Source of the DNA: an uncultured Gemmatimonadales bacterium
GTDB lineage: Bacteria > Gemmatimonadota > Gemmatimonadetes > Gemmatimonadales > GWC2-71-9
Length of the DNA stretch: 64,000 bases
Reading direction: 5' to 3'
Assembly (NCBI GenBank): GCA_963779755.1
Contig: CAVZZO010000001.1
Span: 32,001 to 96,000, forward strand
Positions 1 through 64,000 of the stretch are shown here, piece after piece. The position numbers and the translations under genes are program-made. The notes beneath the pieces were generated by a model. It ran no database searches. It had not been told where the DNA came from and was given only the letters and a program-made list of their open reading frames with translations. Position 1 is the first letter of the stretch. Every line of letters begins with the position of its first letter.

Positions 1-3000
1 GGGTTGCCGCTGATGATCATCTCGCTGGTGCCGCTCACGTGGGCGCCGGGCGCGATGTCCTTGTCGGTCTGAACCGACCCCTCCAGCCGCTGCTCCGGGA
101 AATTCATGGTGATGGCCATGTTCCCGAACGGCGTGGGGATGTTCGTCACCGCCAGGCCGCCGGTGCCGGCGTTCACATTGGTGCCCTGCACACCGATGGA
201 CAGGTCGCCCGATACCTGGCTGCTCACATCGAGGTGGCCCTGGTAGTTCGTGCCCCACTGCCCGCCGGCCACCTTCGCCCCGCCCTTGAGCTGGCTGATC
301 CCGATCTGGCCCACGTCCAGCGTCGCCTTGGGCAGCGGGAGCGCCTCGATCTTCTCACCCGGCCCCATGGGCGTGCGCCGGAACGAAGAGGCGACGGAGA
401 ATTTCTTCGGCACCGTCACGGCGCCGTCGCCGTGGAAACCGGTCTGGTCCAGCACACCCTGCTGCACCGACACCAGCGGCCCCCCGATATCGAAGGGCGC
501 GATGTCGATGGGATTGAACTTGAAAATCGGCGGCTGGCTGGCCACCGGTCGGGTGTAGTCGATCACCACCGGCTGGGGCTGCAGCCCCGGCACGTGCAGA
601 TCGAGCGCCCCCGCAAAGCTCACCGATGACTGGGTAATCCCCAGGTTGGAGACGGTCAGGTCGCCGGTATTGTAGAGCCGCACGCTGCTGCCGGACTCCA
701 GCGAGAAAAGCTTGGAGCCGTTGGAGAGGAAGTTCCAGCTCTGGATTCTGATCTCATCGCCCGCCGCCATGCCGGGCAGGGCGGCAATCCGGCCCCCGTC
801 GCCGAAGAGCTTCCAGGGGCCGGTCGGCGTATCGCGGCCGAAGGTGATCCCTCCCTCCACTTCCAGGGGCAGGAACCCGCCCAGCAGGATCGGCCCGCCG
901 CCGAAGGTACCGCCCTCGAGGGTGGTGGGCGTCACCTGCAATCCGGTGAACGGGAAATGGATGGTGCTGGCGGGCTGGTTGGGCGCCATGGGGACGGTGA
1001 TCGCTCCCTGAACCAGATGCAGATGTCCCTGCTGCAGCGACCAGCTGGGCGCGTCCAGGGTCCAGCTGCCCAGCCCAAAGGAAAGCGCCTGATCGCCCTT
1101 GGCCGGCTGCAACCCGGCGCCCGCGCCGGTGCCCGGCTTCACCGTCAGATCGGGGACGGCGATCTTGAGATCGCCGACGCCGGGGATGGCGGTGTGCAGG
1201 GTGGCGGCCAGCGTCATGGCGCTCGCCGCCAGATGCGACGAATCCGCGGCCGCGCCGGCATCGAATCCGTACACGGTCAGCTTGAGATCGCCGCCCTGCT
1301 CGGTCCCCACGTCGTAGCCGCCGGCCGGAGCGGCCGAGGCGCCGCCCGCCTGGAGCGTGGCGATATGCATCCGCTGTGCTCCCGTGGCGCCGGGCAGCAG
1401 CAGGTGCAACGGCTGGCCGAAGGTCAGCTCCGCCGTATTGAGCGGGAAGGAGCCCGGCAACACCTCGACGGCGCCGGTCACCGCGCCCGTCCCGCCGCCC
1501 TGATCGGCCACCGTCAGCCCGCCGTCCTGGTGCTGCCGTACCAGGTACTTGCCATAGAGCGTGAGCGGCAGGTCGCTCTCCGCGACATGCACGGTGCCCC
1601 CCTGCGGTGCCGGCTGGGCGGCGCCGGTAACCGTCACGCTGTCGAACTGCAGCGTCTGCCCGCTGTTCCGGGGGGCAAAGGCCGGGTTCGACGGGACACC
1701 GGTAAAGCGGCCGCTCAGCAGCGCACCCTGTGCCGTCTTCTGGTAGCTCTGCACCTCGATGGTCAGCCCCAGCAGCTCGGTGGGCAGGTTATGGACGGAC
1801 GTGAGGTGAAAGTCCTGTGTCGCCGGCGAACCCGGCTGCGCCGCCACCTGGGCCGAGTCGCCCGTATAGTGGGATCCGGCCTTCCCCGCCCGGACCAGGT
1901 GCGTGCCCACCGGCGCGCCGTGCAGCGCATAATGCCCCGCCGCGTCGGTGGTGTCTTCCAGGTCGGTGCCGCCCACCCCCGCGCCGGCGATGAAGACGCG
2001 CGCGCCCGCCAGCGCCGAGTCGGTTCCACTGCCGCCGTACACGGTGCCCCGCACCGTGGCGCCCGCCGCCAGGCCCAGCACCGACATCACCGGTGTCCGG
2101 CTCTCCGGCACCGGCACCTGCGGTGAGGCGGTCAGGTAGTCGGAACCGGGCGGTGGGGTGATCTGTACCGTCACCTGCGCGATCGAATCCGGCGAGGTCG
2201 TCTTCCAGGAGAATTCCGCGAACCCGCCCGCGTCGGTGGTGGCGCTGGGCTGCCCGTTCTCCTGTGGCAGCGCCACCAACGCGCCCTTGATGGGCGGCGG
2301 CGACTGCCCGCCGGTCAGGCGCATCACCCGCGGCCGGCCGCGAACCCGCATCTGCCGGCCGGCCGGCGGCTGGTCCTTGAGCGCCACCACCTTCACCCGC
2401 AGCCGACGCATCCGGAGGTACACCACCGCCTTTCCCAGGTCCGACCTCCCCTGGGGAATTGTCATGGTGGTGTCGCTGGGGAAGTACTGGGGGCCGGCAT
2501 CCACGTGTATGGTCTGTCGGCCCGAATTGGCCGGCATGGTGACCTGCCAGGCGCGCACCTGCAGCTGGGTGGCGTTCACCCGCACCAGGCCGCCCGCCTG
2601 CTGCCGCTGCTGCCCCACCCGCAACTGGCGCTGCGCCCGCTGCTGATTGCCTCCCCCCGGCGGCTGGCTGCTCCAGGTGACCTGCCCCCCCATGGGCATC
2701 AGGTACTGGCCCTGCTGGTTTCCGTATACCGGCTGGGCGTCGTAGCCGCCCCCCTGCCCCACCCAGACCTTCCCCGGCACCGGCGTTCCCTGCTCGTCCA
2801 CCAGCGCCAGGGTGATGGTCGCGTCGGGCTGGAGGACGTGATCGTGGTGGGTGCGCACGCCGGAGTCGGGAATGAACGAAAAGGAATCGGGCCGGAACCC
2901 GGGCGCATGCACGTAGACCTTGTAGTTCTTCTTCACCTCGAACCCGCCGACCACGAACTTGCCGTTATCCGACGGTTTTACCGCATGCAGGATCAGCGTG

Positions 3001-5027
3001 CCGCCCACGCCCGGCTGCACCAGCACCATCAGGGCCTCGGGAATGGGCTTCTTGCCGCTGTCCGACCGCAGCACCATCCCGAAATATTCCGGCGGCTTCG
3101 CCACCACCGGGATCCGCGCCTGATAGGTACGGCCCGCATCGTACTGCTCGTTGAAGACCGCATCGTCCCAGCCCAGGGAATCGTCCAGCAGCATGGGATG
3201 GCTGACCGACAGCGAGGCGGCAAAGTACGACTTGTTGGGATTGTTGGGATCACTGGACACCCGCACCGAATAGCGATCCGACGCGCCCACATTCTTCACC
3301 AGATGGTAGAAGAGCACGTTACCCTTGTCGTCGGTGCTGCCCTCGCCGATGATCTCGAACAGCCCGTACTTCCCCCGGGGCGCCTTGGCCGTGCCTTCGT
3401 TGGCCGGGGCGCCGGGGGGACGGTACGGGCGCAGCAGCTGTACCCGCATGCCGGTGAGGCTCGCCTTGGTGCCGGCGCGCAACACCGTAACCCGGAGCCG
3501 GTAGGAACGGACCAGCGACACCAGCGTACCCACATCGCCGTTGCCCTTGCGCTCCAGTTCGTCCGCGGGGTTGGCGTAGTGGGGGTCTCCCACTTCCACG
3601 GTGTAGAACCGGGCCAGGTTGGCGCCGCTCTCGTGATAGGCGAACTCGCCGCTGCCGCTCGCGATATCGGCGTGCAGGGCGATGAGGCCGGTGGGCAGGT
3701 CGTCATGGAAGAGGAAGATGAACCGCCCGTCGCTGCCCGTGGCGGCGCTCGCCACCACCTTGCGGTTGTCGCTGTACTGCTTCGAGCCGGCGTAGAGCGT
3801 CTGGAAGGGAATCCACTGCTTGCCGGTGCGATAGTGCACGACCAGCCGGACGGTAACGCCGGCCAGCGGATCGGTCCGGGGAGCGTCGCTGAGGTGGACC
3901 GGACCGCCCGACGACGGCGGCGGAGGCGTGGTCTTCCCCCCTGCCGTGGAGTGCTGCCCCGGCTGCCCCTGCATTTCCATGGTCATGCCGCCGGGCGGCG
4001 GCCCCAGGTAGGTCGCCACCTGCCGCGGCTTGGGCACGGCATTGGGCTGGAAGGTGTACAGCAACCGTCCGCTCAGCGCCGCATTGTACAGCACGTTGGG
4101 CTGCGCGGGTTCCTGGACCCCCGGCTTCTGCTGCGCGGCCTGGGCCGCCCGGCTGAAGGTGTAGATCTCGCTCAGCCCCTGATTCAGTCCCAGCGGCCGG
4201 ACGCCGCCCGCTTCGCCCCTCGGCATCGCCAGCGATTGCACCTGCCAGGCATAGGTCTTCCCCGGCTGCAGCGGCGGCGCCGAGGCCGGCCAGGGGAAGG
4301 TGGTAAGACCGATCAGCTCGCGGTCCAGCAGCGGATGGCTTCCCGCCAGAGCCTGGCGCGGCGTCTGGCCCCGCAGCACCTCGGCCACGCGCAGCACATA
4401 AGCGGGCCGCGGGGTGGTCGCAGACACCACCGGGGTCCACTGGAAGGTGGGATAGGGCGTCTGCACCTGGGTATGGTTGGCCGGCGCGATCAGATGGGGT
4501 GGCGGGGGCTGGATCACCATCTTGCGCTGCACTACCACGGCCGGCTGTTGCGGTGCCGCCAGGCTGAAGCTGGCGCAGCGGTGGATGAGCATCAGCTTCA
4601 CGGCCATATCCGCGCTGGGAGGCGGCGGCTGAACATCCACACAGAGCTGATAGGACCCGGGTGGCAGTGTGCCGCTCTGGGCCACCTGGCTCCCCGCTCC
4701 GCTCCAGTTCATGCGGCTCCAGGCCGCCAGCTGAGGCGTGCGCAGAATCCGGGTGCCGGACGGCAGCTGGGAGAGGTTCCCGGGGACTTTGCCGATGAGC
4801 TGCCCGTCCTTCAGCAGCGTCATGGTGGAGGTGACCGCGACCGGCTGGGCCAGCGTGGTCTGGACCACCACCATGGCAATCCCCGGACTGCTGCTCCAGG
4901 CCTTCCAGTCCGACGAAGGCTGGGGCACGCTCACCGTCACGTTGACCACCGGCTGCTGGGCCTCGGCCCCACGCGCGCCCAGCGCGGCGATGGCCAGTGC
5001 GGCGGCGGAGAAGAGTTTCGCGCGCAT
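1..5027 (-). CDS. Giant secreted protein (>1675 aa, 3' end beyond window): signal peptide, TANFOR/Fn3-like N-terminal module, carboxypeptidase-regulatory-like beta-sandwich repeats, long beta-rich C-terminal region
   Basis: Not in the ORF track because there is no stop inside the window. ATG at 5027 overlaps the upstream TGA. Manual translation starts MRAKLFSAAALAIAALGARGAEAQQ and ends ...HVSGTSEMIISGN at the edge. The long + strand shadow ORFs (39, 957, 2505) are all in the antisense register of this one frame. Confidence 0.88.
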   Translation of the reverse strand, partial: MRAKLFSAAALAIAALGARGAEAQQPVVNVTVSVPQPSSDWKAWSSSPGIAMVVVQTTLAQPVAVTSTMTLLKDGQLIGKVPGNLSQLPSGTRILRTPQLAAWSRMNWSGAGSQVAQSGTLPPGSYQLCVDVQPPPPSADMAVKLMLIHRCASFSLAAPQQPAVVVQRKMVIQPPPPHLIAPANHTQVQTPYPTFQWTPVVSATTPRPAYVLRVAEVLRGQTPRQALAGSHPLLDRELIGLTTFPWPASAPPLQPGKTYAWQVQSLAMPRGEAGGVRPLGLNQGLSEIYTFSRAAQAAQQKPGVQEPAQPNVLYNAALSGRLLYTFQPNAVPKPRQVATYLGPPPGGMTMEMQGQPGQHSTAGGKTTPPPPSSGGPVHLSDAPRTDPLAGVTVRLVVHYRTGKQWIPFQTLYAGSKQYSDNRKVVASAATGSDGRFIFLFHDDLPTGLIALHADIASGSGEFAYHESGANLARFYTVEVGDPHYANPADELERKGNGDVGTLVSLVRSYRLRVTVLRAGTKASLTGMRVQLLRPYRPPGAPANEGTAKAPRGKYGLFEIIGEGSTDDKGNVLFYHLVKNVGASDRYSVRVSSDPNNPNKSYFAASLSVSHPMLLDDSLGWDDAVFNEQYDAGRTYQARIPVVAKPPEYFGMVLRSDSGKKPIPEALMVLVQPGVGGTLILHAVKPSDNGKFVVGGFEVKKNYKVYVHAPGFRPDSFSFIPDSGVRTHHDHVLQPDATITLALVDEQGTPVPGKVWVGQGGGYDAQPVYGNQQGQYLMPMGGQVTWSSQPPGGGNQQRAQRQLRVGQQRQQAGGLVRVNATQLQVRAWQVTMPANSGRQTIHVDAGPQYFPSDTTMTIPQGRSDLGKAVVYLRMRRLRVKVVALKDQPPAGRQMRVRGRPRVMRLTGGQSPPPIKGALVALPQENGQPSATTDAGGFAEFSWKTTSPDSIAQVTVQITPPPGSDYLTASPQVPVPESRTPVMSVLGLAAGATVRGTVYGGSGTDSALAGARVFIAGAGVGGTDLEDTTDAAGHYALHGAPVGTHLVRAGKAGSHYTGDSAQVAAQPGSPATQDFHLTSVHNLPTELLGLTIEVQSYQKTAQGALLSGRFTGVPSNPAFAPRNSGQTLQFDSVTVTGAAQPAPQGGTVHVAESDLPLTLYGKYLVRQHQDGGLTVADQGGGTGAVTGAVEVLPGSFPLNTAELTFGQPLHLLLPGATGAQRMHIATLQAGGASAAPAGGYDVGTEQGGDLKLTVYGFDAGAAADSSHLAASAMTLAATLHTAIPGVGDLKIAVPDLTVKPGTGAGAGLQPAKGDQALSFGLGSWTLDAPSWSLQQGHLHLVQGAITVPMAPNQPASTIHFPFTGLQVTPTTLEGGTFGGGPILLGGFLPLEVEGGITFGRDTPTGPWKLFGDGGRIAALPGMAAGDEIRIQSWNFLSNGSKLFSLESGSSVRLYNTGDLTVSNLGITQSSVSFAGALDLHVPGLQPQPVVIDYTRPVASQPPIFKFNPIDIAPFDIGGPLVSVQQGVLDQTGFHGDGAVTVPKKFSVASSFRRTPMGPGEKIEALPLPKATLDVGQIGISQLKGGAKVAGGQWGTNYQGHLDVSSQVSGDLSIGVQGTNVNAGTGGLAVTNIPTPFGNMAITMNFPEQRLEGSVQTDKDIAPGAHVSGTSEMIISGN

Positions 5028-7558
5028 CAGAAGGAGTACCGGTATTCCAGGCTGCCCACCGTCTCGTTGAAGGCGCTGCCCGGCATGGCGGTGCCGTAGG
5101 CGTAATGCCGGTGTGTTACTACCAGCGTCACCTGCTGGCGCGGCGTCACCGCGAAACTGGCGTTGAGCTGCGGGTACAGCTCCGTGTCCAGGTCGGTGCC
5201 GGCGATACCGCTCCAGGTCCATTGCAGGCCCAGCATGGTGTTGAGCCGGCCCTGGAAGAAGGGCAGGGCCAGCGCCGGATACAGCGTGCTGAGATTGGTC
5301 TCCAGCGAGTCCACCTTCACCTGGGTGAAGGTGCCGGTCGTGGTGAGCGAAATGCCCGAAGGAAAGGCCAGGGTATAGGAAAACATGGCGCTCCCCGTGC
5401 GGGTATCCTGCAGCCCGGTAATGCCGGGAGAGGAATTATCGGCGGTCTGCCAGGTGCCCGATGCCGCCAGGACGTGCTGCTCGGCCCCGGTCTGCCAGGT
5501 CAGCCGGGGCGTCAGGGTATAGGACTGGTTCACGTTCCGCAGCGCCAGCATGGGATCGTTGCTTTCCACATTGTTTACGATGTTGCTCGCGCTGCCGTCC
5601 AGGCCGAACGCCGTCGTCGCCTGCCAGCTGGCGGTGAGGCTGTAGATCCCCCGCATGGTGGTGGTGCTCTGCAGCGTGTTATCCAGGTTGTTCTGCTGCA
5701 AACCCGCCTGCAGGCCCAGCGAAAGCGTCCCCCGGTGCAGCTGGCCCGTGGCTTCGTAGCGGATCTGGTCCGACTGCAGCTGCGTATTCCCCAATGCGTG
5801 ATAGTCGGGGCCGACATAGGTCACCCGGCCGCCGAGGGACCATGCCGGCGCCTGCCAGCTGAGTCCCACCGCCCCGGCGTAATCCCGCACCGCGTCGAAC
5901 GCCGCCCGTTTGTCCGCCTTGTAGCTGGAGCGGGTGCCTTCCAGCTCGAGCCAGAGCCGCCGGGCAGAGAAAGGCACCTTGCCGTGCAGGCCGAGCACCA
6001 GGTCCTGCTGGGGCGACGCGGCGGCGGTGGTGTCGCCGAACATGCCCAGCGATCCGGCATCGTCGCTGGCGCTCACCAGCGTCAGCTCCGCCAGCATGCC
6101 GCTGGGCGCTTCATAACCCAGCCGGCCAATGCCCATCCAGCGGGTGAATTCCGGCTGCACGAACTGCCCCATGGTCGGATGGATCGCGCGGCGCGCGCGG
6201 CCGTATCCGCCATCGAAGCGCCAGCGACCCGGGTGGCCCTCGATGCCGCCGCCCAGCAGCGTCGCGTCGGACAGGGTGAGGTCGGTAAAGCGGGGCGTGT
6301 AGTAGCCCGCATGCAGGACGTAATCGCGCCAGGTGGGGCTGACTCCCAGCTGGTTGATCTCCTGGCGGAAACTCACCTGGTCGGTGGAGATGATCGCCTG
6401 GACGGGCACCTGCACCAGCCCGTTGGCCATCGACAACGTGGTGTTTACCTGCAGGCGGCCGGTCTGGTCCGGCCGGGCGGCCGTGCCGGCGCTGCCGGAG
6501 AGATCATACAGCTCGCCGTAGGCGCTGATGCTGCCGCTGGCCGTCAGGGGGGGCGCCGGCGTGGGCGAGGACAGCAGTCCGTAGGCGCCGGCGGCGGGAA
6601 CCCCCAGGGCGATGCCCGCCCCAGCCGAGGAGTCGGCGGGAAGGGTATCGGGCAGCAGCGCGGTGCGGGGGGGCTGATAGCAGAAGGTGTAGATCTGGCT
6701 CCGGCCCTGGTTGGTGCCCACCGGCGCCAGCACCGGCTGGACGTCGCTGCCCTGCAGGGTCACCGACTGCACCTGCCAGGCGTAGCAGGAGCCCGCGCGC
6801 AGCGGGTAGGCTGCCGGCGGGTAGAGCAGCGCGGTGCGCTGGCTCAGGAAGGTCTCGAACACCGGCCGGTCGGCTTCCAGCGCCTCGCGCGAGGTCTGCC
6901 CGCCCAGCATCTCCACCAGCCGGAAGCGGTAGGTCACCCCCGGCACGCCGGTGACCGGCGTCCACTGAAAAACGGGATTCGGCAGCGTCACCGCCATCCG
7001 GTCCACCGGCAGCAGCAGCCGCGGCGCCTCGGGAAAGCGGATAATGAAGGTCGAGCAGGAAATGATGTCGGGATAGGATCGCTGCGTCTGCACACCGGTG
7101 ACACCAGTCAGGGTGACGCAGAGGGTCCAGTCGCCGTCGGGCAGCCGGCCGGTATCGTGCACCTGGCTGCCGGCGGAGCCGATGTAGGAGAAGAGGCTCC
7201 AGGGGGCAATACGCGGCGCCGGAATCATCGAGACCTGGGGCGTCGTGGTGCCGGGAATGGTCAGGAACGGCGGCGTAGCCGGCCCCAGCTGCGCCACCAG
7301 CACATCGCCCCCGTTGCGGCTCAGCGAGGCACTGACCTGGACCTGCAGGTCTTCTCCCGTGCTGTTGGTGAGCGTCAGGAAGGCCCAGCTCGGCCGGGTC
7401 TGCAGATCGGCGATGGATGCGGTCGGATTCGGGGTGACCAGAGTGCCGGTAACGGTCCCCTGTGCCCAGGCGGGCGTGGTCGCCAGTACGAGCAGGGCGC
7501 CGACTCGCAACGCACAACGCGAGAGCCACCCTGGCTTCTGCGGTGCACTTTCAGGCAT
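5027..7558 (-). CDS. Putative outer-membrane beta-barrel protein with N-terminal TANFOR/Fn3-like module (843 aa)
   Basis: Signal peptide (..TPAWA-Q); PVFQWTP...YAWQVQ...SQIYTF module; about 500 aa of amphipathic beta-strands; ends LEYRYSF with a terminal Phe typical of a beta-signal. Confidence 0.8.
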   Translation of the reverse strand: MPESAPQKPGWLSRCALRVGALLVLATTPAWAQGTVTGTLVTPNPTASIADLQTRPSWAFLTLTNSTGEDLQVQVSASLSRNGGDVLVAQLGPATPPFLTIPGTTTPQVSMIPAPRIAPWSLFSYIGSAGSQVHDTGRLPDGDWTLCVTLTGVTGVQTQRSYPDIISCSTFIIRFPEAPRLLLPVDRMAVTLPNPVFQWTPVTGVPGVTYRFRLVEMLGGQTSREALEADRPVFETFLSQRTALLYPPAAYPLRAGSCYAWQVQSVTLQGSDVQPVLAPVGTNQGRSQIYTFCYQPPRTALLPDTLPADSSAGAGIALGVPAAGAYGLLSSPTPAPPLTASGSISAYGELYDLSGSAGTAARPDQTGRLQVNTTLSMANGLVQVPVQAIISTDQVSFRQEINQLGVSPTWRDYVLHAGYYTPRFTDLTLSDATLLGGGIEGHPGRWRFDGGYGRARRAIHPTMGQFVQPEFTRWMGIGRLGYEAPSGMLAELTLVSASDDAGSLGMFGDTTAAASPQQDLVLGLHGKVPFSARRLWLELEGTRSSYKADKRAAFDAVRDYAGAVGLSWQAPAWSLGGRVTYVGPDYHALGNTQLQSDQIRYEATGQLHRGTLSLGLQAGLQQNNLDNTLQSTTTMRGIYSLTASWQATTAFGLDGSASNIVNNVESNDPMLALRNVNQSYTLTPRLTWQTGAEQHVLAASGTWQTADNSSPGITGLQDTRTGSAMFSYTLAFPSGISLTTTGTFTQVKVDSLETNLSTLYPALALPFFQGRLNTMLGLQWTWSGIAGTDLDTELYPQLNASFAVTPRQQVTLVVTHRHYAYGTAMPGSAFNETVGSLEYRYSF

Positions 7559-7845
7559 GCACGGCCTCCGGAATGGTCCGAAACCAGGTCACCGGAGAGA
7601 CGCGAAGCGCCCACCCGGAAGACCATGCCGCTCTCGCAGATGCGCGTGAGAGCGGGAGTTACCCCTTGCAGGGCCTGCGGCAAACGATGGAACGATGCTG
7701 CGGACGGGCCGGAGACAGGAGCAGCGGTTCCGGACACCGGCCGCAGGCCAACGCAAGATTCACTCCGCCGCTGGCGCAACCGGCTGCAGGCTAGTACGGT
7801 TCGGTGCCGTTCCACCTCCGCCCATAACCGTCCTGGAGCTTCCCC

Positions 7846-8517
7846 ATGCCCCTCCCCCGCCGCTCGTTTCTCGGCTGGCTCGGCGCCGGCCTGCTGGTCC
7901 CTGCAAGCCACCGTGGTACCTGGGCCGGCAGCGCCGCCGGCCGGGAATACCCCGCCCCGGTGAGCCCGGAGTGGGACATGAGCTGGGTGGACCGGGTCAC
8001 CGGCGACTCCCGGGCCGCCTTCGACGCCCCCGCGGTGGACGAGGGCTCCGGCCTGTTCCGCGCCTGCATGTGGCGCGACCAGCACCAGGAGGTCTACGGC
8101 ACCGACAAGTCGAAGCTCACCGCGGTCCTGGTGATCCGGCACAAGGGCATTCCGCTTGTGATGGACGACTGGTACTGGGAGCACTTCAAGGTGGGCAAGG
8201 AGGAAAAGTTCAAGAGCCCGGACAACGGCAAGTGGTACACGGCCAATCCCATTCGCGTGGCGCCGCCCGACACGCCGCCGAAGTATGCGGACTACAGTCT
8301 GGAGCGGTTCATGGCCACCGGCGGCATCGTGCTCGGCTGTCACATGGCGTTTCAGCTGGTGGTCGCAAAATTCCGCAAGGAATACAAGCTGAAACCCGAC
8401 GAGGCGGAGCAGAAAGCGAAGGAGCACCTTGTTCCCGGCATCATCCTGCAGCCCAGCGGCATCTTTGCCATCCTCCGGGCACAGGAGGCGGGGTGCAATT
8501 ACGTGATGGCCACGTGA
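7846..8517 (+). CDS. Tat-exported DsrE/DsrF-like protein
   Basis: PRRSFLG twin-arginine signal; GGIVLGCHMA and PSGIFAILRAQEAGCNY resemble DsrE-family motifs. Confidence 0.6.
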   Translation: MPLPRRSFLGWLGAGLLVPASHRGTWAGSAAGREYPAPVSPEWDMSWVDRVTGDSRAAFDAPAVDEGSGLFRACMWRDQHQEVYGTDKSKLTAVLVIRHKGIPLVMDDWYWEHFKVGKEEKFKSPDNGKWYTANPIRVAPPDTPPKYADYSLERFMATGGIVLGCHMAFQLVVAKFRKEYKLKPDEAEQKAKEHLVPGIILQPSGIFAILRAQEAGCNYVMAT

Positions 8518-8541
8518 CCGGCAGGGGAGGTCAGAAGCGAG

Positions 8542-8626
8542 GAGGTAAGAGGTAAGAGGTAAGGCGTGAGGCGTGAGGCGTCAGAGCCCGGGCAGTCCCA
8601 CGCCTTACCCCTTACGCCTTGCCTCA
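8542..8626. repeat. Inverted pair of heptamer tandem arrays between convergent genes
   Basis: (GAGGTAA)3 (GGCGTGA)2 GGCGTCA at 8542-8583; C-rich counterpart CGCCTTA CCCCTTA CGCCTTG CCTCA at 8601-8626. Confidence 0.85.
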
Positions 8627-8639
8627 TAGTTCTTGTTTC

Positions 8640-9218
8640 TTACCTGGGCCGTACCGTCCGCTCGATTCGTGTATCCGGCACCAGCCAGACGAGCGCCACC
8701 AGTACGTAGATCGCATCGGCAATCCACTGGTGCAGGAAGGCCAGTGGGATGGCCAGGGCGTACAGCAGGGGCGACAGCCTGCCTTTCTTGTCCGATCCTA
8801 CCGCCCGTTTCAGGATGGAATCCGGCCCCTGGCTCGCGATGATCCGGCTCTGCAGGATGTAATAGGCGATGGCGGCCGCCAGGAGGATGCAGCCGTAGAG
8901 CGCCGTGGGCACCGCTGCGAAGTGATTCTCCCCCATCCACGCGGTGGTGAACGGCACCAGGGACAGCCAGAACAGCAGGTGCAGATTGGCCCAGAGAATC
9001 CCGCCGGTCACCCGGTCCGTAAGGTAGAGCATGTGGTGATGATTGTTCCAGTAAATGCCGAGGTAGATGAAGCTCAGCAGATAGACCAGAAGAGAGGGCA
9101 GCACTTCGCGTAGCGAGCCCCAGTCGGTACCGTGCGGCACCCGCAGCTCCAGCACCATGATGGTGATCAGAATAGCGACGACACCGTCACTGAACGCTTC
9201 GAGTCGTCCGGTGGTCAT
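8640..9218 (-). CDS. TMEM175-family (DUF1211) potassium channel
   Basis: RLEAFSDGV..I.ITIMVLEL signature, YWNNHH, about 6 TM helices; start set at MTTGR. Confidence 0.9.
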   Translation of the reverse strand: MTTGRLEAFSDGVVAILITIMVLELRVPHGTDWGSLREVLPSLLVYLLSFIYLGIYWNNHHHMLYLTDRVTGGILWANLHLLFWLSLVPFTTAWMGENHFAAVPTALYGCILLAAAIAYYILQSRIIASQGPDSILKRAVGSDKKGRLSPLLYALAIPLAFLHQWIADAIYVLVALVWLVPDTRIERTVRPR

Positions 9219-9265
9219 GGGGCTCTCAGACAGGTTAGCAGTGGTATGTTTTCCGGAGGACAAGA

Positions 9266-9901
9266 TTGATGACACGGCCATCCCGCGCAATTATCCGGCT
9301 CCCCGCCGTCGTCCTGGGGCTCACCGCCCTGTCGGCGCTCCCCCTCCGCGCTCCGGCTCGCCCGGTGGCCACGGCGATCTTCGCCGGGGGCTGCTACTGG
9401 GGCATGGAATCGGTCTTTCAGCACGTGCGCGGGGTGGACTCGGTGGTTTCAGGCTTCGCCACGCCGGCGGCCCCGGCCGACTCCGGAGTCACCCTGCCGC
9501 CGGGCCATCTGAGCTTCGCCGAAGCCGTGAAGATCACGTACGATCCCGCGGTGGTGAGCTACGACCAGTTGCTCGGGGTCCTCTTTACCGTGGCGCACGA
9601 TCCGACCCAGCTCGACCGCCAGGGGCCGGATGTCGGCACCCGGTACCGGTCGGCCATCTTCGTGCAGAACGAGGCCCAGCACCGGGCGGCCCACCGCTAC
9701 CTCGACCGGCTGAAGCACTCCGGCGCCTCCCAGCGCCCCATCGTGACGGAGCTGGTCACGCTCAAGCAGTTCCGCGCGGCCCCGCCCGACCAGCAGGACT
9801 TCGCCGAGAAGCATCCGGATCTTCCCTACATCCGGGTGAACGACGTTCCCAAGGTCAGAGCCCTGCACGAGCGGTTTCCGGATCTCTACCGTGAGCCCTG
9901 A
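9266..9901 (+). CDS. msrA: Peptide-methionine (S)-S-oxide reductase MsrA with N-terminal signal peptide
   Basis: FAGGCYWG catalytic motif; HDPTQLDRQGPDVGTRYRSAIF. Confidence 0.92.
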   Translation: MMTRPSRAIIRLPAVVLGLTALSALPLRAPARPVATAIFAGGCYWGMESVFQHVRGVDSVVSGFATPAAPADSGVTLPPGHLSFAEAVKITYDPAVVSYDQLLGVLFTVAHDPTQLDRQGPDVGTRYRSAIFVQNEAQHRAAHRYLDRLKHSGASQRPIVTELVTLKQFRAAPPDQQDFAEKHPDLPYIRVNDVPKVRALHERFPDLYREP

Positions 9902-9925
9902 ACCTCGACCGGCGGGAGATGGGAA

Positions 9926-10030
9926 ATGCGCGGTTTCTTCGAGAGCTACTGGTGGGTGCTGGCGGTGGTGGCCATCCTGGTGATCATGCTCCTGCGCCGC
10001 TCCTGGCCCGGGGGCGGCCGGCCGGCCTGA
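9926..10030 (+). CDS. 34-aa single-pass membrane microprotein
   Basis: MRGFFESYWWVLAVVAILVIMLLRRSWPGGGRPA*; GGGAG 7 nt upstream; GC3-rich codons; TGA abuts the stop of the convergent gene. Confidence 0.65.
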   Translation: MRGFFESYWWVLAVVAILVIMLLRRSWPGGGRPA

Positions 10031-11497
10031 TCAGTCCGACCGGACTGCGGCCCGCGCCAGATCGAGCAATCCCCAGTACGGCACGGGATAGCCCCGCGCC
10101 CGCGCCAGGCTGTCGGCCTCGACGCCGACCCGCGCGGCCAGCCGGCGCTCCCGCTCCGAGAACGCGCTGTTCCTGAGTGCCGCGGTGGCGCTCATCCCCT
10201 CCGGTACCGGGCCGGTCCGGCCAAACCGCTCCCTGATCCAGCTGTACCCCTTCGCCAGCCGGGCCGGCGGCAGCTGGTACCACGGGTAGGCCAGTTGGTC
10301 TCCCCGTTCGGCACCTTCCAGCATGGCATCGATCACCGCATTGTCGATATGGTCCTGCCGCAGGGTGGCCGGATCGCGCCACTCCGCCACCACCACCAGC
10401 TGGGGATCGTACTCCAGATCGCTGGGTTCCTGGGTCTCGAAATGACGCACGCCGAAGGACGCCAGCCAGCGGCGGAGCCCCGGCCTGGAGATGGTGGAGA
10501 TGCCGGTCCACAGGGTAATGCCCAGCTCGCGATACGCCGCCGATGCCACCTCGGAGCAGAACAGCTTCGCGGGATCGGTGTAGTCCATGGCGAAGTCGTA
10601 GGGGATATGCTCCGCCCGGGCGCGCCGGATGGCCAGCGCCGCGGCACGGTGCGGTAACAGCGGGTCGCGCACCAGAGCCGGGAGATCGGCCCGGGGACGC
10701 AGCACCATGATGCGGAGCTTCTTGTCGGCCAGGTACTGGTCCGCGGTGGATACGGCGACCCCGCGCTCGATGTGCGCTTCGATCGTGAACGGCTGGAGGG
10801 TGGCGCTGTCCACATACACCAGCGCCACATGGGAAAAGTTGCCGGGATAGTCGTTGCCTCGCGCGATCAGTGCCGAGGTGGGATATCCCCCCCGGGAGAC
10901 CAGCATGTCGCCCGAATGAATCTCCACGCCAGCGATGGTGGCAGCCGGGGTGCGCGACGGTTCCGCCCGCCCCGCCAGCAGGACCGGCGCCTGCTCGGGA
11001 TGCTGCAGCATGGCCTCTTCCACCGCCGCACGGAATCCATACAGCGATCGATACAGCCGCTCCCGGACCGCCGGGGACTGCACATCCCACCGGCGCGACT
11101 GCCACTTGATGTCCTGCCGCAGCCGGCCGGAGAGCGCGACATATTGACGCAACCCATCGGGACAGGCCGCGGCGTACGGCCCCAGCTCGAAGAACTCCTG
11201 TTCGACCGAGTCGAGCACCGGTGCGCTCACCGCCACCGGCACGCTGTCGAGCCGGCTCGCCAGCCGATCCAGCATCGCGGCGAGTTGCCGGCCAGTGGTG
11301 TCGGGGCCGGCGCATCCGCGGGCGCGCAGCCGCGCGTAGGTCTGCTCCAGCGACCGCCAGTAGGCGTCGCGGTTCCACGCGAACCCCGTGGCTCCGGCCT
11401 CCGCCACCGGCAGGCGGGGCTCGCGGTCGGGCAGCGACAGGAGCGCCCCGGCGATCACAAGGCCGGAAAGAACACCGGCCACAATTCTGGCGGACAT
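10031..11497 (-). CDS. YiiX/YebB-like permuted papain-like (NlpC/P60) amidase, secreted or membrane-anchored
   Basis: GDMLVSRG, FSHVALV (His) precedes PYDF..LFCSEV (Cys), the permuted order; start set at MSARIV. Confidence 0.82.
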   Translation of the reverse strand: MSARIVAGVLSGLVIAGALLSLPDREPRLPVAEAGATGFAWNRDAYWRSLEQTYARLRARGCAGPDTTGRQLAAMLDRLASRLDSVPVAVSAPVLDSVEQEFFELGPYAAACPDGLRQYVALSGRLRQDIKWQSRRWDVQSPAVRERLYRSLYGFRAAVEEAMLQHPEQAPVLLAGRAEPSRTPAATIAGVEIHSGDMLVSRGGYPTSALIARGNDYPGNFSHVALVYVDSATLQPFTIEAHIERGVAVSTADQYLADKKLRIMVLRPRADLPALVRDPLLPHRAAALAIRRARAEHIPYDFAMDYTDPAKLFCSEVASAAYRELGITLWTGISTISRPGLRRWLASFGVRHFETQEPSDLEYDPQLVVVAEWRDPATLRQDHIDNAVIDAMLEGAERGDQLAYPWYQLPPARLAKGYSWIRERFGRTGPVPEGMSATAALRNSAFSERERRLAARVGVEADSLARARGYPVPYWGLLDLARAAVRSD

Positions 11498-11641
11498 CGG
11501 GAGGGAAATATACCGCGCGCCCGGCCGCCCGGCCCAATGGCTCGGCACCCTGCCGCCACCGCGGTAGTCCCGGCTCTGGCGTCGGGGTTCCGACCTCGCC
11601 ACCTTCCTGAAGGCAGGTTCCGGGAGGGGCACGGCCCCTCC

Positions 11642-11662
11642 TTCCTGATTCCTGATTCCCGA
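11642..11662. repeat. Heptamer array (TTCCTGA)2 TTCCCGA; inverted copy at 12407-12423
   Basis: Direct reading; GAAATCAGGAATCAGG follows the SIMPL gene stop. Confidence 0.7.
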
Positions 11663-11670
11663 TCCTCATC

Positions 11671-12399
11671 ATGAACGGCAAGTCTCTTATCGCGGCCGCG
11701 CTGGTCGGCGCCGGTGTCGCACTCGGCGGCTGGTTCATCGGCCACGGCTTTGTCAGCGCCCGCTCGGGCGACCGCTATGTCACGGTCAAGGGGGTCTCCG
11801 AACGGGAAGTGCAGGCCGATCTGGCCCTCTGGCCTCTGCGGGTGATCGCCACCGACGACGACCTCACCCGGGCGCAGTCCCGGGTGGCGCAGCAGATCGG
11901 CCAGATCCGGGACTTCCTGGTGCGCCAGGGGGTGGACACCTCGGGCACCGAGATGCAGAACCTCGAGGTGACCGACGTACGGGCCAATCCCTATCGTGAT
12001 GCGCCGGTTACCAGCCGCTACATCGTCGCCCAGACGCTGATGGTCCGCTCCAGCGATCCGGGCAAGGTGGCGGCGGCGAGCCAGCACGTGGGCGACCTGG
12101 TGCAGGCGGGCGTAGTGCTCTCCTCCGAGGGGGGCATGAACGCCAACGGCCCCACCTTCCTCTTTACCCGCCTCAACGACTTCAAGCCCGCCATGATCGC
12201 CGAGGCCACGGCCGCCGCCCGCGAGGCCGCGGCCAAGTTCGCCGCCGACTCGAAGAGCCGCCTGGGGGGTATTCGTCAGGCCAACCAGGGGGTGTTCGTG
12301 ATTCTGCCGCGGGACCAGGCCCCCGGCATCCAGGAGGAGAGTCAGCTGCACAAGATCGTGCGGGTGGTGTCCACGGTGGACTATTACCTGAGGGATTGA
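11671..12399 (+). CDS. SIMPL domain (DUF541) periplasmic protein
   Basis: VTVKGVSEREVQADLALW, ANQGVFVI, KIVRVVSTVDYYL. Confidence 0.88.
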   Translation: MNGKSLIAAALVGAGVALGGWFIGHGFVSARSGDRYVTVKGVSEREVQADLALWPLRVIATDDDLTRAQSRVAQQIGQIRDFLVRQGVDTSGTEMQNLEVTDVRANPYRDAPVTSRYIVAQTLMVRSSDPGKVAAASQHVGDLVQAGVVLSSEGGMNANGPTFLFTRLNDFKPAMIAEATAAAREAAAKFAADSKSRLGGIRQANQGVFVILPRDQAPGIQEESQLHKIVRVVSTVDYYLRD

Positions 12400-12464
12400 G
12401 AGCGGAGAAATCAGGAATCAGGGGCCCCCTTCCCACCGGGCGTACCACGCTGCATACTCTCCGC

Positions 12465-13253
12465 ATGAGACCCCGGTTCTTACCGTTTCATCTGGTCCTG
12501 TCGGTCTGCCTGGCGTCCGCGGCGGCGGCGGCGCAGGACGCCGCGGAACTCGGCCCCCACAAGTATCTTGCACCGGACAGCGCGCAACTTGCCGCTTCCG
12601 CCACCCGTTCGTCGCTTTCCTTCTGGCATGTGAGCACCAACGGGAGCAGCGAGACCACCGTCTTTGTCCGGAACAACGCCGCCCGTCCCATCCGCATCCT
12701 CTGGTACGAGATCAGAGACTGCATCAACATCCCCCGTAAGGCCTGCGGCCGTCACGCTCCCGGTCCCCTGATCAAACCGGGGAAGACCGCGAAGCTGGTG
12801 GTGGTGCATCAGGAGCGGAATACGGAAGGATGGAGTTACACCTATCAGTTCCAGTCCGATTGGGCCGACAGGCCCGCCGCCCGGCCGTCACCCGGCGATC
12901 TCCCACTGCTGCTCGATGACCCCGCCTGCAACGGCCGTCCGGTGGACACGGCTACCATTTACGACCCCGGCGAGCTGGACGCCCCGCTGCGCCTGCTGAC
13001 GGTGAAAGAGGTGGATGCGCTCGCGGTCCCCGATCCTGGCCGGCAGGCGAGCGCCCTGCTGGTGTTTGTGGTCGGAAAGGACGGCAGGGTAGAACCGTGC
13101 TCCGTGCGGGTGCTGGACCAGACCTCACCCGCGTGGGGACAGGCCAGCGTCCGGGCGCTGGGCGGCGAGCAGTTCAGCATCCCCGAACGCAAGGGTCAGC
13201 CGGTGCGGACCCAGCGCTCGCAGCGGTTCAGTTATCGCCAGGCAAAACCGTGA
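12465..13253 (+). CDS. Secreted protein with C-terminal TonB_C-like domain
   Basis: Signal peptide; LVFVVGKDGRVEPCSVRVL...FSIPERKGQPVR resembles the TonB C-terminus. Confidence 0.65.
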   Translation: MRPRFLPFHLVLSVCLASAAAAAQDAAELGPHKYLAPDSAQLAASATRSSLSFWHVSTNGSSETTVFVRNNAARPIRILWYEIRDCINIPRKACGRHAPGPLIKPGKTAKLVVVHQERNTEGWSYTYQFQSDWADRPAARPSPGDLPLLLDDPACNGRPVDTATIYDPGELDAPLRLLTVKEVDALAVPDPGRQASALLVFVVGKDGRVEPCSVRVLDQTSPAWGQASVRALGGEQFSIPERKGQPVRTQRSQRFSYRQAKP

Positions 13254-13389
13254 GCCGTCCGGCTGTGTGATCTCCGTCATACTCGGCCGGCGCGGGAACC
13301 CGGACTTTTCGTTACACGCACAGTCGCGGGACCGGGCCCCGACGCGTTGGAGGCTGCTCCCGGTCAACCTCTTGCACTGAGGCAGAGAC

Positions 13390-13599
13390 ATGCCGGCGAA
13401 AAAGTCCAGCTCCGGGCGGAAGTACGGTAAGGCGGCAAAGAAGAGCGTCAAGCGCGCGATGACCAAGCGCAAGCACGGCACACTGCGGTCGGGGAAAGGC
13501 GGAAAGGGCGGAAAGGTAAAAAGCAGGAAGCAGGCGGTGGCGATCGGCCTGAGCGAGGCCCGCAAGAAGGGCGCAAAGGTCCCACGGAAGAAGAAGTAG
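13390..13599 (+). CDS. Small basic protein, DUF6496-like
   Basis: GTLRSG..KVKSRKQAVAIGLSEARKKGAKVP. Confidence 0.85.
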   Translation: MPAKKSSSGRKYGKAAKKSVKRAMTKRKHGTLRSGKGGKGGKVKSRKQAVAIGLSEARKKGAKVPRKKK

Positions 13600-13601
13600 C
13601 C

Positions 13602-13985
13602 CTAGCGGTTCTTCTCGGCCGCGCGGCGCACCGCCAGCTCCAGATGGCTCATATCGGCGGGCTTGATGAGAAAATTCTCCGCCCCGCGCTGCATCGCCTT
13701 GAGCGCGGTTCCGAAATCGCCGTGAGCGGTCAGGATGATGACCACGGCAGAGCGCCGGCGCAGCTCCTCCAGGACTTCCATGCCCGTCATGCCCGGCAGC
13801 TGCATGTCCAGCACCACCACGTCCGGCTTGGTCTCGTCGTAACGGGTCAGCCCGTCCGTCCCCGATTCGGCCTGTCCGGTTTCGTAGCCCAGCACGCCGA
13901 AATGCGCGCTCATGAGCTTGAGCATGTCGGGATCATCATCGATGAACAGGACCCGGTAATCGACGGACTCGGAATCTGGCGCCAT
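13602..13985 (-). CDS. Single-domain response regulator (receiver only)
   Basis: VLFIDDD, VVLDMQLPGMTG, ILTAHG, FLIKP; start set at MAPDSE. Confidence 0.88.
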   Translation of the reverse strand: MAPDSESVDYRVLFIDDDPDMLKLMSAHFGVLGYETGQAESGTDGLTRYDETKPDVVVLDMQLPGMTGMEVLEELRRRSAVVIILTAHGDFGTALKAMQRGAENFLIKPADMSHLELAVRRAAEKNR

Positions 13986-14187
13986 GGCTCGGTTCAGGTC
14001 GGGGAACTCCCTAATATTGCCCGGAATGGCGGCCCTTGGCGAGGCCGGTGGGCTTTCTCGTTGGTCAGGGGGGTAGATTGCGAGGGTCCGCACCGCCTCC
14101 CTGCCGGCGGCGACCCGCAGACACCCGGGACGGTCGACTGCCGGGTGTTCATCTCGCCGTACATTCATGGTAGCCAGCACCGGACCT

Positions 14188-14652
14188 ATGAGTTCAACTC
14201 GCATCCGTCGTCATATCAAGGCCCCGCGTAGCACCGTATACGGAGCCCTCCTCGATCCCACCGCTGTGGCGCGGTGGAAGGTCCCCGACGGCATGACGGC
14301 CCGGATCCACGAATTCGACGCCCGCGAGGGTGGCAAAATCCGCATCTCGCTGACTTACGACGACAGGACGCGAACCGGCAAGACCGGCGCCCAGACGGAC
14401 ACTTACTACGGCCGCTTTGTCAGGCTCATCCCCAACCAGCAGGTGGTAGAGATAGATGAGTTCGAGACGGCGGAGCCGTCCTTGCGCGGTGAGATGCGCA
14501 TTACCATCAGCCTCTCCGACGCCGAAGGTGGCACCGATCTGGTCGCAGTCCACGAGGGTCTGCCCGACGGGGTATCGGGCGCGGATAACGAAACGGGTTG
14601 GAAGATGGCTTTGGCCAAACTGGCCACTCTGGTCGAAACGGGTGCCGCCTGA
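14188..14652 (+). CDS. SRPBCC / AHSA1-like START domain protein
   Basis: IKAPRSTVYGALLDP..WKVP, FDAREGG, NETGWKMALAKLA. Confidence 0.88.
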   Translation: MSSTRIRRHIKAPRSTVYGALLDPTAVARWKVPDGMTARIHEFDAREGGKIRISLTYDDRTRTGKTGAQTDTYYGRFVRLIPNQQVVEIDEFETAEPSLRGEMRITISLSDAEGGTDLVAVHEGLPDGVSGADNETGWKMALAKLATLVETGAA

Positions 14653-14705
14653 CGCGCACTTTCGTCAGACCGCCTCCGGGACCGCAGGAGCGCACACGTA
14701 GCCGG

Positions 14706-14777
14706 CTGAGCCCGGATGACATGGACGCCATTGCGACGTTGGATACCGGGACCAGTAGCTTCTTTGACCATCGTGAC
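14706..14777 (+). pseudogene. Possible remnant of an aldo/keto reductase C-terminus
   Basis: Intergenic frame reads LSPDDMDAIATLDTGTSSFFDHRD, resembling the C-terminal tail of 2,5-DKG-reductase-type AKRs; the rest of the gene is absent. Confidence 0.5.
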
Positions 14778-14819
14778 ACTGCCCTGACGGCACCGGCTTT
14801 CCCTCTATCCCGGACTCTC

Positions 14820-15587
14820 ATGCGCTGCGCCACCGCCCTGCTTGCCCTGTCTCTCAGCCTGGCTCCCGCCATGATGCATGCCCAGCAGCACCAGTGGCCG
14901 GTTCACTCCATGGACCGGCCCCGCCCCCCCGTGGTCGATCCCGGACCACCGCACCCTCCGGCACCCGCCCCCGGCGACGCCACTGTGCTGTTCAATGGTT
15001 CCGGTCTCTCGCGCTGGGAATCTGCCGACAGCAACGGCGGCCCGGCGCGCTGGACCGTCAGAGACGGGTACCTCGAGATCGCGCCCGGCACCGGAGCCAT
15101 CCGGACGAAACAGGCCTTTCGCGACGTGCAGCTCCACCTCGAGTGGGCCGCCCCGACGCCGCCCCGCGGAGAAAGTCAGGAACGGGGCAACAGCGGCGTC
15201 TTCCTCATGACCCACTATGAAGTCCAGGTGCTCGATTCCTGGCACAACGATACCTACCCCGATGGGCAGGCCGCGGCGATCTACGGCCAGTACCCGCCGC
15301 TGGTGAACGCCAGCCGCCCGCCCGGCGAATGGCAGACCTACGACATCATCTTTCACGCGCCGACCTTCGACGCATCCGGCAACGTCGTGGACTCCACCCG
15401 GATGACCGTGTTCCACAACGGGATCCTGGTGCAGGACAACCGGAGGCTGGAGGGCTGGACCGTGCACGGCCGCCGCGCGACCTACCAGCCCCACCCCGAC
15501 CGGCTGCCGCTGCTGCTGCAGGACCACGGGAACAAGGTGCGGTACCGGAATATCTGGATCAGAGAGCTGACAAGGAGTGAGGACTGA
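14820..15587 (+). CDS. DUF1080 (3-keto-disaccharide hydrolase-like) secreted protein
   Basis: LFNG, LHLEW, GNSGVFL, YEVQVLDS, GEWQTYDI, LQDHG..VRYRNIWIREL. Confidence 0.92.
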   Translation: MRCATALLALSLSLAPAMMHAQQHQWPVHSMDRPRPPVVDPGPPHPPAPAPGDATVLFNGSGLSRWESADSNGGPARWTVRDGYLEIAPGTGAIRTKQAFRDVQLHLEWAAPTPPRGESQERGNSGVFLMTHYEVQVLDSWHNDTYPDGQAAAIYGQYPPLVNASRPPGEWQTYDIIFHAPTFDASGNVVDSTRMTVFHNGILVQDNRRLEGWTVHGRRATYQPHPDRLPLLLQDHGNKVRYRNIWIRELTRSED

Positions 15588-15644
15588 GGACTGAGGACTG
15601 AGGACTGAGGACTGAGGACTGAGGACTGAGGACTGAGGACTGAG
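15578..15644 (+). repeat. Perfect heptamer microsatellite (TGAGGAC)9 + TGAG
   Basis: Direct count; its second unit supplies the stop codon of the DUF1080 gene. Confidence 0.97.
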
Positions 15645-15886
15645 CGGAAGCTACGCTACCCGCCGAAGCCGATGGGTCCCGCGGCGCGCGTCGGTGCCGA
15701 CGCAGCACGGGGGGCCCTCGATGCACAAGCACCGTCAGGGCGCGAAGGGACCCTCGGCCAGGGCGGCCGCCGTGAGAAGGAATGAGCAAAGCCGGTGCAG
15801 CCGCCCGGAGCGCGCCGCTGAGAGTACCTCGCCGCTACCTCCCCTGATTCCTCCAGGCGCCGTCCGGATGGATTAGTCTTCAGCCC

Positions 15887-16516
15887 ATGCGTGCGCTCGT
15901 CGCCGGAGGAACCGGACTGGTCGGCACCGAGCTGCTCCGGCAGCTGGCCGGACACGACCACTTCTCTCACATCACCGCACTGACCCGGAGACCCTTCGAC
16001 CCTCCGGTTGCAACGGAAAAGCTCCGGCGGGAGCTGGTGGACTTCGAGCGCCTGCGGGAGCACGCCGAGGCTTTCGAGACCGATTGTATCTACTGTGCCC
16101 TGGGCACCACTATCAAACAGGCCGGCTCCCAGGCAGCGTTCCGCCGGGTGGATCATGACTATCCGGTCATCCTGGCCACGATGGGAGCGGGGCACGGTGC
16201 CCGCCATTTCCTGCTGGTCTCCGCGCTGGGCGCAGATCCCCGCTCGCGCATCTTCTACAACCGCGTGAAGGGCGAGATCGAAGCCGCCATTGCGAAGCTC
16301 CCCTATCGCAGCATCTCCATCTTCCGGCCCTCCCTGCTTCTGGGAACGCGCCGGGAATTCCGCCTGGGTGAAGCCATCGCCACGCGACTGGGCTTCCTCA
16401 TGCCGGGCAGGTACCGGCCGATCCACGCACGGGATGTTGCCGCGGCGATGATCCGCGCCGCGGTCGAGGACCGGCCCGGGGTGCGGATCATCGACCGCGC
16501 CTCGATGCGGCCGTAA
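15887..16516 (+). CDS. NAD(P)-binding oxidoreductase, HTATIP2/YraR-like atypical SDR
   Basis: GGTGLVG, CALGTTIKQAGS..FRRVD, YNRVKGEIE, RPSLLLG. Confidence 0.9.
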   Translation: MRALVAGGTGLVGTELLRQLAGHDHFSHITALTRRPFDPPVATEKLRRELVDFERLREHAEAFETDCIYCALGTTIKQAGSQAAFRRVDHDYPVILATMGAGHGARHFLLVSALGADPRSRIFYNRVKGEIEAAIAKLPYRSISIFRPSLLLGTRREFRLGEAIATRLGFLMPGRYRPIHARDVAAAMIRAAVEDRPGVRIIDRASMRP

Positions 16517-16523
16517 ATTCCTG

Positions 16524-17369
16524 ATGCGCCCTCTCCTGTTCGTCCCGCTGATCGGGCTGGCCGCCTGCCATGGCTCCGAGCCGCCGCCGGCGGGCCTGGC
16601 ACGCTCGGCGCTCTCCCAGCCCGGCGTCAACTGGGAACATACCCGGCGGCCCGGCCTGCGCATCTACTGGCGGCACAGCTCCTGGGCGGCACGCCTCTCC
16701 GACAGCCTGGCGGTCCGTGCCCGCGAGGCCCGCAGCCACGACCTCGCGCTGCTGGGCGCCAAAGAGTACCACCCGCCCATCGATGTGTTCTACCTCGACA
16801 GCCGCGCCGAGCTGGAGGCGCTGGTGGGCATGCGGGCGACCGGTTTCAGCGACCGCGCCAACCGCACCGTGCTGCTGGTCGCCAACAACGGCTGGCGGCC
16901 GTTCGAGCGGCACGAGATCATGCACGTGCTCAGCTATCAGCTCTGGGGGCCGCCGGCCGACCCGCCGGACTGGATCTCCGAAGGGCTGGCCGTCTTCGCC
17001 GACGGCGATTGCGCCGGCCACCCCATCGATGCCCTGGTGAGCCAGTGGCGGCGTAAAGGAGAACTGTTCCCGCTCGACAGCCTGACCGGCGGGTTCCGCG
17101 CCCTGGGCGATCTCCGCGCCTATCTCCAGGCCGGAAGCTTCATCGGCTGGATCTACAATACCCGGGGGCGCGACGCCGTACGCCAGCTCTGGCAACGCGG
17201 CCCCGCCGTCGCTGCCGACTCGCTGGGGATCTCGCTCGACAGCCTGGACGCTGCCTGGCGACGCGATCTCGCCTCGGAAGGTGTCCAGCCAGGCATCCCA
17301 TCCGTCGAGCTGACGCGAATTCAGGAGCGCGGCTGCGGGATAGAAGCGAGAGGAAAGGAGCAAGGGTAA
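16524..17369 (+). CDS. Lipoprotein, peptidase MA-like zinc metallopeptidase
   Basis: Lipobox LAAC; HEIMH followed by WISEGLA (gluzincin pattern). Confidence 0.78.
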   Translation: MRPLLFVPLIGLAACHGSEPPPAGLARSALSQPGVNWEHTRRPGLRIYWRHSSWAARLSDSLAVRAREARSHDLALLGAKEYHPPIDVFYLDSRAELEALVGMRATGFSDRANRTVLLVANNGWRPFERHEIMHVLSYQLWGPPADPPDWISEGLAVFADGDCAGHPIDALVSQWRRKGELFPLDSLTGGFRALGDLRAYLQAGSFIGWIYNTRGRDAVRQLWQRGPAVAADSLGISLDSLDAAWRRDLASEGVQPGIPSVELTRIQERGCGIEARGKEQG

Positions 17370-17431
17370 GGGGTAAGGGGGAGGAAGCTACTCCCCGGAG
17401 CAGGCATCCGTGAGCAGAAGGAATCCGGAGT

Positions 17432-17609
17432 TGATCCGCAGATTACGCAGATTACGCAGACTGTTCCGTCACGCCATAGCGCTCCGAGCTCGACCCGGTC
17501 TCCCACAACACAAGAAGGAGAGGCCTTTCCTGGTGGGAGCCGGCAAACGCTCCATGGAGGGCCGCCCGCATCGGAGCGCTTCTGCGTAATCTGTGTAATC
17601 TGTGGATCA
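17432..17609. repeat. About 180-bp nested inverted-repeat element with 9-mer (CGCAGATTA) terminal arms
   Basis: 29-nt arms at 17432-17460 and 17581-17609 (2 mismatches, both G-T); inner stems AGCGCTCCGA/TCGGAGCGCT and CTCCCAC/GTGGGAG. Confidence 0.88.
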
Positions 17610-17716
17610 CATCAGCCGACCCGTAGTAACGCCCCCAGGTTCGCAACAGGATCCACGGCCCGCACGCGCGGGAGTCTCCGTGCCCAGAGGACTGAGGCCG
17701 CGACCCGGGAGTCCGC

Positions 17717-19501
17717 TCAAATCGGCGTGACCAGCTCCTGCCTTACTTCGTCTGCCCCGGCGATCTCCCGCTCGATCCGCTCGCCGATGGAACGCACCGC
17801 TTCGAGATCACGGGTGAGGTCGCCGGGAGAGGCCTGGCCGGCCTGCAGCCGCAGCAGGTCGATCCGGAGCGTCTCCAGCGCGGTAACCGCGGCGGCCTCG
17901 CGTTTCGGCTCGCCCCGGGCTCGCGCCTCCATCGCGTCGGCTTGCAGGCGCGCCAGCACCGGCGGCAGATCGAGCAGCTTGCGGCGATGTTCCTCGGGCA
18001 GTCGCTCGAACACCGTTTCCGCCGCCTCCCCGATGGCCAGCACCGTCGGCTCGCCGCCCGCACCGATGGCCAAGGGCCGGCCTATGCCGATCCCGGCCAC
18101 TCGGAAGACCCACCGGCCCAGCCGGCCGGCCACCATCCTGTTCCAGAAAGAGCGACCCCGGCGGAAGTGCATCCAGAGCCACCGGACCGTGGTGGTCGGG
18201 ATAATGACCGCTCCTACCGCGCCCGTGACCGCCAGCCAGCCGGGTACGTCGCTGGCCGCCAGCCAGAGGGCGGCAGCCGTCTTGGCCGCGCCCAGTCCGG
18301 CGCCCACGAGCAGTTCGCGCCGCTCCACGCGGCGGGCGGCCGGATCGGGGCTGGCTTCTTCCTCCTGCTGGCGGGCGTCGCGGAGCAGAGCCGGCCGTAC
18401 GCTGCGATACCCGAACCCCTCGCGCCGCAGTTCCCGGGCCTTGAGCATCATCTGCCCGAAGCGCACCACGCCCAGAGCCGTCATGCACCCGGCGGCGGTA
18501 ACGAAGACATAGCTGGCGATGAAGTCGTTGAACCCGAAGGCCACCCCCCAGACGCCGATGGAGCTCGCCGCCGCGGTCAGGGCCGTGGCGATTTCGTTGC
18601 CCGCGCCGTCGGCCTCTCGAACGAAAGCGCGCACCGGCGCGGGCAACTGGGCCGCGCCACCCTGCGCGGCGCGGATCTCTTCGGCCAGCGCGTCGGCTGA
18701 GGCATACCGGGCGGCCGGGTCCTTGGCCAGGCAGCGGTCAATCGCCCGGGCAAAACGCGGGGGGAGCCGCGGGCTCTGCTCCCCCAGCGGCGGGGCCGGT
18801 TGTACCATGTGCCGCGCCAGCATCCCCCCGACGCTGTCGGAATGGAGGGGAAGTCGTCCGGTGGCGGCATAGAAGGCCGTCACACCCAGCGAGTAGAGAT
18901 CGCTGCGCCCGTCCAGCGGCTCGCCCGCCGCCTGTTCGGGACTCATGTACTGGGGGGTACCCATGACCCGCCCGGTAGGGGCGCCGCCGGCCACCTCCTG
19001 CCAGGCAATGCCAAAGTCGGTCACCATGGCGCGGCCGGTCGCGCTGTCGAGCAGGATGTTGTCGGGCTTCACATCGCGGTGCACCACGCCGCTGGCGTGG
19101 GCATGGCCCAGCGCCCAGGCGGTCTCCTGCACGATCCGCATCAGGTCGCCCGCCGGGAGCGGGCCACCCCGGCGCACCCGCTGTCCCAGCGTCTCGCCGT
19201 CCACCAGCCCCATGACGAAAAAAACCAGCTCTCCCTGCTCCTCCACCGCGTGGATCGGCACGATGTTGGGGTGGGAGAGCCGCGCCGCCGTCCGGGCCTC
19301 GCGCAGGAACCGCTGTCGCAGCTCGGCCTGCTCCGCCAGCACCGGCGGGAGCAGTTTGATCGCCACCAGGCGGTCGAGCGCCACATCCCGGGCCAGGAAG
19401 ACTATGCCCATCCCTCCGCGCCCCAGCTCGCGCTCCAGCGAGTAGCGGCCGGCCACGGCCCGTTGCAAGGCCAGGAATTCGGGCGTCAGCGGTGCGTGCA
19501 T
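17717..19501 (-). CDS. Hanks-type Ser/Thr protein kinase with C-terminal membrane segments
   Basis: LGRGGMG, VAIK, HRDVKPDN, DFG, GTPQYMSPE, DLYSLG; start set at MHAPLT. Confidence 0.95.
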   Translation of the reverse strand: MHAPLTPEFLALQRAVAGRYSLERELGRGGMGIVFLARDVALDRLVAIKLLPPVLAEQAELRQRFLREARTAARLSHPNIVPIHAVEEQGELVFFVMGLVDGETLGQRVRRGGPLPAGDLMRIVQETAWALGHAHASGVVHRDVKPDNILLDSATGRAMVTDFGIAWQEVAGGAPTGRVMGTPQYMSPEQAAGEPLDGRSDLYSLGVTAFYAATGRLPLHSDSVGGMLARHMVQPAPPLGEQSPRLPPRFARAIDRCLAKDPAARYASADALAEEIRAAQGGAAQLPAPVRAFVREADGAGNEIATALTAAASSIGVWGVAFGFNDFIASYVFVTAAGCMTALGVVRFGQMMLKARELRREGFGYRSVRPALLRDARQQEEEASPDPAARRVERRELLVGAGLGAAKTAAALWLAASDVPGWLAVTGAVGAVIIPTTTVRWLWMHFRRGRSFWNRMVAGRLGRWVFRVAGIGIGRPLAIGAGGEPTVLAIGEAAETVFERLPEEHRRKLLDLPPVLARLQADAMEARARGEPKREAAAVTALETLRIDLLRLQAGQASPGDLTRDLEAVRSIGERIEREIAGADEVRQELVTPI

Positions 19502-19705
19502 GGCTCTACATTGAAGACTAGGCCCGCCGGGGACAAGTCGCCGCCCGCGGGCCGGCTGGTGCAGCCTACGCATCCAGACGATCAGCGGTTTCCCTTTGTT
19601 CCGCTCTCGCAGGTTTGGAAGGAGCGGCCCCCAGCCGGCCCGCACCGCGGCCGGGGCAACCGGGCTGGCGCTGGGCGCGCGGGTGGAGATCGAGTGCGTA
19701 GCAGC

Positions 19706-19782
19706 ACGGTGAGCGAGAAGCGGGTACCCGTCTGTCCCGCTTACTGCTCACCGCTCACCGCTTACCGCTCACCGCTCACCGC
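19706..19782. repeat. Heptamer array (CCGCTYA-type) x6 with a short G-rich inverted arm
   Basis: 19737-19778 CCGCTTA CTGCTCA CCGCTCA CCGCTTA CCGCTCA CCGCTCA; contains the M28 gene stop. Confidence 0.9.
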
Positions 19783-21155
19783 GGCAGCACCTCCGGCATG
19801 TCCGCCACCACATACGCTATCACCGCCATGGTGGCGACACAGCGCGCTACGTCCTGGGGATCGAGTTTGTCCATCGTATCGCCCTGGCTGTGGTGGAACC
19901 AGAAGTAGCGTGTGCCGTCCACCCGCAGTCCCAGCCCGGGGACGCCTTGCTCCATGAGTGGCCCGATATCGGCCTCGCCGCCGCCCCGGGCGATGGAGTC
20001 GGAACCCACCGGCCGGAGCAGGGTGGCGATGCTGCGCAGGATAGCCAGGGTGGAGTCGTTGCCGCCGCCCAGCCCGAAGCCGATCGGGCGGAACACCCCA
20101 CCGTCGGATTCCATGGCCAGCACGTGCTGCTCGGAGGCATGGGCGTCGCGGTAGGCCTCGCCGCCGCGGCCGCCGTTCTCTTCGTTCACCCAGCCGACCA
20201 CCCGGATGGTGCGCCGCGGCCGGAGGCCCAGGGCTTTCATGATCCGCACCGCCTCCCAGGCCGCAACGACCCCGCCGCCGTCATCCATGGCGCCCTGGCC
20301 CACGTCCCACGAATCGATATGGCCGCCCAGGACCACCACCTGCTCCGGATGCTCACTCCCGGTGATCTCGGCCAGCACGTTCCGGGAATGGGCATCCGGG
20401 AGCTGGTGCGCCTGCATCCGGAGCCGCACCACCACCGGCTGCCCCCGGTCCTGCATCCGGTGCAGCATCATGGCATCTTCTACCGACAGCGCGGCCGCGG
20501 GGATCCTGGGGGCGCTGTCGTCGTAGTCCAGGGTGCCGGTGTGCGGGCTGCGGATCGAGTAGGAGGCGATCGAACGGATCAGGCAACCGACCGCCCCCGC
20601 CTTGGCGGCGGCGCTGGGCCCGCGGACCCGATACTGCACCGTCCGTCCGTAGGTCACGAAGGGCGCGTCGAAGAGGACGATCTTTCCCTTCGCCTCCGCC
20701 GCACGCCGGTTCAATTCGGCAAAGTCCGAGACCACCAGCACCGGCGCCGTGATTCCGCTGTCGGGCGTGCCCACGCTCATGCCCAGGCCGAGCATGGGCA
20801 GGTTCATGCGGCGCGGCTGGATCAGCTCGGCCGACTCCTCCCCGCGGACCCAGTGCGGAACCATGACCGGCTCGCCCCGGACACGCTCCAGGCCGTCCTG
20901 CTTCATCTGCCCCAGCATCCAGTCGATCGCCTGCTCCAGGCTGGGCGACCCGCTGAGCCGGTGGCCGTACGTATCCACCATCAGGGCCAGCCGCTGCCAC
21001 GCCGCGCTGTCCCGGGTAGCCGAGGCGATGATCCGCTCGGCCACCGGCCGGTAGCGGGCGATCAGCGCCGAATCGGTCCGGGATTGGGCGCTCAGAGATC
21101 CAGCGGCCAGAGAGGCACAAACGGCGTAACTCGCAACACGGAGCACTCGGTGCAT
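19776..21155 (-). CDS. Secreted M28 metallopeptidase (carboxypeptidase Q-like, PA domain)
   Basis: GGHIDSWDVGQGAMDDGGG, NEENG, MESDGG, YFWFHHSQGDT. Confidence 0.93.
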   Translation of the reverse strand: MHRVLRVASYAVCASLAAGSLSAQSRTDSALIARYRPVAERIIASATRDSAAWQRLALMVDTYGHRLSGSPSLEQAIDWMLGQMKQDGLERVRGEPVMVPHWVRGEESAELIQPRRMNLPMLGLGMSVGTPDSGITAPVLVVSDFAELNRRAAEAKGKIVLFDAPFVTYGRTVQYRVRGPSAAAKAGAVGCLIRSIASYSIRSPHTGTLDYDDSAPRIPAAALSVEDAMMLHRMQDRGQPVVVRLRMQAHQLPDAHSRNVLAEITGSEHPEQVVVLGGHIDSWDVGQGAMDDGGGVVAAWEAVRIMKALGLRPRRTIRVVGWVNEENGGRGGEAYRDAHASEQHVLAMESDGGVFRPIGFGLGGGNDSTLAILRSIATLLRPVGSDSIARGGGEADIGPLMEQGVPGLGLRVDGTRYFWFHHSQGDTMDKLDPQDVARCVATMAVIAYVVADMPEVLPR

Positions 21156-21181
21156 GGCGCCTATCGCTCGTCAGGGGAATA

Positions 21182-21201
21182 ATCCGCAGATTACGCAGAT
21201 T
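21182..21201 (+). repeat. Solo copy of the 9-mer arm ATCCGCAGATTACGCAGATT
   Basis: Identical to 17434-17453. Confidence 0.8.
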
Positions 21202-21316
21202 CTGGCCGATTAGCGCTGCAATGTATGTTTGTTCTGACAGGATAGGAATGTGTCCGGGGCGTAACCGTCCGGATCTCGATCATACTGCGGATCACCTCCT
21301 CCGTCCCTCTGTGAGC

Positions 21317-22468
21317 ATGAAACGCCACTTCTTCCCTGTCGCAATACTGGTATCGCTGACCGGGTGCGGCGGCCAGTCCGCGCCCGAGCCTCCTCCCGGC
21401 GACAACAGCGTGACGCTGGCTCCCGTGGTATCCGGCGTCGCGTTTCCGGTCGATCTCACCAGCCCGCCCGGCGACACGGCCCGTCTCTTTGTGGTGCAGA
21501 AGGATGGCCGGATACGCATTGTGCGCCACGACAGCCTGCTGCCCCGGCCGTTTCTGGATCTCGGGGACAGGGTGTCGTCGGGCAGTGAACAGGGGTTGCT
21601 GGGGCTCGCCTTCCACCCCGAATACGCCACCAACGGCCGCTTCTTCGTGGACTATACCGACCGGGACGGGAACACCCATGTCGCCGAGTTCCATGCCGGT
21701 CCTGCGTCCGACGTAGCGGATTCGGCGAGCGAGGCCACCATTCTCACAGTGACCCAGCCCTACAGCAACCACAACGGCGGCCAGATCCGTTTCGGGCCCG
21801 ACGGCTATCTCTACATCGGGCTGGGCGACGGCGGCTCCGGCGGCGATCCTGAGGGCCACGGGCAGGACCGCAGCGAGCTGCTCGCCTCGATGCTCCGGCT
21901 CGACGTGGACCACGGCGCGCCCTACACTATTCCGGCGGACAATCCCTGGCCCTCCACCGTCGGGATCCGTCCCGAGTTGTGGAATTACGGGCTGCGTAAT
22001 CCCTGGCGCTTCAGCTGGGACCGTCAGACCGGCGATCTCTACATCGCCGATGTCGGCCAGAACGCTCACGAGGAAGTGGACGTGGCGCCCCACGGCAGCG
22101 GCAGTGCACAGAATTACGGCTGGAACATCATGGAGGGTCTCTCCTGCTACGGCCAGTCGTCCTGCGACCCGACCGGCCTTACGCTGCCCGTGCTGGATTA
22201 CGGCCACGACGCGGGCTGCTCCATCACCGGCGGATACGTCTATCGCGGACAGGATCTGCCGGCCCTGCAGGGTACCTACTTCTATGCCGACTACTGCGAG
22301 GGCTGGATCCGCAGCTTCGTCTACCGGGGAGGCAAGGCCCAGGATCAGCGCTCGTGGCCCGGGCTCCAGGCCTCGGGCCAGATCACCAGCTTCGGAGAGG
22401 ACGCCGGGGGGGAGCTCTATGTGCTGGTGGCGGGTGGCCAGGTCTATCGACTCTCCCCCTCGCCCTGA
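21317..22468 (+). CDS. PQQ-dependent sugar dehydrogenase family (GSDH/YliI-like beta-propeller) lipoprotein
   Basis: Lipobox LTGC; EQGLLGLAFHP, NHNGGQIRFGPDGYLYIGLGDGG, YGLRNPWRFSWD. Confidence 0.92.
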   Translation: MKRHFFPVAILVSLTGCGGQSAPEPPPGDNSVTLAPVVSGVAFPVDLTSPPGDTARLFVVQKDGRIRIVRHDSLLPRPFLDLGDRVSSGSEQGLLGLAFHPEYATNGRFFVDYTDRDGNTHVAEFHAGPASDVADSASEATILTVTQPYSNHNGGQIRFGPDGYLYIGLGDGGSGGDPEGHGQDRSELLASMLRLDVDHGAPYTIPADNPWPSTVGIRPELWNYGLRNPWRFSWDRQTGDLYIADVGQNAHEEVDVAPHGSGSAQNYGWNIMEGLSCYGQSSCDPTGLTLPVLDYGHDAGCSITGGYVYRGQDLPALQGTYFYADYCEGWIRSFVYRGGKAQDQRSWPGLQASGQITSFGEDAGGELYVLVAGGQVYRLSPSP

Positions 22469-22927
22469 TCAACCCGTCCTGTGCGAGAGCGAATAGACAT
22501 ACGCGGCCACCGCCCGGATCTGCAGCGGGGACAGCACCGCCCCGCCCATGGGCGGCATCGGCGCCGGGTACTTCTTGGGCGGCGCCACCCCGGTGCGGAC
22601 GGTATTCATGATGAACGTATAGCTGCCGTCGCCGTGCAGCCATTCGCCGTCCGTCAGGTTGGGGCAGGTCTGGGTACCCTTCGCGTCGGGGCCATGGCAG
22701 GTGAAGCAGGTGCCGCCCGCCACCTGGCCGTGAAAGACGCTGTCGCCCAGGGCGATCAGCGCCGGGGTGATGGTCGTATCCATGGTGGCGCTGGGCGGCT
22801 CTTCCGGCGGCTGGGTTTCCGCCTGGGTCGCTTCGCCGGCCGCGGGTTTCTTCTCGCTGCCGCAGCCGGCCGCCAGCGCCGCCAGGGCCAGGGTGGCCGT
22901 CAGCCTCCAGTACAACGCGCGTGTCAT
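22469..22927 (-). CDS. Monoheme cytochrome c lipoprotein
   Basis: Lipobox AAGC; CFTCH heme motif; MPPMG axial Met region. Confidence 0.92.
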   Translation of the reverse strand: MTRALYWRLTATLALAALAAGCGSEKKPAAGEATQAETQPPEEPPSATMDTTITPALIALGDSVFHGQVAGGTCFTCHGPDAKGTQTCPNLTDGEWLHGDGSYTFIMNTVRTGVAPPKKYPAPMPPMGGAVLSPLQIRAVAAYVYSLSHRTG

Positions 22928-22981
22928 CTCACCTCCGGGTGGTTGTCCCCAGAGCCAGTATAGGATTCAAGCCGGCTTCCC

Positions 22982-23938
22982 ATGAGTGAGAACCATCACA
23001 CCTGTCCCTCCGACACGCTGACCGCCGAACGCGCCGCCCGGCTGGCTCTAGCGGTGCCGCCTCTGGTGCGCTTCGGGACATCCTCCTGGAACTACCCCGG
23101 CTGGGCCGGCCTGGTCTACCACCGGAAGTATCCCAGATCGGGCGCCGCCGGCCGGATGCTCGAGGAATACGCCCGGTTTCCCCTCTTCCGGACCGTGGGC
23201 ATGGACTCGAGCTTCTATGCGCCGCCCGATCCGAAGCAGCTCACCCGCTATAACGACGCCCTGCCACCCGGCTTCCCCTGCGTCAGCAAGGTGTGGGAAC
23301 GGATCACCGTGCACACCCATTCCGGCCGGCGCGGCACCGGGCCCGCGGGCCAGCCCAACCCCGACTTCCTGAACGCCGGGCTCTTTCTCGATGAGGTGGC
23401 CACTCCCTGGCAGAAGTACTTCAGCAGCCATCAGGGGCCGTTCGTCTTCGAATTCCAGACTATCGCGAAACGCGCGGGGCTCTCGCCACAGGAGTTCGCC
23501 GACCGGCTCGACGGGTTCTTCTCCGCCCTCCCGCGGGAGCTGCCCTACGCGGTCGAGGTGCGGAACGAGGAGTTCCTGGCGCCGCCGTACTTTGCCGTGC
23601 TGCGCGAGCACGGGGTGGCGCACGTCTTCAACAGCTGGACCCGGATGCCGCCGATCGGCGACCAGCTGGCCATTCCCGAATCGATCACCGGAACCGCGAT
23701 CGTGGTGCGCGCCCTGCTGCGCCCCGGCCGTACCTATCAGCAGGCGGTGGACCGGCTCGCGCCCTACGACCGGATCCGCGAGCCGAATCAATATCTGCGC
23801 AGTGACCTGGTGCGGGTAGTGCGGCGGGCGCAGGCGCTCAGAATCCCGGCTTATGTGCTGGTGAACAACCGCACGGAGGGTTCGGCGCCGCATACCATCG
23901 CGGCCGTGGCGGAGATGCTGGAAAGCGGTGAGCAGTGA
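22982..23938 (+). CDS. DUF72 (UPF0759/YecE-like) protein
   Basis: FGTSSWNYPGW.GLVY, SSFYAPP, YAVEVRN, YVLVNN. Confidence 0.9.
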   Translation: MSENHHTCPSDTLTAERAARLALAVPPLVRFGTSSWNYPGWAGLVYHRKYPRSGAAGRMLEEYARFPLFRTVGMDSSFYAPPDPKQLTRYNDALPPGFPCVSKVWERITVHTHSGRRGTGPAGQPNPDFLNAGLFLDEVATPWQKYFSSHQGPFVFEFQTIAKRAGLSPQEFADRLDGFFSALPRELPYAVEVRNEEFLAPPYFAVLREHGVAHVFNSWTRMPPIGDQLAIPESITGTAIVVRALLRPGRTYQQAVDRLAPYDRIREPNQYLRSDLVRVVRRAQALRIPAYVLVNNRTEGSAPHTIAAVAEMLESGEQ

Positions 23939-24023
23939 GCGGAATGCCGCTCCCCGCTCACCGCTCACCGCTCACCGCTTACCGCTTACCGCTTACCGCT
24001 TACCGCTTACCGCTTACCGCTTA
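23925..24023. repeat. Heptamer array CCGCTCC (CCGCTCA)3 (CCGCTTA)7 with inverted arm GCGGTGAGCAGTGAGCGG
   Basis: Direct count; overlaps the stop codons of both convergent genes (DUF72 and ispH). Confidence 0.96.
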
Positions 24024-25231
24024 CCCACCAGTGTCTCGAGTTCGCCCCCCACTCCGGCAACCTCGCAGATCCGGGCGATCGTCTCACCGATCTTGTTGTT
24101 CGGCGTGGAGGCGCCGGCGGTGATCCCGATCGTCCGCACGCCCTCCAGCCAGCCGCTCGCATCGGTCTGCTCGCGCGACCCGACCGGCTGGTGCCGGGCG
24201 GTACCGGTGGCCGGATCGATACTGTGGGAATCTTCGATGTGCAGCGTCCGCACTCCGCGGGCGGAGGCCAGGGCGGCCAGGTGGCAGGTATTGCTCGAGT
24301 TATAGCCGCCGACCACCACCATCAGATCGGGCGGCTCACGCAGCAGCTCCTCCACGGCATCCTGCCGTTCCTGCGTGGCGGAGCAGATGGTATCGAAGCT
24401 GCGGAAATGCTGCTCCAGCGCCGCGTCGCCGTAGCGCGCCGCCATGGTGCGGCGGAATTCCTCGGCGATCGCCAGCGATTCGCTGGACAGCATGGTGGTC
24501 TGGTTGGCGAGCCCCACCCGCTGCAGGTCGCGCGCGAAGTCGAACCCCGGCGATACGGCATGGGCAAACCGGGACTGCAGCCCCGCGGGATCGCCACCCT
24601 GTTCGATAAACTCGCAGACCAGCCGGGCCTCGGCCATGTTGCGCACCACCAGATACCCGCCGCCGGGATATTTGGTCACCTGGCTCGCGGTGGCCTTGGT
24701 CTCCTCGTGGAAATACTTGCCGTGGATGATGGCGGTGAAACCCTCGCGGGCGTACCGCTCCACCCGCTTCCAGACGTTGAGCACCGACCCGCAGGTGGTG
24801 TCCACCATCACGCATCCCAGCTCACGCAACCGCGCGAAATCCTCCACCGTGATGCCGAAGGCCGGGAGGATTACTACATCGCCGGAGGTGATGCCGGAGA
24901 AATCGAACACTCCGGCATCGTCCCGCCACAGGAACTCCACGCCCATCTCCTGCAGCCGCCGGTTGACATGCGGATTGTGAATGATCTCGCCCACCAGGAA
25001 GAGCCGCTTGCCGGGGAACTTGGTCCGGGTCTCGTAGGCGTATTCGACTGCCCGGTCAACCCCGTAGCAGAAGCCGAACTCCTTGGCCAGGCGGAAGCCG
25101 AGCGGCCCCACCGCCAGCCGGTGCCCACCGGCCCGCAGCAGCTCCACCAGGCCACTGAAATAATCGGCCTGGAGCTGCCCCTTGATCTCGTCCTTGAGGC
25201 CGAATCCCTTGCGAAAGTAGGTCGCTTCCAT
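24014..25231 (-). CDS. ispH: 4-hydroxy-3-methylbut-2-enyl diphosphate reductase (long form)
   Basis: FGFCYGVDRA, IIHNP, DTTC, NQTT, DTICSATQERQ, VGGYNSSNT, ITAGASTP. Confidence 0.96.
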   Translation of the reverse strand: MEATYFRKGFGLKDEIKGQLQADYFSGLVELLRAGGHRLAVGPLGFRLAKEFGFCYGVDRAVEYAYETRTKFPGKRLFLVGEIIHNPHVNRRLQEMGVEFLWRDDAGVFDFSGITSGDVVILPAFGITVEDFARLRELGCVMVDTTCGSVLNVWKRVERYAREGFTAIIHGKYFHEETKATASQVTKYPGGGYLVVRNMAEARLVCEFIEQGGDPAGLQSRFAHAVSPGFDFARDLQRVGLANQTTMLSSESLAIAEEFRRTMAARYGDAALEQHFRSFDTICSATQERQDAVEELLREPPDLMVVVGGYNSSNTCHLAALASARGVRTLHIEDSHSIDPATGTARHQPVGSREQTDASGWLEGVRTIGITAGASTPNNKIGETIARICEVAGVGGELETLVGKR

Positions 25232-25235
25232 GTCC

Positions 25236-25781
25236 TCAACGTAATGACGTGTCGGGAGAAGCGGGGGCCGGGGCCGGACCCGGCACCGCCCCGGGGGGGC
25301 AGCCCGCGGAGTCCGCTGTCACGGCCAGGCGCCGGAACTCACCCTCCAGCTCGATCGTCCCGCCGGAAAGCTCCTGGAGCCGCGCCTCCAGATTGCCGGA
25401 GACGACGCCGTCCGCCTCCCGGATCCGGACAGACCCCGAGGTGCCGTAATAGCCATGGATCAGGTTGAGGCCGAGCAACCGGAGCGCGAGCGTGGCGCGG
25501 GGCCGCGTCAGCGAGTCCAGCGGCGGGCGAACGGGATACTCGCCGGCGGAGAGTTTCCCCTGCGGGTAGATCGCGATCGCCACGCCGGTATCGTTGCCCA
25601 GCGCGATCACTTCCATCATCCCGGGGCCCTCGCACCAGTGCGCCAGGCCGCGAGCGAGCAGCCGGGCGCGCTGGCCACTGTCGCTTCCGCGGCTCCAATG
25701 CACCAGCAGATCGCCCTCGCCGCCGCCGCGCTGGCATCCGCCCAGGGCCAGCAGTCCCAGCCCCAGCAGCCAGAGTCTCAT
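25236..25781 (-). CDS. Hypothetical lipoprotein
   Basis: MRLWLLGLGLLALGGC lipobox; ATGA overlap with the thioesterase stop. Confidence 0.75.
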   Translation of the reverse strand: MRLWLLGLGLLALGGCQRGGGEGDLLVHWSRGSDSGQRARLLARGLAHWCEGPGMMEVIALGNDTGVAIAIYPQGKLSAGEYPVRPPLDSLTRPRATLALRLLGLNLIHGYYGTSGSVRIREADGVVSGNLEARLQELSGGTIELEGEFRRLAVTADSAGCPPGAVPGPAPAPASPDTSLR

Positions 25782-26233
25782 GGCGCCACCCCGAGCTGCC
25801 GCCGGGCCTCGTCCCTTCCCAGCGCCCAGGGTTGCAGTCGCTCCACCAGCTCCGCCGGTAGCGGACGCGACCGCAGCGCGCTGCGGTCGGTGCACACCAG
25901 CACCAGGTGCCCCTCGGCGCCCAGCTTACCCGTGGGCTGGTGCAACACGTCGAAACTGATGGTGATCGACTTGGTCCCGATCCGGCTCACGTATGCGGCC
26001 ACCAGCAGCCGGTCGTCCAGCCTGACGGGATGGTGGAACTCGGTGTGTACCTGCACCCGCGGGAGGTAGATGTCATAGCGGTCGAATAAAGTTCCAAAGG
26101 GCATGCCCGCCTCGCGGAACAGCTCCATCTCGGCCAGCTCGAAGAGCCGGACATAGGAGCCATAGAAGATGATACCGGCGGCATCCACGTCCGACCAGCG
26201 AACGCGCTCTTCGACCACGAAGGGAGTGGGCAT
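25778..26233 (-). CDS. Acyl-CoA thioesterase, YbgC/FadM hot-dog family
   Basis: RVRWSDVDAAGIIFYGSYVRLFE; start set at MPTPF. Confidence 0.9.
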   Translation of the reverse strand: MPTPFVVEERVRWSDVDAAGIIFYGSYVRLFELAEMELFREAGMPFGTLFDRYDIYLPRVQVHTEFHHPVRLDDRLLVAAYVSRIGTKSITISFDVLHQPTGKLGAEGHLVLVCTDRSALRSRPLPAELVERLQPWALGRDEARRQLGVAP

Positions 26234-26295
26234 GCCCAAAGATAGGCGAATGGCAGAAAAGGACTGGGAGAAAAGGACTGAGGAGTGAGTGGGGT

Positions 26296-28527
26296 CTAGC
26301 GCGGCGCCAGAAACACCAGGTCGAACCTGAGCCCCTGGCCCGGCCCCACCAGCGGGAAGCTGAAATCGAGACGCGAGAGGCCCCGGAGGAACGACAGCCC
26401 GATGCCGCCACCCACCAGGGGATCGCTCTTGAAGAGCTTCGAAGGCTGCGCCGCCTGGCCCGCATCGGCAAAGAAGACCGGGCGCACCCCCCAGCTCTTC
26501 CACGGGGTATAGTCGGCCTGTACCGCCCAGAACGCCTGGCCCGCCCGGGTGCCGTAATCAAACCCCCGGACGCTGCGGAGCCCGCCGGCGCGGAAGGCGC
26601 GCTGCGGCAGCACGGGACTGGTGGCGATACCGGCGCGGAGGCCGAGGGAAAGGCCCCGGTCGCCGCCGACGGCCTGGCGCCACTGACCCTCCACCCGGCC
26701 CATGGTGCGGCCCGCCCCCGTTAGGACATCGGTCATGAGCGTCCAACGGGCCCGCCGCAACTCGCCATCCAGACGGAGCCCGCCGCCCAGAAAATCGCCG
26801 GTGACGATGGGCGGGTTGGGCGGGAACCACCCGTCGCCACCCAGCAGATCGTTCAGGCCCGACCGGGCTTCGGCCCGGACGCTCGACTGGTGCTCGGCCA
26901 GGGCGGAGAGCGTCAGCTCCAGGCCGCGCCGCGGCGAGGTCTGATACTCCAGCGAGCCGCCCTGTGCCAGGTAGTAATCGGCGTTGTCATGGGCCACGAA
27001 GAGCGCGTTCATGGTGTTGCCCACGGCGGACCCGGCGAAGAGCGCATCCACCGGATTCCCCGGTGCCAGCCCGTGCCGCACATCCTCCACCTCGGCCAGG
27101 TCGCGGTATCCGCTCAGGATCCAGCGCCCCCCGGGCGCTTCCCGGATCGCGGAGAGCCGCCCCAGAATCCGGCTGTCGCTCAGGCCGTAGCGGAGCGTGC
27201 CGCGGAGGGTAGTGAAGTCGATGCCGGGAACCGCCCACTGATACCCCAGTCCGAAGGACAGCCCCTGCACCCGGTTGTAGCGGAAGACATCGGCCAGCCG
27301 CCGGTAGCTGAGGCCAAACCGCCGTCGACCCGTGAGCTCGTCGGGCAACGACTCCGACAGATCCGCCAACTGGGTCACCATCTCCCGGATGCCCCGATCC
27401 TCCGCCGGCGAGAGTTCCAGCGCCAGTGAATCGTCCCAGCGGCTGAAGGAAGCGAGCGAATCCTTCGGCGCGGTGTGAATCTCATAGCGGCCGCCATGCC
27501 AGCTGCCGGCCACATCCCGGGCCCCGGCGCTATCCCGGCCGGGCCGCCGGCTCCGCCGCCCACTCTGCCCACTCTGCCCACTCTGCCCACTCTGCTCACT
27601 CTGCCCACTCTGCCCACTCTGCCCACTCTGCCCACTCAGACTATCCTGCGGCAACCGGAATGCCACCGGCTTGCCGGTATTCACCCGATAGTCGTCGAAG
27701 GTGGTCATGATCCGGAAGGGCACCACGGCATTCACGACCGGCACCTGGACTTCTCCCGCCAGGACCTGGCGCCATGGCATCCAGTAGCGGCCGTCCTGCA
27801 GCGAATACTCGAGATCGGCATCGACCTGCAGAATGCGGTTGACCAGCGAGTTCATCCGGCGGGCGCTGGTCGAATCCTGGCCGTCATCCGGCACCACCCA
27901 GAGCTGCGTTCCGACATAGCGGAAGGTGAACCGGACGACCTCGGCCGTTTCGGCATCGAGCCCGATCCGGCCCGCCACCAGCGACGGCCCGACCCGCCTG
28001 GGCGTCACGGCCACCGAGTAGATCTTGACCGGCCCGTGGTCCGGATCGTACACCGTCACACTGTCGGTCAGGTCGTAGTGGTACCAGTCGGGCCCGTCGG
28101 CCGCCAGCGGGTGCAACGCCGCGCGGGTGGGGAAGTCGCTGCCGAAGATCCGGACCGAATCGCCCAGCCCCCGCGGAATGAACCAGGGGCGGTCGAACAT
28201 GCTGGAGAGGTTGAAGTCGTCCGACCGCGCCTTGGCCCGGCGGCCTTCGATCTCGACCCGGATGTCATTGGGTTCCTGCCACTGGACCCGCCCCCGCTGC
28301 TCCTCCACCGCCATGGTGGGCAGGCGGGCCCACTGCCGCTTGCCCATGGAAAAGGACAGCCGGTAGGTCAGCCGGGCCTGATAGTCATGGACCAGCGTAT
28401 CCTGGCTCCGGTGGCGCGCCATGGCGCGCTCGACCAGAGCCCGGGTCGCCGGAGTCTGAAAGGGTGGGACAGTATCGGGAGCCTGCGTGCCGAGGAGAAC
28501 CGCCAGCGTCAGGCAGAGTGGGCCCAT
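26296..28527 (-). CDS. Outer-membrane protein: N-terminal periplasmic region plus C-terminal Omp85/BamA-like barrel
   Basis: Signal peptide; RYNRVQGLSFG; GGLRSVRGFDYG (VRGF/Y-like loop motif); VFFADAG, GGGIGL, RLDFSFP. Confidence 0.72.
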   Translation of the reverse strand: MGPLCLTLAVLLGTQAPDTVPPFQTPATRALVERAMARHRSQDTLVHDYQARLTYRLSFSMGKRQWARLPTMAVEEQRGRVQWQEPNDIRVEIEGRRAKARSDDFNLSSMFDRPWFIPRGLGDSVRIFGSDFPTRAALHPLAADGPDWYHYDLTDSVTVYDPDHGPVKIYSVAVTPRRVGPSLVAGRIGLDAETAEVVRFTFRYVGTQLWVVPDDGQDSTSARRMNSLVNRILQVDADLEYSLQDGRYWMPWRQVLAGEVQVPVVNAVVPFRIMTTFDDYRVNTGKPVAFRLPQDSLSGQSGQSGQSGQSEQSGQSGQSGQSGRRSRRPGRDSAGARDVAGSWHGGRYEIHTAPKDSLASFSRWDDSLALELSPAEDRGIREMVTQLADLSESLPDELTGRRRFGLSYRRLADVFRYNRVQGLSFGLGYQWAVPGIDFTTLRGTLRYGLSDSRILGRLSAIREAPGGRWILSGYRDLAEVEDVRHGLAPGNPVDALFAGSAVGNTMNALFVAHDNADYYLAQGGSLEYQTSPRRGLELTLSALAEHQSSVRAEARSGLNDLLGGDGWFPPNPPIVTGDFLGGGLRLDGELRRARWTLMTDVLTGAGRTMGRVEGQWRQAVGGDRGLSLGLRAGIATSPVLPQRAFRAGGLRSVRGFDYGTRAGQAFWAVQADYTPWKSWGVRPVFFADAGQAAQPSKLFKSDPLVGGGIGLSFLRGLSRLDFSFPLVGPGQGLRFDLVFLAPR
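27558..27637. repeat. Intragenic 9-mer tandem repeat (GCCCACTCT)8 + partial, encoding (SGQ)n
   Basis: Direct count with one variant unit GCTCACTCT; protein reads SGQSGQSGQSGQSEQSGQSGQSGQSG. Confidence 0.96.
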
Positions 28528-28976
28528 CGGCTGCGACCGTCGCGGTGAAGGCCATAGGCCTTGAGCCGCCGCCACAGGGTGGTGCGGCTGATCCCCAGGT
28601 GCCGGGCGGTCTCCGCCAGCTTCCAGTTATTGGCGTCGAGCGTGCGGACGATGGTTTCCTTCTCCCGCTCCGCCAGCGTGGTGGGACCCGCCGTCCCCGG
28701 CAGGAACATGGCCTCGCCCAGCTCCAGCGAGCCGACCCGCAGCGGCCGGAGCCTGCCACCCATGGCGGCGAGGCGCGGCAGCAGATCGCGCGAAGGTTCG
28801 CTCAGGTCTACCGTATCGCCCAGTGCTTCCCGGGCGGGCTGATTGGCATAGATCACCCGGCCTTCCCGGTCGAAGACCAGGACACCCTCGCTGAACCCGT
28901 CCAGCAGGGACTTGGCAAGCGGCGAAAAGACCGACGGCATCGGCGTGGTACCGCTCGAACTCGAGAGGTCTGGCAT
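28509..28976 (-). CDS. PAS-like + Fis-type HTH protein lacking an AAA+ domain
   Basis: LLDGFSEGVLVFDREGRVIYANQPA (PAS start); ETARHLGISRTTLWRRLK (HTH_8); GGAGA RBS. Confidence 0.88.
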   Translation of the reverse strand: MPDLSSSSGTTPMPSVFSPLAKSLLDGFSEGVLVFDREGRVIYANQPAREALGDTVDLSEPSRDLLPRLAAMGGRLRPLRVGSLELGEAMFLPGTAGPTTLAEREKETIVRTLDANNWKLAETARHLGISRTTLWRRLKAYGLHRDGRSRWAHSA

Positions 28977-29006
28977 AGGCTCTCCTACGAATGGCCCGGC
29001 AGCGAG

Positions 29007-29056
29007 GTTTCAGGTCGAGACACGCCTAAAGTTCAGGTGCCGATCCGGTTTGTCAA
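29007..29056 (-). promoter_or_regulatory. Sigma70-type promoter with adjacent pseudo-palindromic operator
   Basis: TTGACA (29056-29051), 17-nt spacer, AACTTT (29033-29028); GTTTCA-GGT-CGAGAC at 29007-29021. Confidence 0.55.
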
Positions 29057-29158
29057 CCTAATACGTTGAAAAGTAACAGCTTATGCATCTGAAAAGCCAT
29101 GAGGGTCCCTCCCGGGCCGTCCAGATGGTCTCATATCCAGTAGGACGTCCGGACCGCC

Positions 29159-30073
29159 TCATTCCCCCACCAGGCTGGCGGCCGGCAGCTCCCGGCGCTG
29201 GCTCCGCTCCCCCATGATGACCAGCGCCAGCCCGGCGAAGATGGTGAGGCCGGCCAGCACGGCCCGCCCGGTCAGCCGTTCCCCGCTCAGGACCATGGGC
29301 GCGATCACAGCGGCCACCAGCGGCTGGAGATAGAGATAGGCAGCGACGAGGTTGGAGGAGGCCCGCTTGAGGGTCCAGATGGTCAGGAAGTATGCCAGAA
29401 TGGTGGGGCCGAGGATGATATATCCCAGCCATGCCCAGGTGGCGGGCGAGACCCGTCCCAGGGAGACACTCCCCGCGGCGTGGAGGCCCCAGGGCAACAC
29501 ACCGAGAAAGCCGCAGGTCATCACCCAGGTGATGACCGTGATGGGGTGATAGCGCTGCAGGAGGGGTTTGGAATAGACCAGGTAGGCTGCGTAGGCCACC
29601 ATGCCGATGACGATCAGGGCATTGCCCAGGGCAAGGTCGGGCGCCAGGGAGATGCGGTCAGGGCCGATCAGGTAGACGGCACCCACCGCGGCCAGCGCGA
29701 TACCGCCGAACTTGAACCCGGAGGAGGGCTCCTGCCGGGTAAGCACCGCCAGCAGCACGGCGAAGACCGGCGCCGTGGTCACCAGGATGGTAGCGTTGAT
29801 GGCCGTCGAGTGGCTCAGCCCGGTGAGATACAGCGTCTGGTTGGCGGTGATGCCCAGCAGCCCCAGAACGGCAAGCCGCAGGCGATCGCGCGGCAGCACC
29901 CGCTCCCGCGGGCCCAGCGCCCGGAGAAGCGATAACCCCAGCGTGGCGCCGCCCACCCGAAAGAGCACCACCACGGGCGGCGGCAACTCGCGGAACACCA
30001 CCTTGCCGGCGATCGACAGACTCGCCAGCAGCACCTGAACCAGGACGAGGACCACATGGACCACCAGGGACAC
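29159..30073 (-). CDS. EamA/DMT family transporter
   Basis: About 10 TM helices in two EamA repeats; YLYLQPLVAA. Confidence 0.92.
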   Translation of the reverse strand: MSLVVHVVLVLVQVLLASLSIAGKVVFRELPPPVVVLFRVGGATLGLSLLRALGPRERVLPRDRLRLAVLGLLGITANQTLYLTGLSHSTAINATILVTTAPVFAVLLAVLTRQEPSSGFKFGGIALAAVGAVYLIGPDRISLAPDLALGNALIVIGMVAYAAYLVYSKPLLQRYHPITVITWVMTCGFLGVLPWGLHAAGSVSLGRVSPATWAWLGYIILGPTILAYFLTIWTLKRASSNLVAAYLYLQPLVAAVIAPMVLSGERLTGRAVLAGLTIFAGLALVIMGERSQRRELPAASLVGE

Positions 30074-30126
30074 GCCGGCTCCGGGGCTTGGGTACAGGGC
30101 CCGACCAGTGTTAGGAATTAGAAGGC

Positions 30127-30675
30127 ATGATAACGAACGCTGAGCGCCCCACCCCCGGCGCCATGAAGAGCGCCATCCTCGCGGCCGCCCGGACCGTCCT
30201 GATCCGGGAAGGCTACGACGCCTGGACCATCGAAGCCGTGGCCCGGGAAGCCGGCTGCGCCAAGGGCCTGGTGAATTATCACTTCCGCAGCAAGACTCTG
30301 CTGCTGGCGGAAGTCGCCCGGGTGCTGCGGGAAGACCGGCAGCAGACGCGGCTCGCGCCCCTGCACCAGCGCGGCACCGAGGCGCTGGATGCGCTGTGGC
30401 TGGCGATCGACGAGGAAGTCGGCAGCGGCGTCTTTGGCGCCTGGCTGGCCCTGCTGCCCAGGCGGGAACCGGAAATCGCCGCCGCCCTGCGGCTGCCGGA
30501 GGACGAAGAAGCGGCGCTGGGCCGGGCGGCTACCACCGCGCTGGAATCTCCTCAGCCGGTTAGCGGCGCCCTGCTCGAGTCCATTCTCTCGGGCTTCCAG
30601 CTGGGGCTCTACCGGGGGCAGGAATCCGCGGTGCTACGCGAGGCGTATCACCGCTTCTGGATCAGCCTGCTCTGA
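30127..30675 (+). CDS. TetR/AcrR family transcriptional regulator
   Basis: ILAAA...GYDAWTIEAVAREAGCAKGLVNYHFRSK. Confidence 0.92.
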   Translation: MITNAERPTPGAMKSAILAAARTVLIREGYDAWTIEAVAREAGCAKGLVNYHFRSKTLLLAEVARVLREDRQQTRLAPLHQRGTEALDALWLAIDEEVGSGVFGAWLALLPRREPEIAAALRLPEDEEAALGRAATTALESPQPVSGALLESILSGFQLGLYRGQESAVLREAYHRFWISLL

Positions 30676-30681
30676 GCAAAG

Positions 30682-33249
30682 TCAGTCGCGGCGGCGGCGC
30701 GATGGCCCCTTCCGGCCGCGGCGCCGGGGGCCGCCCGAGCGCTCCGCCGGCGCCCGCCGCAGCAGCGCCTTGAGCTCGGGCAGGGTATCCGCCCGCAGCG
30801 CCGCCTTGCGGCCCCGCACCACGGTAAACCGTACCGGCCGGTCCAGCTCGGGGATGTCACGGGGCTGCATTCGCTGCGCCTGGCCTTCTTTCATGCGCAA
30901 GCGCACCACGCCGGCACCGTTCTCCACCTCATAATCCAGCGCCACGGCGTCGCCGTGCAGCCGCACCATGGAGGGCAGCTGCTGCAGCGCCTCCCGCACA
31001 TCCTCCTGGGCCAGCACCGCCGGGTCGAGCCGGAGCCGGGTGTCCAGAAAGTGCTCCCAGCTGGTGACGCCCGCCAGCTGGTCTCGCAGGAAGTCCCGCA
31101 GCGCGGGGGCGCTGAGGGCGGTAAGGCTGCCGCCGGAGCGCCGCCAGAGCTCGCCCAGCTCCTCCAGGGCGCGACGGATACGTCCCTGGTCGGGGTGGAC
31201 GGTCTCGCCGGCCATGAGCGCGTCCACCAGGGCGTCCCGCGCCTGCTCCAGGAGGTCCGGCGGAATGGCTCCCCGCAGCTCTTCCGTCTCGGTTTCGAGA
31301 TCAAATCCGAAATACGTGCGGGTCCGGCGCAGCAGCAGCACCTGATGCCGCCGCCGGGGTGAGAGCCCCACCTGCGGACGGCTCCAGGCGGCATAGCGGC
31401 CGACGAGATCATAGGGCAGGGTGGTGCCTTCGATCACGGCCCGGGGAATGCCCATGCGGTCGGCGAAGTACCGCAGCGTTCCGGCCACCGCACCCCAGCT
31501 TCCGGCCACCGAGGTCCTGGAAACCCGCGCTTCCTGGCCGTCGGCAGTGTGCTCATCGATGACCAGGTCGAAGGGCATGATGCGCGCGAGGAGATCGCGG
31601 AACCGCCGGGCCAGATCTCGGCTGGCCCACGGGAGGCGCCGCGGCAGCTCCAGATCGAGCGAGCGGTACACCGAGGCGGTCCCCAGTGCCGCGTCCTCGA
31701 TAGCCTTGACCAGCACCCCGCGCCGCTCGGCCCACTCGGCCAGCTCCTCTTCAAAGACATGCCGGGGCAGCCCGTATACCTGGCCCATGTTGCCGTGATG
31801 TTCCAGCGCCTCGCAGTAGAGGTTGTAGGCGGTCAGGTGGTCGCTGCCGCTCACGGTGACCCCGTGAAGGTCCCGCTCATCGCGGGTCATCCGGTGCAGC
31901 GAGTCGATGCTCGAGGCCACGGCAACCAGCGGCACCAGGTCGGGCTCGGCGTGCACCAGCAACTCCGCCCAGGGCCGCTCGACCGGCAAGGCTTCCACCT
32001 GCCGCCCATATGGGGTAAGCCTGCCGTTCTCCACCAGCGCCCGCGCAGTGAGGCGCTGCACCGCCCGCCGGTAGGCGATCCGGTCCAGCGGCACCGGCAG
32101 GTCGAGGTCGGCCGCATCTACGCCCATGGCCGCACAGGTGAGCGCCACCCGTTCGGCATCGCCGGCCAGCTGGAATTCGGGCGGGGTGGGCCGCAACTCC
32201 TCGAATACCATGCGCCGGTCGCTCAGGATGACCACCTCGCCGTTGGGCACCCGCCCGTGCACCCGGCCCGCCATCTGGAGAATTTCGTTGGCGCCCAGGT
32301 GCAGGCGATGCAGCACGTTGCGCCCGCGGTCTACCACGTTGCCGTAGCGCGCGTCGTAGATCACCACCGTGTCCAGTCCGCGTACGTTGAGCGCCGACTG
32401 GCCGGCGGCGGTCATAGCCAGCAGGAACGGGTGGGAAACCTCGCCCTCGAGAAAGGGCCGGATGACGCGGATCGGTTCGCCCCCGTGGTAGAACGCCGCG
32501 GTGAGCCGCGGCCACCGCTCGCCCAGCCGGAGCGCCAGCTGTTCCACCTCGGCCCGGGTGGGCACAAACACCGCTACGCCCCGCTTCTCCTTGATGACAT
32601 GGCGGATGAACCGGTCGTCCAGAAACTCGTCCGGCTTCTGGGCCGCGACCCGCACTCGGGCCCGCAGCGCCGGATCGAAAGCGCTGGTCTCCAGCACCTC
32701 GCTGCTGTCGAGATAGCGGGTATAGAAGGAGGGGTCGACCGTGGCGCTGAGCCAGATGAAGCGGCAACCCACCCGCTTCCCCAGGGCCAGGCACAGCTCC
32801 AGCTCGGCCGAGGTCTGATGGATCTCGTCCGCCACCAGCGTATCCCGGCCGGTGATGAGATCATCCTGGAACCAGCGGCGGGCGATCCCGGTGGTGACGA
32901 TTACCACGTTCCATTCCGGGGTCTCCGGCGTCGCCTCCCGTTCCCGGTTTACCACGCCGACCCGAAGCGGCGCCTGCAGGATGGCCTCGGCGATGGGACG
33001 GATGCCCAGGGTCTTGCCGGTTCCCGTGCCCGCCACGATGCCGAACCCCTTGCCCTCGGCGGCCCAGCGCCGCAGTTCCTCCCCGTGCTGCCGCTCCAGC
33101 ACGGTTTCCAGGTGGAGGTGCATCGCCAGCTCGATGGTCTCGCACGCCGCCCGGGTGGGGGCGATCACGATCACCCGCCCGTGGGGATGGCGGGCGTGGC
33201 GGTAGGCCTGGGGATCGGGCGGGAGGGCGTGATCGCGGGCGGGGCGCAT
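30682..33249 (-). CDS. DEAH-box helicase, HrpB/HrpA-like
   Basis: GTGTGKT, DEIH, SAT, VFVP, QMAGRVHGR. Confidence 0.88.
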   Translation of the reverse strand: MRPARDHALPPDPQAYRHARHPHGRVIVIAPTRAACETIELAMHLHLETVLERQHGEELRRWAAEGKGFGIVAGTGTGKTLGIRPIAEAILQAPLRVGVVNREREATPETPEWNVVIVTTGIARRWFQDDLITGRDTLVADEIHQTSAELELCLALGKRVGCRFIWLSATVDPSFYTRYLDSSEVLETSAFDPALRARVRVAAQKPDEFLDDRFIRHVIKEKRGVAVFVPTRAEVEQLALRLGERWPRLTAAFYHGGEPIRVIRPFLEGEVSHPFLLAMTAAGQSALNVRGLDTVVIYDARYGNVVDRGRNVLHRLHLGANEILQMAGRVHGRVPNGEVVILSDRRMVFEELRPTPPEFQLAGDAERVALTCAAMGVDAADLDLPVPLDRIAYRRAVQRLTARALVENGRLTPYGRQVEALPVERPWAELLVHAEPDLVPLVAVASSIDSLHRMTRDERDLHGVTVSGSDHLTAYNLYCEALEHHGNMGQVYGLPRHVFEEELAEWAERRGVLVKAIEDAALGTASVYRSLDLELPRRLPWASRDLARRFRDLLARIMPFDLVIDEHTADGQEARVSRTSVAGSWGAVAGTLRYFADRMGIPRAVIEGTTLPYDLVGRYAAWSRPQVGLSPRRRHQVLLLRRTRTYFGFDLETETEELRGAIPPDLLEQARDALVDALMAGETVHPDQGRIRRALEELGELWRRSGGSLTALSAPALRDFLRDQLAGVTSWEHFLDTRLRLDPAVLAQEDVREALQQLPSMVRLHGDAVALDYEVENGAGVVRLRMKEGQAQRMQPRDIPELDRPVRFTVVRGRKAALRADTLPELKALLRRAPAERSGGPRRRGRKGPSRRRRD

Positions 33250-33276
33250 CAATGGAACCTAAGCGAACCGAAGACA

Positions 33277-33350
33277 CAGGGGAGAAGGGACAAGGGACAG
33301 GGGACAAGGGGTGGAGTTCGTGGCTCCTGTCCCTTGTCCCCTGTCCCCTG
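33277..33350. repeat. Inverted heptamer arrays (GGGACAA/GGGACAG vs CTGTCCC/TTGTCCC) forming a hairpin
   Basis: Left arm 33277-33311, right arm 33326-33350, directly after the M16 gene stop. Confidence 0.88.
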
Positions 33351-33360
33351 CCTTCCAGTC

Positions 33361-36174
33361 CTAGGGCGTCGCTTCCGGCGCCTTCTTCTTGAAGTCACCC
33401 GCCTTCACGACCGTGAGTCGCGCCGGATCGAGGTACTTCTGCAACGCCTGCTGGATGTCCGCCGGCGTGAGCGCCTTGACCTTCCGTTCCATCGCGGCGT
33501 CCCAGGCCATGGTCCGGTCAAGGAAGAGCTGGTTGGCGAGACTGCCCGCCAGCTCGCGGTCCTGCGAACGGCTCACCTCGCGCGACTGCAGGTAGCCCTC
33601 CTTGGCCCTGGTCACCTCCTCCGGCGTGAACCCGTTCTTCACGGCCCGGGCGATCTCCTCGCGCATGGCCGTTTCCACCTTGTCCACGTTCTGCGGGGCA
33701 AAGATGGCATAGGCCTGGAAAATCCCGGTGGTGTCGATGGAGTTGGCGCCCAGTCCGGAGCCGACGCCGTAACTCAACCCTTCCTTCTGGCGAATGCGCA
33801 CCGCCAGCCGGGAATTGAGGAACCCGCCGCCCAGCATGTAGTTGCCCAGCACCAGGGCGGGATACTCCGGATTGTCGTCCCGGACGTGGAGGTTCTCGCC
33901 CACCAGCATGAAGGCGTTGGCCTTGTCGGGCGTGTCGATGCTGAGGGTCGTGGGCGGCGCGTCGTAGAACTCCGACGGCACCCGATCATACGACTTGGGG
34001 CTCTTCCAGCCCTGGAAAGCGTCGGCGACAATCTGCCGCACCGCGGTGCTGTCGAAGTCGCCCACCACGGCGATCTCGCCGGCGCCCAGGCCGTAGAAAT
34101 CCTGATAGAACTGCTTGACGTCATCCAGCCGCGCGTCGGTAATGGACTGGACCTGCTCCTCGGTGGTTTCCGCGTAGCGCGGATCGCCCTTGGGATAGTC
34201 CTGCAGATGCCGCCGGAACGCCTCGAACCCGCGGGCAACCGGCTCGCTCTTCTGGGATTCGAGCTGCGAGAGGCGCTCCTGCTTCAGCTCGTCGAATTCC
34301 TTGGCGTCGAAGGCGGGCTCCTTCAGCACCTCGGCCATGAGCCGCACGGCGGCCGGGAGATTCTCGCGCGTCGTCTCGATGGTCGCGGTGGCGCCGCTGA
34401 CGCTGCCGCTGATCAACGCGCGCGCCTTCAGGCGGTCGAACTCGTCCTTGATCTGCTGGCGGGTGTGATGCTGCGTCCCCCGCATCAACATGTCGCCGGC
34501 CAGGTCGCCCGCCGTCTCCCGGTTCATCAGGGCTGGCAGGCTGCCGAAGTGCAGCGACATCCGCAACTGCACCGAGTTGCCCCGGGTCTGCTTGGGCAGG
34601 AACGCGACCTTCAGGCCGCTCGCCAGGGTATCCCGGCGGGTGCGCCGGTCGATGTTCTGCGGAGACGGATCGAACGCCTCACCCTGGGCGAGAGTCGTAT
34701 CGCCCTTGTAGTCCTTCACCAGGGCGGCGACATCCGGCACCGGCGGGATCACCGCGCGGTCGGGCTTGGGCGTCGGGATGAACATGCCCAGCGTGCGGTT
34801 GGACGGTTTGAGGTAGGCCCGCGCCACCCGGAGCACATCGTCCGGCGTCACCTTCCGGATGCGGTCCCGGTTGATGAAGATGAGCCGCCAGTCGCCCATG
34901 GACCCCCACTCCGACAGATCCAGCCCCACCCGGTCGGAGGCGTTGAGCTCGAGGTCGACGTTCTTGAGCAGCGTTGCCTTGGCCCGGTCCACTTCCTCCG
35001 CCGTGGGCGGATTGGTCACCACGTCGTTCAGCGCCTGCTCCATGGCGACCCGGGCCGAGTCCAGCGACTGCTCCTGCCGGACCTGGGCATAGGCCAGCAG
35101 CACCCCCGGCTCCTTCAACTGGAAATCGAACGCGCCCGTCTCGGCGGCCAGTTTGGGCTCCACCAGCGCCTTGTAGAGGCGGCCTGAGGGGGCGTTCCCC
35201 AGCACCTGAGACAGCACGTCCACCGCGGCAAAGTCCGAGTCGGACCCGGCCGGCACATGGTATACCGCCATCGCGACCTGGACATCACCCACCCGGCGCA
35301 GCGTGACCGAACGCTCCCCGTCCTGGGTCGGCTCGGCGGTATAGGTGGGGTAGATCTTGTTGGCGCCGGTCCGGTCGGGACGGGGAATGGCCCCGAATTT
35401 CTTGACGATGAGCGCCAGCGTCCGGGCCGGGTCGAACTTGCCGGCCACCACCAGCTGCGCGTTATCCGGCTGGTAGTACTTGTGGTAGAAGGCCTGCAGC
35501 CGCTCGATGGGTACGTCCTCGATGTCCGAGCGGGCGCCGATGGTGGACTTGCCGTAGTTGTGCCACAGGAAGGCGGTGGAGAGGGTACGCTCCATGAGCA
35601 CGCCGAACGGGTCATTCTCGCCCGACTCGTACTCGTTCCGCACCACCGTCATTTCCGATTCGAGGTCCTTCTTGGCCACATAGCTGTGGGTCATGCGGTC
35701 GGCCTCGAGATCCAGCGCCCAGGCCAGGTTGCTGTCGGTGGCGGCGAAGGTCTCGAAGTAGTTGGTCCGGTCAAACCAGGTGCTCCCGTTGGGCCGGGCC
35801 CCATGCTCGGTCAGTTCCTGGGGGATGTCGGGATGATTCGGCGTCCCCTTGAACACCATGTGCTCCAGCAGGTGGGCCATGCCCGTCTCGCCGTATCCCT
35901 CGTTCCGGGAGCCGACGAAATAGGTGATGTTCACCGTGGCGGTCTGCTTGGACTGGTCGGGAAACAGCAGCACGATGAGCCCGTTGGGCAGCGTGTACTG
36001 GGTAATACCTTCGACGGTCGGGCCCTTGACTGCGCCGTTCTGCGACCGGGCCGCCGGGCGCGCCTTGGCAGCCGGTTGCTGGGCGGCGGCGGGCAGAGAC
36101 GCCGCCACGACCAGTGACAGAACCAGCGCCGCGCGAACGCGGAATGAGCCGGACGTCCCTCTGAATATGGACAT
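33361..36174 (-). CDS. Secreted M16 (pitrilysin/PqqL-like) zinc protease
   Basis: Inverted zinc motif HLLEH, NGSTWFDRTNY, VVRNE, IRQKEGLSYG; AGGAG RBS before MSIFRG. Confidence 0.95.
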   Translation of the reverse strand: MSIFRGTSGSFRVRAALVLSLVVAASLPAAAQQPAAKARPAARSQNGAVKGPTVEGITQYTLPNGLIVLLFPDQSKQTATVNITYFVGSRNEGYGETGMAHLLEHMVFKGTPNHPDIPQELTEHGARPNGSTWFDRTNYFETFAATDSNLAWALDLEADRMTHSYVAKKDLESEMTVVRNEYESGENDPFGVLMERTLSTAFLWHNYGKSTIGARSDIEDVPIERLQAFYHKYYQPDNAQLVVAGKFDPARTLALIVKKFGAIPRPDRTGANKIYPTYTAEPTQDGERSVTLRRVGDVQVAMAVYHVPAGSDSDFAAVDVLSQVLGNAPSGRLYKALVEPKLAAETGAFDFQLKEPGVLLAYAQVRQEQSLDSARVAMEQALNDVVTNPPTAEEVDRAKATLLKNVDLELNASDRVGLDLSEWGSMGDWRLIFINRDRIRKVTPDDVLRVARAYLKPSNRTLGMFIPTPKPDRAVIPPVPDVAALVKDYKGDTTLAQGEAFDPSPQNIDRRTRRDTLASGLKVAFLPKQTRGNSVQLRMSLHFGSLPALMNRETAGDLAGDMLMRGTQHHTRQQIKDEFDRLKARALISGSVSGATATIETTRENLPAAVRLMAEVLKEPAFDAKEFDELKQERLSQLESQKSEPVARGFEAFRRHLQDYPKGDPRYAETTEEQVQSITDARLDDVKQFYQDFYGLGAGEIAVVGDFDSTAVRQIVADAFQGWKSPKSYDRVPSEFYDAPPTTLSIDTPDKANAFMLVGENLHVRDDNPEYPALVLGNYMLGGGFLNSRLAVRIRQKEGLSYGVGSGLGANSIDTTGIFQAYAIFAPQNVDKVETAMREEIARAVKNGFTPEEVTRAKEGYLQSREVSRSQDRELAGSLANQLFLDRTMAWDAAMERKVKALTPADIQQALQKYLDPARLTVVKAGDFKKKAPEATP

Positions 36175-36248
36175 AGGTGCTCCTGGTGAGGCTCGTAACC
36201 TGTTACGGAATACAGTCAAGAAAGGGTCCCGGACCGGATGCCGCAAGC

Positions 36249-36279
36249 ACAAACAAATAGCCCCGCTTGCGCGGGGCTA
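36249..36279 (-). terminator. Intrinsic terminator
   Basis: TAGCCCCGC-GCAA-GCGGGGCTA followed by TTTGTTTGT on the minus strand. Confidence 0.8.
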
Positions 36280-36403
36280 CTCGAACCTCGGGCGGGGAGC
36301 CCGGGTTTGTTGAGCCGGCCGGTACAGCTTGGCCGCAACAGGAGGGATAAATGGCCGGCTCATTTGTGTCGCCGGCGCCCGAAGGCGCCGGAACCAACTG
36401 AAT
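36249..36403 (-). ncRNA. Candidate ~150-nt structured small RNA (or attenuating leader of the M16 gene)
   Basis: Four consecutive hairpins (cUUCGg loop; 10-bp stem with CCCUCCU in the loop; UCCCC loop; GCAA terminator) between a sigma-54-like promoter and a terminator. Confidence 0.65.
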
Positions 36404-36412
36404 TGATCTATC

Positions 36413-36429
36413 TGCCAACTGCGTGCCAG
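36413..36429 (-). promoter_or_regulatory. Sigma-54 (-24/-12) promoter
   Basis: CTGGCACGCAGTTGGCA, GG-N10-GC spacing. Confidence 0.65.
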
Positions 36430-36686
36430 ATCGCCATCTCGTTCCTCCGGCAGCAGATACGTGTGAGGGGGCTGGCCGGGACCCGTCCGCCGGTCTGGAC
36501 ATTTGAGGCGTCCGTCCGTCCACTACAGGACGGTGGATCCGGCCTGAACTCCTGCAGCCGCCCCTACACCCTGTTTGATGCCTGTCCGGCGGACAGGGTT
36601 GCATGTGCTATCCTCCGTAAGATTGCGGACTTGCACCCCGCTATATTGCCGGGAAGAACACCGCGCGGGACTACTCCTCTCTTGGC

Positions 36687-37202
36687 ATGAGGCACGGCGT
36701 GGATACGGCCTTCAGCGTCACCGTCAGCAAGGACTACCTGGCATTCTCGTCGGCGCATTTCATCACCTTCGCCGGCCATCAGTGCGAGTCCCTCCACGGG
36801 CACAATTACCGGGTAGGCGTCACCGTCGGCGGGGCAGTCGACCCGGAGTGCGCGTTCGTGGTGGACTTCAGCATCCTGAAACAGATCGTCCGGCAGCTGG
36901 TCCATCCCTGGGATCACCGGGTACTTCTCCCCACCGGAAGCGCCAAGCTCGTGTTCCAGGAGGAGGGCGAGCACCTGGTGGTGGACTACCTGGGACGGCG
37001 CCGGTTTCTCTTTCCCCGTGGCGACTGCGCCCTCATCCCCATCAGCAATACCACCGCCGAGATGCTGGCCGAGCTTCTGGCACGCCAGGTCCGCGAGGCC
37101 TTCATCGAGCGGGGAGTGACCAACCTCACCTCCATCGAGATCGAGGTCGAGGAGAGCCCGGGCCAGGCGGCCGTCTACCGCATCGCGGCGGGACCGGCAT
37201 GA
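36687..37202 (+). CDS. queD: 6-carboxytetrahydropterin / 6-pyruvoyl-tetrahydropterin synthase family (COG0720)
   Basis: FSSAHF, CESLHGHNY, VVDF, WDHRVLLP, TTAEMLA; the start could instead be GTG at 36699. Confidence 0.85.
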   Translation: MRHGVDTAFSVTVSKDYLAFSSAHFITFAGHQCESLHGHNYRVGVTVGGAVDPECAFVVDFSILKQIVRQLVHPWDHRVLLPTGSAKLVFQEEGEHLVVDYLGRRRFLFPRGDCALIPISNTTAEMLAELLARQVREAFIERGVTNLTSIEIEVEESPGQAAVYRIAAGPA

Positions 37203-37218
37203 GCCCCAAGGAGAGCCC

Positions 37219-37575
37219 ATGACAGCAAAAGAGCGGGTCTACGGCAGGGAGGAGATCGCCGCCGAACTGAAACCCCTGAGCGGCTGGCAGGTGGAGGACG
37301 GAGCGCTGGCCCGGCATTACACCACTCGCGGCTGGCCTGCCACGCTCATGCTGGTCAACGCCATCGGGTGGATCTGCGAGTCGGCCGACCATCATCCCGA
37401 CCTGGCGGTCGGCTACAACTCGGTAGGTGTGCGCCTCTCGACCCACAGCGCCGGCGGCATCACCGCCAAGGATCTGGAGGTGGCGCGCCTGATCGAGCAG
37501 ACCGCCCTCTGGCGCCCACCGGAGGGAAGCGCGCTCCGGGGCGCTCCCGAACCGTTGATCAGAGAAGAGGCCTGA
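37219..37575 (+). CDS. Pterin-4-alpha-carbinolamine dehydratase
   Basis: ESADHHPDL, LSTHSAGGITAKD. Confidence 0.92.
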   Translation: MTAKERVYGREEIAAELKPLSGWQVEDGALARHYTTRGWPATLMLVNAIGWICESADHHPDLAVGYNSVGVRLSTHSAGGITAKDLEVARLIEQTALWRPPEGSALRGAPEPLIREEA

Positions 37576-37599
37576 GCTGGAACCGGCGGCCCGTTTCTC

Positions 37600-38187
37600 T
37601 CAGTCCTTTTCCCTCGGTCCTGCTTCATACACTTCCGACTCGGTCAGCACGGTCGTCATGCGGATATCCCCGGGCCCCACCGGTACTTCGGAGAACACCT
37701 GGCTCCGGTAAGCCAACGCGATGAACGGCGTGCCCGGACGGGCCCTGGCCAGCAGCCGGTCGTAGTACCCTTTCCCGTAGCCTACCCGTCCACCCGCGGG
37801 ATCGAACGCCAGCCCCGGCACCACGTAGAGATCCACCGCCTCCGGAGGGCATTGCCGCGCCGGATCCGCCAGCACCGCCGCCACCGGCTCCAGCAGCCCG
37901 AACGCGGCCGGCGCAAGCTCCTCAAGGCCGGTGATCCGGTACAGCGCCAGGTCGCCGCCGTGGGTACGCGGCACCGCCACGGCAGTGCCCTGACGCAGGG
38001 TCTGTTCGATGAGGGGCTGCGTCGGCACTTCATCGCCCACGCCCACGTAGAAGGACACCACCCGGGCCCGGCGGAATTCGGCGCGCTCCAGCAGCCGCTC
38101 CCCGATGCGCCGGTTCTTGTCGTCCCTGTCCCGCTCGGCGCTACGTGCGGCCAGCGCGGCCTGGCGCACGGCGGCTTTGCCGGTCAT
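37600..38187 (-). CDS. ygfA: 5-formyltetrahydrofolate cyclo-ligase
   Basis: VVPGLAFDPAGGRVGYGKGYYDRLL; real start MTGKAA overlaps the upstream stop (ATGA). Confidence 0.92.
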   Translation of the reverse strand: MTGKAAVRQAALAARSAERDRDDKNRRIGERLLERAEFRRARVVSFYVGVGDEVPTQPLIEQTLRQGTAVAVPRTHGGDLALYRITGLEELAPAAFGLLEPVAAVLADPARQCPPEAVDLYVVPGLAFDPAGGRVGYGKGYYDRLLARARPGTPFIALAYRSQVFSEVPVGPGDIRMTTVLTESEVYEAGPREKD

Positions 38188-40241
38188 GGCTGAAGACCCA
38201 GTTCCTGGAAGAGGAAGGACCAGACGTCGGTCAGTTCGTCCAGCACCTTGGCCAGCGGCTTGCCGGCACCGTGCCCCGCCTGGGTTTCCAGACGGAGCAG
38301 CACCGGATGCGCCGAGCCGGTGGCGGCCTGCAGCCGGGCGGTCATCTTGCGAGCGTGCATCGGGTCCACCCGGGTATCGCTCTCGGCGGTGGCCAGCAGC
38401 ACCGCCGGATACGGGGTCCCTTCCCGGACGTGATGATAAGGCGAATAGGCCCGGAGCCAGGCGAACTGCGCCGGGTCGTCGGGCGAACCGTATTCCGGGA
38501 TCCAGAGGCGGGCAATGAGGAACCGGTGGAACCGCAGCATGTCCAGCAGCGGCACCTGGATGACGACGGCGCGGAAGAGATCGGGCCGCTGCGTCAGCGC
38601 CGCGCCCATCAGCAAGCCGCCGTTGGACCCGCCCGCGATCGCCAGGTGCCGGGCCGTGGTATAACCCTCGGAGACGAGATACTCCGCGGCCGCGATGAAA
38701 TCGTCGAAGCTGTTCTGCTTCTGCCCCAGCATGCCGCCCTGGTGCCAGGCCTCGCCGTACTCGCCGCCGCCCCGCAGGTTGGGTACCGCCAGCACGCCCT
38801 CGTGCTCCAGCCAGAGAAAGAGCGACCGGCTGAAGGCCGGCGTCATGCTGATATTGAACCCGCCGTATCCGGTCAGATAGACCGGGCGGCGGCCGTCCCG
38901 CTCCAGGCCTTTCCGGTGTACCAGGAACATGGTGACCGGCGTCCCGTCGTGCGAGCGAAAACGCACCTGCCGGGTTTCGTAGCGCTCGCTGGCGATATCG
39001 GTCTCGACCCGGCGCCAGAGCCCCAGCTCGCCGCTCGCCAGATCCAGCCGGTAGATGGTAGGGGGCACGATATACGACGAAAAGCCGAGGAATGCCTCCG
39101 TCCCCTCCGGCTCCGCGCCGATTCCGCCCAGGCTGCCGTGGGCCGGCAGGGGGATTTCCTGCTGGTCTCCGCCGTCCAGCCCGCACACCCGCAGCCGGGA
39201 CACCGCGCGCTCGAGATAGCTCAGCACCAGGTGGTCGCGGGCCACCACCACACCCTCCAGCACCGCCTCGGGGCGCGCGGGAACGATTTCCCGCCAGTGT
39301 TCCCGGCCCGGCATGGTGGGAAGCGTCTGGTACAGCCGGTAGGTGGCGGCGTCGAGATTGGTGCGGATAAAGAGCCGGTCGTGCGCCACCTGGGCCTCGA
39401 ACAGCGCGGGCAGATCCTGCACCACCGGGCTGAGGGCCTGCTCGCCGGCGGTATCGGCCAGGTAGATGTCGGTCTGATCGAAGGTCCGTGCCACGATGAC
39501 TACCAGCCAGCGCCCGTCGGGCGAGAGCCCGACGCCGGGCCAGTGTTCCTTTTCCGCCGGCCGGAATACCAGACGGTCGTGCGCCGGATCGTCCCCCAGC
39601 CGGTGCAGCCACACCGAGCGGTGATAATGCTCGTCGCCCTCGGGCACGGTCCCCGGCGCGGGGTAACGGGTGTAGTAGAAGGCCGACGCGTCGGGCAGCC
39701 ACGCCAGATCGGCGGCGCGGGTATGCGGAATCCTGTCGGCGAGCGCGCGGCCGGAGCCCACTTCCAGCAGGTGGAGCACGCTCGCCTCGCTGCCGTCCTC
39801 CGACAGGCCGTAGGCCAGGAAGCGCCCGTCGTCGCTGGGATAGTACCAGTCGAGCGCCGTGGTTCCGGCCGGGTTCAGCCGGTTCGGGTCCACCAGCACG
39901 CGGTCGTCGCCCTGCACTCCCTCCCGAACGTAGAGTACCGGCTGATTCTGGGCGCCCTCCCGCAGCAGATAGAAATACCGCCCCCGCGCGGGCGTGGGCG
40001 TCCCGATGGTCCCGATACTGAGCAGCGACTCGAGCCGGGCGCGGAGCCGTGCCCGGCCCGGGAATGCATCCAGCCGGCTGCGGGTGAAGGCGTTCTGGGC
40101 GGCGGTCCAGCGGCGGGTCTCTTCGCTGTCGCCCGCCTCCAGCCAGCGGTAGGGATCGACCACCGCGGTGCCATGCAGCACCTCGCTGACCGGCCGGACC
40201 TCGGTGGGAGGGAAGGCGGGGCGGGCGGGCCTGTCAGTCAC
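38184..40241 (-). CDS. Prolyl oligopeptidase (S9A)
   Basis: [36 protein letters not shown]. Confidence 0.96.
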
Positions 40242-41313
40242 CCAGACTGATTCCCAGATCGCGGGCCGTCTGGATGGTATCGCAATCCAGGGGGACGCTC
40301 TTGCAGCGCCCGACCACCCGTTCCAGCGGCACCCGTTCGATGCCCGGCGGGTTCAACGCCACCATGCAGCCGAAGGCGCCGTCGGCCACCGCGCGCACCG
40401 CCGCCGCGCCGAACCGGAGCCCCAGCAGACGATCGAACGTGGTGGGTGATCCGCCCCGCTGCAGGTGACCCAGCACCAGGCTGCGTACCTCCTTGCCGGT
40501 CCCCTCCTGGATCTCGCGCGCGACCAGGCTGCCGATGCCGCCCAGCCGGTCGGCGGCGCCGATCCGGCGCCGCTCCTGGAACACCGCCGAGCCTCCCTTG
40601 GGCGTGGCGCCCTCGGCCACGACCACGATAGAGAAGTGGCGGCCCTCTTCCTCCCGCTGGCGGATCTTCTGGCAGACGCGCTCGATATCGAAGGGGATCT
40701 CCGGCAGCAGGATCACGTCGGCGGTGGCGGAGACCCCGCTGTTGAGGGCGATCCAGCCGGCATCGCGCCCCATCAGTTCCACCACCATCACCCGCTCGTG
40801 GCTCTCGGCCGTGGAATGCAGCTTGTCGATGGCCTCGGTGGCCGTGCTCACCGCGGTATCGAACCCGAAGGTCGCCAGCGTCTCGACCACGTCGTTGTCG
40901 ATGGTCTTGGGCACCCCCACCACCGGCAAGCCCTTGCGATAGAGGTCGTGGGCGATGGCCAGGCTGCCGTCGCCGCCGATGGAAATCAGCGCGTCGAAAC
41001 CGCTGGCGCTGAAGGCGGCGATGAGATCGTCGGAACGATCGACTTCCGTCTCGTTCCCCTGTTCGTCCCGGTGGACCCAGCGGAAGGGATTGCCCCGGCT
41101 GGTGGTTCCCAGGATGGTCCCGCCCAGGTGGGTGATTCCCCGGACCTCCCGGGGGCCCAGTTTCATGACGCCTTCGTGGCCCAGCAGTCCGTCGTACCCC
41201 CGGCGGATCCCGTAACACTGCCACCCGCGGTGGTGGGCGGAGAGGACGATGGCCCGGATGACGGCGTTGAGGCCGGGTGCGTCTCCCCCGCCGGTCGAGA
41301 TGGCAATGCGCAT
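40234..41313 (-). CDS. pfkA: 6-phosphofructokinase (group III type, probably ATP-dependent)
   Basis: TGGGDAPGLN, GGTILGT, GGDGS, PKTIDND, MGRDAGWIA, LGHLQRGG. Confidence 0.95.
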   Translation of the reverse strand: MRIAISTGGGDAPGLNAVIRAIVLSAHHRGWQCYGIRRGYDGLLGHEGVMKLGPREVRGITHLGGTILGTTSRGNPFRWVHRDEQGNETEVDRSDDLIAAFSASGFDALISIGGDGSLAIAHDLYRKGLPVVGVPKTIDNDVVETLATFGFDTAVSTATEAIDKLHSTAESHERVMVVELMGRDAGWIALNSGVSATADVILLPEIPFDIERVCQKIRQREEEGRHFSIVVVAEGATPKGGSAVFQERRRIGAADRLGGIGSLVAREIQEGTGKEVRSLVLGHLQRGGSPTTFDRLLGLRFGAAAVRAVADGAFGCMVALNPPGIERVPLERVVGRCKSVPLDCDTIQTARDLGISLGD

Positions 41314-41325
41314 GACGGCCGAGTC

Positions 41326-41559
41326 TTATCCTTTCGCGCGCTCGCGGACCAGCTTCAGGACCTCACCAGGCGCCGCATGCCGGCCCTGGGCTTTCTTGGA
41401 AAAGACCAGATCGCCGTCCATGCTGACCTCGAATACCCCGCCGGAGGATTCCACCATGCGAACCTCGGCCTCGGGGAAGGCCTGCTTCAGCTCGGCCGCC
41501 AGACCGGCGGCCCGGGGCTGATAGTTTCAGACGACGCAGAATTCGATAGTGAATCGCAT
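41326..41559 (-). CDS. SelT/SelW/SelH (Rdx family) selenoprotein, 77 aa, CxxU motif
   Basis: MRFTIEFCVV-U(TGA 41529-41527)-NYQPRAAGLAAELKQAF...SSGGVFEVSMDGDLVFSKK; continuous Rdx-like sequence on both sides of the TGA. Confidence 0.9.
41488..41520 (-). promoter_or_regulatory. Bacterial SECIS-like hairpin
   Basis: CAGC..GGCCGCC-GGTCT-GGCGGCC..GCTG; the apical loop begins with G, 21 nt after the UGA. Confidence 0.72.
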
Positions 41560-41677
41560 AGGTAGCTCCGGAGATCAGGTGCCCGCGAATCGTAAGTTGC
41601 CGCCACCCGTCATGCCAAGACCACCGGAGCCTCCTTGGCTTGCCCCGTGGCGCCGGACGGCTCCATCTTACCCCATC

Positions 41678-43195
41678 GTGCCGACCCGACCCCGAGGTTT
41701 CGCCCTTCCGGCCGCTCTCGCGCTGATGGCGGCGCTGCTCCTGGCGGCGCCGCTGCAGGCACAGCGGCGCTACCGGCTCGAGGCCACCGCCGCCGGAGCG
41801 TACGAGACCTTCGATCAGGCTACCGAGCTGCAGAACGCCTTCGGCGGGAACCTGCGGCTGGGCTACTGGCTGTTCCGCTTTCTCACCATCGAGGCCGAGG
41901 GCACCCTGGTGCAGCCCAAGGCGCGGAACGGCAACACCGTAACCGTCACCTCCCTGGGGGGAGCGGGCCTGCTCAATCTGGGAGTCGGCCGCTACAGCAC
42001 GGCCTATCTCAAGGCCGGCTATGCCACGGTCTCCTACGGCGGCAGCTGCCCGCCGGTCTCGGTGGTCGGGTCGGGCCCCTGCGGCAGCGATAACGAACTC
42101 CGGGCCGGCGTCGGCCTGCGGCTGGCCCTCTCTCCCACCGTGATGTTGCGCACCGAGGGGGGGCTCTCCCGCAGCAGTTCCTCGAATTTCTCCAACTACG
42201 GGGTAACGGCCGGGCTCAGCTGGATGATCGGCAGCCAGCGGCTGGTCGACAGCGACGGCGACGGGGTATACGACCGCTCCGATCGCTGCCCCGACACCCC
42301 GATCGGCGCCCTGGTGGACAGCCGCGGCTGCTCCACCGACAGCGACGGCGACGGCGTCTACGATGGGGTGGATCGCTGCCCCCAGTCGCCGCCGGGCGCT
42401 ACCGTCGACCAGGTCGGCTGCCCCCGCGACAGCGATCGTGACGGCGTGCTCGATGGCGTCGACCGCTGCGAGGACACCCCGGTGGGCGCCGCCGTGGATG
42501 AGCACGGCTGCCCGGTGGACAGCGACAGCGACGGCGTCTTCGACGGACTGGACCGCTGCCCCGATACGCCCGCCGGAGCAAAGGTCGACGGCCTCGGATG
42601 CCCCAACGACAGCGACGGCGACGGGGTATTCGACGGCATCGATCAGTGCCCCGCCACGCCGCCCGGGACGGCGGTCAACCTGTATGGGTGCGCCCCGAAC
42701 CTGGACAGCGACCACGACGGCGTGCCCGACGACCAGGACCGCTGCCCCCGGACCACCGAGGGCCTCCAGGTGGATGCCACCGGCTGTCCGGTGCGGGCCG
42801 CACCGCCCGCCGCCGAGCCGGAGCGGGCCGCGGCGCCCCTGCCCGCCCGCGGCTGGGTGATTCCAGGCAACGCTTTCGCCCTGGGCAGGGCCGATCTGCG
42901 GGAGGCCGTCTACCCCACACTCGACACCATCGCCCGGACGCTGGTGGCCCATCCGGCGGTCCGGGTGGAGATCCAGGGCAACGCCATGGACCGGCTTCCC
43001 CCGAAGGGAAACCGGGAATTGTCCACCAACCGGGCTCAGGCGATTCGCCTGTACCTCTTGCGCAAGGGCGTGCCCGACACCCAGCTCACCATCCGGGGCA
43101 ACGGCGCCAACAACCTGGTCATCCGCGATACCACCGCCGCCGCCCGGGTATTGAACCGCCGGACCGAGCTGCACGTCGTCCCCGCGGGCCCGTAA
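41678..43195 (+). CDS. OmpA family protein: N-terminal beta-barrel, thrombospondin type-3-like Ca-binding repeats, C-terminal peptidoglycan-binding domain
   Basis: Six DSDxDGVxDxxDxCPxT...GC units; LSTNRAQA and LNRRTE; start uncertain (GTG 41678 or ATG 41726). Confidence 0.9.
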   Translation: MPTRPRGFALPAALALMAALLLAAPLQAQRRYRLEATAAGAYETFDQATELQNAFGGNLRLGYWLFRFLTIEAEGTLVQPKARNGNTVTVTSLGGAGLLNLGVGRYSTAYLKAGYATVSYGGSCPPVSVVGSGPCGSDNELRAGVGLRLALSPTVMLRTEGGLSRSSSSNFSNYGVTAGLSWMIGSQRLVDSDGDGVYDRSDRCPDTPIGALVDSRGCSTDSDGDGVYDGVDRCPQSPPGATVDQVGCPRDSDRDGVLDGVDRCEDTPVGAAVDEHGCPVDSDSDGVFDGLDRCPDTPAGAKVDGLGCPNDSDGDGVFDGIDQCPATPPGTAVNLYGCAPNLDSDHDGVPDDQDRCPRTTEGLQVDATGCPVRAAPPAAEPERAAAPLPARGWVIPGNAFALGRADLREAVYPTLDTIARTLVAHPAVRVEIQGNAMDRLPPKGNRELSTNRAQAIRLYLLRKGVPDTQLTIRGNGANNLVIRDTTAAARVLNRRTELHVVPAGP

Positions 43196-43243
43196 CGAGG
43201 GTCACGGTGGCGGGGCATAGGGCTTGCTAGTCTAAGGGCACCT

Positions 43244-44476
43244 ATGCGCCGCACCTTTCCGCTCAGTCTGCTCCTTGCCGCCCTGCTGGCCGCTCCGCTT
43301 GCGGCCCAGCAGCCCGCCCTCGCGCCGCCGCTGGGGGAGGCGCCGGACGGCGTGGTCTCCCCGGAGCGGCTGCGTGCTATCACCGACCGGCTGCTGGAAC
43401 CGCTGCAATGGCCGGCGCCGCCCCTGTCCGATCCGCCCAGGGGCATCCGGGCGATCTACCTCAACGCCTGGGTCTTCGGCTCGCAGCGGTTCTATGACCT
43501 GGTGCGGATGGCGGACACCACCGAAATCAACGCCTTTATCATCGATGTGAAGGACGGCACCGGGTACCTCACCTACCCGTCGAGCGTACCCACGGCCATC
43601 GAGATCGGTGCCAATCACCAGATCCGGGCCCCCGATTTCCGGGAGCGGCTGGAGGTCCTGCGGCGCCACGGTATCTATCCCATTGCCCGCATCGTCGTCG
43701 CCAAGGACCCGCTGCTGGCCAGGGGAAAACCGGGCTGGTCGATTCAGGACAAACGGGGGGGGCTGTGGCACGACCGGCTGGGGTTCGCCTGGGTGGATGC
43801 CTTCAACGATTCGGTCTGGGTCTACGCCTCGCAGCTCGGGGCCGAGGCCGTCCGGATGGGGTTCTCGGAGCTGCAGTTCGATTACGTGCGGTTCCCCGAC
43901 GAGCCGCGCTCACGCATGGCGACGGCGATCTTCTCCGCCCGCCAGCCGGGCGAGACCACCCGCGAGGGCGTGCGGCGCAATCTCGAGTTCCTGAAGCGCC
44001 GGGTCAAGCCGCTGGGCGTCCCGTTTACCGTCGATGTCTTCGGGATGACGGCCAGCGCCCAGAACGATATGGGCATCGGCCAGGTGTGGGAGGATCTGGT
44101 CAGGACGGCGGATGTGGTTCTGCCGATGGTCTATCCCAGCCACTACTACGGCGGGTTCTACAACATCAGCCATCCCAACAGCGAACCGTACGACGTCGTC
44201 CACCGGGCCATCCAGGATGGGCTGCGCCGCTCGGCGGACGTCGACAAACCGGGGAAGATCCGGCCGTTCCTCCAGGCGTTCACACTGGGACGCCCCCGCT
44301 ACACTCCGTGGTACGTGCGGGAGCAGATCCGGGCAGTAGAGGATCTGGGGATCGAGAGCTGGGCCCTGTGGAACGCCCGCGGAGTGTATGACCCGGCGAT
44401 CTTCCGGCCGGCGGTGTCGCGGCCCCGCGGTGTGGCTCAGCAGCCCGATACCAGCTTGGATCAGGGAGAACTCTGA
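43244..44476 (+). CDS. Putative glycoside hydrolase, DUF4015-like
   Basis: INAFIIDVKD, IARIVVAKD, ELQFDYVRFP, PMVYPSHY. Confidence 0.85.
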   Translation: MRRTFPLSLLLAALLAAPLAAQQPALAPPLGEAPDGVVSPERLRAITDRLLEPLQWPAPPLSDPPRGIRAIYLNAWVFGSQRFYDLVRMADTTEINAFIIDVKDGTGYLTYPSSVPTAIEIGANHQIRAPDFRERLEVLRRHGIYPIARIVVAKDPLLARGKPGWSIQDKRGGLWHDRLGFAWVDAFNDSVWVYASQLGAEAVRMGFSELQFDYVRFPDEPRSRMATAIFSARQPGETTREGVRRNLEFLKRRVKPLGVPFTVDVFGMTASAQNDMGIGQVWEDLVRTADVVLPMVYPSHYYGGFYNISHPNSEPYDVVHRAIQDGLRRSADVDKPGKIRPFLQAFTLGRPRYTPWYVREQIRAVEDLGIESWALWNARGVYDPAIFRPAVSRPRGVAQQPDTSLDQGEL

Positions 44477-45102
44477 CCATCCGTTGGCGGTGCGATATCG
44501 TAAACGTATACGTTCACGTTGCTGTCGTGGTATAGCGGCTCGCGGCGCACGAAGCGGCACCCCCGGTTCCGATACATCCGATTCGCGCTTTCATTGCTCA
44601 CGTCGGTCGCAATCTTGAGCGCCGTCACCCGTCGGAGGCGCAGTTCGCGCACCAATTCCTCCCAGATCGCCGCCCCAACCCCCTTCCCCTGGGCGGCGCG
44701 CTCAACCACGATGCTGACCAACTCGGCTTCGGGATCATCGTAAGTCACCCCGCGAAAATAGGTCAGGCCGGTGAAGGCGGTGCGCAGGTTGGCAGGGCTC
44801 AGCGCCCGGGGAAGGGCCAGGAGCGCGCACCACAAGCCCCGGTGTAGAAGAAACTCCCGATAGAACCGCTTCCCCGACAGCAGCACGGCCGCGTAGCCGA
44901 CCACCCTCCCGTCCCGTTCCCCGACCAGACAGAGACAGTGCCGTGATGTGGCCATATGACGATGGAGCTGGGTGACTACCCCGCGGCCCAGCCGGGCGAA
45001 CCGCGTCCGAAGCTCCGCAATCATGAGAGAGGCAAGACGGGCCGCGTCATCCGGGCGCGCCGGCCGGATGCCGGATCCGGAGGGGATGGAAGGAGCAGAC
45101 AT
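44461..45102 (-). CDS. GNAT family N-acetyltransferase
   Basis: IRPARPDD, ELVSIVV..AQGKGVG, NESANRMYRNRG. Confidence 0.88.
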   Translation of the reverse strand: MSAPSIPSGSGIRPARPDDAARLASLMIAELRTRFARLGRGVVTQLHRHMATSRHCLCLVGERDGRVVGYAAVLLSGKRFYREFLLHRGLWCALLALPRALSPANLRTAFTGLTYFRGVTYDDPEAELVSIVVERAAQGKGVGAAIWEELVRELRLRRVTALKIATDVSNESANRMYRNRGCRFVRREPLYHDSNVNVYVYDIAPPTDGQSSP

Positions 45103-45139
45103 GGGTCACCCACCTCGAGCGGCCGGGTCGGCTTCCGGG

Positions 45140-46951
45140 TCAGCGCTCGAACGCCCCGCTCTGGTAGAGGCCGTCATATTCCTTTCGCAGGCTGTCGCTC
45201 AATCCCCGGAAGCGCTCCAGGTCGCCCTGGTACGCCGAATCCCTGCTGAGGTCCTGCAGGGCCAGAGGATCGGAGCGCATATCGTAGAACCCCCCCGAGT
45301 CCTTCCGGCTCAACGGGCTGATGAACTGGAAATCGTCGGTGATGATGGCGTGGGGGTCGAGATGCATGCCGTGGCCCTGTGCTACCTCGGCGAAGACCAG
45401 GGACGGAGCCGCCGGCGTTGCGCTGGTCCAGAATCGGCTCAGCGAACGGCCCGGAAGAGAATCCGCGCTCTCGACCCGGGCGAGCGCCAGCACGGTCCGG
45501 GGGATGTCCCGCAGGCTGACGACGTGGTTGACCGTCACCGCGGCAGGCACGCCGGCCGGATACCGGATGACGAGTGGCACGTGCAGCAATTGGGGATAGA
45601 CGCTGTTGCCGTGCCCGGGAAGGCCGTGCTCACCAAACTGCTCCCCATGATCCGCGGTGATGATGACGATCGTGCTGTCCGCCAGGCCGCGGCGGCGCAG
45701 TTCACGCAGCAGCCTGCCGGTGGCGCGGTCAATCTCCGCAATCGAGGCATCGTAATTGTCACGCAGCCAGGCGATTTTCTCGTCGGGGTCGTCGTTCGCC
45801 GGCTCGTGCAGCATACGGTAAGCCCCGGTGGTGGGGCGGACGAACCGTCTCGCCACGGAGTCGTCCGGGAGATAGGGGAAGTGAGCGTCGAAATAGTTCA
45901 GGAAGACGAAGAACGGCCGGTGCCGGTCCTGCCGATCCAGCCAGCCGAGAAATTCCCGGTTCACGCTCCCGGCATGTTTGCGCCCGAACTTGTTGTAGAA
46001 TCCGATGAGGTTCCGCACCCAGTTCTGGGTCAGCAGAACTTCCGTCAGCCGGGCATAATCGATCGCGGTCCCCAGCGAAGGAGGGTAATCCTCATAGTGC
46101 TCGAACCCCAGGTCGAATCCGTGCTGGGCATCCGCATAGCCGACATTCGCGGTGAAAGCGCCGGTGGCGTACCCGGCCTGGTGCAGCACCGAGGCCAGCG
46201 GGGACGTCGGACTCCGGATCGGCCGGTCATGGGCCCGATAGACCACATAGGGCCATTGTCCGGTGAACAAGGTCGCATGCGACGGCAGGGTCCATGACGC
46301 GGCGCTCATGGCCCGGGCAAAGCGTACCCCTTGCGCACTCAACCGTTCGAGCTCCGGAGTGGTCGGGCGATCGTAGCCGTAGGCGCTGAGGTCGAGCTCC
46401 CGGACCGTATCCCAGACGATCAACAGCACATTCGGGTGCTTGCCCTCGACCGGAGGACGGTCGGCTACCAGGCGGTGTTCCCGGAGAAGCCGTCCACCGG
46501 CGAGCAAGGCCGATTCCAGCATCACCAGGCCAAGCAGCCAGGGGAGGGAGCGCCCCACGAACGCCTGCACTCGCGCGCGTCCGGCGACACGCCCGGCCTG
46601 AACGCCCACACCTGCGGCCAGCAACAGGGCCACTCCCCGCTGCATGTTGGGAAAGATGAGCCACAGGAGCGGCACGACGGCAACGGCGGTGAGGATTCCG
46701 GCCCCGGCGGCGGGAGCCATCAGTCCTCTCCAGGCCCGGTGTACAGCCAGGAGAAGCAACGCGACAAATGCCAGGCAGGCCACGTCGATCACGGGAGCCA
46801 TCCATATGATATCCAGCGGGAGTCGCAGCACGCGTCCCTGACCGAAATGCTGGAAGAGGCGGACCCATCCTTCGACCAGGCCGGCGGCAAGTCCCAGCCA
46901 GAGGGTGAGGACGCCGGCCTGAAGCCACCGCCGGGAAGGATGTGCGTTCAT
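45140..46951 (-). CDS. Membrane-anchored sulfatase-like hydrolase/transferase (paralog 4)
   Basis: About 5 N-terminal TM helices; PNVLLIVWDTVR, SWTLPSHATLFTG, FDAHFPY, ADHGE, GHGNS. Confidence 0.9.
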   Translation of the reverse strand: MNAHPSRRWLQAGVLTLWLGLAAGLVEGWVRLFQHFGQGRVLRLPLDIIWMAPVIDVACLAFVALLLLAVHRAWRGLMAPAAGAGILTAVAVVPLLWLIFPNMQRGVALLLAAGVGVQAGRVAGRARVQAFVGRSLPWLLGLVMLESALLAGGRLLREHRLVADRPPVEGKHPNVLLIVWDTVRELDLSAYGYDRPTTPELERLSAQGVRFARAMSAASWTLPSHATLFTGQWPYVVYRAHDRPIRSPTSPLASVLHQAGYATGAFTANVGYADAQHGFDLGFEHYEDYPPSLGTAIDYARLTEVLLTQNWVRNLIGFYNKFGRKHAGSVNREFLGWLDRQDRHRPFFVFLNYFDAHFPYLPDDSVARRFVRPTTGAYRMLHEPANDDPDEKIAWLRDNYDASIAEIDRATGRLLRELRRRGLADSTIVIITADHGEQFGEHGLPGHGNSVYPQLLHVPLVIRYPAGVPAAVTVNHVVSLRDIPRTVLALARVESADSLPGRSLSRFWTSATPAAPSLVFAEVAQGHGMHLDPHAIITDDFQFISPLSRKDSGGFYDMRSDPLALQDLSRDSAYQGDLERFRGLSDSLRKEYDGLYQSGAFER

Positions 46952-46963
46952 GCCCGGACCTCG

Positions 46964-48778
46964 TCAGTGGGTGAGAACGGCGCGCCGGAGAAGCCCACGC
47001 AATTCCTCAAGGGTGACCCGGCTGGAATCCGCCCCGGACAGATCGAATCGCTCAGCGGGATCGTGCCGGGCGCTGAACAACTCTTCGCCACCCCCGGAGT
47101 TCCGGATATAGCGGTAACCCAGGGCGACCAGCGCTTGCATGTTACCCCGGCTTACGGGATACCAGGCGGGCGTGCGGATGCCGCGACTCACTTCCGAGAG
47201 CACCGGGGACGCCGAATCACCCAGGCCGCCTTGCCAGAACCGGGCCAGGGAGTTCCCCGGAATGGGGTTGTCTCCTCCGAATCCGGCCAGATCCACGAGT
47301 GTCGCCGCCACGTCGCGCAGGCTCACCGCCCGGTTCACCGTCACTGCCGCCGGGACGCGGGGCGGGTACACGATCAGCAGCGGCACTTCGACGGAGGGCC
47401 GGTAGAGTGAATTTCCATGATCGAACACTCCGTGCTCGCCGAACTCCTCGCCGTGGTCGGCGGTGATGACCACCACCGTGTTCTGCAGCAGGCCGTGCCG
47501 GCCCAGCTCCGCGAAGAGCCGTCCCAGTTCATGATCCAGGTAGGCGAGCGCGCCGTCGTACTGGTCAATTTCCGCTGCGACGGTGGCCGGTGAGGGCAGC
47601 ACCTTGCTGGGGTGCGCGAGATACCGGTGCAGCGGGCTCAGATTGTTGGGGCGCGGGACGCCGCCAAAGCGCCGGTCGTAAGGTGCCGGGGACAGATACG
47701 GATCGTGCGCGTCATAATAGTTGAGAAAGGCAAAGAAGGGCCGCTCAGGCGACCGGCCTGCCCAGCGGAGAAACGAGCGGGAGATTTCCGGCGCCCCGAT
47801 GCGCACGAGGTGCTGATCGCTGCCAATCAGCCGTCGCAGCCGGAGGCTTCGGTCCAATTGACGGCCGATGGAGGTGCAGGCGAGGATCACGCGCGGCGAG
47901 ACGGGGAAGTCGCGATAATGTGCGAAACCGCGCTCCAGGCCAAACTCCCAGCTCAGGTACCCGACATTGGCCACGAAGGCGCCGGTGCGATAACCCCGGC
48001 TGGCGAATACTTCCGCCAGCGTAGGCACCCGGCCGTCCAGCGGTGTGAGCCAGTCGGCCGACAGGTCATGAGGATACCGCCCGGTGAGTAGACTGGCATG
48101 GGACGGGAGGGTCCACGGGGCAGTGGAGAAGGGATGCGCGAAGCGGGTCCCGTGCAGAGCGAACCTCTCCAGCTCCGGGGTGGTCTCTCGATCGTACCCG
48201 TAGAGACTCAGGTGGTCGGCCCGGACCGTGTCCAGAATCAACAGCAGAATATTGGGGTGCCCCGGAAGAGGCGCCGGGAGCCGGGCCGAGGCCCGCTGCT
48301 CCCGCCACCATCCCAGCCCGAGGCTGGCGCCCGCGATCAGAAGCACCAGCACCGCCAGGGATGTCAGCACCGGCAGGGCCCGCCGCTCGATCGCCGCACC
48401 GCGCTTGTCGAGCAGCCGCCCTCCCTGCCACCCGATACCGGCCGCCAGCAGCACGGCCGCAGGACGGGAAAACCAGGGAACCATGAACAGGAGCGCGCTG
48501 GCGCCGAGCCAGATGAAGATCCCCAGCCCGAAGCGAAGCGGCATGAGTCCGGGCCGGAACCGGGCAAGGGCCGCGATGAGCACGGCCGGCGGAAGAAATA
48601 GGACCAGATCGCCCACGGGGGCCATCCAGCCGAACTGCATGCTCACATGAATCAGCTCGCCGAAGCCCAACCGGCGCAGCAGCAGCACGCCGGCCTCCAG
48701 CAGGCCGGTGGCCAGCCCGATGGCAAGCCCGGTCAGCAACCAGGTTCGCGGCCGGAGGGCCGGGGAGGGAGCGTTCAC
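46964..48778 (-). CDS. Membrane-anchored sulfatase-like hydrolase/transferase (paralog 3)
   Basis: PNILLLILDTVRAD, PWTLPSHASLLTG, YDAHDPY, ADHGE. Confidence 0.9.
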   Translation of the reverse strand: MNAPSPALRPRTWLLTGLAIGLATGLLEAGVLLLRRLGFGELIHVSMQFGWMAPVGDLVLFLPPAVLIAALARFRPGLMPLRFGLGIFIWLGASALLFMVPWFSRPAAVLLAAGIGWQGGRLLDKRGAAIERRALPVLTSLAVLVLLIAGASLGLGWWREQRASARLPAPLPGHPNILLLILDTVRADHLSLYGYDRETTPELERFALHGTRFAHPFSTAPWTLPSHASLLTGRYPHDLSADWLTPLDGRVPTLAEVFASRGYRTGAFVANVGYLSWEFGLERGFAHYRDFPVSPRVILACTSIGRQLDRSLRLRRLIGSDQHLVRIGAPEISRSFLRWAGRSPERPFFAFLNYYDAHDPYLSPAPYDRRFGGVPRPNNLSPLHRYLAHPSKVLPSPATVAAEIDQYDGALAYLDHELGRLFAELGRHGLLQNTVVVITADHGEEFGEHGVFDHGNSLYRPSVEVPLLIVYPPRVPAAVTVNRAVSLRDVAATLVDLAGFGGDNPIPGNSLARFWQGGLGDSASPVLSEVSRGIRTPAWYPVSRGNMQALVALGYRYIRNSGGGEELFSARHDPAERFDLSGADSSRVTLEELRGLLRRAVLTH

Positions 48779-50592
48779 CGGATGCTGGTGGGCAGGAGCT
48801 CGCGGGCTCGCTGCTGGAACCGGGCCATCACGGCCGTGGAATCGGCCGCAAGATTACGGCGCTCTTCCGGATCGACCTGAGTGTCGTATAACTCGACCTG
48901 ACCCGATTGTTCCACGATATACTGCCAATGCCGGCTCACCAGCGATGCTACCCAGCCGCGTGAGGCGGGCCAGTTGGCCGGGACAGTGGACCGCTGCGCC
49001 AGTTCGGCGATTCCGAGGCTGGTCGAATCCGGCGGGGCCAGCAGCGATCGCCCGGGAAAGAGCGTATCCGGCAATCCAGCGGCCTCCGCCAGAGTCGTCG
49101 TCAGCCGTTCCAGGCTCACGGCGTCCTGACGGCGGACTCCGGCCGCGAGGTGACCGGGCCAGAACAGGATCAGCGGGATGTCGACCTGGTCGCGATACAG
49201 GCTGTGCCCATGGAAGTAGAGCCCGTGTTCCCCGAAGCTCTCGCCGTGATCGCTGGTGACGATGACGAGGGTATTCCGTAACCGGCCCCGGCGCTTCAAC
49301 CCCTGGAACAGGGAATCGATCTGGGCGTCGAGATAGAGAATGGACTCATCGTAGGCATCGAGATCGGCACGGATCTTCTCGGGCGGAATCCTGGGGATGT
49401 TTCCGGCGATCGCCCCCAGCTGAATTCCGGGTTCACCCGGCGGGCGCCGGCTGGGGTCGGAAAAGCGGCCGGCGTAGGGAGCGGGCGGGAAGAGCGGGCC
49501 GTGCACATCGAGGTAATTCACGAATGCGAAGAATGGCCGCCGGGGATGATGATCGAGCCATCGCAGCAGGTCCCGGTTGATGTCGGCGGCGGACTTGCGC
49601 CCGGGAATGTCGCGGGGACCGAATCGGGGCCAGACGTCATACGCAAGCTGCCGGCCCAGGACGGTCCGGACCAGGGCATCGCCGAGGTTACCGAAGTAAT
49701 CCTCGTAATGCGCAAAGCCCCGCGCGAGTCCGGTTTCCCGGCCACACCAGTAGATGTTGGCGATAAACCCGCCGGTGGCATAACCCGCCGCGGCGAGCGC
49801 TTCGGCCAGGACCGGAAATCGGCCATCGAGATAGGGTCGCCGCAACACCCCGGCACGGTGCTCGTGCTGCTGCCGGCCGGTCATGATGGTGGCATGGCTG
49901 GGCAGGGTCCAGGACGAACTCGCGGTAGTATGTTCGAACATCCATCCCCGGCTTGCGAGCGTGTCGAGGAATGGGGACGTCGGCCGGGAATATCCGTAGA
50001 GGGACAGGTGGTCCGCCCGCTGAGTATCCATGACCAGCAACAGGATATTGGGGCGGCCCTCGGGCGCCGGCGGGAGGGCCGCAAACACGCGCGCCTCCTT
50101 GAAGCGCGTACCGAGGGTGACGGCGAGGGCGATCAGACCGACCAGGCCCAGCGTCCAGGGGAGAGCACGGCGGGAGGTGGCGAGCCACCAGTCACGGCGC
50201 CGGCGGTAGGCCCGGGTGAGCACCACGGCAAAGCCCAGCCCGAGTAGCAGCGAAGCCACCTGGTTCAGCACGACGCGCTCCAGCGACGCGGCCAGGTAGC
50301 CGCCCAACCCCACCAGAAGGAAGACCAGTCCCACATCCCAGCGCACCCGCGGGGCCGTGAGGGCAAGTCCGCCGGCCACCAATCCAACCACCCCGAATAT
50401 GGCCCCGTACACGAGCGGCGTCACCCAGAGGATGGGGGCGGCCGTCCCGTTGAGCCAGGAGAGGGCGCCGGGGATGAAGGTCCAGGCCATGGCCTCCAGC
50501 CCTTCGATCAGGCCGTAGATCAGCCCCAGCCAGATCCCGAGCAATAACATGTCACGGAGCCGGACCGTTACCGGTCCAGGTGAGGTAGTCAT
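48775..50592 (-). CDS. Membrane-anchored sulfatase-like hydrolase/transferase (paralog 2)
   Basis: PNILLLVMDTQRAD, SWTLPSHATIMTG, LDVHGP, SDHGE. Confidence 0.9.
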   Translation of the reverse strand: MTTSPGPVTVRLRDMLLLGIWLGLIYGLIEGLEAMAWTFIPGALSWLNGTAAPILWVTPLVYGAIFGVVGLVAGGLALTAPRVRWDVGLVFLLVGLGGYLAASLERVVLNQVASLLLGLGFAVVLTRAYRRRRDWWLATSRRALPWTLGLVGLIALAVTLGTRFKEARVFAALPPAPEGRPNILLLVMDTQRADHLSLYGYSRPTSPFLDTLASRGWMFEHTTASSSWTLPSHATIMTGRQQHEHRAGVLRRPYLDGRFPVLAEALAAAGYATGGFIANIYWCGRETGLARGFAHYEDYFGNLGDALVRTVLGRQLAYDVWPRFGPRDIPGRKSAADINRDLLRWLDHHPRRPFFAFVNYLDVHGPLFPPAPYAGRFSDPSRRPPGEPGIQLGAIAGNIPRIPPEKIRADLDAYDESILYLDAQIDSLFQGLKRRGRLRNTLVIVTSDHGESFGEHGLYFHGHSLYRDQVDIPLILFWPGHLAAGVRRQDAVSLERLTTTLAEAAGLPDTLFPGRSLLAPPDSTSLGIAELAQRSTVPANWPASRGWVASLVSRHWQYIVEQSGQVELYDTQVDPEERRNLAADSTAVMARFQQRARELLPTSIR

Positions 50593-52400
50593 GGCGTACT
50601 CCTGATGGCACCGGTGGCGCGCAACACCGCCTCCAGCCGCGCCATCTCTGCCTTCCCCTCGGCGGTATCGGCCAGGTTGTTCATTTCGGCGGTATCATGG
50701 TCGAAATCATACAGTTCCAACCCACCCTTCCCATCCCGGATCAGGCGCCACCCATCGAGCACCACCGCCCGCATGTCGCCCCGGCTCACCGGCGTGTTGG
50801 GCGGAAGACGAGGCGCCCAGTCGACCTCGCTTACCAGGGTATCCTGACCGGCGTCCGGGCCCAGGTGATTCCAGAGGCGCGCCAGCGAGCGGCCCGGGAA
50901 CGGGGCGTCGCCGAGGCCGGTGAGATCGGCCAACGTGGCAGCGATATCGCGGGTCGAGACCGGCTGATCCACTACCCGCCCGGCCGGAATCGACCGGGGC
51001 CAGCGGATCAGGAGGGGGACCTCCACGGAGGCCCGGTACAGCGAATTCCCGTGAAAGAAGACGCCGTGTTCGCCAAACTCCTCCCCATGATCCGACGTCA
51101 CGACAACCACCGTGCTGTCCAGAATCCCCCGCTGCCGCAATGCCTCGAACAGCTCGCCCAGACGGGCATCGAGCGCGAGGATGGACTCGTCATACGCGGC
51201 GCGGGCCGCGTGGATGACGGCCGGCGACCACTCCCGCCCGGGCGTGTCCTCCTCCAGCGCGTGGATCCGGGCCAGATCCTCCGGCCCTGAAAACCTCCCG
51301 GCAAACGGAGCCGCAGGCTGATAGGGGTCGTGCGCATCCATGTAGTTCAGGAATGCGAAAAATGGCCTCCCGCCCCGGGATCGGGCCAGCCAGCGCAGAA
51401 AGGCACTATTGATGTCCGCGGCGTGCACCCGGAGCATGGACCGCTCCCGGTAGCGGCTGTGGAGGATAAAGCGATTGAAGGCCGAGGAGAGAAGAACCTG
51501 GGCTGGCGTCACGGGATAGTCGCGGTAGTAACCGAAGCCGCGAGCCAGCCCTGTCTGGCGGCTGGCATACTGTGTATTGGCAGCGAAGCCCACGGTGACC
51601 CACCCGTGTCGGCCCAGTGTTTCGGCGAGCGTCGGAAAGGTGGCATCCAGCGGCGACAGCCAGCCGGTGGACAACTCATGCGGCCAGTGGCCGGTGAAGA
51701 TGCTGGCGTGAGCCGGTAGCGTCCAGGGAGCGGGAGATATGGCCCGCCGGAAAAGCACGCCGTCACGGGCGAAACGTTCCAGCGTCGGCGTGGTCGCCCG
51801 CTCATAGCCATAGGCGCTCAAGTCGAGAGCCCGAACCGTGTCGAGAATGATCAGGAGTACGTTGGGCGCGCCGGTGGCCACCGCCTCACGCGAATGCCGG
51901 CGTACCGTCGCCTGCCGCTGCACTTCCAATCCGCCGGCCAGGAGGAGTACCAGCCCTCCCAGGGGAATCAGCGTGGCGGAGACGACCCGCCGGAGGATCG
52001 CCGGCCACCGGCGGGCCAGGCGCGCCGCCTGCACACCGGCGCCAACCGCCAGGAGCACTGCCGCGACCCGGGCAAGCGGCCCGTACTGCAGGGTCAAGGT
52101 GAAAACGCCCAGTGCCGTGTAGCAGCCCAGAGCGAAGGGGAGACCGATTCGGCCCCGGCTCGCCCGCGCGGCCAGGGCGATGATCAGACCCAGGACCAGG
52201 AAGGTCCCCAGGTCTGCAAGGGGAGCCATCCAGACCACGTCCGTCGGCAGGAAGACGAGCCGTCCCAGCAGAAAACGACGGACCCCGAAGAGCGTCGCTT
52301 CGCCGAGACCCGTCAGGATGCCGGCCCAGGCAGCGAGCCGCACGTGATCGCGAACCGGGGGAGCCGGGGACTTCGCCTGCCGGGCCGGAATGCCTGTCAT
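50589..52400 (-). CDS. Membrane-anchored sulfatase-like hydrolase/transferase (paralog 1)
   Basis: PNVLLIILDTVR, PWTLPAHASIFTG, MDAHDPY, SDHGE; start set at MTGIPA. Confidence 0.9.
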   Translation of the reverse strand: MTGIPARQAKSPAPPVRDHVRLAAWAGILTGLGEATLFGVRRFLLGRLVFLPTDVVWMAPLADLGTFLVLGLIIALAARASRGRIGLPFALGCYTALGVFTLTLQYGPLARVAAVLLAVGAGVQAARLARRWPAILRRVVSATLIPLGGLVLLLAGGLEVQRQATVRRHSREAVATGAPNVLLIILDTVRALDLSAYGYERATTPTLERFARDGVLFRRAISPAPWTLPAHASIFTGHWPHELSTGWLSPLDATFPTLAETLGRHGWVTVGFAANTQYASRQTGLARGFGYYRDYPVTPAQVLLSSAFNRFILHSRYRERSMLRVHAADINSAFLRWLARSRGGRPFFAFLNYMDAHDPYQPAAPFAGRFSGPEDLARIHALEEDTPGREWSPAVIHAARAAYDESILALDARLGELFEALRQRGILDSTVVVVTSDHGEEFGEHGVFFHGNSLYRASVEVPLLIRWPRSIPAGRVVDQPVSTRDIAATLADLTGLGDAPFPGRSLARLWNHLGPDAGQDTLVSEVDWAPRLPPNTPVSRGDMRAVVLDGWRLIRDGKGGLELYDFDHDTAEMNNLADTAEGKAEMARLEAVLRATGAIRSTP

Positions 52401-52490
52401 GCCACCGCGCACAGATGGGCCGGGGCCGGCGAGCAAGTCGTCACCGGCCGGCCGGGAAATCCCTTGTACCCGTCAGGCTGAAGCATGTTG

Positions 52491-54257
52491 TCAACAGTCA
52501 ACATTCTGTTGTGTGGAAACAACACATGGAGGCTTGGCACTGCTTGCCGTTCGCGGATGGCGCACCTGATCCCGGGGCGCAAAGATCCGAATGGGAGGGT
52601 TGACCGACGGATAGTCCAGCCGAGGCCGATGCACCCAGGGGAGCAGCGGCGGGGTCTGGAAGGTCGCTGCCGGCACGTAGGAGAGGGAGCCGGCCACCAG
52701 CCGCCGGTACAGCGCCGGAGGAAACGAGGCATCGAAAGGTGCACCGGGGCGGCTGGTGTGGTCGGGCATGATGATGAGAAAACGGGGCCGGCGTTCCTGC
52801 CATCCGGCGATGATCTCCGCCACCTTGGCGGCACTGGTGTCATGCTGGAAGAAGAGACCGTGGTATTCGGTGCTGCGGTCGGTCTGCACCCCGGCCGGTA
52901 GCGGTGGAAGCTTCTGGCTGGCCCCGAAGTATTCCACGTGGTCGCCTGGCTCGAGTCGCTCCGCCAGCCAGGCCGCGGCGCTCCATCGGGCATCCCGCAG
53001 CATGGCGTAGGTCAGATCGATTCCGCGCAGCAGGTTGAGGCCCACCGCCGCAGTCAGCAGGAGCAGGCTGGCCAGCCGGAGGTCAACACGCGATCGGGCC
53101 AGACCCAGTGCCGCGGCGTGACCGGCGAAGATCGCCAGCAATGCCGCCGCCGGGAGGACGTAACGCAGCTGGCCCGACCGGAGCGTGAGAAAGATGAATG
53201 CCAGATAGGACACGGCCGGGAGCACCATCCAGGCCTGTCTTCCCCCCCCGCGGACGATCGCCCACAGGCCGGCCGCAGCGAGCGCGATGCCGGGCCAGGT
53301 GAGGCTCTGGACCAGGTAGCCGGACATGTCGCGTAGGTACCTGAGGTTGCCATCCAGAGTATACGGGAAGGCTATCGGAATGGTCTTCCCCGCGACCGGG
53401 GCGGCTTCCAGCCGACCGGTCGTGAAGGCGAGATGTGCCAGGTAACGTCCGGGTTCAATGAAGAACCCGCTTCCCAGACCCAGCGCAATGAACGCGGCAA
53501 GCAGTCCGCAGGCCCAGGGCGCCCACCAGAGCGGGCGGTGCCAGTCTCGCGGGCCGAGGCCATCGGCGCGAGGGGCAAACAGCGCCGCGGGCACGAAACC
53601 CACGACGGCGCCCAGCGCCGACTCCTTGGTGGCCATGGCGAGACCCAGGGCCACACCCAGCAGAATTGCCCGTCGCCGGGTAACACCGTACTTGACCATC
53701 CGCGCAAGCGCGGCATACCCCAGCATCACGAAGCACAGCATGGGGACATCCACGTTGCCCGTCCGGGCATAATAGAACATGGGATAGAGGGTCATCACGC
53801 TGATCGCGGCCAGGACCCCCGATCGTGGGCCCCAGATCATTCGGGCGGCGGAGTAGGCTCCAAACACGGCACCCAGCGCCAGCACGACAGTGACCAGGTG
53901 AGCCAGAACGGTGAGGACGCGCAGCGTGGAGACCGGATCGGCCAAACCGAACGGGTAGTTGGGACTGGGCGCCCGGAGCTTTCCCGTCAGATACAGGTAG
54001 CCGAGATAGGGGCTGTAGGCGGCATCGGCCAGATAGCTGTACAGCAGGGGATACCCGAAGTTCCGGTCGGGCCTCGGGTGGAGCATGTTACCGATCTCGG
54101 CGATCGGGCCAAGCGGCGATTCGTCGTCTACCGCCCAGGCCTTGACCCGATCGGGCGCGGTGGCCACCGGCGCGCCCCACCACACAGCAGGGAGATACAG
54201 AACCAGCGCCGCCAGCACCAGCCAGGCACCGGGAGACAACCTGCCGCGGGACATCAC
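52491..54257 (-). CDS. GT-C fold integral membrane glycosyltransferase (ArnT/PMT_2-like)
   Basis: About 11-13 TM helices; acidic DDE in the first outer loop; GLAMATK; LRYVLP. Confidence 0.8.
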   Translation of the reverse strand: MMSRGRLSPGAWLVLAALVLYLPAVWWGAPVATAPDRVKAWAVDDESPLGPIAEIGNMLHPRPDRNFGYPLLYSYLADAAYSPYLGYLYLTGKLRAPSPNYPFGLADPVSTLRVLTVLAHLVTVVLALGAVFGAYSAARMIWGPRSGVLAAISVMTLYPMFYYARTGNVDVPMLCFVMLGYAALARMVKYGVTRRRAILLGVALGLAMATKESALGAVVGFVPAALFAPRADGLGPRDWHRPLWWAPWACGLLAAFIALGLGSGFFIEPGRYLAHLAFTTGRLEAAPVAGKTIPIAFPYTLDGNLRYLRDMSGYLVQSLTWPGIALAAAGLWAIVRGGGRQAWMVLPAVSYLAFIFLTLRSGQLRYVLPAAALLAIFAGHAAALGLARSRVDLRLASLLLLTAAVGLNLLRGIDLTYAMLRDARWSAAAWLAERLEPGDHVEYFGASQKLPPLPAGVQTDRSTEYHGLFFQHDTSAAKVAEIIAGWQERRPRFLIIMPDHTSRPGAPFDASFPPALYRRLVAGSLSYVPAATFQTPPLLPWVHRPRLDYPSVNPPIRIFAPRDQVRHPRTASSAKPPCVVSTQQNVDC

Positions 54258-55252
54258 TGACCGGCCGCGCCCACGGGTCGGTTTTCGGGCGCGCCGGTGA
54301 TCTCCGGACTCAGCATCGAACGCTGCACCGCCCAGAGCTCACGCTGAATCATGAAGCCTTGCTGCAGCACGACGGCCATGAGAAAGAATACGATGCCCAG
54401 GATCACGAGCGAGATGCTGAGCAGCGCCATGTACACCGAGACCTCATGCAGCACATAGTAGATCACCGCGGCTACAAAGGACGCGATCCCGAGCGCCAGG
54501 GTAACCATGCTCAGGGCCAGGACATAACGCACGGGATGCGCGAAGAGGCTGAACAGGCTGTGGGAGACGATCAGACGCCGGATGCGCGAGGAGCTCTTGC
54601 GCTTCACCCGCTGTCCCTGGTGCTTGTACTCCTTCCACTCCAGCAGGGCCGGTATCTCCCGGATCCGGGCGCCAAAGGCGCTGCTCTTGAGAATGACCTC
54701 CAGATGGAACTCCTTGCCGTCCTCCGAGAGCGGCAGTGACTGGATCAGCCGCCGCCGGTAGGCCCGCGTCATGCCGGTGTTCATGGTCACCGCGTTGGAC
54801 ATCGCGGCCCGGATCACCAGGTTCCCCAGCCGGCTGAGCCAGACCCGTTTGAAGGGGACGTGCCGATAGCCACCCCCCGGCAGATGCGGACTGGCCACCA
54901 CGATATCCGTTTCCGGCCAGCGCTGCATGGCGCCAACCAGCTCGTGCACGATCCGGTCTCCCCAGGACAGGTCGATTTCCGTCGTCACGATGATCTCGCC
55001 GCGCGCCCGGATGATGCCCGTGCGGAGGGCATACCCCCGCCCACGGTTGTGGGGGTAGCCCAGCACCCGCAGGCGGGGTTCGATGGCTTCCAGTCGCCGG
55101 GCGATGGCCTCGGACCCGTCGGTGGAGCCGTCGTTCACCACGATCAGTTCCCAGTTACCCTCGAGGGTCTGCAGCTGTTCCAGGAGCTGCGTGATGGCAT
55201 GCTCCAGGATTCCGGCTTCGTTATAGAACGGACAAACTACCGAGATGTCCAT
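54254..55252 (-). CDS. GT2 polyprenol-phosphate glycosyltransferase (ArnC/GtrB/Dpm1-like)
   Basis: ISVVCPFYNE, VVNDGSTDGS, NRGRGYAL, EID; two C-terminal TM helices. Confidence 0.92.
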   Translation of the reverse strand: MDISVVCPFYNEAGILEHAITQLLEQLQTLEGNWELIVVNDGSTDGSEAIARRLEAIEPRLRVLGYPHNRGRGYALRTGIIRARGEIIVTTEIDLSWGDRIVHELVGAMQRWPETDIVVASPHLPGGGYRHVPFKRVWLSRLGNLVIRAAMSNAVTMNTGMTRAYRRRLIQSLPLSEDGKEFHLEVILKSSAFGARIREIPALLEWKEYKHQGQRVKRKSSSRIRRLIVSHSLFSLFAHPVRYVLALSMVTLALGIASFVAAVIYYVLHEVSVYMALLSISLVILGIVFFLMAVVLQQGFMIQRELWAVQRSMLSPEITGAPENRPVGAAGQ

Positions 55253-55276
55253 AACGCCTCCCCCGCGAAGAGCAGG

Positions 55277-57193
55277 TCAGAGCTGCCCCCGTCGATCCAG
55301 CGCCGTTCGGAACCACAACTCCAGCATGACCAGACTGAACACCTGCTTGGCGACCAGGAACTCGCCCTGGGCCAGCGCGTTCCGGAGCCGGGCGACGGCC
55401 TCCGGACGGAACAGGCCGCGTTCGCGAACCACGCGATCCGACAGCGTGTCTTCCATGATGTCCCGGAACCTCGGATGACCCAGGAAATGCTCCAGCGGCA
55501 CATAAAACGGCATCTTGCGCCGCTCCACTGCTTCGGTTGGAAGCAGCCGGCGGGCATAGGCCCGTAGCAGATACTTGGTCGCGCCGCCGCGAAGTTTGAG
55601 GCGGGGCGGCACCCGTAGCACGTATTCCACCAGGCGATGATCCAGAAAGGGCACGCGAGCCTCGATGCCGCTGGCCATCGACATCTTGTCCTGCTTCGTC
55701 AGAATATCCTCCGGCAGCCAGTCCCGGAACTGCAGGTCGATCACCCGGTTGAGGATCGGCGCGCGGGCGGTGAGAGCCCGGGGCGACGGATTCTCCAGGG
55801 TATGTCCATTCAGCCGGGCGCGGAATTCATCCTGGTACAACCCGGCGGTATCGCGTGGGTCGAAGAGCGAAATCAGATGGTGGTACGCCTCCGCCAGCTG
55901 CGGCGGATCCAGCAGCCGCAGGAAGTCCATCACCTTTCGCTTCCCCCGCTGGCCCAGCGCGGCCGGATAGTCGAACGCCAGATTGAGCACCCCCGCCGGC
56001 GTGAGCGCCACCGCCGGCTCCAGGAGACCGCGTCGGATCAGGGCCGGCATGAACCGGGCCAACTGCTCCCCCCGGACCAGGGCACGGTGGAAGAGATAGC
56101 CGCCCAGGGTCTCGTCGGCTCCCTCGCCCGCGAGGATGACCGTCACCTGGCGCTTGGCCTCACGGGCCAGCTGAAACATGGGGATGACGATGGGGTCTCC
56201 CAGCGGCTCGTCCAGGTGCCAGGCGATCCGGGGCAGAAGGTCTACATCCTCGGCCCGGCAGGCGATCTCGGTGTGCCGGCACCCCAGGCGGCGCGCCGTT
56301 TCCGCCGCCGCCGCCAGCTCATCATGCTGGTAGTCAAAGCCGACGGTGAAGGTGCGCACCGGATCGGCCAGCTGCTGCGCCATGACCGCGACGATGGTGC
56401 TGGAGTCGATGCCCCCGCTGAGGTAGGCGCCCAGCGGGACCTCCGAAACAAGGCGCATCCGGACGCTGCGCTCGAACTGCTCGGCGAATCCCTCGAGATA
56501 CTCCTCGTCGCTCGCGGGGAAGGGGCCGGAATAGAGCTCCGGCTCCCAATAGCGCTCCAGCACCACCCGGCCATCTTCGACCGTGAGATAGTGCGCCGCC
56601 GGCAGCTTGCGAAGCTCCCGGAGCATGCCCCCGGGCCCCGGCACGAAGCGAAGCGCCAGATAGGCGTCCACCCCCGCCGGATCGAGCGTAGGCTGCCAGC
56701 CACGGTAGCGTAGAATGGCCTTGAACTCGGAGCCGAACAGAAACCGCTCGCCCAACTGCGCGTAATACATCGGCTTGATGCCCAGACGGTCGCGAGCGAG
56801 GAAGAGACGACGGCGCTGCTTGTCCCAGATCGCCAGGCCCCACATACCGTTCAGACGCTCCAGACATCTCGGCCCCATGTCCTCGTACAGATGGAGCACC
56901 ACCTCGGTATCGCCCTGGGTACGGAAGCGATGGCCTCGTGACAGCAACTCCTCCCGGAGCTCGCGGTAGTTGTAGATCTCGCCGTTGAAGACGATCACCA
57001 GGGAGCCGTTCTCGTTTTCGATCGGCTGCCGGCTGCCGGCAACATCGATGATACTGAGCCGCCGCATGCCGAGCCCAATCCCGTCGGCTTCGTAGGCTCC
57101 GCAGTCGTCCGGGCCCCGATGCACCAGGGTCGCGGTCATCTCCGCCAGCAGCCCTTCCTGGTGGACGCCCAGATACCCGCAGATCCCGCACAT
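55277..57193 (-). CDS. asnB: Asparagine synthase (glutamine-hydrolysing)-like amidotransferase
   Basis: MCGICG, HRGPD, RRLSIID, FNGEIYNY, LSGGIDSS, GEGADE, EARVPFLD. Confidence 0.95.
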   Translation of the reverse strand: MCGICGYLGVHQEGLLAEMTATLVHRGPDDCGAYEADGIGLGMRRLSIIDVAGSRQPIENENGSLVIVFNGEIYNYRELREELLSRGHRFRTQGDTEVVLHLYEDMGPRCLERLNGMWGLAIWDKQRRRLFLARDRLGIKPMYYAQLGERFLFGSEFKAILRYRGWQPTLDPAGVDAYLALRFVPGPGGMLRELRKLPAAHYLTVEDGRVVLERYWEPELYSGPFPASDEEYLEGFAEQFERSVRMRLVSEVPLGAYLSGGIDSSTIVAVMAQQLADPVRTFTVGFDYQHDELAAAAETARRLGCRHTEIACRAEDVDLLPRIAWHLDEPLGDPIVIPMFQLAREAKRQVTVILAGEGADETLGGYLFHRALVRGEQLARFMPALIRRGLLEPAVALTPAGVLNLAFDYPAALGQRGKRKVMDFLRLLDPPQLAEAYHHLISLFDPRDTAGLYQDEFRARLNGHTLENPSPRALTARAPILNRVIDLQFRDWLPEDILTKQDKMSMASGIEARVPFLDHRLVEYVLRVPPRLKLRGGATKYLLRAYARRLLPTEAVERRKMPFYVPLEHFLGHPRFRDIMEDTLSDRVVRERGLFRPEAVARLRNALAQGEFLVAKQVFSLVMLELWFRTALDRRGQL

Positions 57194-58888
57194 TCAGCCG
57201 ACCGCCTCGGTGGCAGGGACCCGGATCTCCCGGGTCAACGTCAGCGGCTGAAGCATCTGCGCGGGTGCGATCGGTATTTCGGCGCCGGGCGGCGGGGCGG
57301 CCCGGAGCTCGCTCTCGATGAAGTAGCGGGACGAGCCCATGTGGATGGTGGTGAAAAGCGGGCTCCATGTGCAGTCGGCCAGCCGGCGGGCGTCCGGCCC
57401 GCCCAGGCGGTCTTCGACCGTCACACCGTCATCCCGGAACAGGATCCGGCGGCGAAAACTTATGTCCAGGGGCCGGCGCCGGTAGATCAGGACCCGGACC
57501 AGGTAGCGCTTGAGCCAGCGCGCTATTCCCGCCACCCGGCCGACCGAGAGCGTGAAGAGCCGGAAGGCGACGAACCGCAGCGGGGCCATTACGGGGCGGG
57601 CGAAGCCAACCATGCCGCCCCCAACGACGACCTCCCCCTCTCCGATGCTGACCTCGCGACCGTGATCCAGGTACTGGGTGGAACACTGTCCTCCAGCGCG
57701 GAGCCGGCCGAGATAGCCGCAGTCGCTGTACACCAGCCTGCGCTGCCCGCGGTCATAGACCTTGAGGACGCCGCCCTTGGCAGTGCCCACCCACGCATCG
57801 TAGCCCGGCCGGCGCAGCCGCAACAACCCGGCGCCGGGAAACCAGGAGAGCCCCGTAGCGGCCGTCGGGTCGCGGACGGGCCGGCACTGATCGCTCCGGT
57901 ATGCGCGGCAGGCGAAGATCAGATTATTCAGAAACGGGAAGTAGTTGTACGGATCCACGCCGCGCAGGCCGGCCGACTGCGCCCCTCCGACCGACGGCCG
58001 GAGAGTGTTGGCGATCCAGCGGGCCGCAGGAGAGTGGGCCGCCAGGATCTCGAAACCCGCAGGATAATAGGTCTGGGTATTGCGGCTGGCGTACTCACCG
58101 CCGACGCTGCCGTCGGGATGGATGAAATGAGCCAGAAATGCCGCCGAGCGATCCAGTGAGCCGAGCAGGGTCTGGTCGCCGGTCAGCTGCCATATGCGCG
58201 CCAGATAGAAGGTCCCATGCGTCTGATAGCCGGGATCGGCACCGCCATATTCGTCGTACCACCCTTCAGCGGACTGGTGGGACAGAATCCGGTCCAGAAA
58301 GTACCGGCTCCGGCTGCTGAAGCGTGCCTCGCCCGTGAGGCGCGCAATGTGTTCCAGCGCGGCGGCCGCCGCGGCAAGATGGTTGGAAAGAAATCCATGT
58401 CCCTCGTCGTTCCGGCAGAGCCAGTCGCCGGCGCGGGCGAGCACGCCAGCCACGGCGTCGCGCGTCGCGGCCGGCACGGCGCTGCCGGCCAGATCGAGCG
58501 CTTCGGCCACGTAAAAGCCGGTAAAGCTCGTCGCCGCGAGAGAGCGCTCGAAGGGGTAGGCTTCGTCAAAGCTCCCATCCCGATGCTGCAGGCGGCACCA
58601 GTAGCGCAGGCCCAGATCGAGCCAGCGTGCCAACTCGGGAGACTGGTGATACGGATTGTCCGGGTGCGCCGTGCGGTGCAGAAAGGCCAGCACGCTCACC
58701 GCCTCCTGGAACCGCGGCCCGGGGAAGTCGGTGAATTTCCAGGCCCAGAAGGTCCGGTCGCAACAGCCCGCGGTGGGGCTGTGGACATCGCGATCCATCT
58801 GGCTCAGCGTTCGAGGTCCCTGGTCCAGAATCAGAGACCAGTACGGCTCGCTGGGAGCTTGCGTCAGGGAAGGAGGAACGCTGCTCAC
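57194..58888 (-). CDS. Hypothetical protein with a probable alpha/alpha-toroid N-terminal region (heparinase II/III-like architecture)
   Basis: LQHRDGSFDE, SNHLAAA, EGWYDEYGGADPGY; helical then beta-rich; coupled to both neighbours. Confidence 0.6.
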   Translation of the reverse strand: MSSVPPSLTQAPSEPYWSLILDQGPRTLSQMDRDVHSPTAGCCDRTFWAWKFTDFPGPRFQEAVSVLAFLHRTAHPDNPYHQSPELARWLDLGLRYWCRLQHRDGSFDEAYPFERSLAATSFTGFYVAEALDLAGSAVPAATRDAVAGVLARAGDWLCRNDEGHGFLSNHLAAAAAALEHIARLTGEARFSSRSRYFLDRILSHQSAEGWYDEYGGADPGYQTHGTFYLARIWQLTGDQTLLGSLDRSAAFLAHFIHPDGSVGGEYASRNTQTYYPAGFEILAAHSPAARWIANTLRPSVGGAQSAGLRGVDPYNYFPFLNNLIFACRAYRSDQCRPVRDPTAATGLSWFPGAGLLRLRRPGYDAWVGTAKGGVLKVYDRGQRRLVYSDCGYLGRLRAGGQCSTQYLDHGREVSIGEGEVVVGGGMVGFARPVMAPLRFVAFRLFTLSVGRVAGIARWLKRYLVRVLIYRRRPLDISFRRRILFRDDGVTVEDRLGGPDARRLADCTWSPLFTTIHMGSSRYFIESELRAAPPPGAEIPIAPAQMLQPLTLTREIRVPATEAVG

Positions 58889-61050
58889 GATGCCGGAACG
58901 TCGATGGGCATGCCGGTCCGGAGACTTTCCTCAATCAGAAACGTGGTGCGGGTAACCGCCACCAGCGTCTCCAGCTCGATCGGCATCGGCTCGCCCCGCG
59001 CAACCGCGCGGACAAAGGCGGCCACCTCTTCCGCGTGGCCTTTAGCCTGGTTCAGTAGCCGACGGCGCCGACGCCGATTCCCGGCGTGGAGCGTCAGGGT
59101 CCGGTAGTTGTCCATGATCGCGCTGCGGCCGCCGCTGGACACCTCGAAGTATTCCTTGGGCACGCTGCTATCGCCGTTGGCCAGATAGTGGATCGTCGCA
59201 ACCGAACCCCCGGCCAGGCGCAGGCTGATCGCCACCGCGTCCCTGTCGGCTGCACCCTCCCGGCCCTCGAAGGTCTCCTCAGCAAAAACCCGTTCCGGGA
59301 GCGCTCCTGCCAGAAAGCAGGCCAGGTCAACAAAATGACAGGCCTCGCCCACCATGCGTCCACCGCCCGACACCGGATCGAGCACCCAGCTGTCGGGCGG
59401 CAGCTGGCCCGCGTTGACCCGGTAGATCAGGTGCATCGGGCCGGGACGCTCACGCAGGAAGTCGCGGCATGCCACCGCCAGCGGCGAAAACCGCCGGTTG
59501 AACCCCACCATGAGCCTGGCGCCACCGGCCTCCCGGGTCGCGTCTTCCACCAGGTCCAGATCCGCGGGACTTATGGCCAGCGGTTTTTCCACGAAGACAG
59601 CCTTCCCCGCCCTGATCGCATCCCGCACCAGCGTCCCGTGCTGGTCATGCCTCGTCGCGATGACGACAGCATTGATCGCGGCATCGTTCAGGATGTCGGC
59701 CGCGTCGCTGGTACAGTAGCGGGCGCCGTAGCGCTCCCCGGCGTGCCGGCTGGTGAGCCCCGAGACGGTGCAGACCGCTTCGAACCGCACCCCGGGGTGC
59801 CTGAGAAACTGAGGCAGGAGAATCCCCTTGGCGAATTGGCCTGCCCCGATGACCCCGAGGCGCACGGTATCCCCCGCCTTCGCCGGCCGCGGCCGCGGCA
59901 GGGGCACCCGGGTGGCCGCCGGCTCCGCCTCGGGATAATCCAGCACGATCGCGATGGCGGGGGCCCGGTGCCGGCCGGTGACGATTTCGTAGGCCTGTTC
60001 CGCCCCGGTAATAGGGAAGCGCTGGGTGATCAGGGGATCCACGGTGATGGCCCCGCGTGACAGCAGGTCCAGGAAGGCGCTCATGTTGCGCCGCTCCGTC
60101 CAGCGCACGTAGGGCAGTGGGTAGTCCACCCCGCGGACCTCGTAGGCGGGATCGTATCGCCCGGGCCCGTAGGACCGGCTGACCACCACCCGGACCTCTT
60201 TCTCAAAGAGAGGCCGCCGCTCCAGTTGTAGCCCCACGTCCCCCACCACCACGATGCGGCCCCGCAACCGGGAGATGTCCGCCGCCTGACGCATGGGGCC
60301 GTCCGACTTGGTGGCCGCGCATACCAGCACGGCGTCCGCGCCGTGGCCTCCGGTCAGGCCCTGGACCAGCGCCGCGAGCTCTCCCGGGTTGCGGGCCGTA
60401 TGGTGGGCGCCCACCCCGCGCGCCAACTCGATCTTGGCGGGATCGGGATCGTACGCAACGACGCGGGCCCCCGCCGCCCGGGCCAACTGCAGCGCGACCT
60501 GACCCACCAGGCCCAGGCCGAGCACGACAACGATTTCCCCCAACTCGAGCTCGGCCAGGCGGACGCCCTGCATCGCGATGGCGCCGATCGCGACGAAACT
60601 CGCGCCATCGTGACTCACCCCGTCCGGAATGCGGACCGCGAGATTCCTCGGGACGTAATCCACCTCGGCATGATTGGCAAAGTTCAGTCCGGCGCAGGCC
60701 ACCTGGTCGCCCACCCGGAATTCCCCAGCATCCCGGCCCACGTCCACTACCTCGCCGGCACAGGAATAACCCAGCGGGATCGGTGAACTGATAAGGTTCC
60801 GGACGACTTGATAGGTGTTCCACAGGCCTTCCTGTTTCGCCCGGTTCATCACCTTGCGCGCCAGATCGGGCCGGTCCCTGGCCTTGCCCAGAGGTCCCTT
60901 CTGGGCCAGCGCGATGATGGCGCGTTCGGTGCCCAGGCTGATCAGGGATCGTTTGACCCGGACCAGAATGCCGCCCGGCTGGAGAGCCGGAGGGGGTACC
61001 TCGCCCACCACCAGGCGTCCGGATTGCATATCCTGCAGCACAGCCCTCAC
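58885..61050 (-). CDS. Bi-domain oxidoreductase (MDR-type dehydrogenase + Gfo/Idh/MocA)
   Basis: LISLGTE, LGYSCAG, GLGLVG, SRSYGPGRYD, GAGQFA, VFVEKP, VGFNRRFSP, GEACHFVD. Confidence 0.93.
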   Translation of the reverse strand: MRAVLQDMQSGRLVVGEVPPPALQPGGILVRVKRSLISLGTERAIIALAQKGPLGKARDRPDLARKVMNRAKQEGLWNTYQVVRNLISSPIPLGYSCAGEVVDVGRDAGEFRVGDQVACAGLNFANHAEVDYVPRNLAVRIPDGVSHDGASFVAIGAIAMQGVRLAELELGEIVVVLGLGLVGQVALQLARAAGARVVAYDPDPAKIELARGVGAHHTARNPGELAALVQGLTGGHGADAVLVCAATKSDGPMRQAADISRLRGRIVVVGDVGLQLERRPLFEKEVRVVVSRSYGPGRYDPAYEVRGVDYPLPYVRWTERRNMSAFLDLLSRGAITVDPLITQRFPITGAEQAYEIVTGRHRAPAIAIVLDYPEAEPAATRVPLPRPRPAKAGDTVRLGVIGAGQFAKGILLPQFLRHPGVRFEAVCTVSGLTSRHAGERYGARYCTSDAADILNDAAINAVVIATRHDQHGTLVRDAIRAGKAVFVEKPLAISPADLDLVEDATREAGGARLMVGFNRRFSPLAVACRDFLRERPGPMHLIYRVNAGQLPPDSWVLDPVSGGGRMVGEACHFVDLACFLAGALPERVFAEETFEGREGAADRDAVAISLRLAGGSVATIHYLANGDSSVPKEYFEVSSGGRSAIMDNYRTLTLHAGNRRRRRRLLNQAKGHAEEVAAFVRAVARGEPMPIELETLVAVTRTTFLIEESLRTGMPIDVPAS

Positions 61051-61925
61051 GATGGCGCTCCTTCCAGCGCCCCGGCGGGCCGGATCGGCTGCGCCATGAG
61101 CGTTGCGGTATCGGTCCAGCGGTAGTGCCGGGCTACTTCATCGAGCATGATGCCGACGCGCGAGCGCTTGGCCGCGGCGCTGAGGAAAGACAGGGTGTAG
61201 ATCCTTCCCTGCCAGTGAGGCAGCTCCCCGACGGGCAACGGGTCGGCCAGATCGGTCAGGTGCAGGAGCATGACAAACGGGGTTGGGCTCGACCGGAGCC
61301 GGCGAAGACCCCGCCGGAAATACCAGGTACCGAACACCAGGCTGTACGAGGGATGAAATGGTGTCGGCAGGCCATCATAACGCGGCAGGGGCAATTCCCG
61401 CAGCGAGGAGCCTGCCAGCGGGAGGTGCGGGCCGGCCGCGCCGGCCGGCATTGCCCCGCGGGGCCGGCGCCGGCCGGCAAAACAGGAGGAGTCCCATGCG
61501 TACCCTGCCTCCGCCACCTGCTGGAGGGTGGGGCGATCCAGGGCGAACCCCGGCGCCCGGAAACCGGCCACCGCTACCCCGCTGAACCGGGAAAGACGCT
61601 CGCGGCTCTCCACCAGCTCGCGCCGGCGCTCGGCCGGCGGCAAGCCGACCAGATGCCGATGACTGACGGTGTGCGAGCCGATCTCGTGGCCCCGGCGAAC
61701 GGCTTCCCGCAGGAGCTCACGCTTCGCGTCGTCCTCCAGATCTTCAGCAATAACGAACAACGTCGCACGGAGGCTCCGCTCAGCCAGTAGCTCGAGGGTG
61801 CGCTCCAACCCGGAGGCAAACAGCCGATCCGCACCGGTCGGCACGGGCCAGCCGTGTGCCCGGAAGATATGTCGCCCCCCGTCGAGGTCGACGTGCAGGA
61901 CGGCAGGAGGTGGGTCAAGTGTCAT
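61047..61925 (-). CDS. Polysaccharide deacetylase (CE4-like)
   Basis: HVDLD, ATLFVIA, GHEIGSHTVSH, GFRAPGF, WDSS; start set at MTLDPP. Confidence 0.88.
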   Translation of the reverse strand: MTLDPPPAVLHVDLDGGRHIFRAHGWPVPTGADRLFASGLERTLELLAERSLRATLFVIAEDLEDDAKRELLREAVRRGHEIGSHTVSHRHLVGLPPAERRRELVESRERLSRFSGVAVAGFRAPGFALDRPTLQQVAEAGYAWDSSCFAGRRRPRGAMPAGAAGPHLPLAGSSLRELPLPRYDGLPTPFHPSYSLVFGTWYFRRGLRRLRSSPTPFVMLLHLTDLADPLPVGELPHWQGRIYTLSFLSAAAKRSRVGIMLDEVARHYRWTDTATLMAQPIRPAGALEGAPS

Positions 61926-61930
61926 GATGA

Positions 61931-63037
61931 TCAGCAGAACCAGCGGCTGAGCAGTCCGCCGCCCAGAGCCGTGACCCGGAGCGGAAGACGGCGCCAGAGT
62001 CGCCGTTCCAGCCCGCTGTCGTCGTAATAGCGCGCGAGCGACGGCGGCGCACGGCGAACGGCATGTGCATAGAGAGCAGCCAGCCGGTCGCTCGCTCCCC
62101 AGCGCCGTTTGAAGTCGATAAGCCCCGTCTGCTGCGTGGCGGACGTACCCCAACTCAACCGGACAGCGCCCTCGGCCAGGGCAAGATCAATGGCCGCTCC
62201 ATACAACGCGGCGTAGGCGCGGAGCGGCACGGCCTCGGCCAGGCAGGCGGCAAATTTGCTGATAATGTTCCGGCCGAGACAATACAGCACCAATCCCCCG
62301 ACCACTCTGCCGTCCACCTCGGCAAGCAGCAGACGCACGCCGCCCGTCGCGGCAAGCTCCTGCCACACTGCCGGGAAGTAACCCGGGCCGTACGGCGGCG
62401 TCCCGAATGCGCGGAAGGCCCGCAGGTACACCTCGTAGAAGGCCCGGCAGTCGCCCAGAGAGCGGGCTTCGCGAATAGTCACCCCTCGACTCCTCGCCTT
62501 GCGGATGGATTGCCGGTTGTCGGCGCTCACCCGGGACCAGACCTGGTCCCGATCGGTGAGGTCCATATCGGAGATGAACACAGGCTCGTTGCGAACCAGA
62601 CCGAGAGCCTCCAGCGGTTCGCTTGGACCGCTCAGCCGGAATTCCAGATACCCCACGCGCTCACGCTCAGACAGTGACACGGCCTCCCGCGCCAGCGCTG
62701 TCGCCGCCACCGGATCCGAGGCCAGCGGCCCTCCCGAGCCGATGTCGTAGGGAAGCGATAGCAGCTTCGACCCAAGCACGGGGAATCGAACCAGGAAGAG
62801 GGGGAGGACACCCGCTACCCGGCCGCTGCGCTCGGCTAGCAGATACAGCGGTCGATGCCCGAAGACCCGGGTGATGACGCTACGCCACGCCAAGGTGTGG
62901 TAGAGTGTCGCATCCGGATGCTCGGCCAGGTAGGCGGACCAGCGCGCCTCATCCGAAGCCAGCAGGGGACGAACAATCACCCCGGGATCCCCGGAGCCGG
63001 CCCGACGCTGGCCCACCGATTCGGCGCGGACGCTCAT
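61931..63037 (-). CDS. FemAB-like GNAT-fold protein (type seen in exopolysaccharide / PEP-CTERM loci)
   Basis: ATLYHTLAW, GVLPLF, LLSLPY, RQSIRKA, FGTPP, GLIDFKRRWGA; start set at MSVRAE. Confidence 0.85.
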   Translation of the reverse strand: MSVRAESVGQRRAGSGDPGVIVRPLLASDEARWSAYLAEHPDATLYHTLAWRSVITRVFGHRPLYLLAERSGRVAGVLPLFLVRFPVLGSKLLSLPYDIGSGGPLASDPVAATALAREAVSLSERERVGYLEFRLSGPSEPLEALGLVRNEPVFISDMDLTDRDQVWSRVSADNRQSIRKARSRGVTIREARSLGDCRAFYEVYLRAFRAFGTPPYGPGYFPAVWQELAATGGVRLLLAEVDGRVVGGLVLYCLGRNIISKFAACLAEAVPLRAYAALYGAAIDLALAEGAVRLSWGTSATQQTGLIDFKRRWGASDRLAALYAHAVRRAPPSLARYYDDSGLERRLWRRLPLRVTALGGGLLSRWFC

Positions 63038-63125
63038 GGGGTCCAAGTGATTATCATCCTTCGGGATACGTTGAATCAGGATGCACGATTTGACACCCGG
63101 GAACCTGAGTACCGGGCGGGGTGCC

Positions 63126-63158
63126 ATCGTGCAAGATCTCTGCCATTCCTTGCACGAT
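63126..63158 (-). promoter_or_regulatory. Sigma-54 promoter embedded in a perfect 10-bp inverted repeat
   Basis: TGGCAGAGATCTTGCA (63145-63130, GG-N10-GC); ATCGTGCAAG-N13-CTTGCACGAT. Confidence 0.75.
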
Positions 63159-63185
63159 ATTCGGGTTTTCCGGGGTTCTGGCAGT

Positions 63186-64000
63186 CTACCCCGAAGGCCC
63201 GACGGCACGCCAGTGGGAAAGGAACTCCAGCAGCCGATCTCGCTCCACCGGTGTCATCCCGAGGTGGGTCGGCAAGCCCACTAGCCTGGCGGCGACCCAT
63301 TCCGCCTGAGGGCAGGAGCCCGACACGTATCCCAGTTGGGAAAGCTCACTGCTCGACTGCAGCGGGTAGATCACCGTGTCTCCCGGCCAGGGAATGATCT
63401 CCTGACGCGCCGCCCTGGCCGAAGCGAGCAGATCCCGCTTGGCATCGGCCAGCAAGGGGAAGTAGAGCAGCGGCAGGCCGGAGGCTCCGGCCCGGGTTCG
63501 GAGAACCGGATGCGCACCCAGCACCCGCTGGTAATGCTCGGTCATTGCCCGGCGGTGCATGACGAGCTGATCTGCCCGCTGCAACCATCGAAGGCCGCGA
63601 CGCTCCTGGTAGGCACTGGGCGCATGGGCCGTCGCCAGGATTTCAGCTGCGATCCGATCCTCCAGCGATCGCGATTGATATGCCGATGCCACCCGCCGGT
63701 ACAGGGTGAGCATCGGCCAGTACCGTCGGGGAGTCAGGACCGCGGCATGCAGGGCGGCTTCGAGAGCAAGCCGGAGATCGGTGCCGGGGCCGTTCCGTGG
63801 CAGGGCGTCCCGCCGGGCCCGGAGATGAGCGGCCAAAGGGCTGTCATCGGTAAGGGCGAGGCCGCCGCTCCCGGCGGGAAGCGGTTTCAGAAAGTTATTG
63901 CTGTAGAGCGCCGCCACACCCAGGACCGGCATGCGGAGTGGCATGCATTGAGCGCGGTCCTCGATCAGGGGGATCCCGCGCGAGCGGGCCACGTCGAGCA
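63186..64000 (-). CDS. DegT/DnrJ/EryC1/StrS family aminotransferase (5' end outside window)
   Basis: IPLIEDRAQ, YSNNFLKPLPAGSGG (PLP Lys), C-terminal CPQAE..LVGLPTH. Confidence 0.8.
   Translation of the reverse strand, partial: LDVARSRGIPLIEDRAQCMPLRMPVLGVAALYSNNFLKPLPAGSGGLALTDDSPLAAHLRARRDALPRNGPGTDLRLALEAALHAAVLTPRRYWPMLTLYRRVASAYQSRSLEDRIAAEILATAHAPSAYQERRGLRWLQRADQLVMHRRAMTEHYQRVLGAHPVLRTRAGASGLPLLYFPLLADAKRDLLASARAARQEIIPWPGDTVIYPLQSSSELSQLGYVSGSCPQAEWVAARLVGLPTHLGMTPVERDRLLEFLSHWRAVGPSG

Follow-up and report, generated by a model that had tools for sequence, protein, structure and literature searches.

The Qrr small RNAs (sRNAs) of Vibrio depend on LuxO and sigma-54 for their transcription and need Hfq, whereas CpxQ is an sRNA that derives from the 3'UTR of cpxP. 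RsaE/RoxS of the Firmicutes and the CCUCCUCCC-loop sRNAs of the alpha-proteobacteria carry C-rich loops, which are a known base-pairing device of sRNAs, and are thought to work without a strong requirement for a chaperone. In this study, we analyzed a minus-strand locus at 36251-36402 of a 64-kb stretch of Gemmatimonadales DNA (hereafter the window, meaning the whole of that stretch) from the genome G000. A first-pass annotation had proposed a sigma-54-dependent sRNA with loops directed against ribosome-binding sites at this place.

The locus resembles each of these systems in part. Like Qrr, its predicted product is a short RNA of several hairpins with its own sigma-54-type promoter, an upstream activator site, and an intrinsic terminator, and as in the narrow LuxO regulon, the exact combination of site and promoter occurs in G000 at the RNA locus only. 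Unlike Qrr, the RNA belongs to a different phylum, no Hfq gene was found in G000, and in most members of the Gemmatimonadales RNA family, the RNA forms the 3' end of a protein gene; neither sequence nor Rfam links it to Qrr. A likeness to CpxQ and other 3'UTR-derived sRNAs is seen in 14 of the 17 loci with a strong match to the RNA, where the RNA shares promoter and terminator with a gene encoding a small exported protein; the window copy differs from CpxQ in having no host gene, in its sigma-54-type promoter, and in the lack of homology. With RsaE/RoxS and the CCUCCUCCC-loop sRNAs, the RNA shares unpaired C-rich loop motifs that could pair with G-rich Shine-Dalgarno (SD) regions. However, it has no Rfam match to them, its architecture and lineage are different, and identity to the anti-SD sequence is not kept across the family. 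By Rfam, the RNA belongs to none of these groups.

The first-pass annotation could not assign the RNA to a known family, and a scan of the 64-kb window with Rfam 15 agreed with this, yielding no match at the gathering thresholds. The best subthreshold match was BjrC68 (RF02353, an sRNA of the Bradyrhizobiaceae), which, at 22.2 bits (E = 0.0036), fell short of its gathering score of 39. This match covers hairpin 3 and the terminator only (36315-36248) and consists mostly of the GC-rich terminator with its GCAA loop, and membership in BjrC68 was rejected. A decoy of the Csr/Rsm type was rejected as well: a search of the 97% complete G000 gave no CsrA (PF02599), and the loops are C-rich and contain no GGA. 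A weak match to RsmY (16.7 bits versus 57) lies on the opposite strand. Hfq (PF17209) was likewise not found in this 97% complete genome, whereas the control genomes were matched. The RNA family is new and restricted to the Gemmatimonadales lineage, although the kind of regulator is already known. The Gemmatimonadota are a widespread and little-studied soil phylum, and our literature searches, together with the Rfam scan of the window, turned up no described regulatory RNA from it.

Layout of the minus-strand unit

Its sequence features indicate that the region 36251-36402 on the minus strand is most likely the gene for a structured RNA of approximately 150 nt that has its own sigma-54 promoter and stands alone. 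The predicted RNA, supported by the fold and the covariance model, is about 152 nt in length (36251..36402, minus strand); it begins at the sigma-54 start and ends with the U tract. The first-pass annotation had listed a minus-strand -24/-12 motif, a start near 36402, three hairpins, and a terminator, and every one of these features is present. Promoter, noncoding RNA of about 152 nt, and terminator can all be read from the sequence, as a discrete and independent unit would have them.

Hairpin 1 (36372..36391, minus strand) reads CCGGCGCC-UUCG-GGCGCCGG; it is GC-rich and optional in the family. A comparable GC-rich hairpin precedes stem 2 in the loci L038, L056, L041, L043, L040, L046, and L048, and none was seen before stem 2 in the group of G015. 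In the stem-2 domain (36311..36362, minus strand), UGAGCCGGCC (36362-36353) pairs with GGCCGGCUCA (36320-36311) over 10 bp, as the first-pass annotation had read it; the stem comprises 9 bp in the family model, and the tenth pair is U36362-A36311. Enclosed by the stem are 32 nt, starting with AUUUAUCCCUCCUG: a single strand rich in pyrimidines, a small hairpin at the apex, and, on the 3' side, the segment GUACC. The CU-rich segment CAUUUAUCCCUCCU (36339..36352, minus strand) contains CCUCCU. Hairpin 3 (36284..36307, minus strand), AACCCGGGC-UCCCC-GCCCGAGGUU, has an outer helix that covaries and the loop UCCCC. It is followed by an intrinsic terminator (36251..36283, minus strand), recognized both in the sequence and by a terminator scan, with 13 pairs in GUAGCCCCGC-GCAA-GCGGGGCUAU and then UUUGUUUG.

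The predicted folding energy of a 157-nt RNA from this locus was -85.2 kcal/mol, compared with -58.6 ± 4.3 kcal/mol for 200 shuffled sequences (z = -6.2), and none of the 200 folded as well. In this predicted fold, the CU-rich segment remains single-stranded. The public sequencing runs listed for this sequence comprise one DNA run with a small share, from one soil study, and no RNA run.

Two reading frames overlap the unit on the same strand. One has 133 codons (36203-36604), with GGAGG before its ATG, and crosses promoter, RNA, and terminator; the other has nine codons (MAIWHAVGR, 36409-36437), with GGAGGA upstream, and overlaps the promoter. Both look like the chance frames of a GC-rich genome.

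The sigma-54-type promoter and its upstream inverted repeat

Sigma-54 promoters are characterized by GG and GC doublets 10 nt apart, in a context like TGGCAC-N5-TTGC. The candidate promoter TGGCACGCAGTTGGCA (36413..36428, minus strand) has the two doublets at this distance, with the -24 GG at 36427-36426 and the -12 GC at 36415-36414, and the usual spacing from the -12 element gives a predicted RNA start near 36402. In related loci, the promoter has the form TGGCACG-N4-T[G/C]GC, with TGGC or TCGC rather than TTGC at -12 in most of them. The strict pattern TGGCACGNNNNTKGCW has two matches in the 4.23-Mb genome. Because a reversed control pattern is equally frequent, also with two matches, the motif alone does not exceed chance, and the evidence for the promoter is comparative rather than drawn from the statistics of a single genome. 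Outside the window, the genome matches TGGCACGNNNNTKGCW exactly at one place (G000:C1:1000945-1000960, minus strand), which reads TGGCACGGTACTGGCA and has no GTCC-N8-GGAC in the 220 nt upstream.

The comparative evidence centers on an inverted repeat, GTCCAGACCGGCGGAC (GTCC-N8-GGAC; 36485..36500, minus strand), which was recognized by its conservation and which we presume to be the upstream activator site (UAS), that is, the binding site of a sigma-54 activator. In the window, 56 nt separate the repeat from the TGG of the promoter. An exact GTCC-N8-GGAC was present at -68 to -72 from the promoter TGG in 11 of 16 promoter regions, compared with a background of 0.0047 per 220 nt in G000, the genome of the window. 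When up to one mismatch in the repeat, a spacer of 52 to 56 nt, and a C in place of the first promoter T were allowed, the composite of repeat and promoter was found upstream on the RNA strand in all 18 related loci, namely, the 17 strong RNA loci and that of G246; the only extra match within these loci is a second real promoter in L040. The same relaxed composite has seven matches in the whole of G000, and the exact repeat together with TGGCAC is present only in the window copy. The significance of the promoter therefore comes from its positional conservation and from the upstream repeat in 18/18 loci.

The genome also encodes the proteins that such a promoter uses, with rpoN represented by one Sigma54_DBD match (215.6 bits) and with 17 matches to the Sigma54_activat domain. 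Together with the -24/-12 motif and the repeat at a fixed distance from it in 18/18 loci, these matches uphold the assignment to sigma-54 in the first-pass annotation. No activator-domain match lies inside the 64-kb window, and no activator gene was found near the RNA in five other genomes with long contigs (G150, G129, G081, G246, and G113). In G150, G129, and G081, the closest activator match on the contig of the RNA is approximately 39 kb or more away, and no closer match was found in G246 and G113. The predicted control module of GTCC-N8-GGAC and sigma-54 promoter can be used to trace the activator and its signal.

Two further GTCC...GGAC repeats are present on the minus strand of the window, CTGTCCGCCGGACAG (N3) at 36582-36596 and CGTCCTGTAGTGGACG (N6) at 36518-36533, which may be extra activator sites or chance occurrences.

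Conservation and genomic setting of the RNA

BLAST detected one relative of the RNA, in G015, among 40 other genomes. A covariance model built from the window and G015 sequences (R1) matched 23 of the 151 genomes of the same GTDB family, and a second model (R2), for which 19 full-length matches were used, matched 27 of the 151 (E ≤ 0.001). Strong full-length matches to R2, scoring 67 to 115 bits, occurred at 17 places in 16 of these genomes, and the next score was 34.7 bits; the RNA is thus strongly detected in a minority of the family only (16/151). In a sample of the order, matches were obtained in 9/61 genomes of the GTDB family f1, in 2/62 of f2, and in 1/27 of f3, those in f2 and f3 being weak. 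The model match in the window covers 36238-36372, and the RNA is a single copy in G000. A candidate second copy at G000:C3:537667-537848 was rejected, as its weak matches are to a terminator after an unrelated gene.

A 23-base pattern taken from hairpin 3 and the terminator was found at seven places in a collection of 185,579 species, all in metagenome-assembled genomes (MAGs) of Gemmatimonads. A looser DNA pattern, GGCTCCCCGCC-N1-4-GGTTCGA, had at least 119 matches in many phyla and was set aside because they are mostly due to chance; of 80 loci with this pattern, the model confirmed four, all from Gemmatimonadales or Gemmatimonadota MAGs. Every named contig that carries the RNA is likewise from a Gemmatimonadales or Gemmatimonadota MAG. 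Two of the contigs have model scores equal to those of G156 and G081, which places the GTDB family of the window within the Gemmatimonadales.

In the alignment of 19 sequences, 95.9% of the cells were paired, compared with 83.1% for shuffled alignments and 31 to 48% when the partners were slid by one to three columns; the alignment was fitted to the structure of the model, which inflates the percentage paired. Both sides had changed in 25 of the 33 base pairs, and none of 500 shuffles equaled this number. The changes on both sides involve eight of the nine pairs of stem 2, in which 98.8% of cells are paired, and nine of the 13 pairs of the terminator, in which 99.2% are paired. G-U pairs are frequent, with 13 sequences having one at a single terminator pair; read on the opposite strand, they would appear as A-C mismatches, which assigns the structure to the minus strand, as originally proposed. 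Homologues and covariation, which the first-pass annotation had named as a check on structural conservation, thus both favor the structure, and the locus offers a well-supported new RNA family.

The substitutions also bear on a coding function. A short frame begins with an ATG at 36363, and the RNA could in principle encode a small peptide, for example, from the 28-codon frame that begins at the stem-2 AUG. However, neither this start nor its frame is conserved, with other members stopping after two to three codons or having no ATG, and no conserved reading frame was found in the RNA across the aligned members. The substitutions track base pairing rather than codons, and we regard a peptide as highly improbable. 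From the conserved fold and promoter, the locus very probably produces a functional RNA transcribed by sigma-54.

A gene for a small secreted protein rich in Arg and Asp immediately precedes the RNA in 14 of the 17 strong loci: the RNA follows its stop codon directly, with the reading frame ending anywhere from 87 nt upstream to 5 nt downstream of the point where the model match begins. Four shorter and weaker forms of the RNA (L049, L050, L052, and L055) occupy the same position after the protein gene. This linkage to a protein-coding gene, of which the RNA makes up the 3' end in most relatives, had escaped the first-pass annotation. The proteins have 113 to 180 residues and show, by eye, an N-terminus like that of a signal peptide, an Arg/Asp-rich tail, and the motifs RRVVVVER, APRVIVVERV, and PGLREVxVYERDGRYYRD; the genes at L038:1660-2109(-), L041:1109-1486(+), and L044:1039-1494(+) are examples in the alignment. 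No Pfam match was found for this family, and its 88 relatives in the database are all unnamed or annotated as "hypothetical protein" and, where an organism is given, come from Gemmatimonadales. With 60 of the 151 family genomes carrying it (a count that includes the unpublished G014, on which no other result depends), the protein gene has a wider distribution than the RNA. When 29 protein loci were searched with filters off, 10 had a strong and six a weak full-length RNA match directly downstream, and in most of the others, the matches near the gene's 3' end were no larger than a terminator. In most loci, a sigma-54-type motif immediately precedes the protein gene. This uncharacterized family, to which the locus draws attention, appears to be under sigma-54 control.

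The neighbors of the window copy are divergent genes for a 6-pyruvoyl-tetrahydropterin synthase (PF01242; 36687..37202, plus strand) and, after it, a pterin-4a-carbinolamine dehydratase (PF01329; 37219-37575, plus strand), and, downstream of the RNA and outside its unit, an M16 peptidase gene (PF00675 and PF05193; 33361..36174, minus strand). The start of the pterin-synthase gene and an AATATAG box are common to L039, L040, L041, L044, L045, L046, and L047. Judged by this shared gene order, the divergent pterin gene marks the window locus as syntenic with the protein-plus-RNA loci of the relatives. The box itself (CTATATT on the plus strand; 36641-36647) lies about 40 nt before the ATG of the pterin-synthase gene, is kept at the same place in at least seven related loci, and probably serves the divergent pterin operon as its -10 element.

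The M16 peptidase gene, whose ATG is most plausibly at 36174, follows the terminator of the RNA by 76 nt, and this proximity on the same strand had led the first-pass annotation to offer, as an alternative, a terminating leader (attenuator) that controls the peptidase. The comparison with relatives speaks against it: by eye, the element is absent from the upstream regions of all nine M16 orthologues inspected (two of them short, 295 and 131 nt, at contig ends), the RNA and the M16 gene of G015 are on separate contigs, and the downstream neighbors of the RNA vary from locus to locus. No alternative antiterminator fold was seen in the RNA, and we consider such a leader very improbable. Upstream of the M16 orthologue at L010 (G066:C1), short tandem repeats of the type GGTGGTAGGTGGTAAGTGG are present between two genes.

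The window retains the repeat, the promoter, and the divergent pterin neighbor of the protein loci, but it has no coding sequence between promoter and RNA, so that the predicted start from the promoter falls about 10 nt before hairpin 1. A protein profile search of G000 (97% complete) gave no homologue. The RNA of the window thus does not sit right behind a stop codon, as a 3'UTR-derived sRNA would, in contrast to that of 14/17 strong loci in relatives. Similarly, the locus of G154 consists of repeat, promoter, about 190 nt, and the RNA, with no match to the protein gene, whereas that of its congener G246 consists of repeat, promoter, protein gene, and RNA. The sole DNA similarity between the region upstream of the RNA in G154 and the protein gene of G246 is a 33-nt match far upstream, which gives no support there for a simple deletion in place. 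A third arrangement was found in G002 (L040 1392-2380, G002:C46), where promoter 1, the RNA, and its terminator are followed, after about 125 nt, by promoter 2 (TGGCACGAGGTTCGCT), the protein gene, and a plain terminator; RNA and protein gene each have their own sigma-54 promoter there.

These arrangements also bear on whether the element is a cis-acting 3' module, a stabilizer and terminator of the secreted-protein mRNA, of which the window copy would be a functionless leftover. Its position directly after the stop codon in 14/17 strong loci and in the four weaker forms would be expected of such a module. However, in three genera (G000, G002, and G154), the copies that lack the coding sequence still have the complete structure together with promoter and repeat, and in G002, the RNA has its own promoter upstream of the protein gene, which ends in a plain terminator. 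A purely cis-acting role is accordingly quite unlikely in our view, and that the RNA stands alone in the window suggests that it has a job of its own.

By parsimony, rather than from a species tree, the simplest reading of these loci is an origin of the RNA within the 3' end of the protein gene, after which it may have become autonomous more than once; the direction, with loss of the coding sequence, is taken from the wider spread of the protein gene. We tentatively suggest, as a possibility that falls short of an even chance, that the RNA is here the only output of a dedicated sigma-54/activator pathway, a 3' tail that was freed while keeping its activator site and promoter, and that this happened more than once (in the genus of the window, in G154 versus G246, and in the split in G002). 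If true, the loci would be a natural record of a 3'UTR element becoming an autonomous regulator, in a phylum for which our searches of the genome and of the accessible literature gave neither an Hfq gene nor a described sRNA. Because related genomes carry the RNA in both 3'UTR-embedded and free-standing forms, the autonomous function of a 3'UTR element is directly testable here.

Loops, candidate targets, and proposed mode of action

The first-pass annotation had described the loops as C-rich and complementary to ribosome-binding sites. The C-rich character holds across the family: the loop of hairpin 3 has CCC in 19/19 aligned members, with GGCUCCCCGCC identical in 12/19, and in every member, pyrimidines predominate in the 5' part of the stem-2 interior (e.g., UCCUACC, CCCUCC, CCUUCC, and UUCCCAC). 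Inspected by eye, the alignment shows a YCCYNCC-like segment kept inside stem 2. The complementarity to SD sequences does not hold to the same extent, as the anti-SD core CCUCC is present in the stem-2 interior of only 4/19 members. The 16S rRNA of G000 ends in ...GGATCACCTCCTTTCT, and the CCUCCU of the window is identical to its core, which is the longest such identity among the members.

In the mechanism that we propose, a putative enhancer-binding protein would bind to GTCC-N8-GGAC, 52 to 56 nt upstream, and switch on the sigma-54 promoter, as the conservation of both sites suggests. Transcription would end at the strong intrinsic terminator, and the RNA of about 152 nt would accumulate. 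In most relatives, the same repeat and promoter would drive the secreted-protein gene, of which the RNA forms the 3' end, and in the genome of the window, the coding sequence would have been lost. The RNA may then pair in trans through two conserved C-rich elements, the pentaloop with CCC in hairpin 3 and the pyrimidine-rich strand of stem 2; in the window, the latter reproduces the anti-SD core CCUCCU. By this reading, which does not assume Hfq, it would presumably block the translation of mRNAs by pairing with their G-rich ribosome-binding regions. We slightly favor this statement in its entirety, that is, a stand-alone RNA that depends on sigma-54 and an activator and acts in trans by base pairing; for the pairing with mRNAs taken by itself, the chances appear even.

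Alternatively, the C/U-rich loops could recruit or titrate an RNA-binding protein instead of pairing with mRNAs. The conservation of GGCUCCCCGCC in hairpin 3 beyond what pairing would need (12/19 identical) is consistent with such a protein-binding or decoy RNA, as are the variation of the stem-2 pyrimidine motif without maintenance of SD complementarity and the lack of a convincing mRNA in target searches of the genome. However, no candidate protein is known, neither CsrA nor Hfq was found in G000, the loops contain no GGA, and C-rich loops are known as a pairing device. We therefore consider protein binding unlikely and retain base pairing in trans as the working explanation.

Target prediction from the loop sequence, which the first-pass annotation had recommended, did not identify an mRNA. 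Its statement that CAUUUAUCCCUCCU is the exact complement of AGGAGGGAUAAAUG, a stretch of SD, spacer, and AUG, is correct by construction, but this complementarity is specific to the one genome and has no perfect target in it: AGGAGGGATAAATG has no second copy in G000, and no perfect target of the window loop was found there. A genome-wide scan by seed and duplex in G000, made without gene annotation, gave noise dominated by in-frame GTGs inside genes. Ten other places in G000 match the complement of the loop with up to two mismatches, and one of them is the start region of an HU-like gene (G000:C1:2266770), which serves as a lead only.
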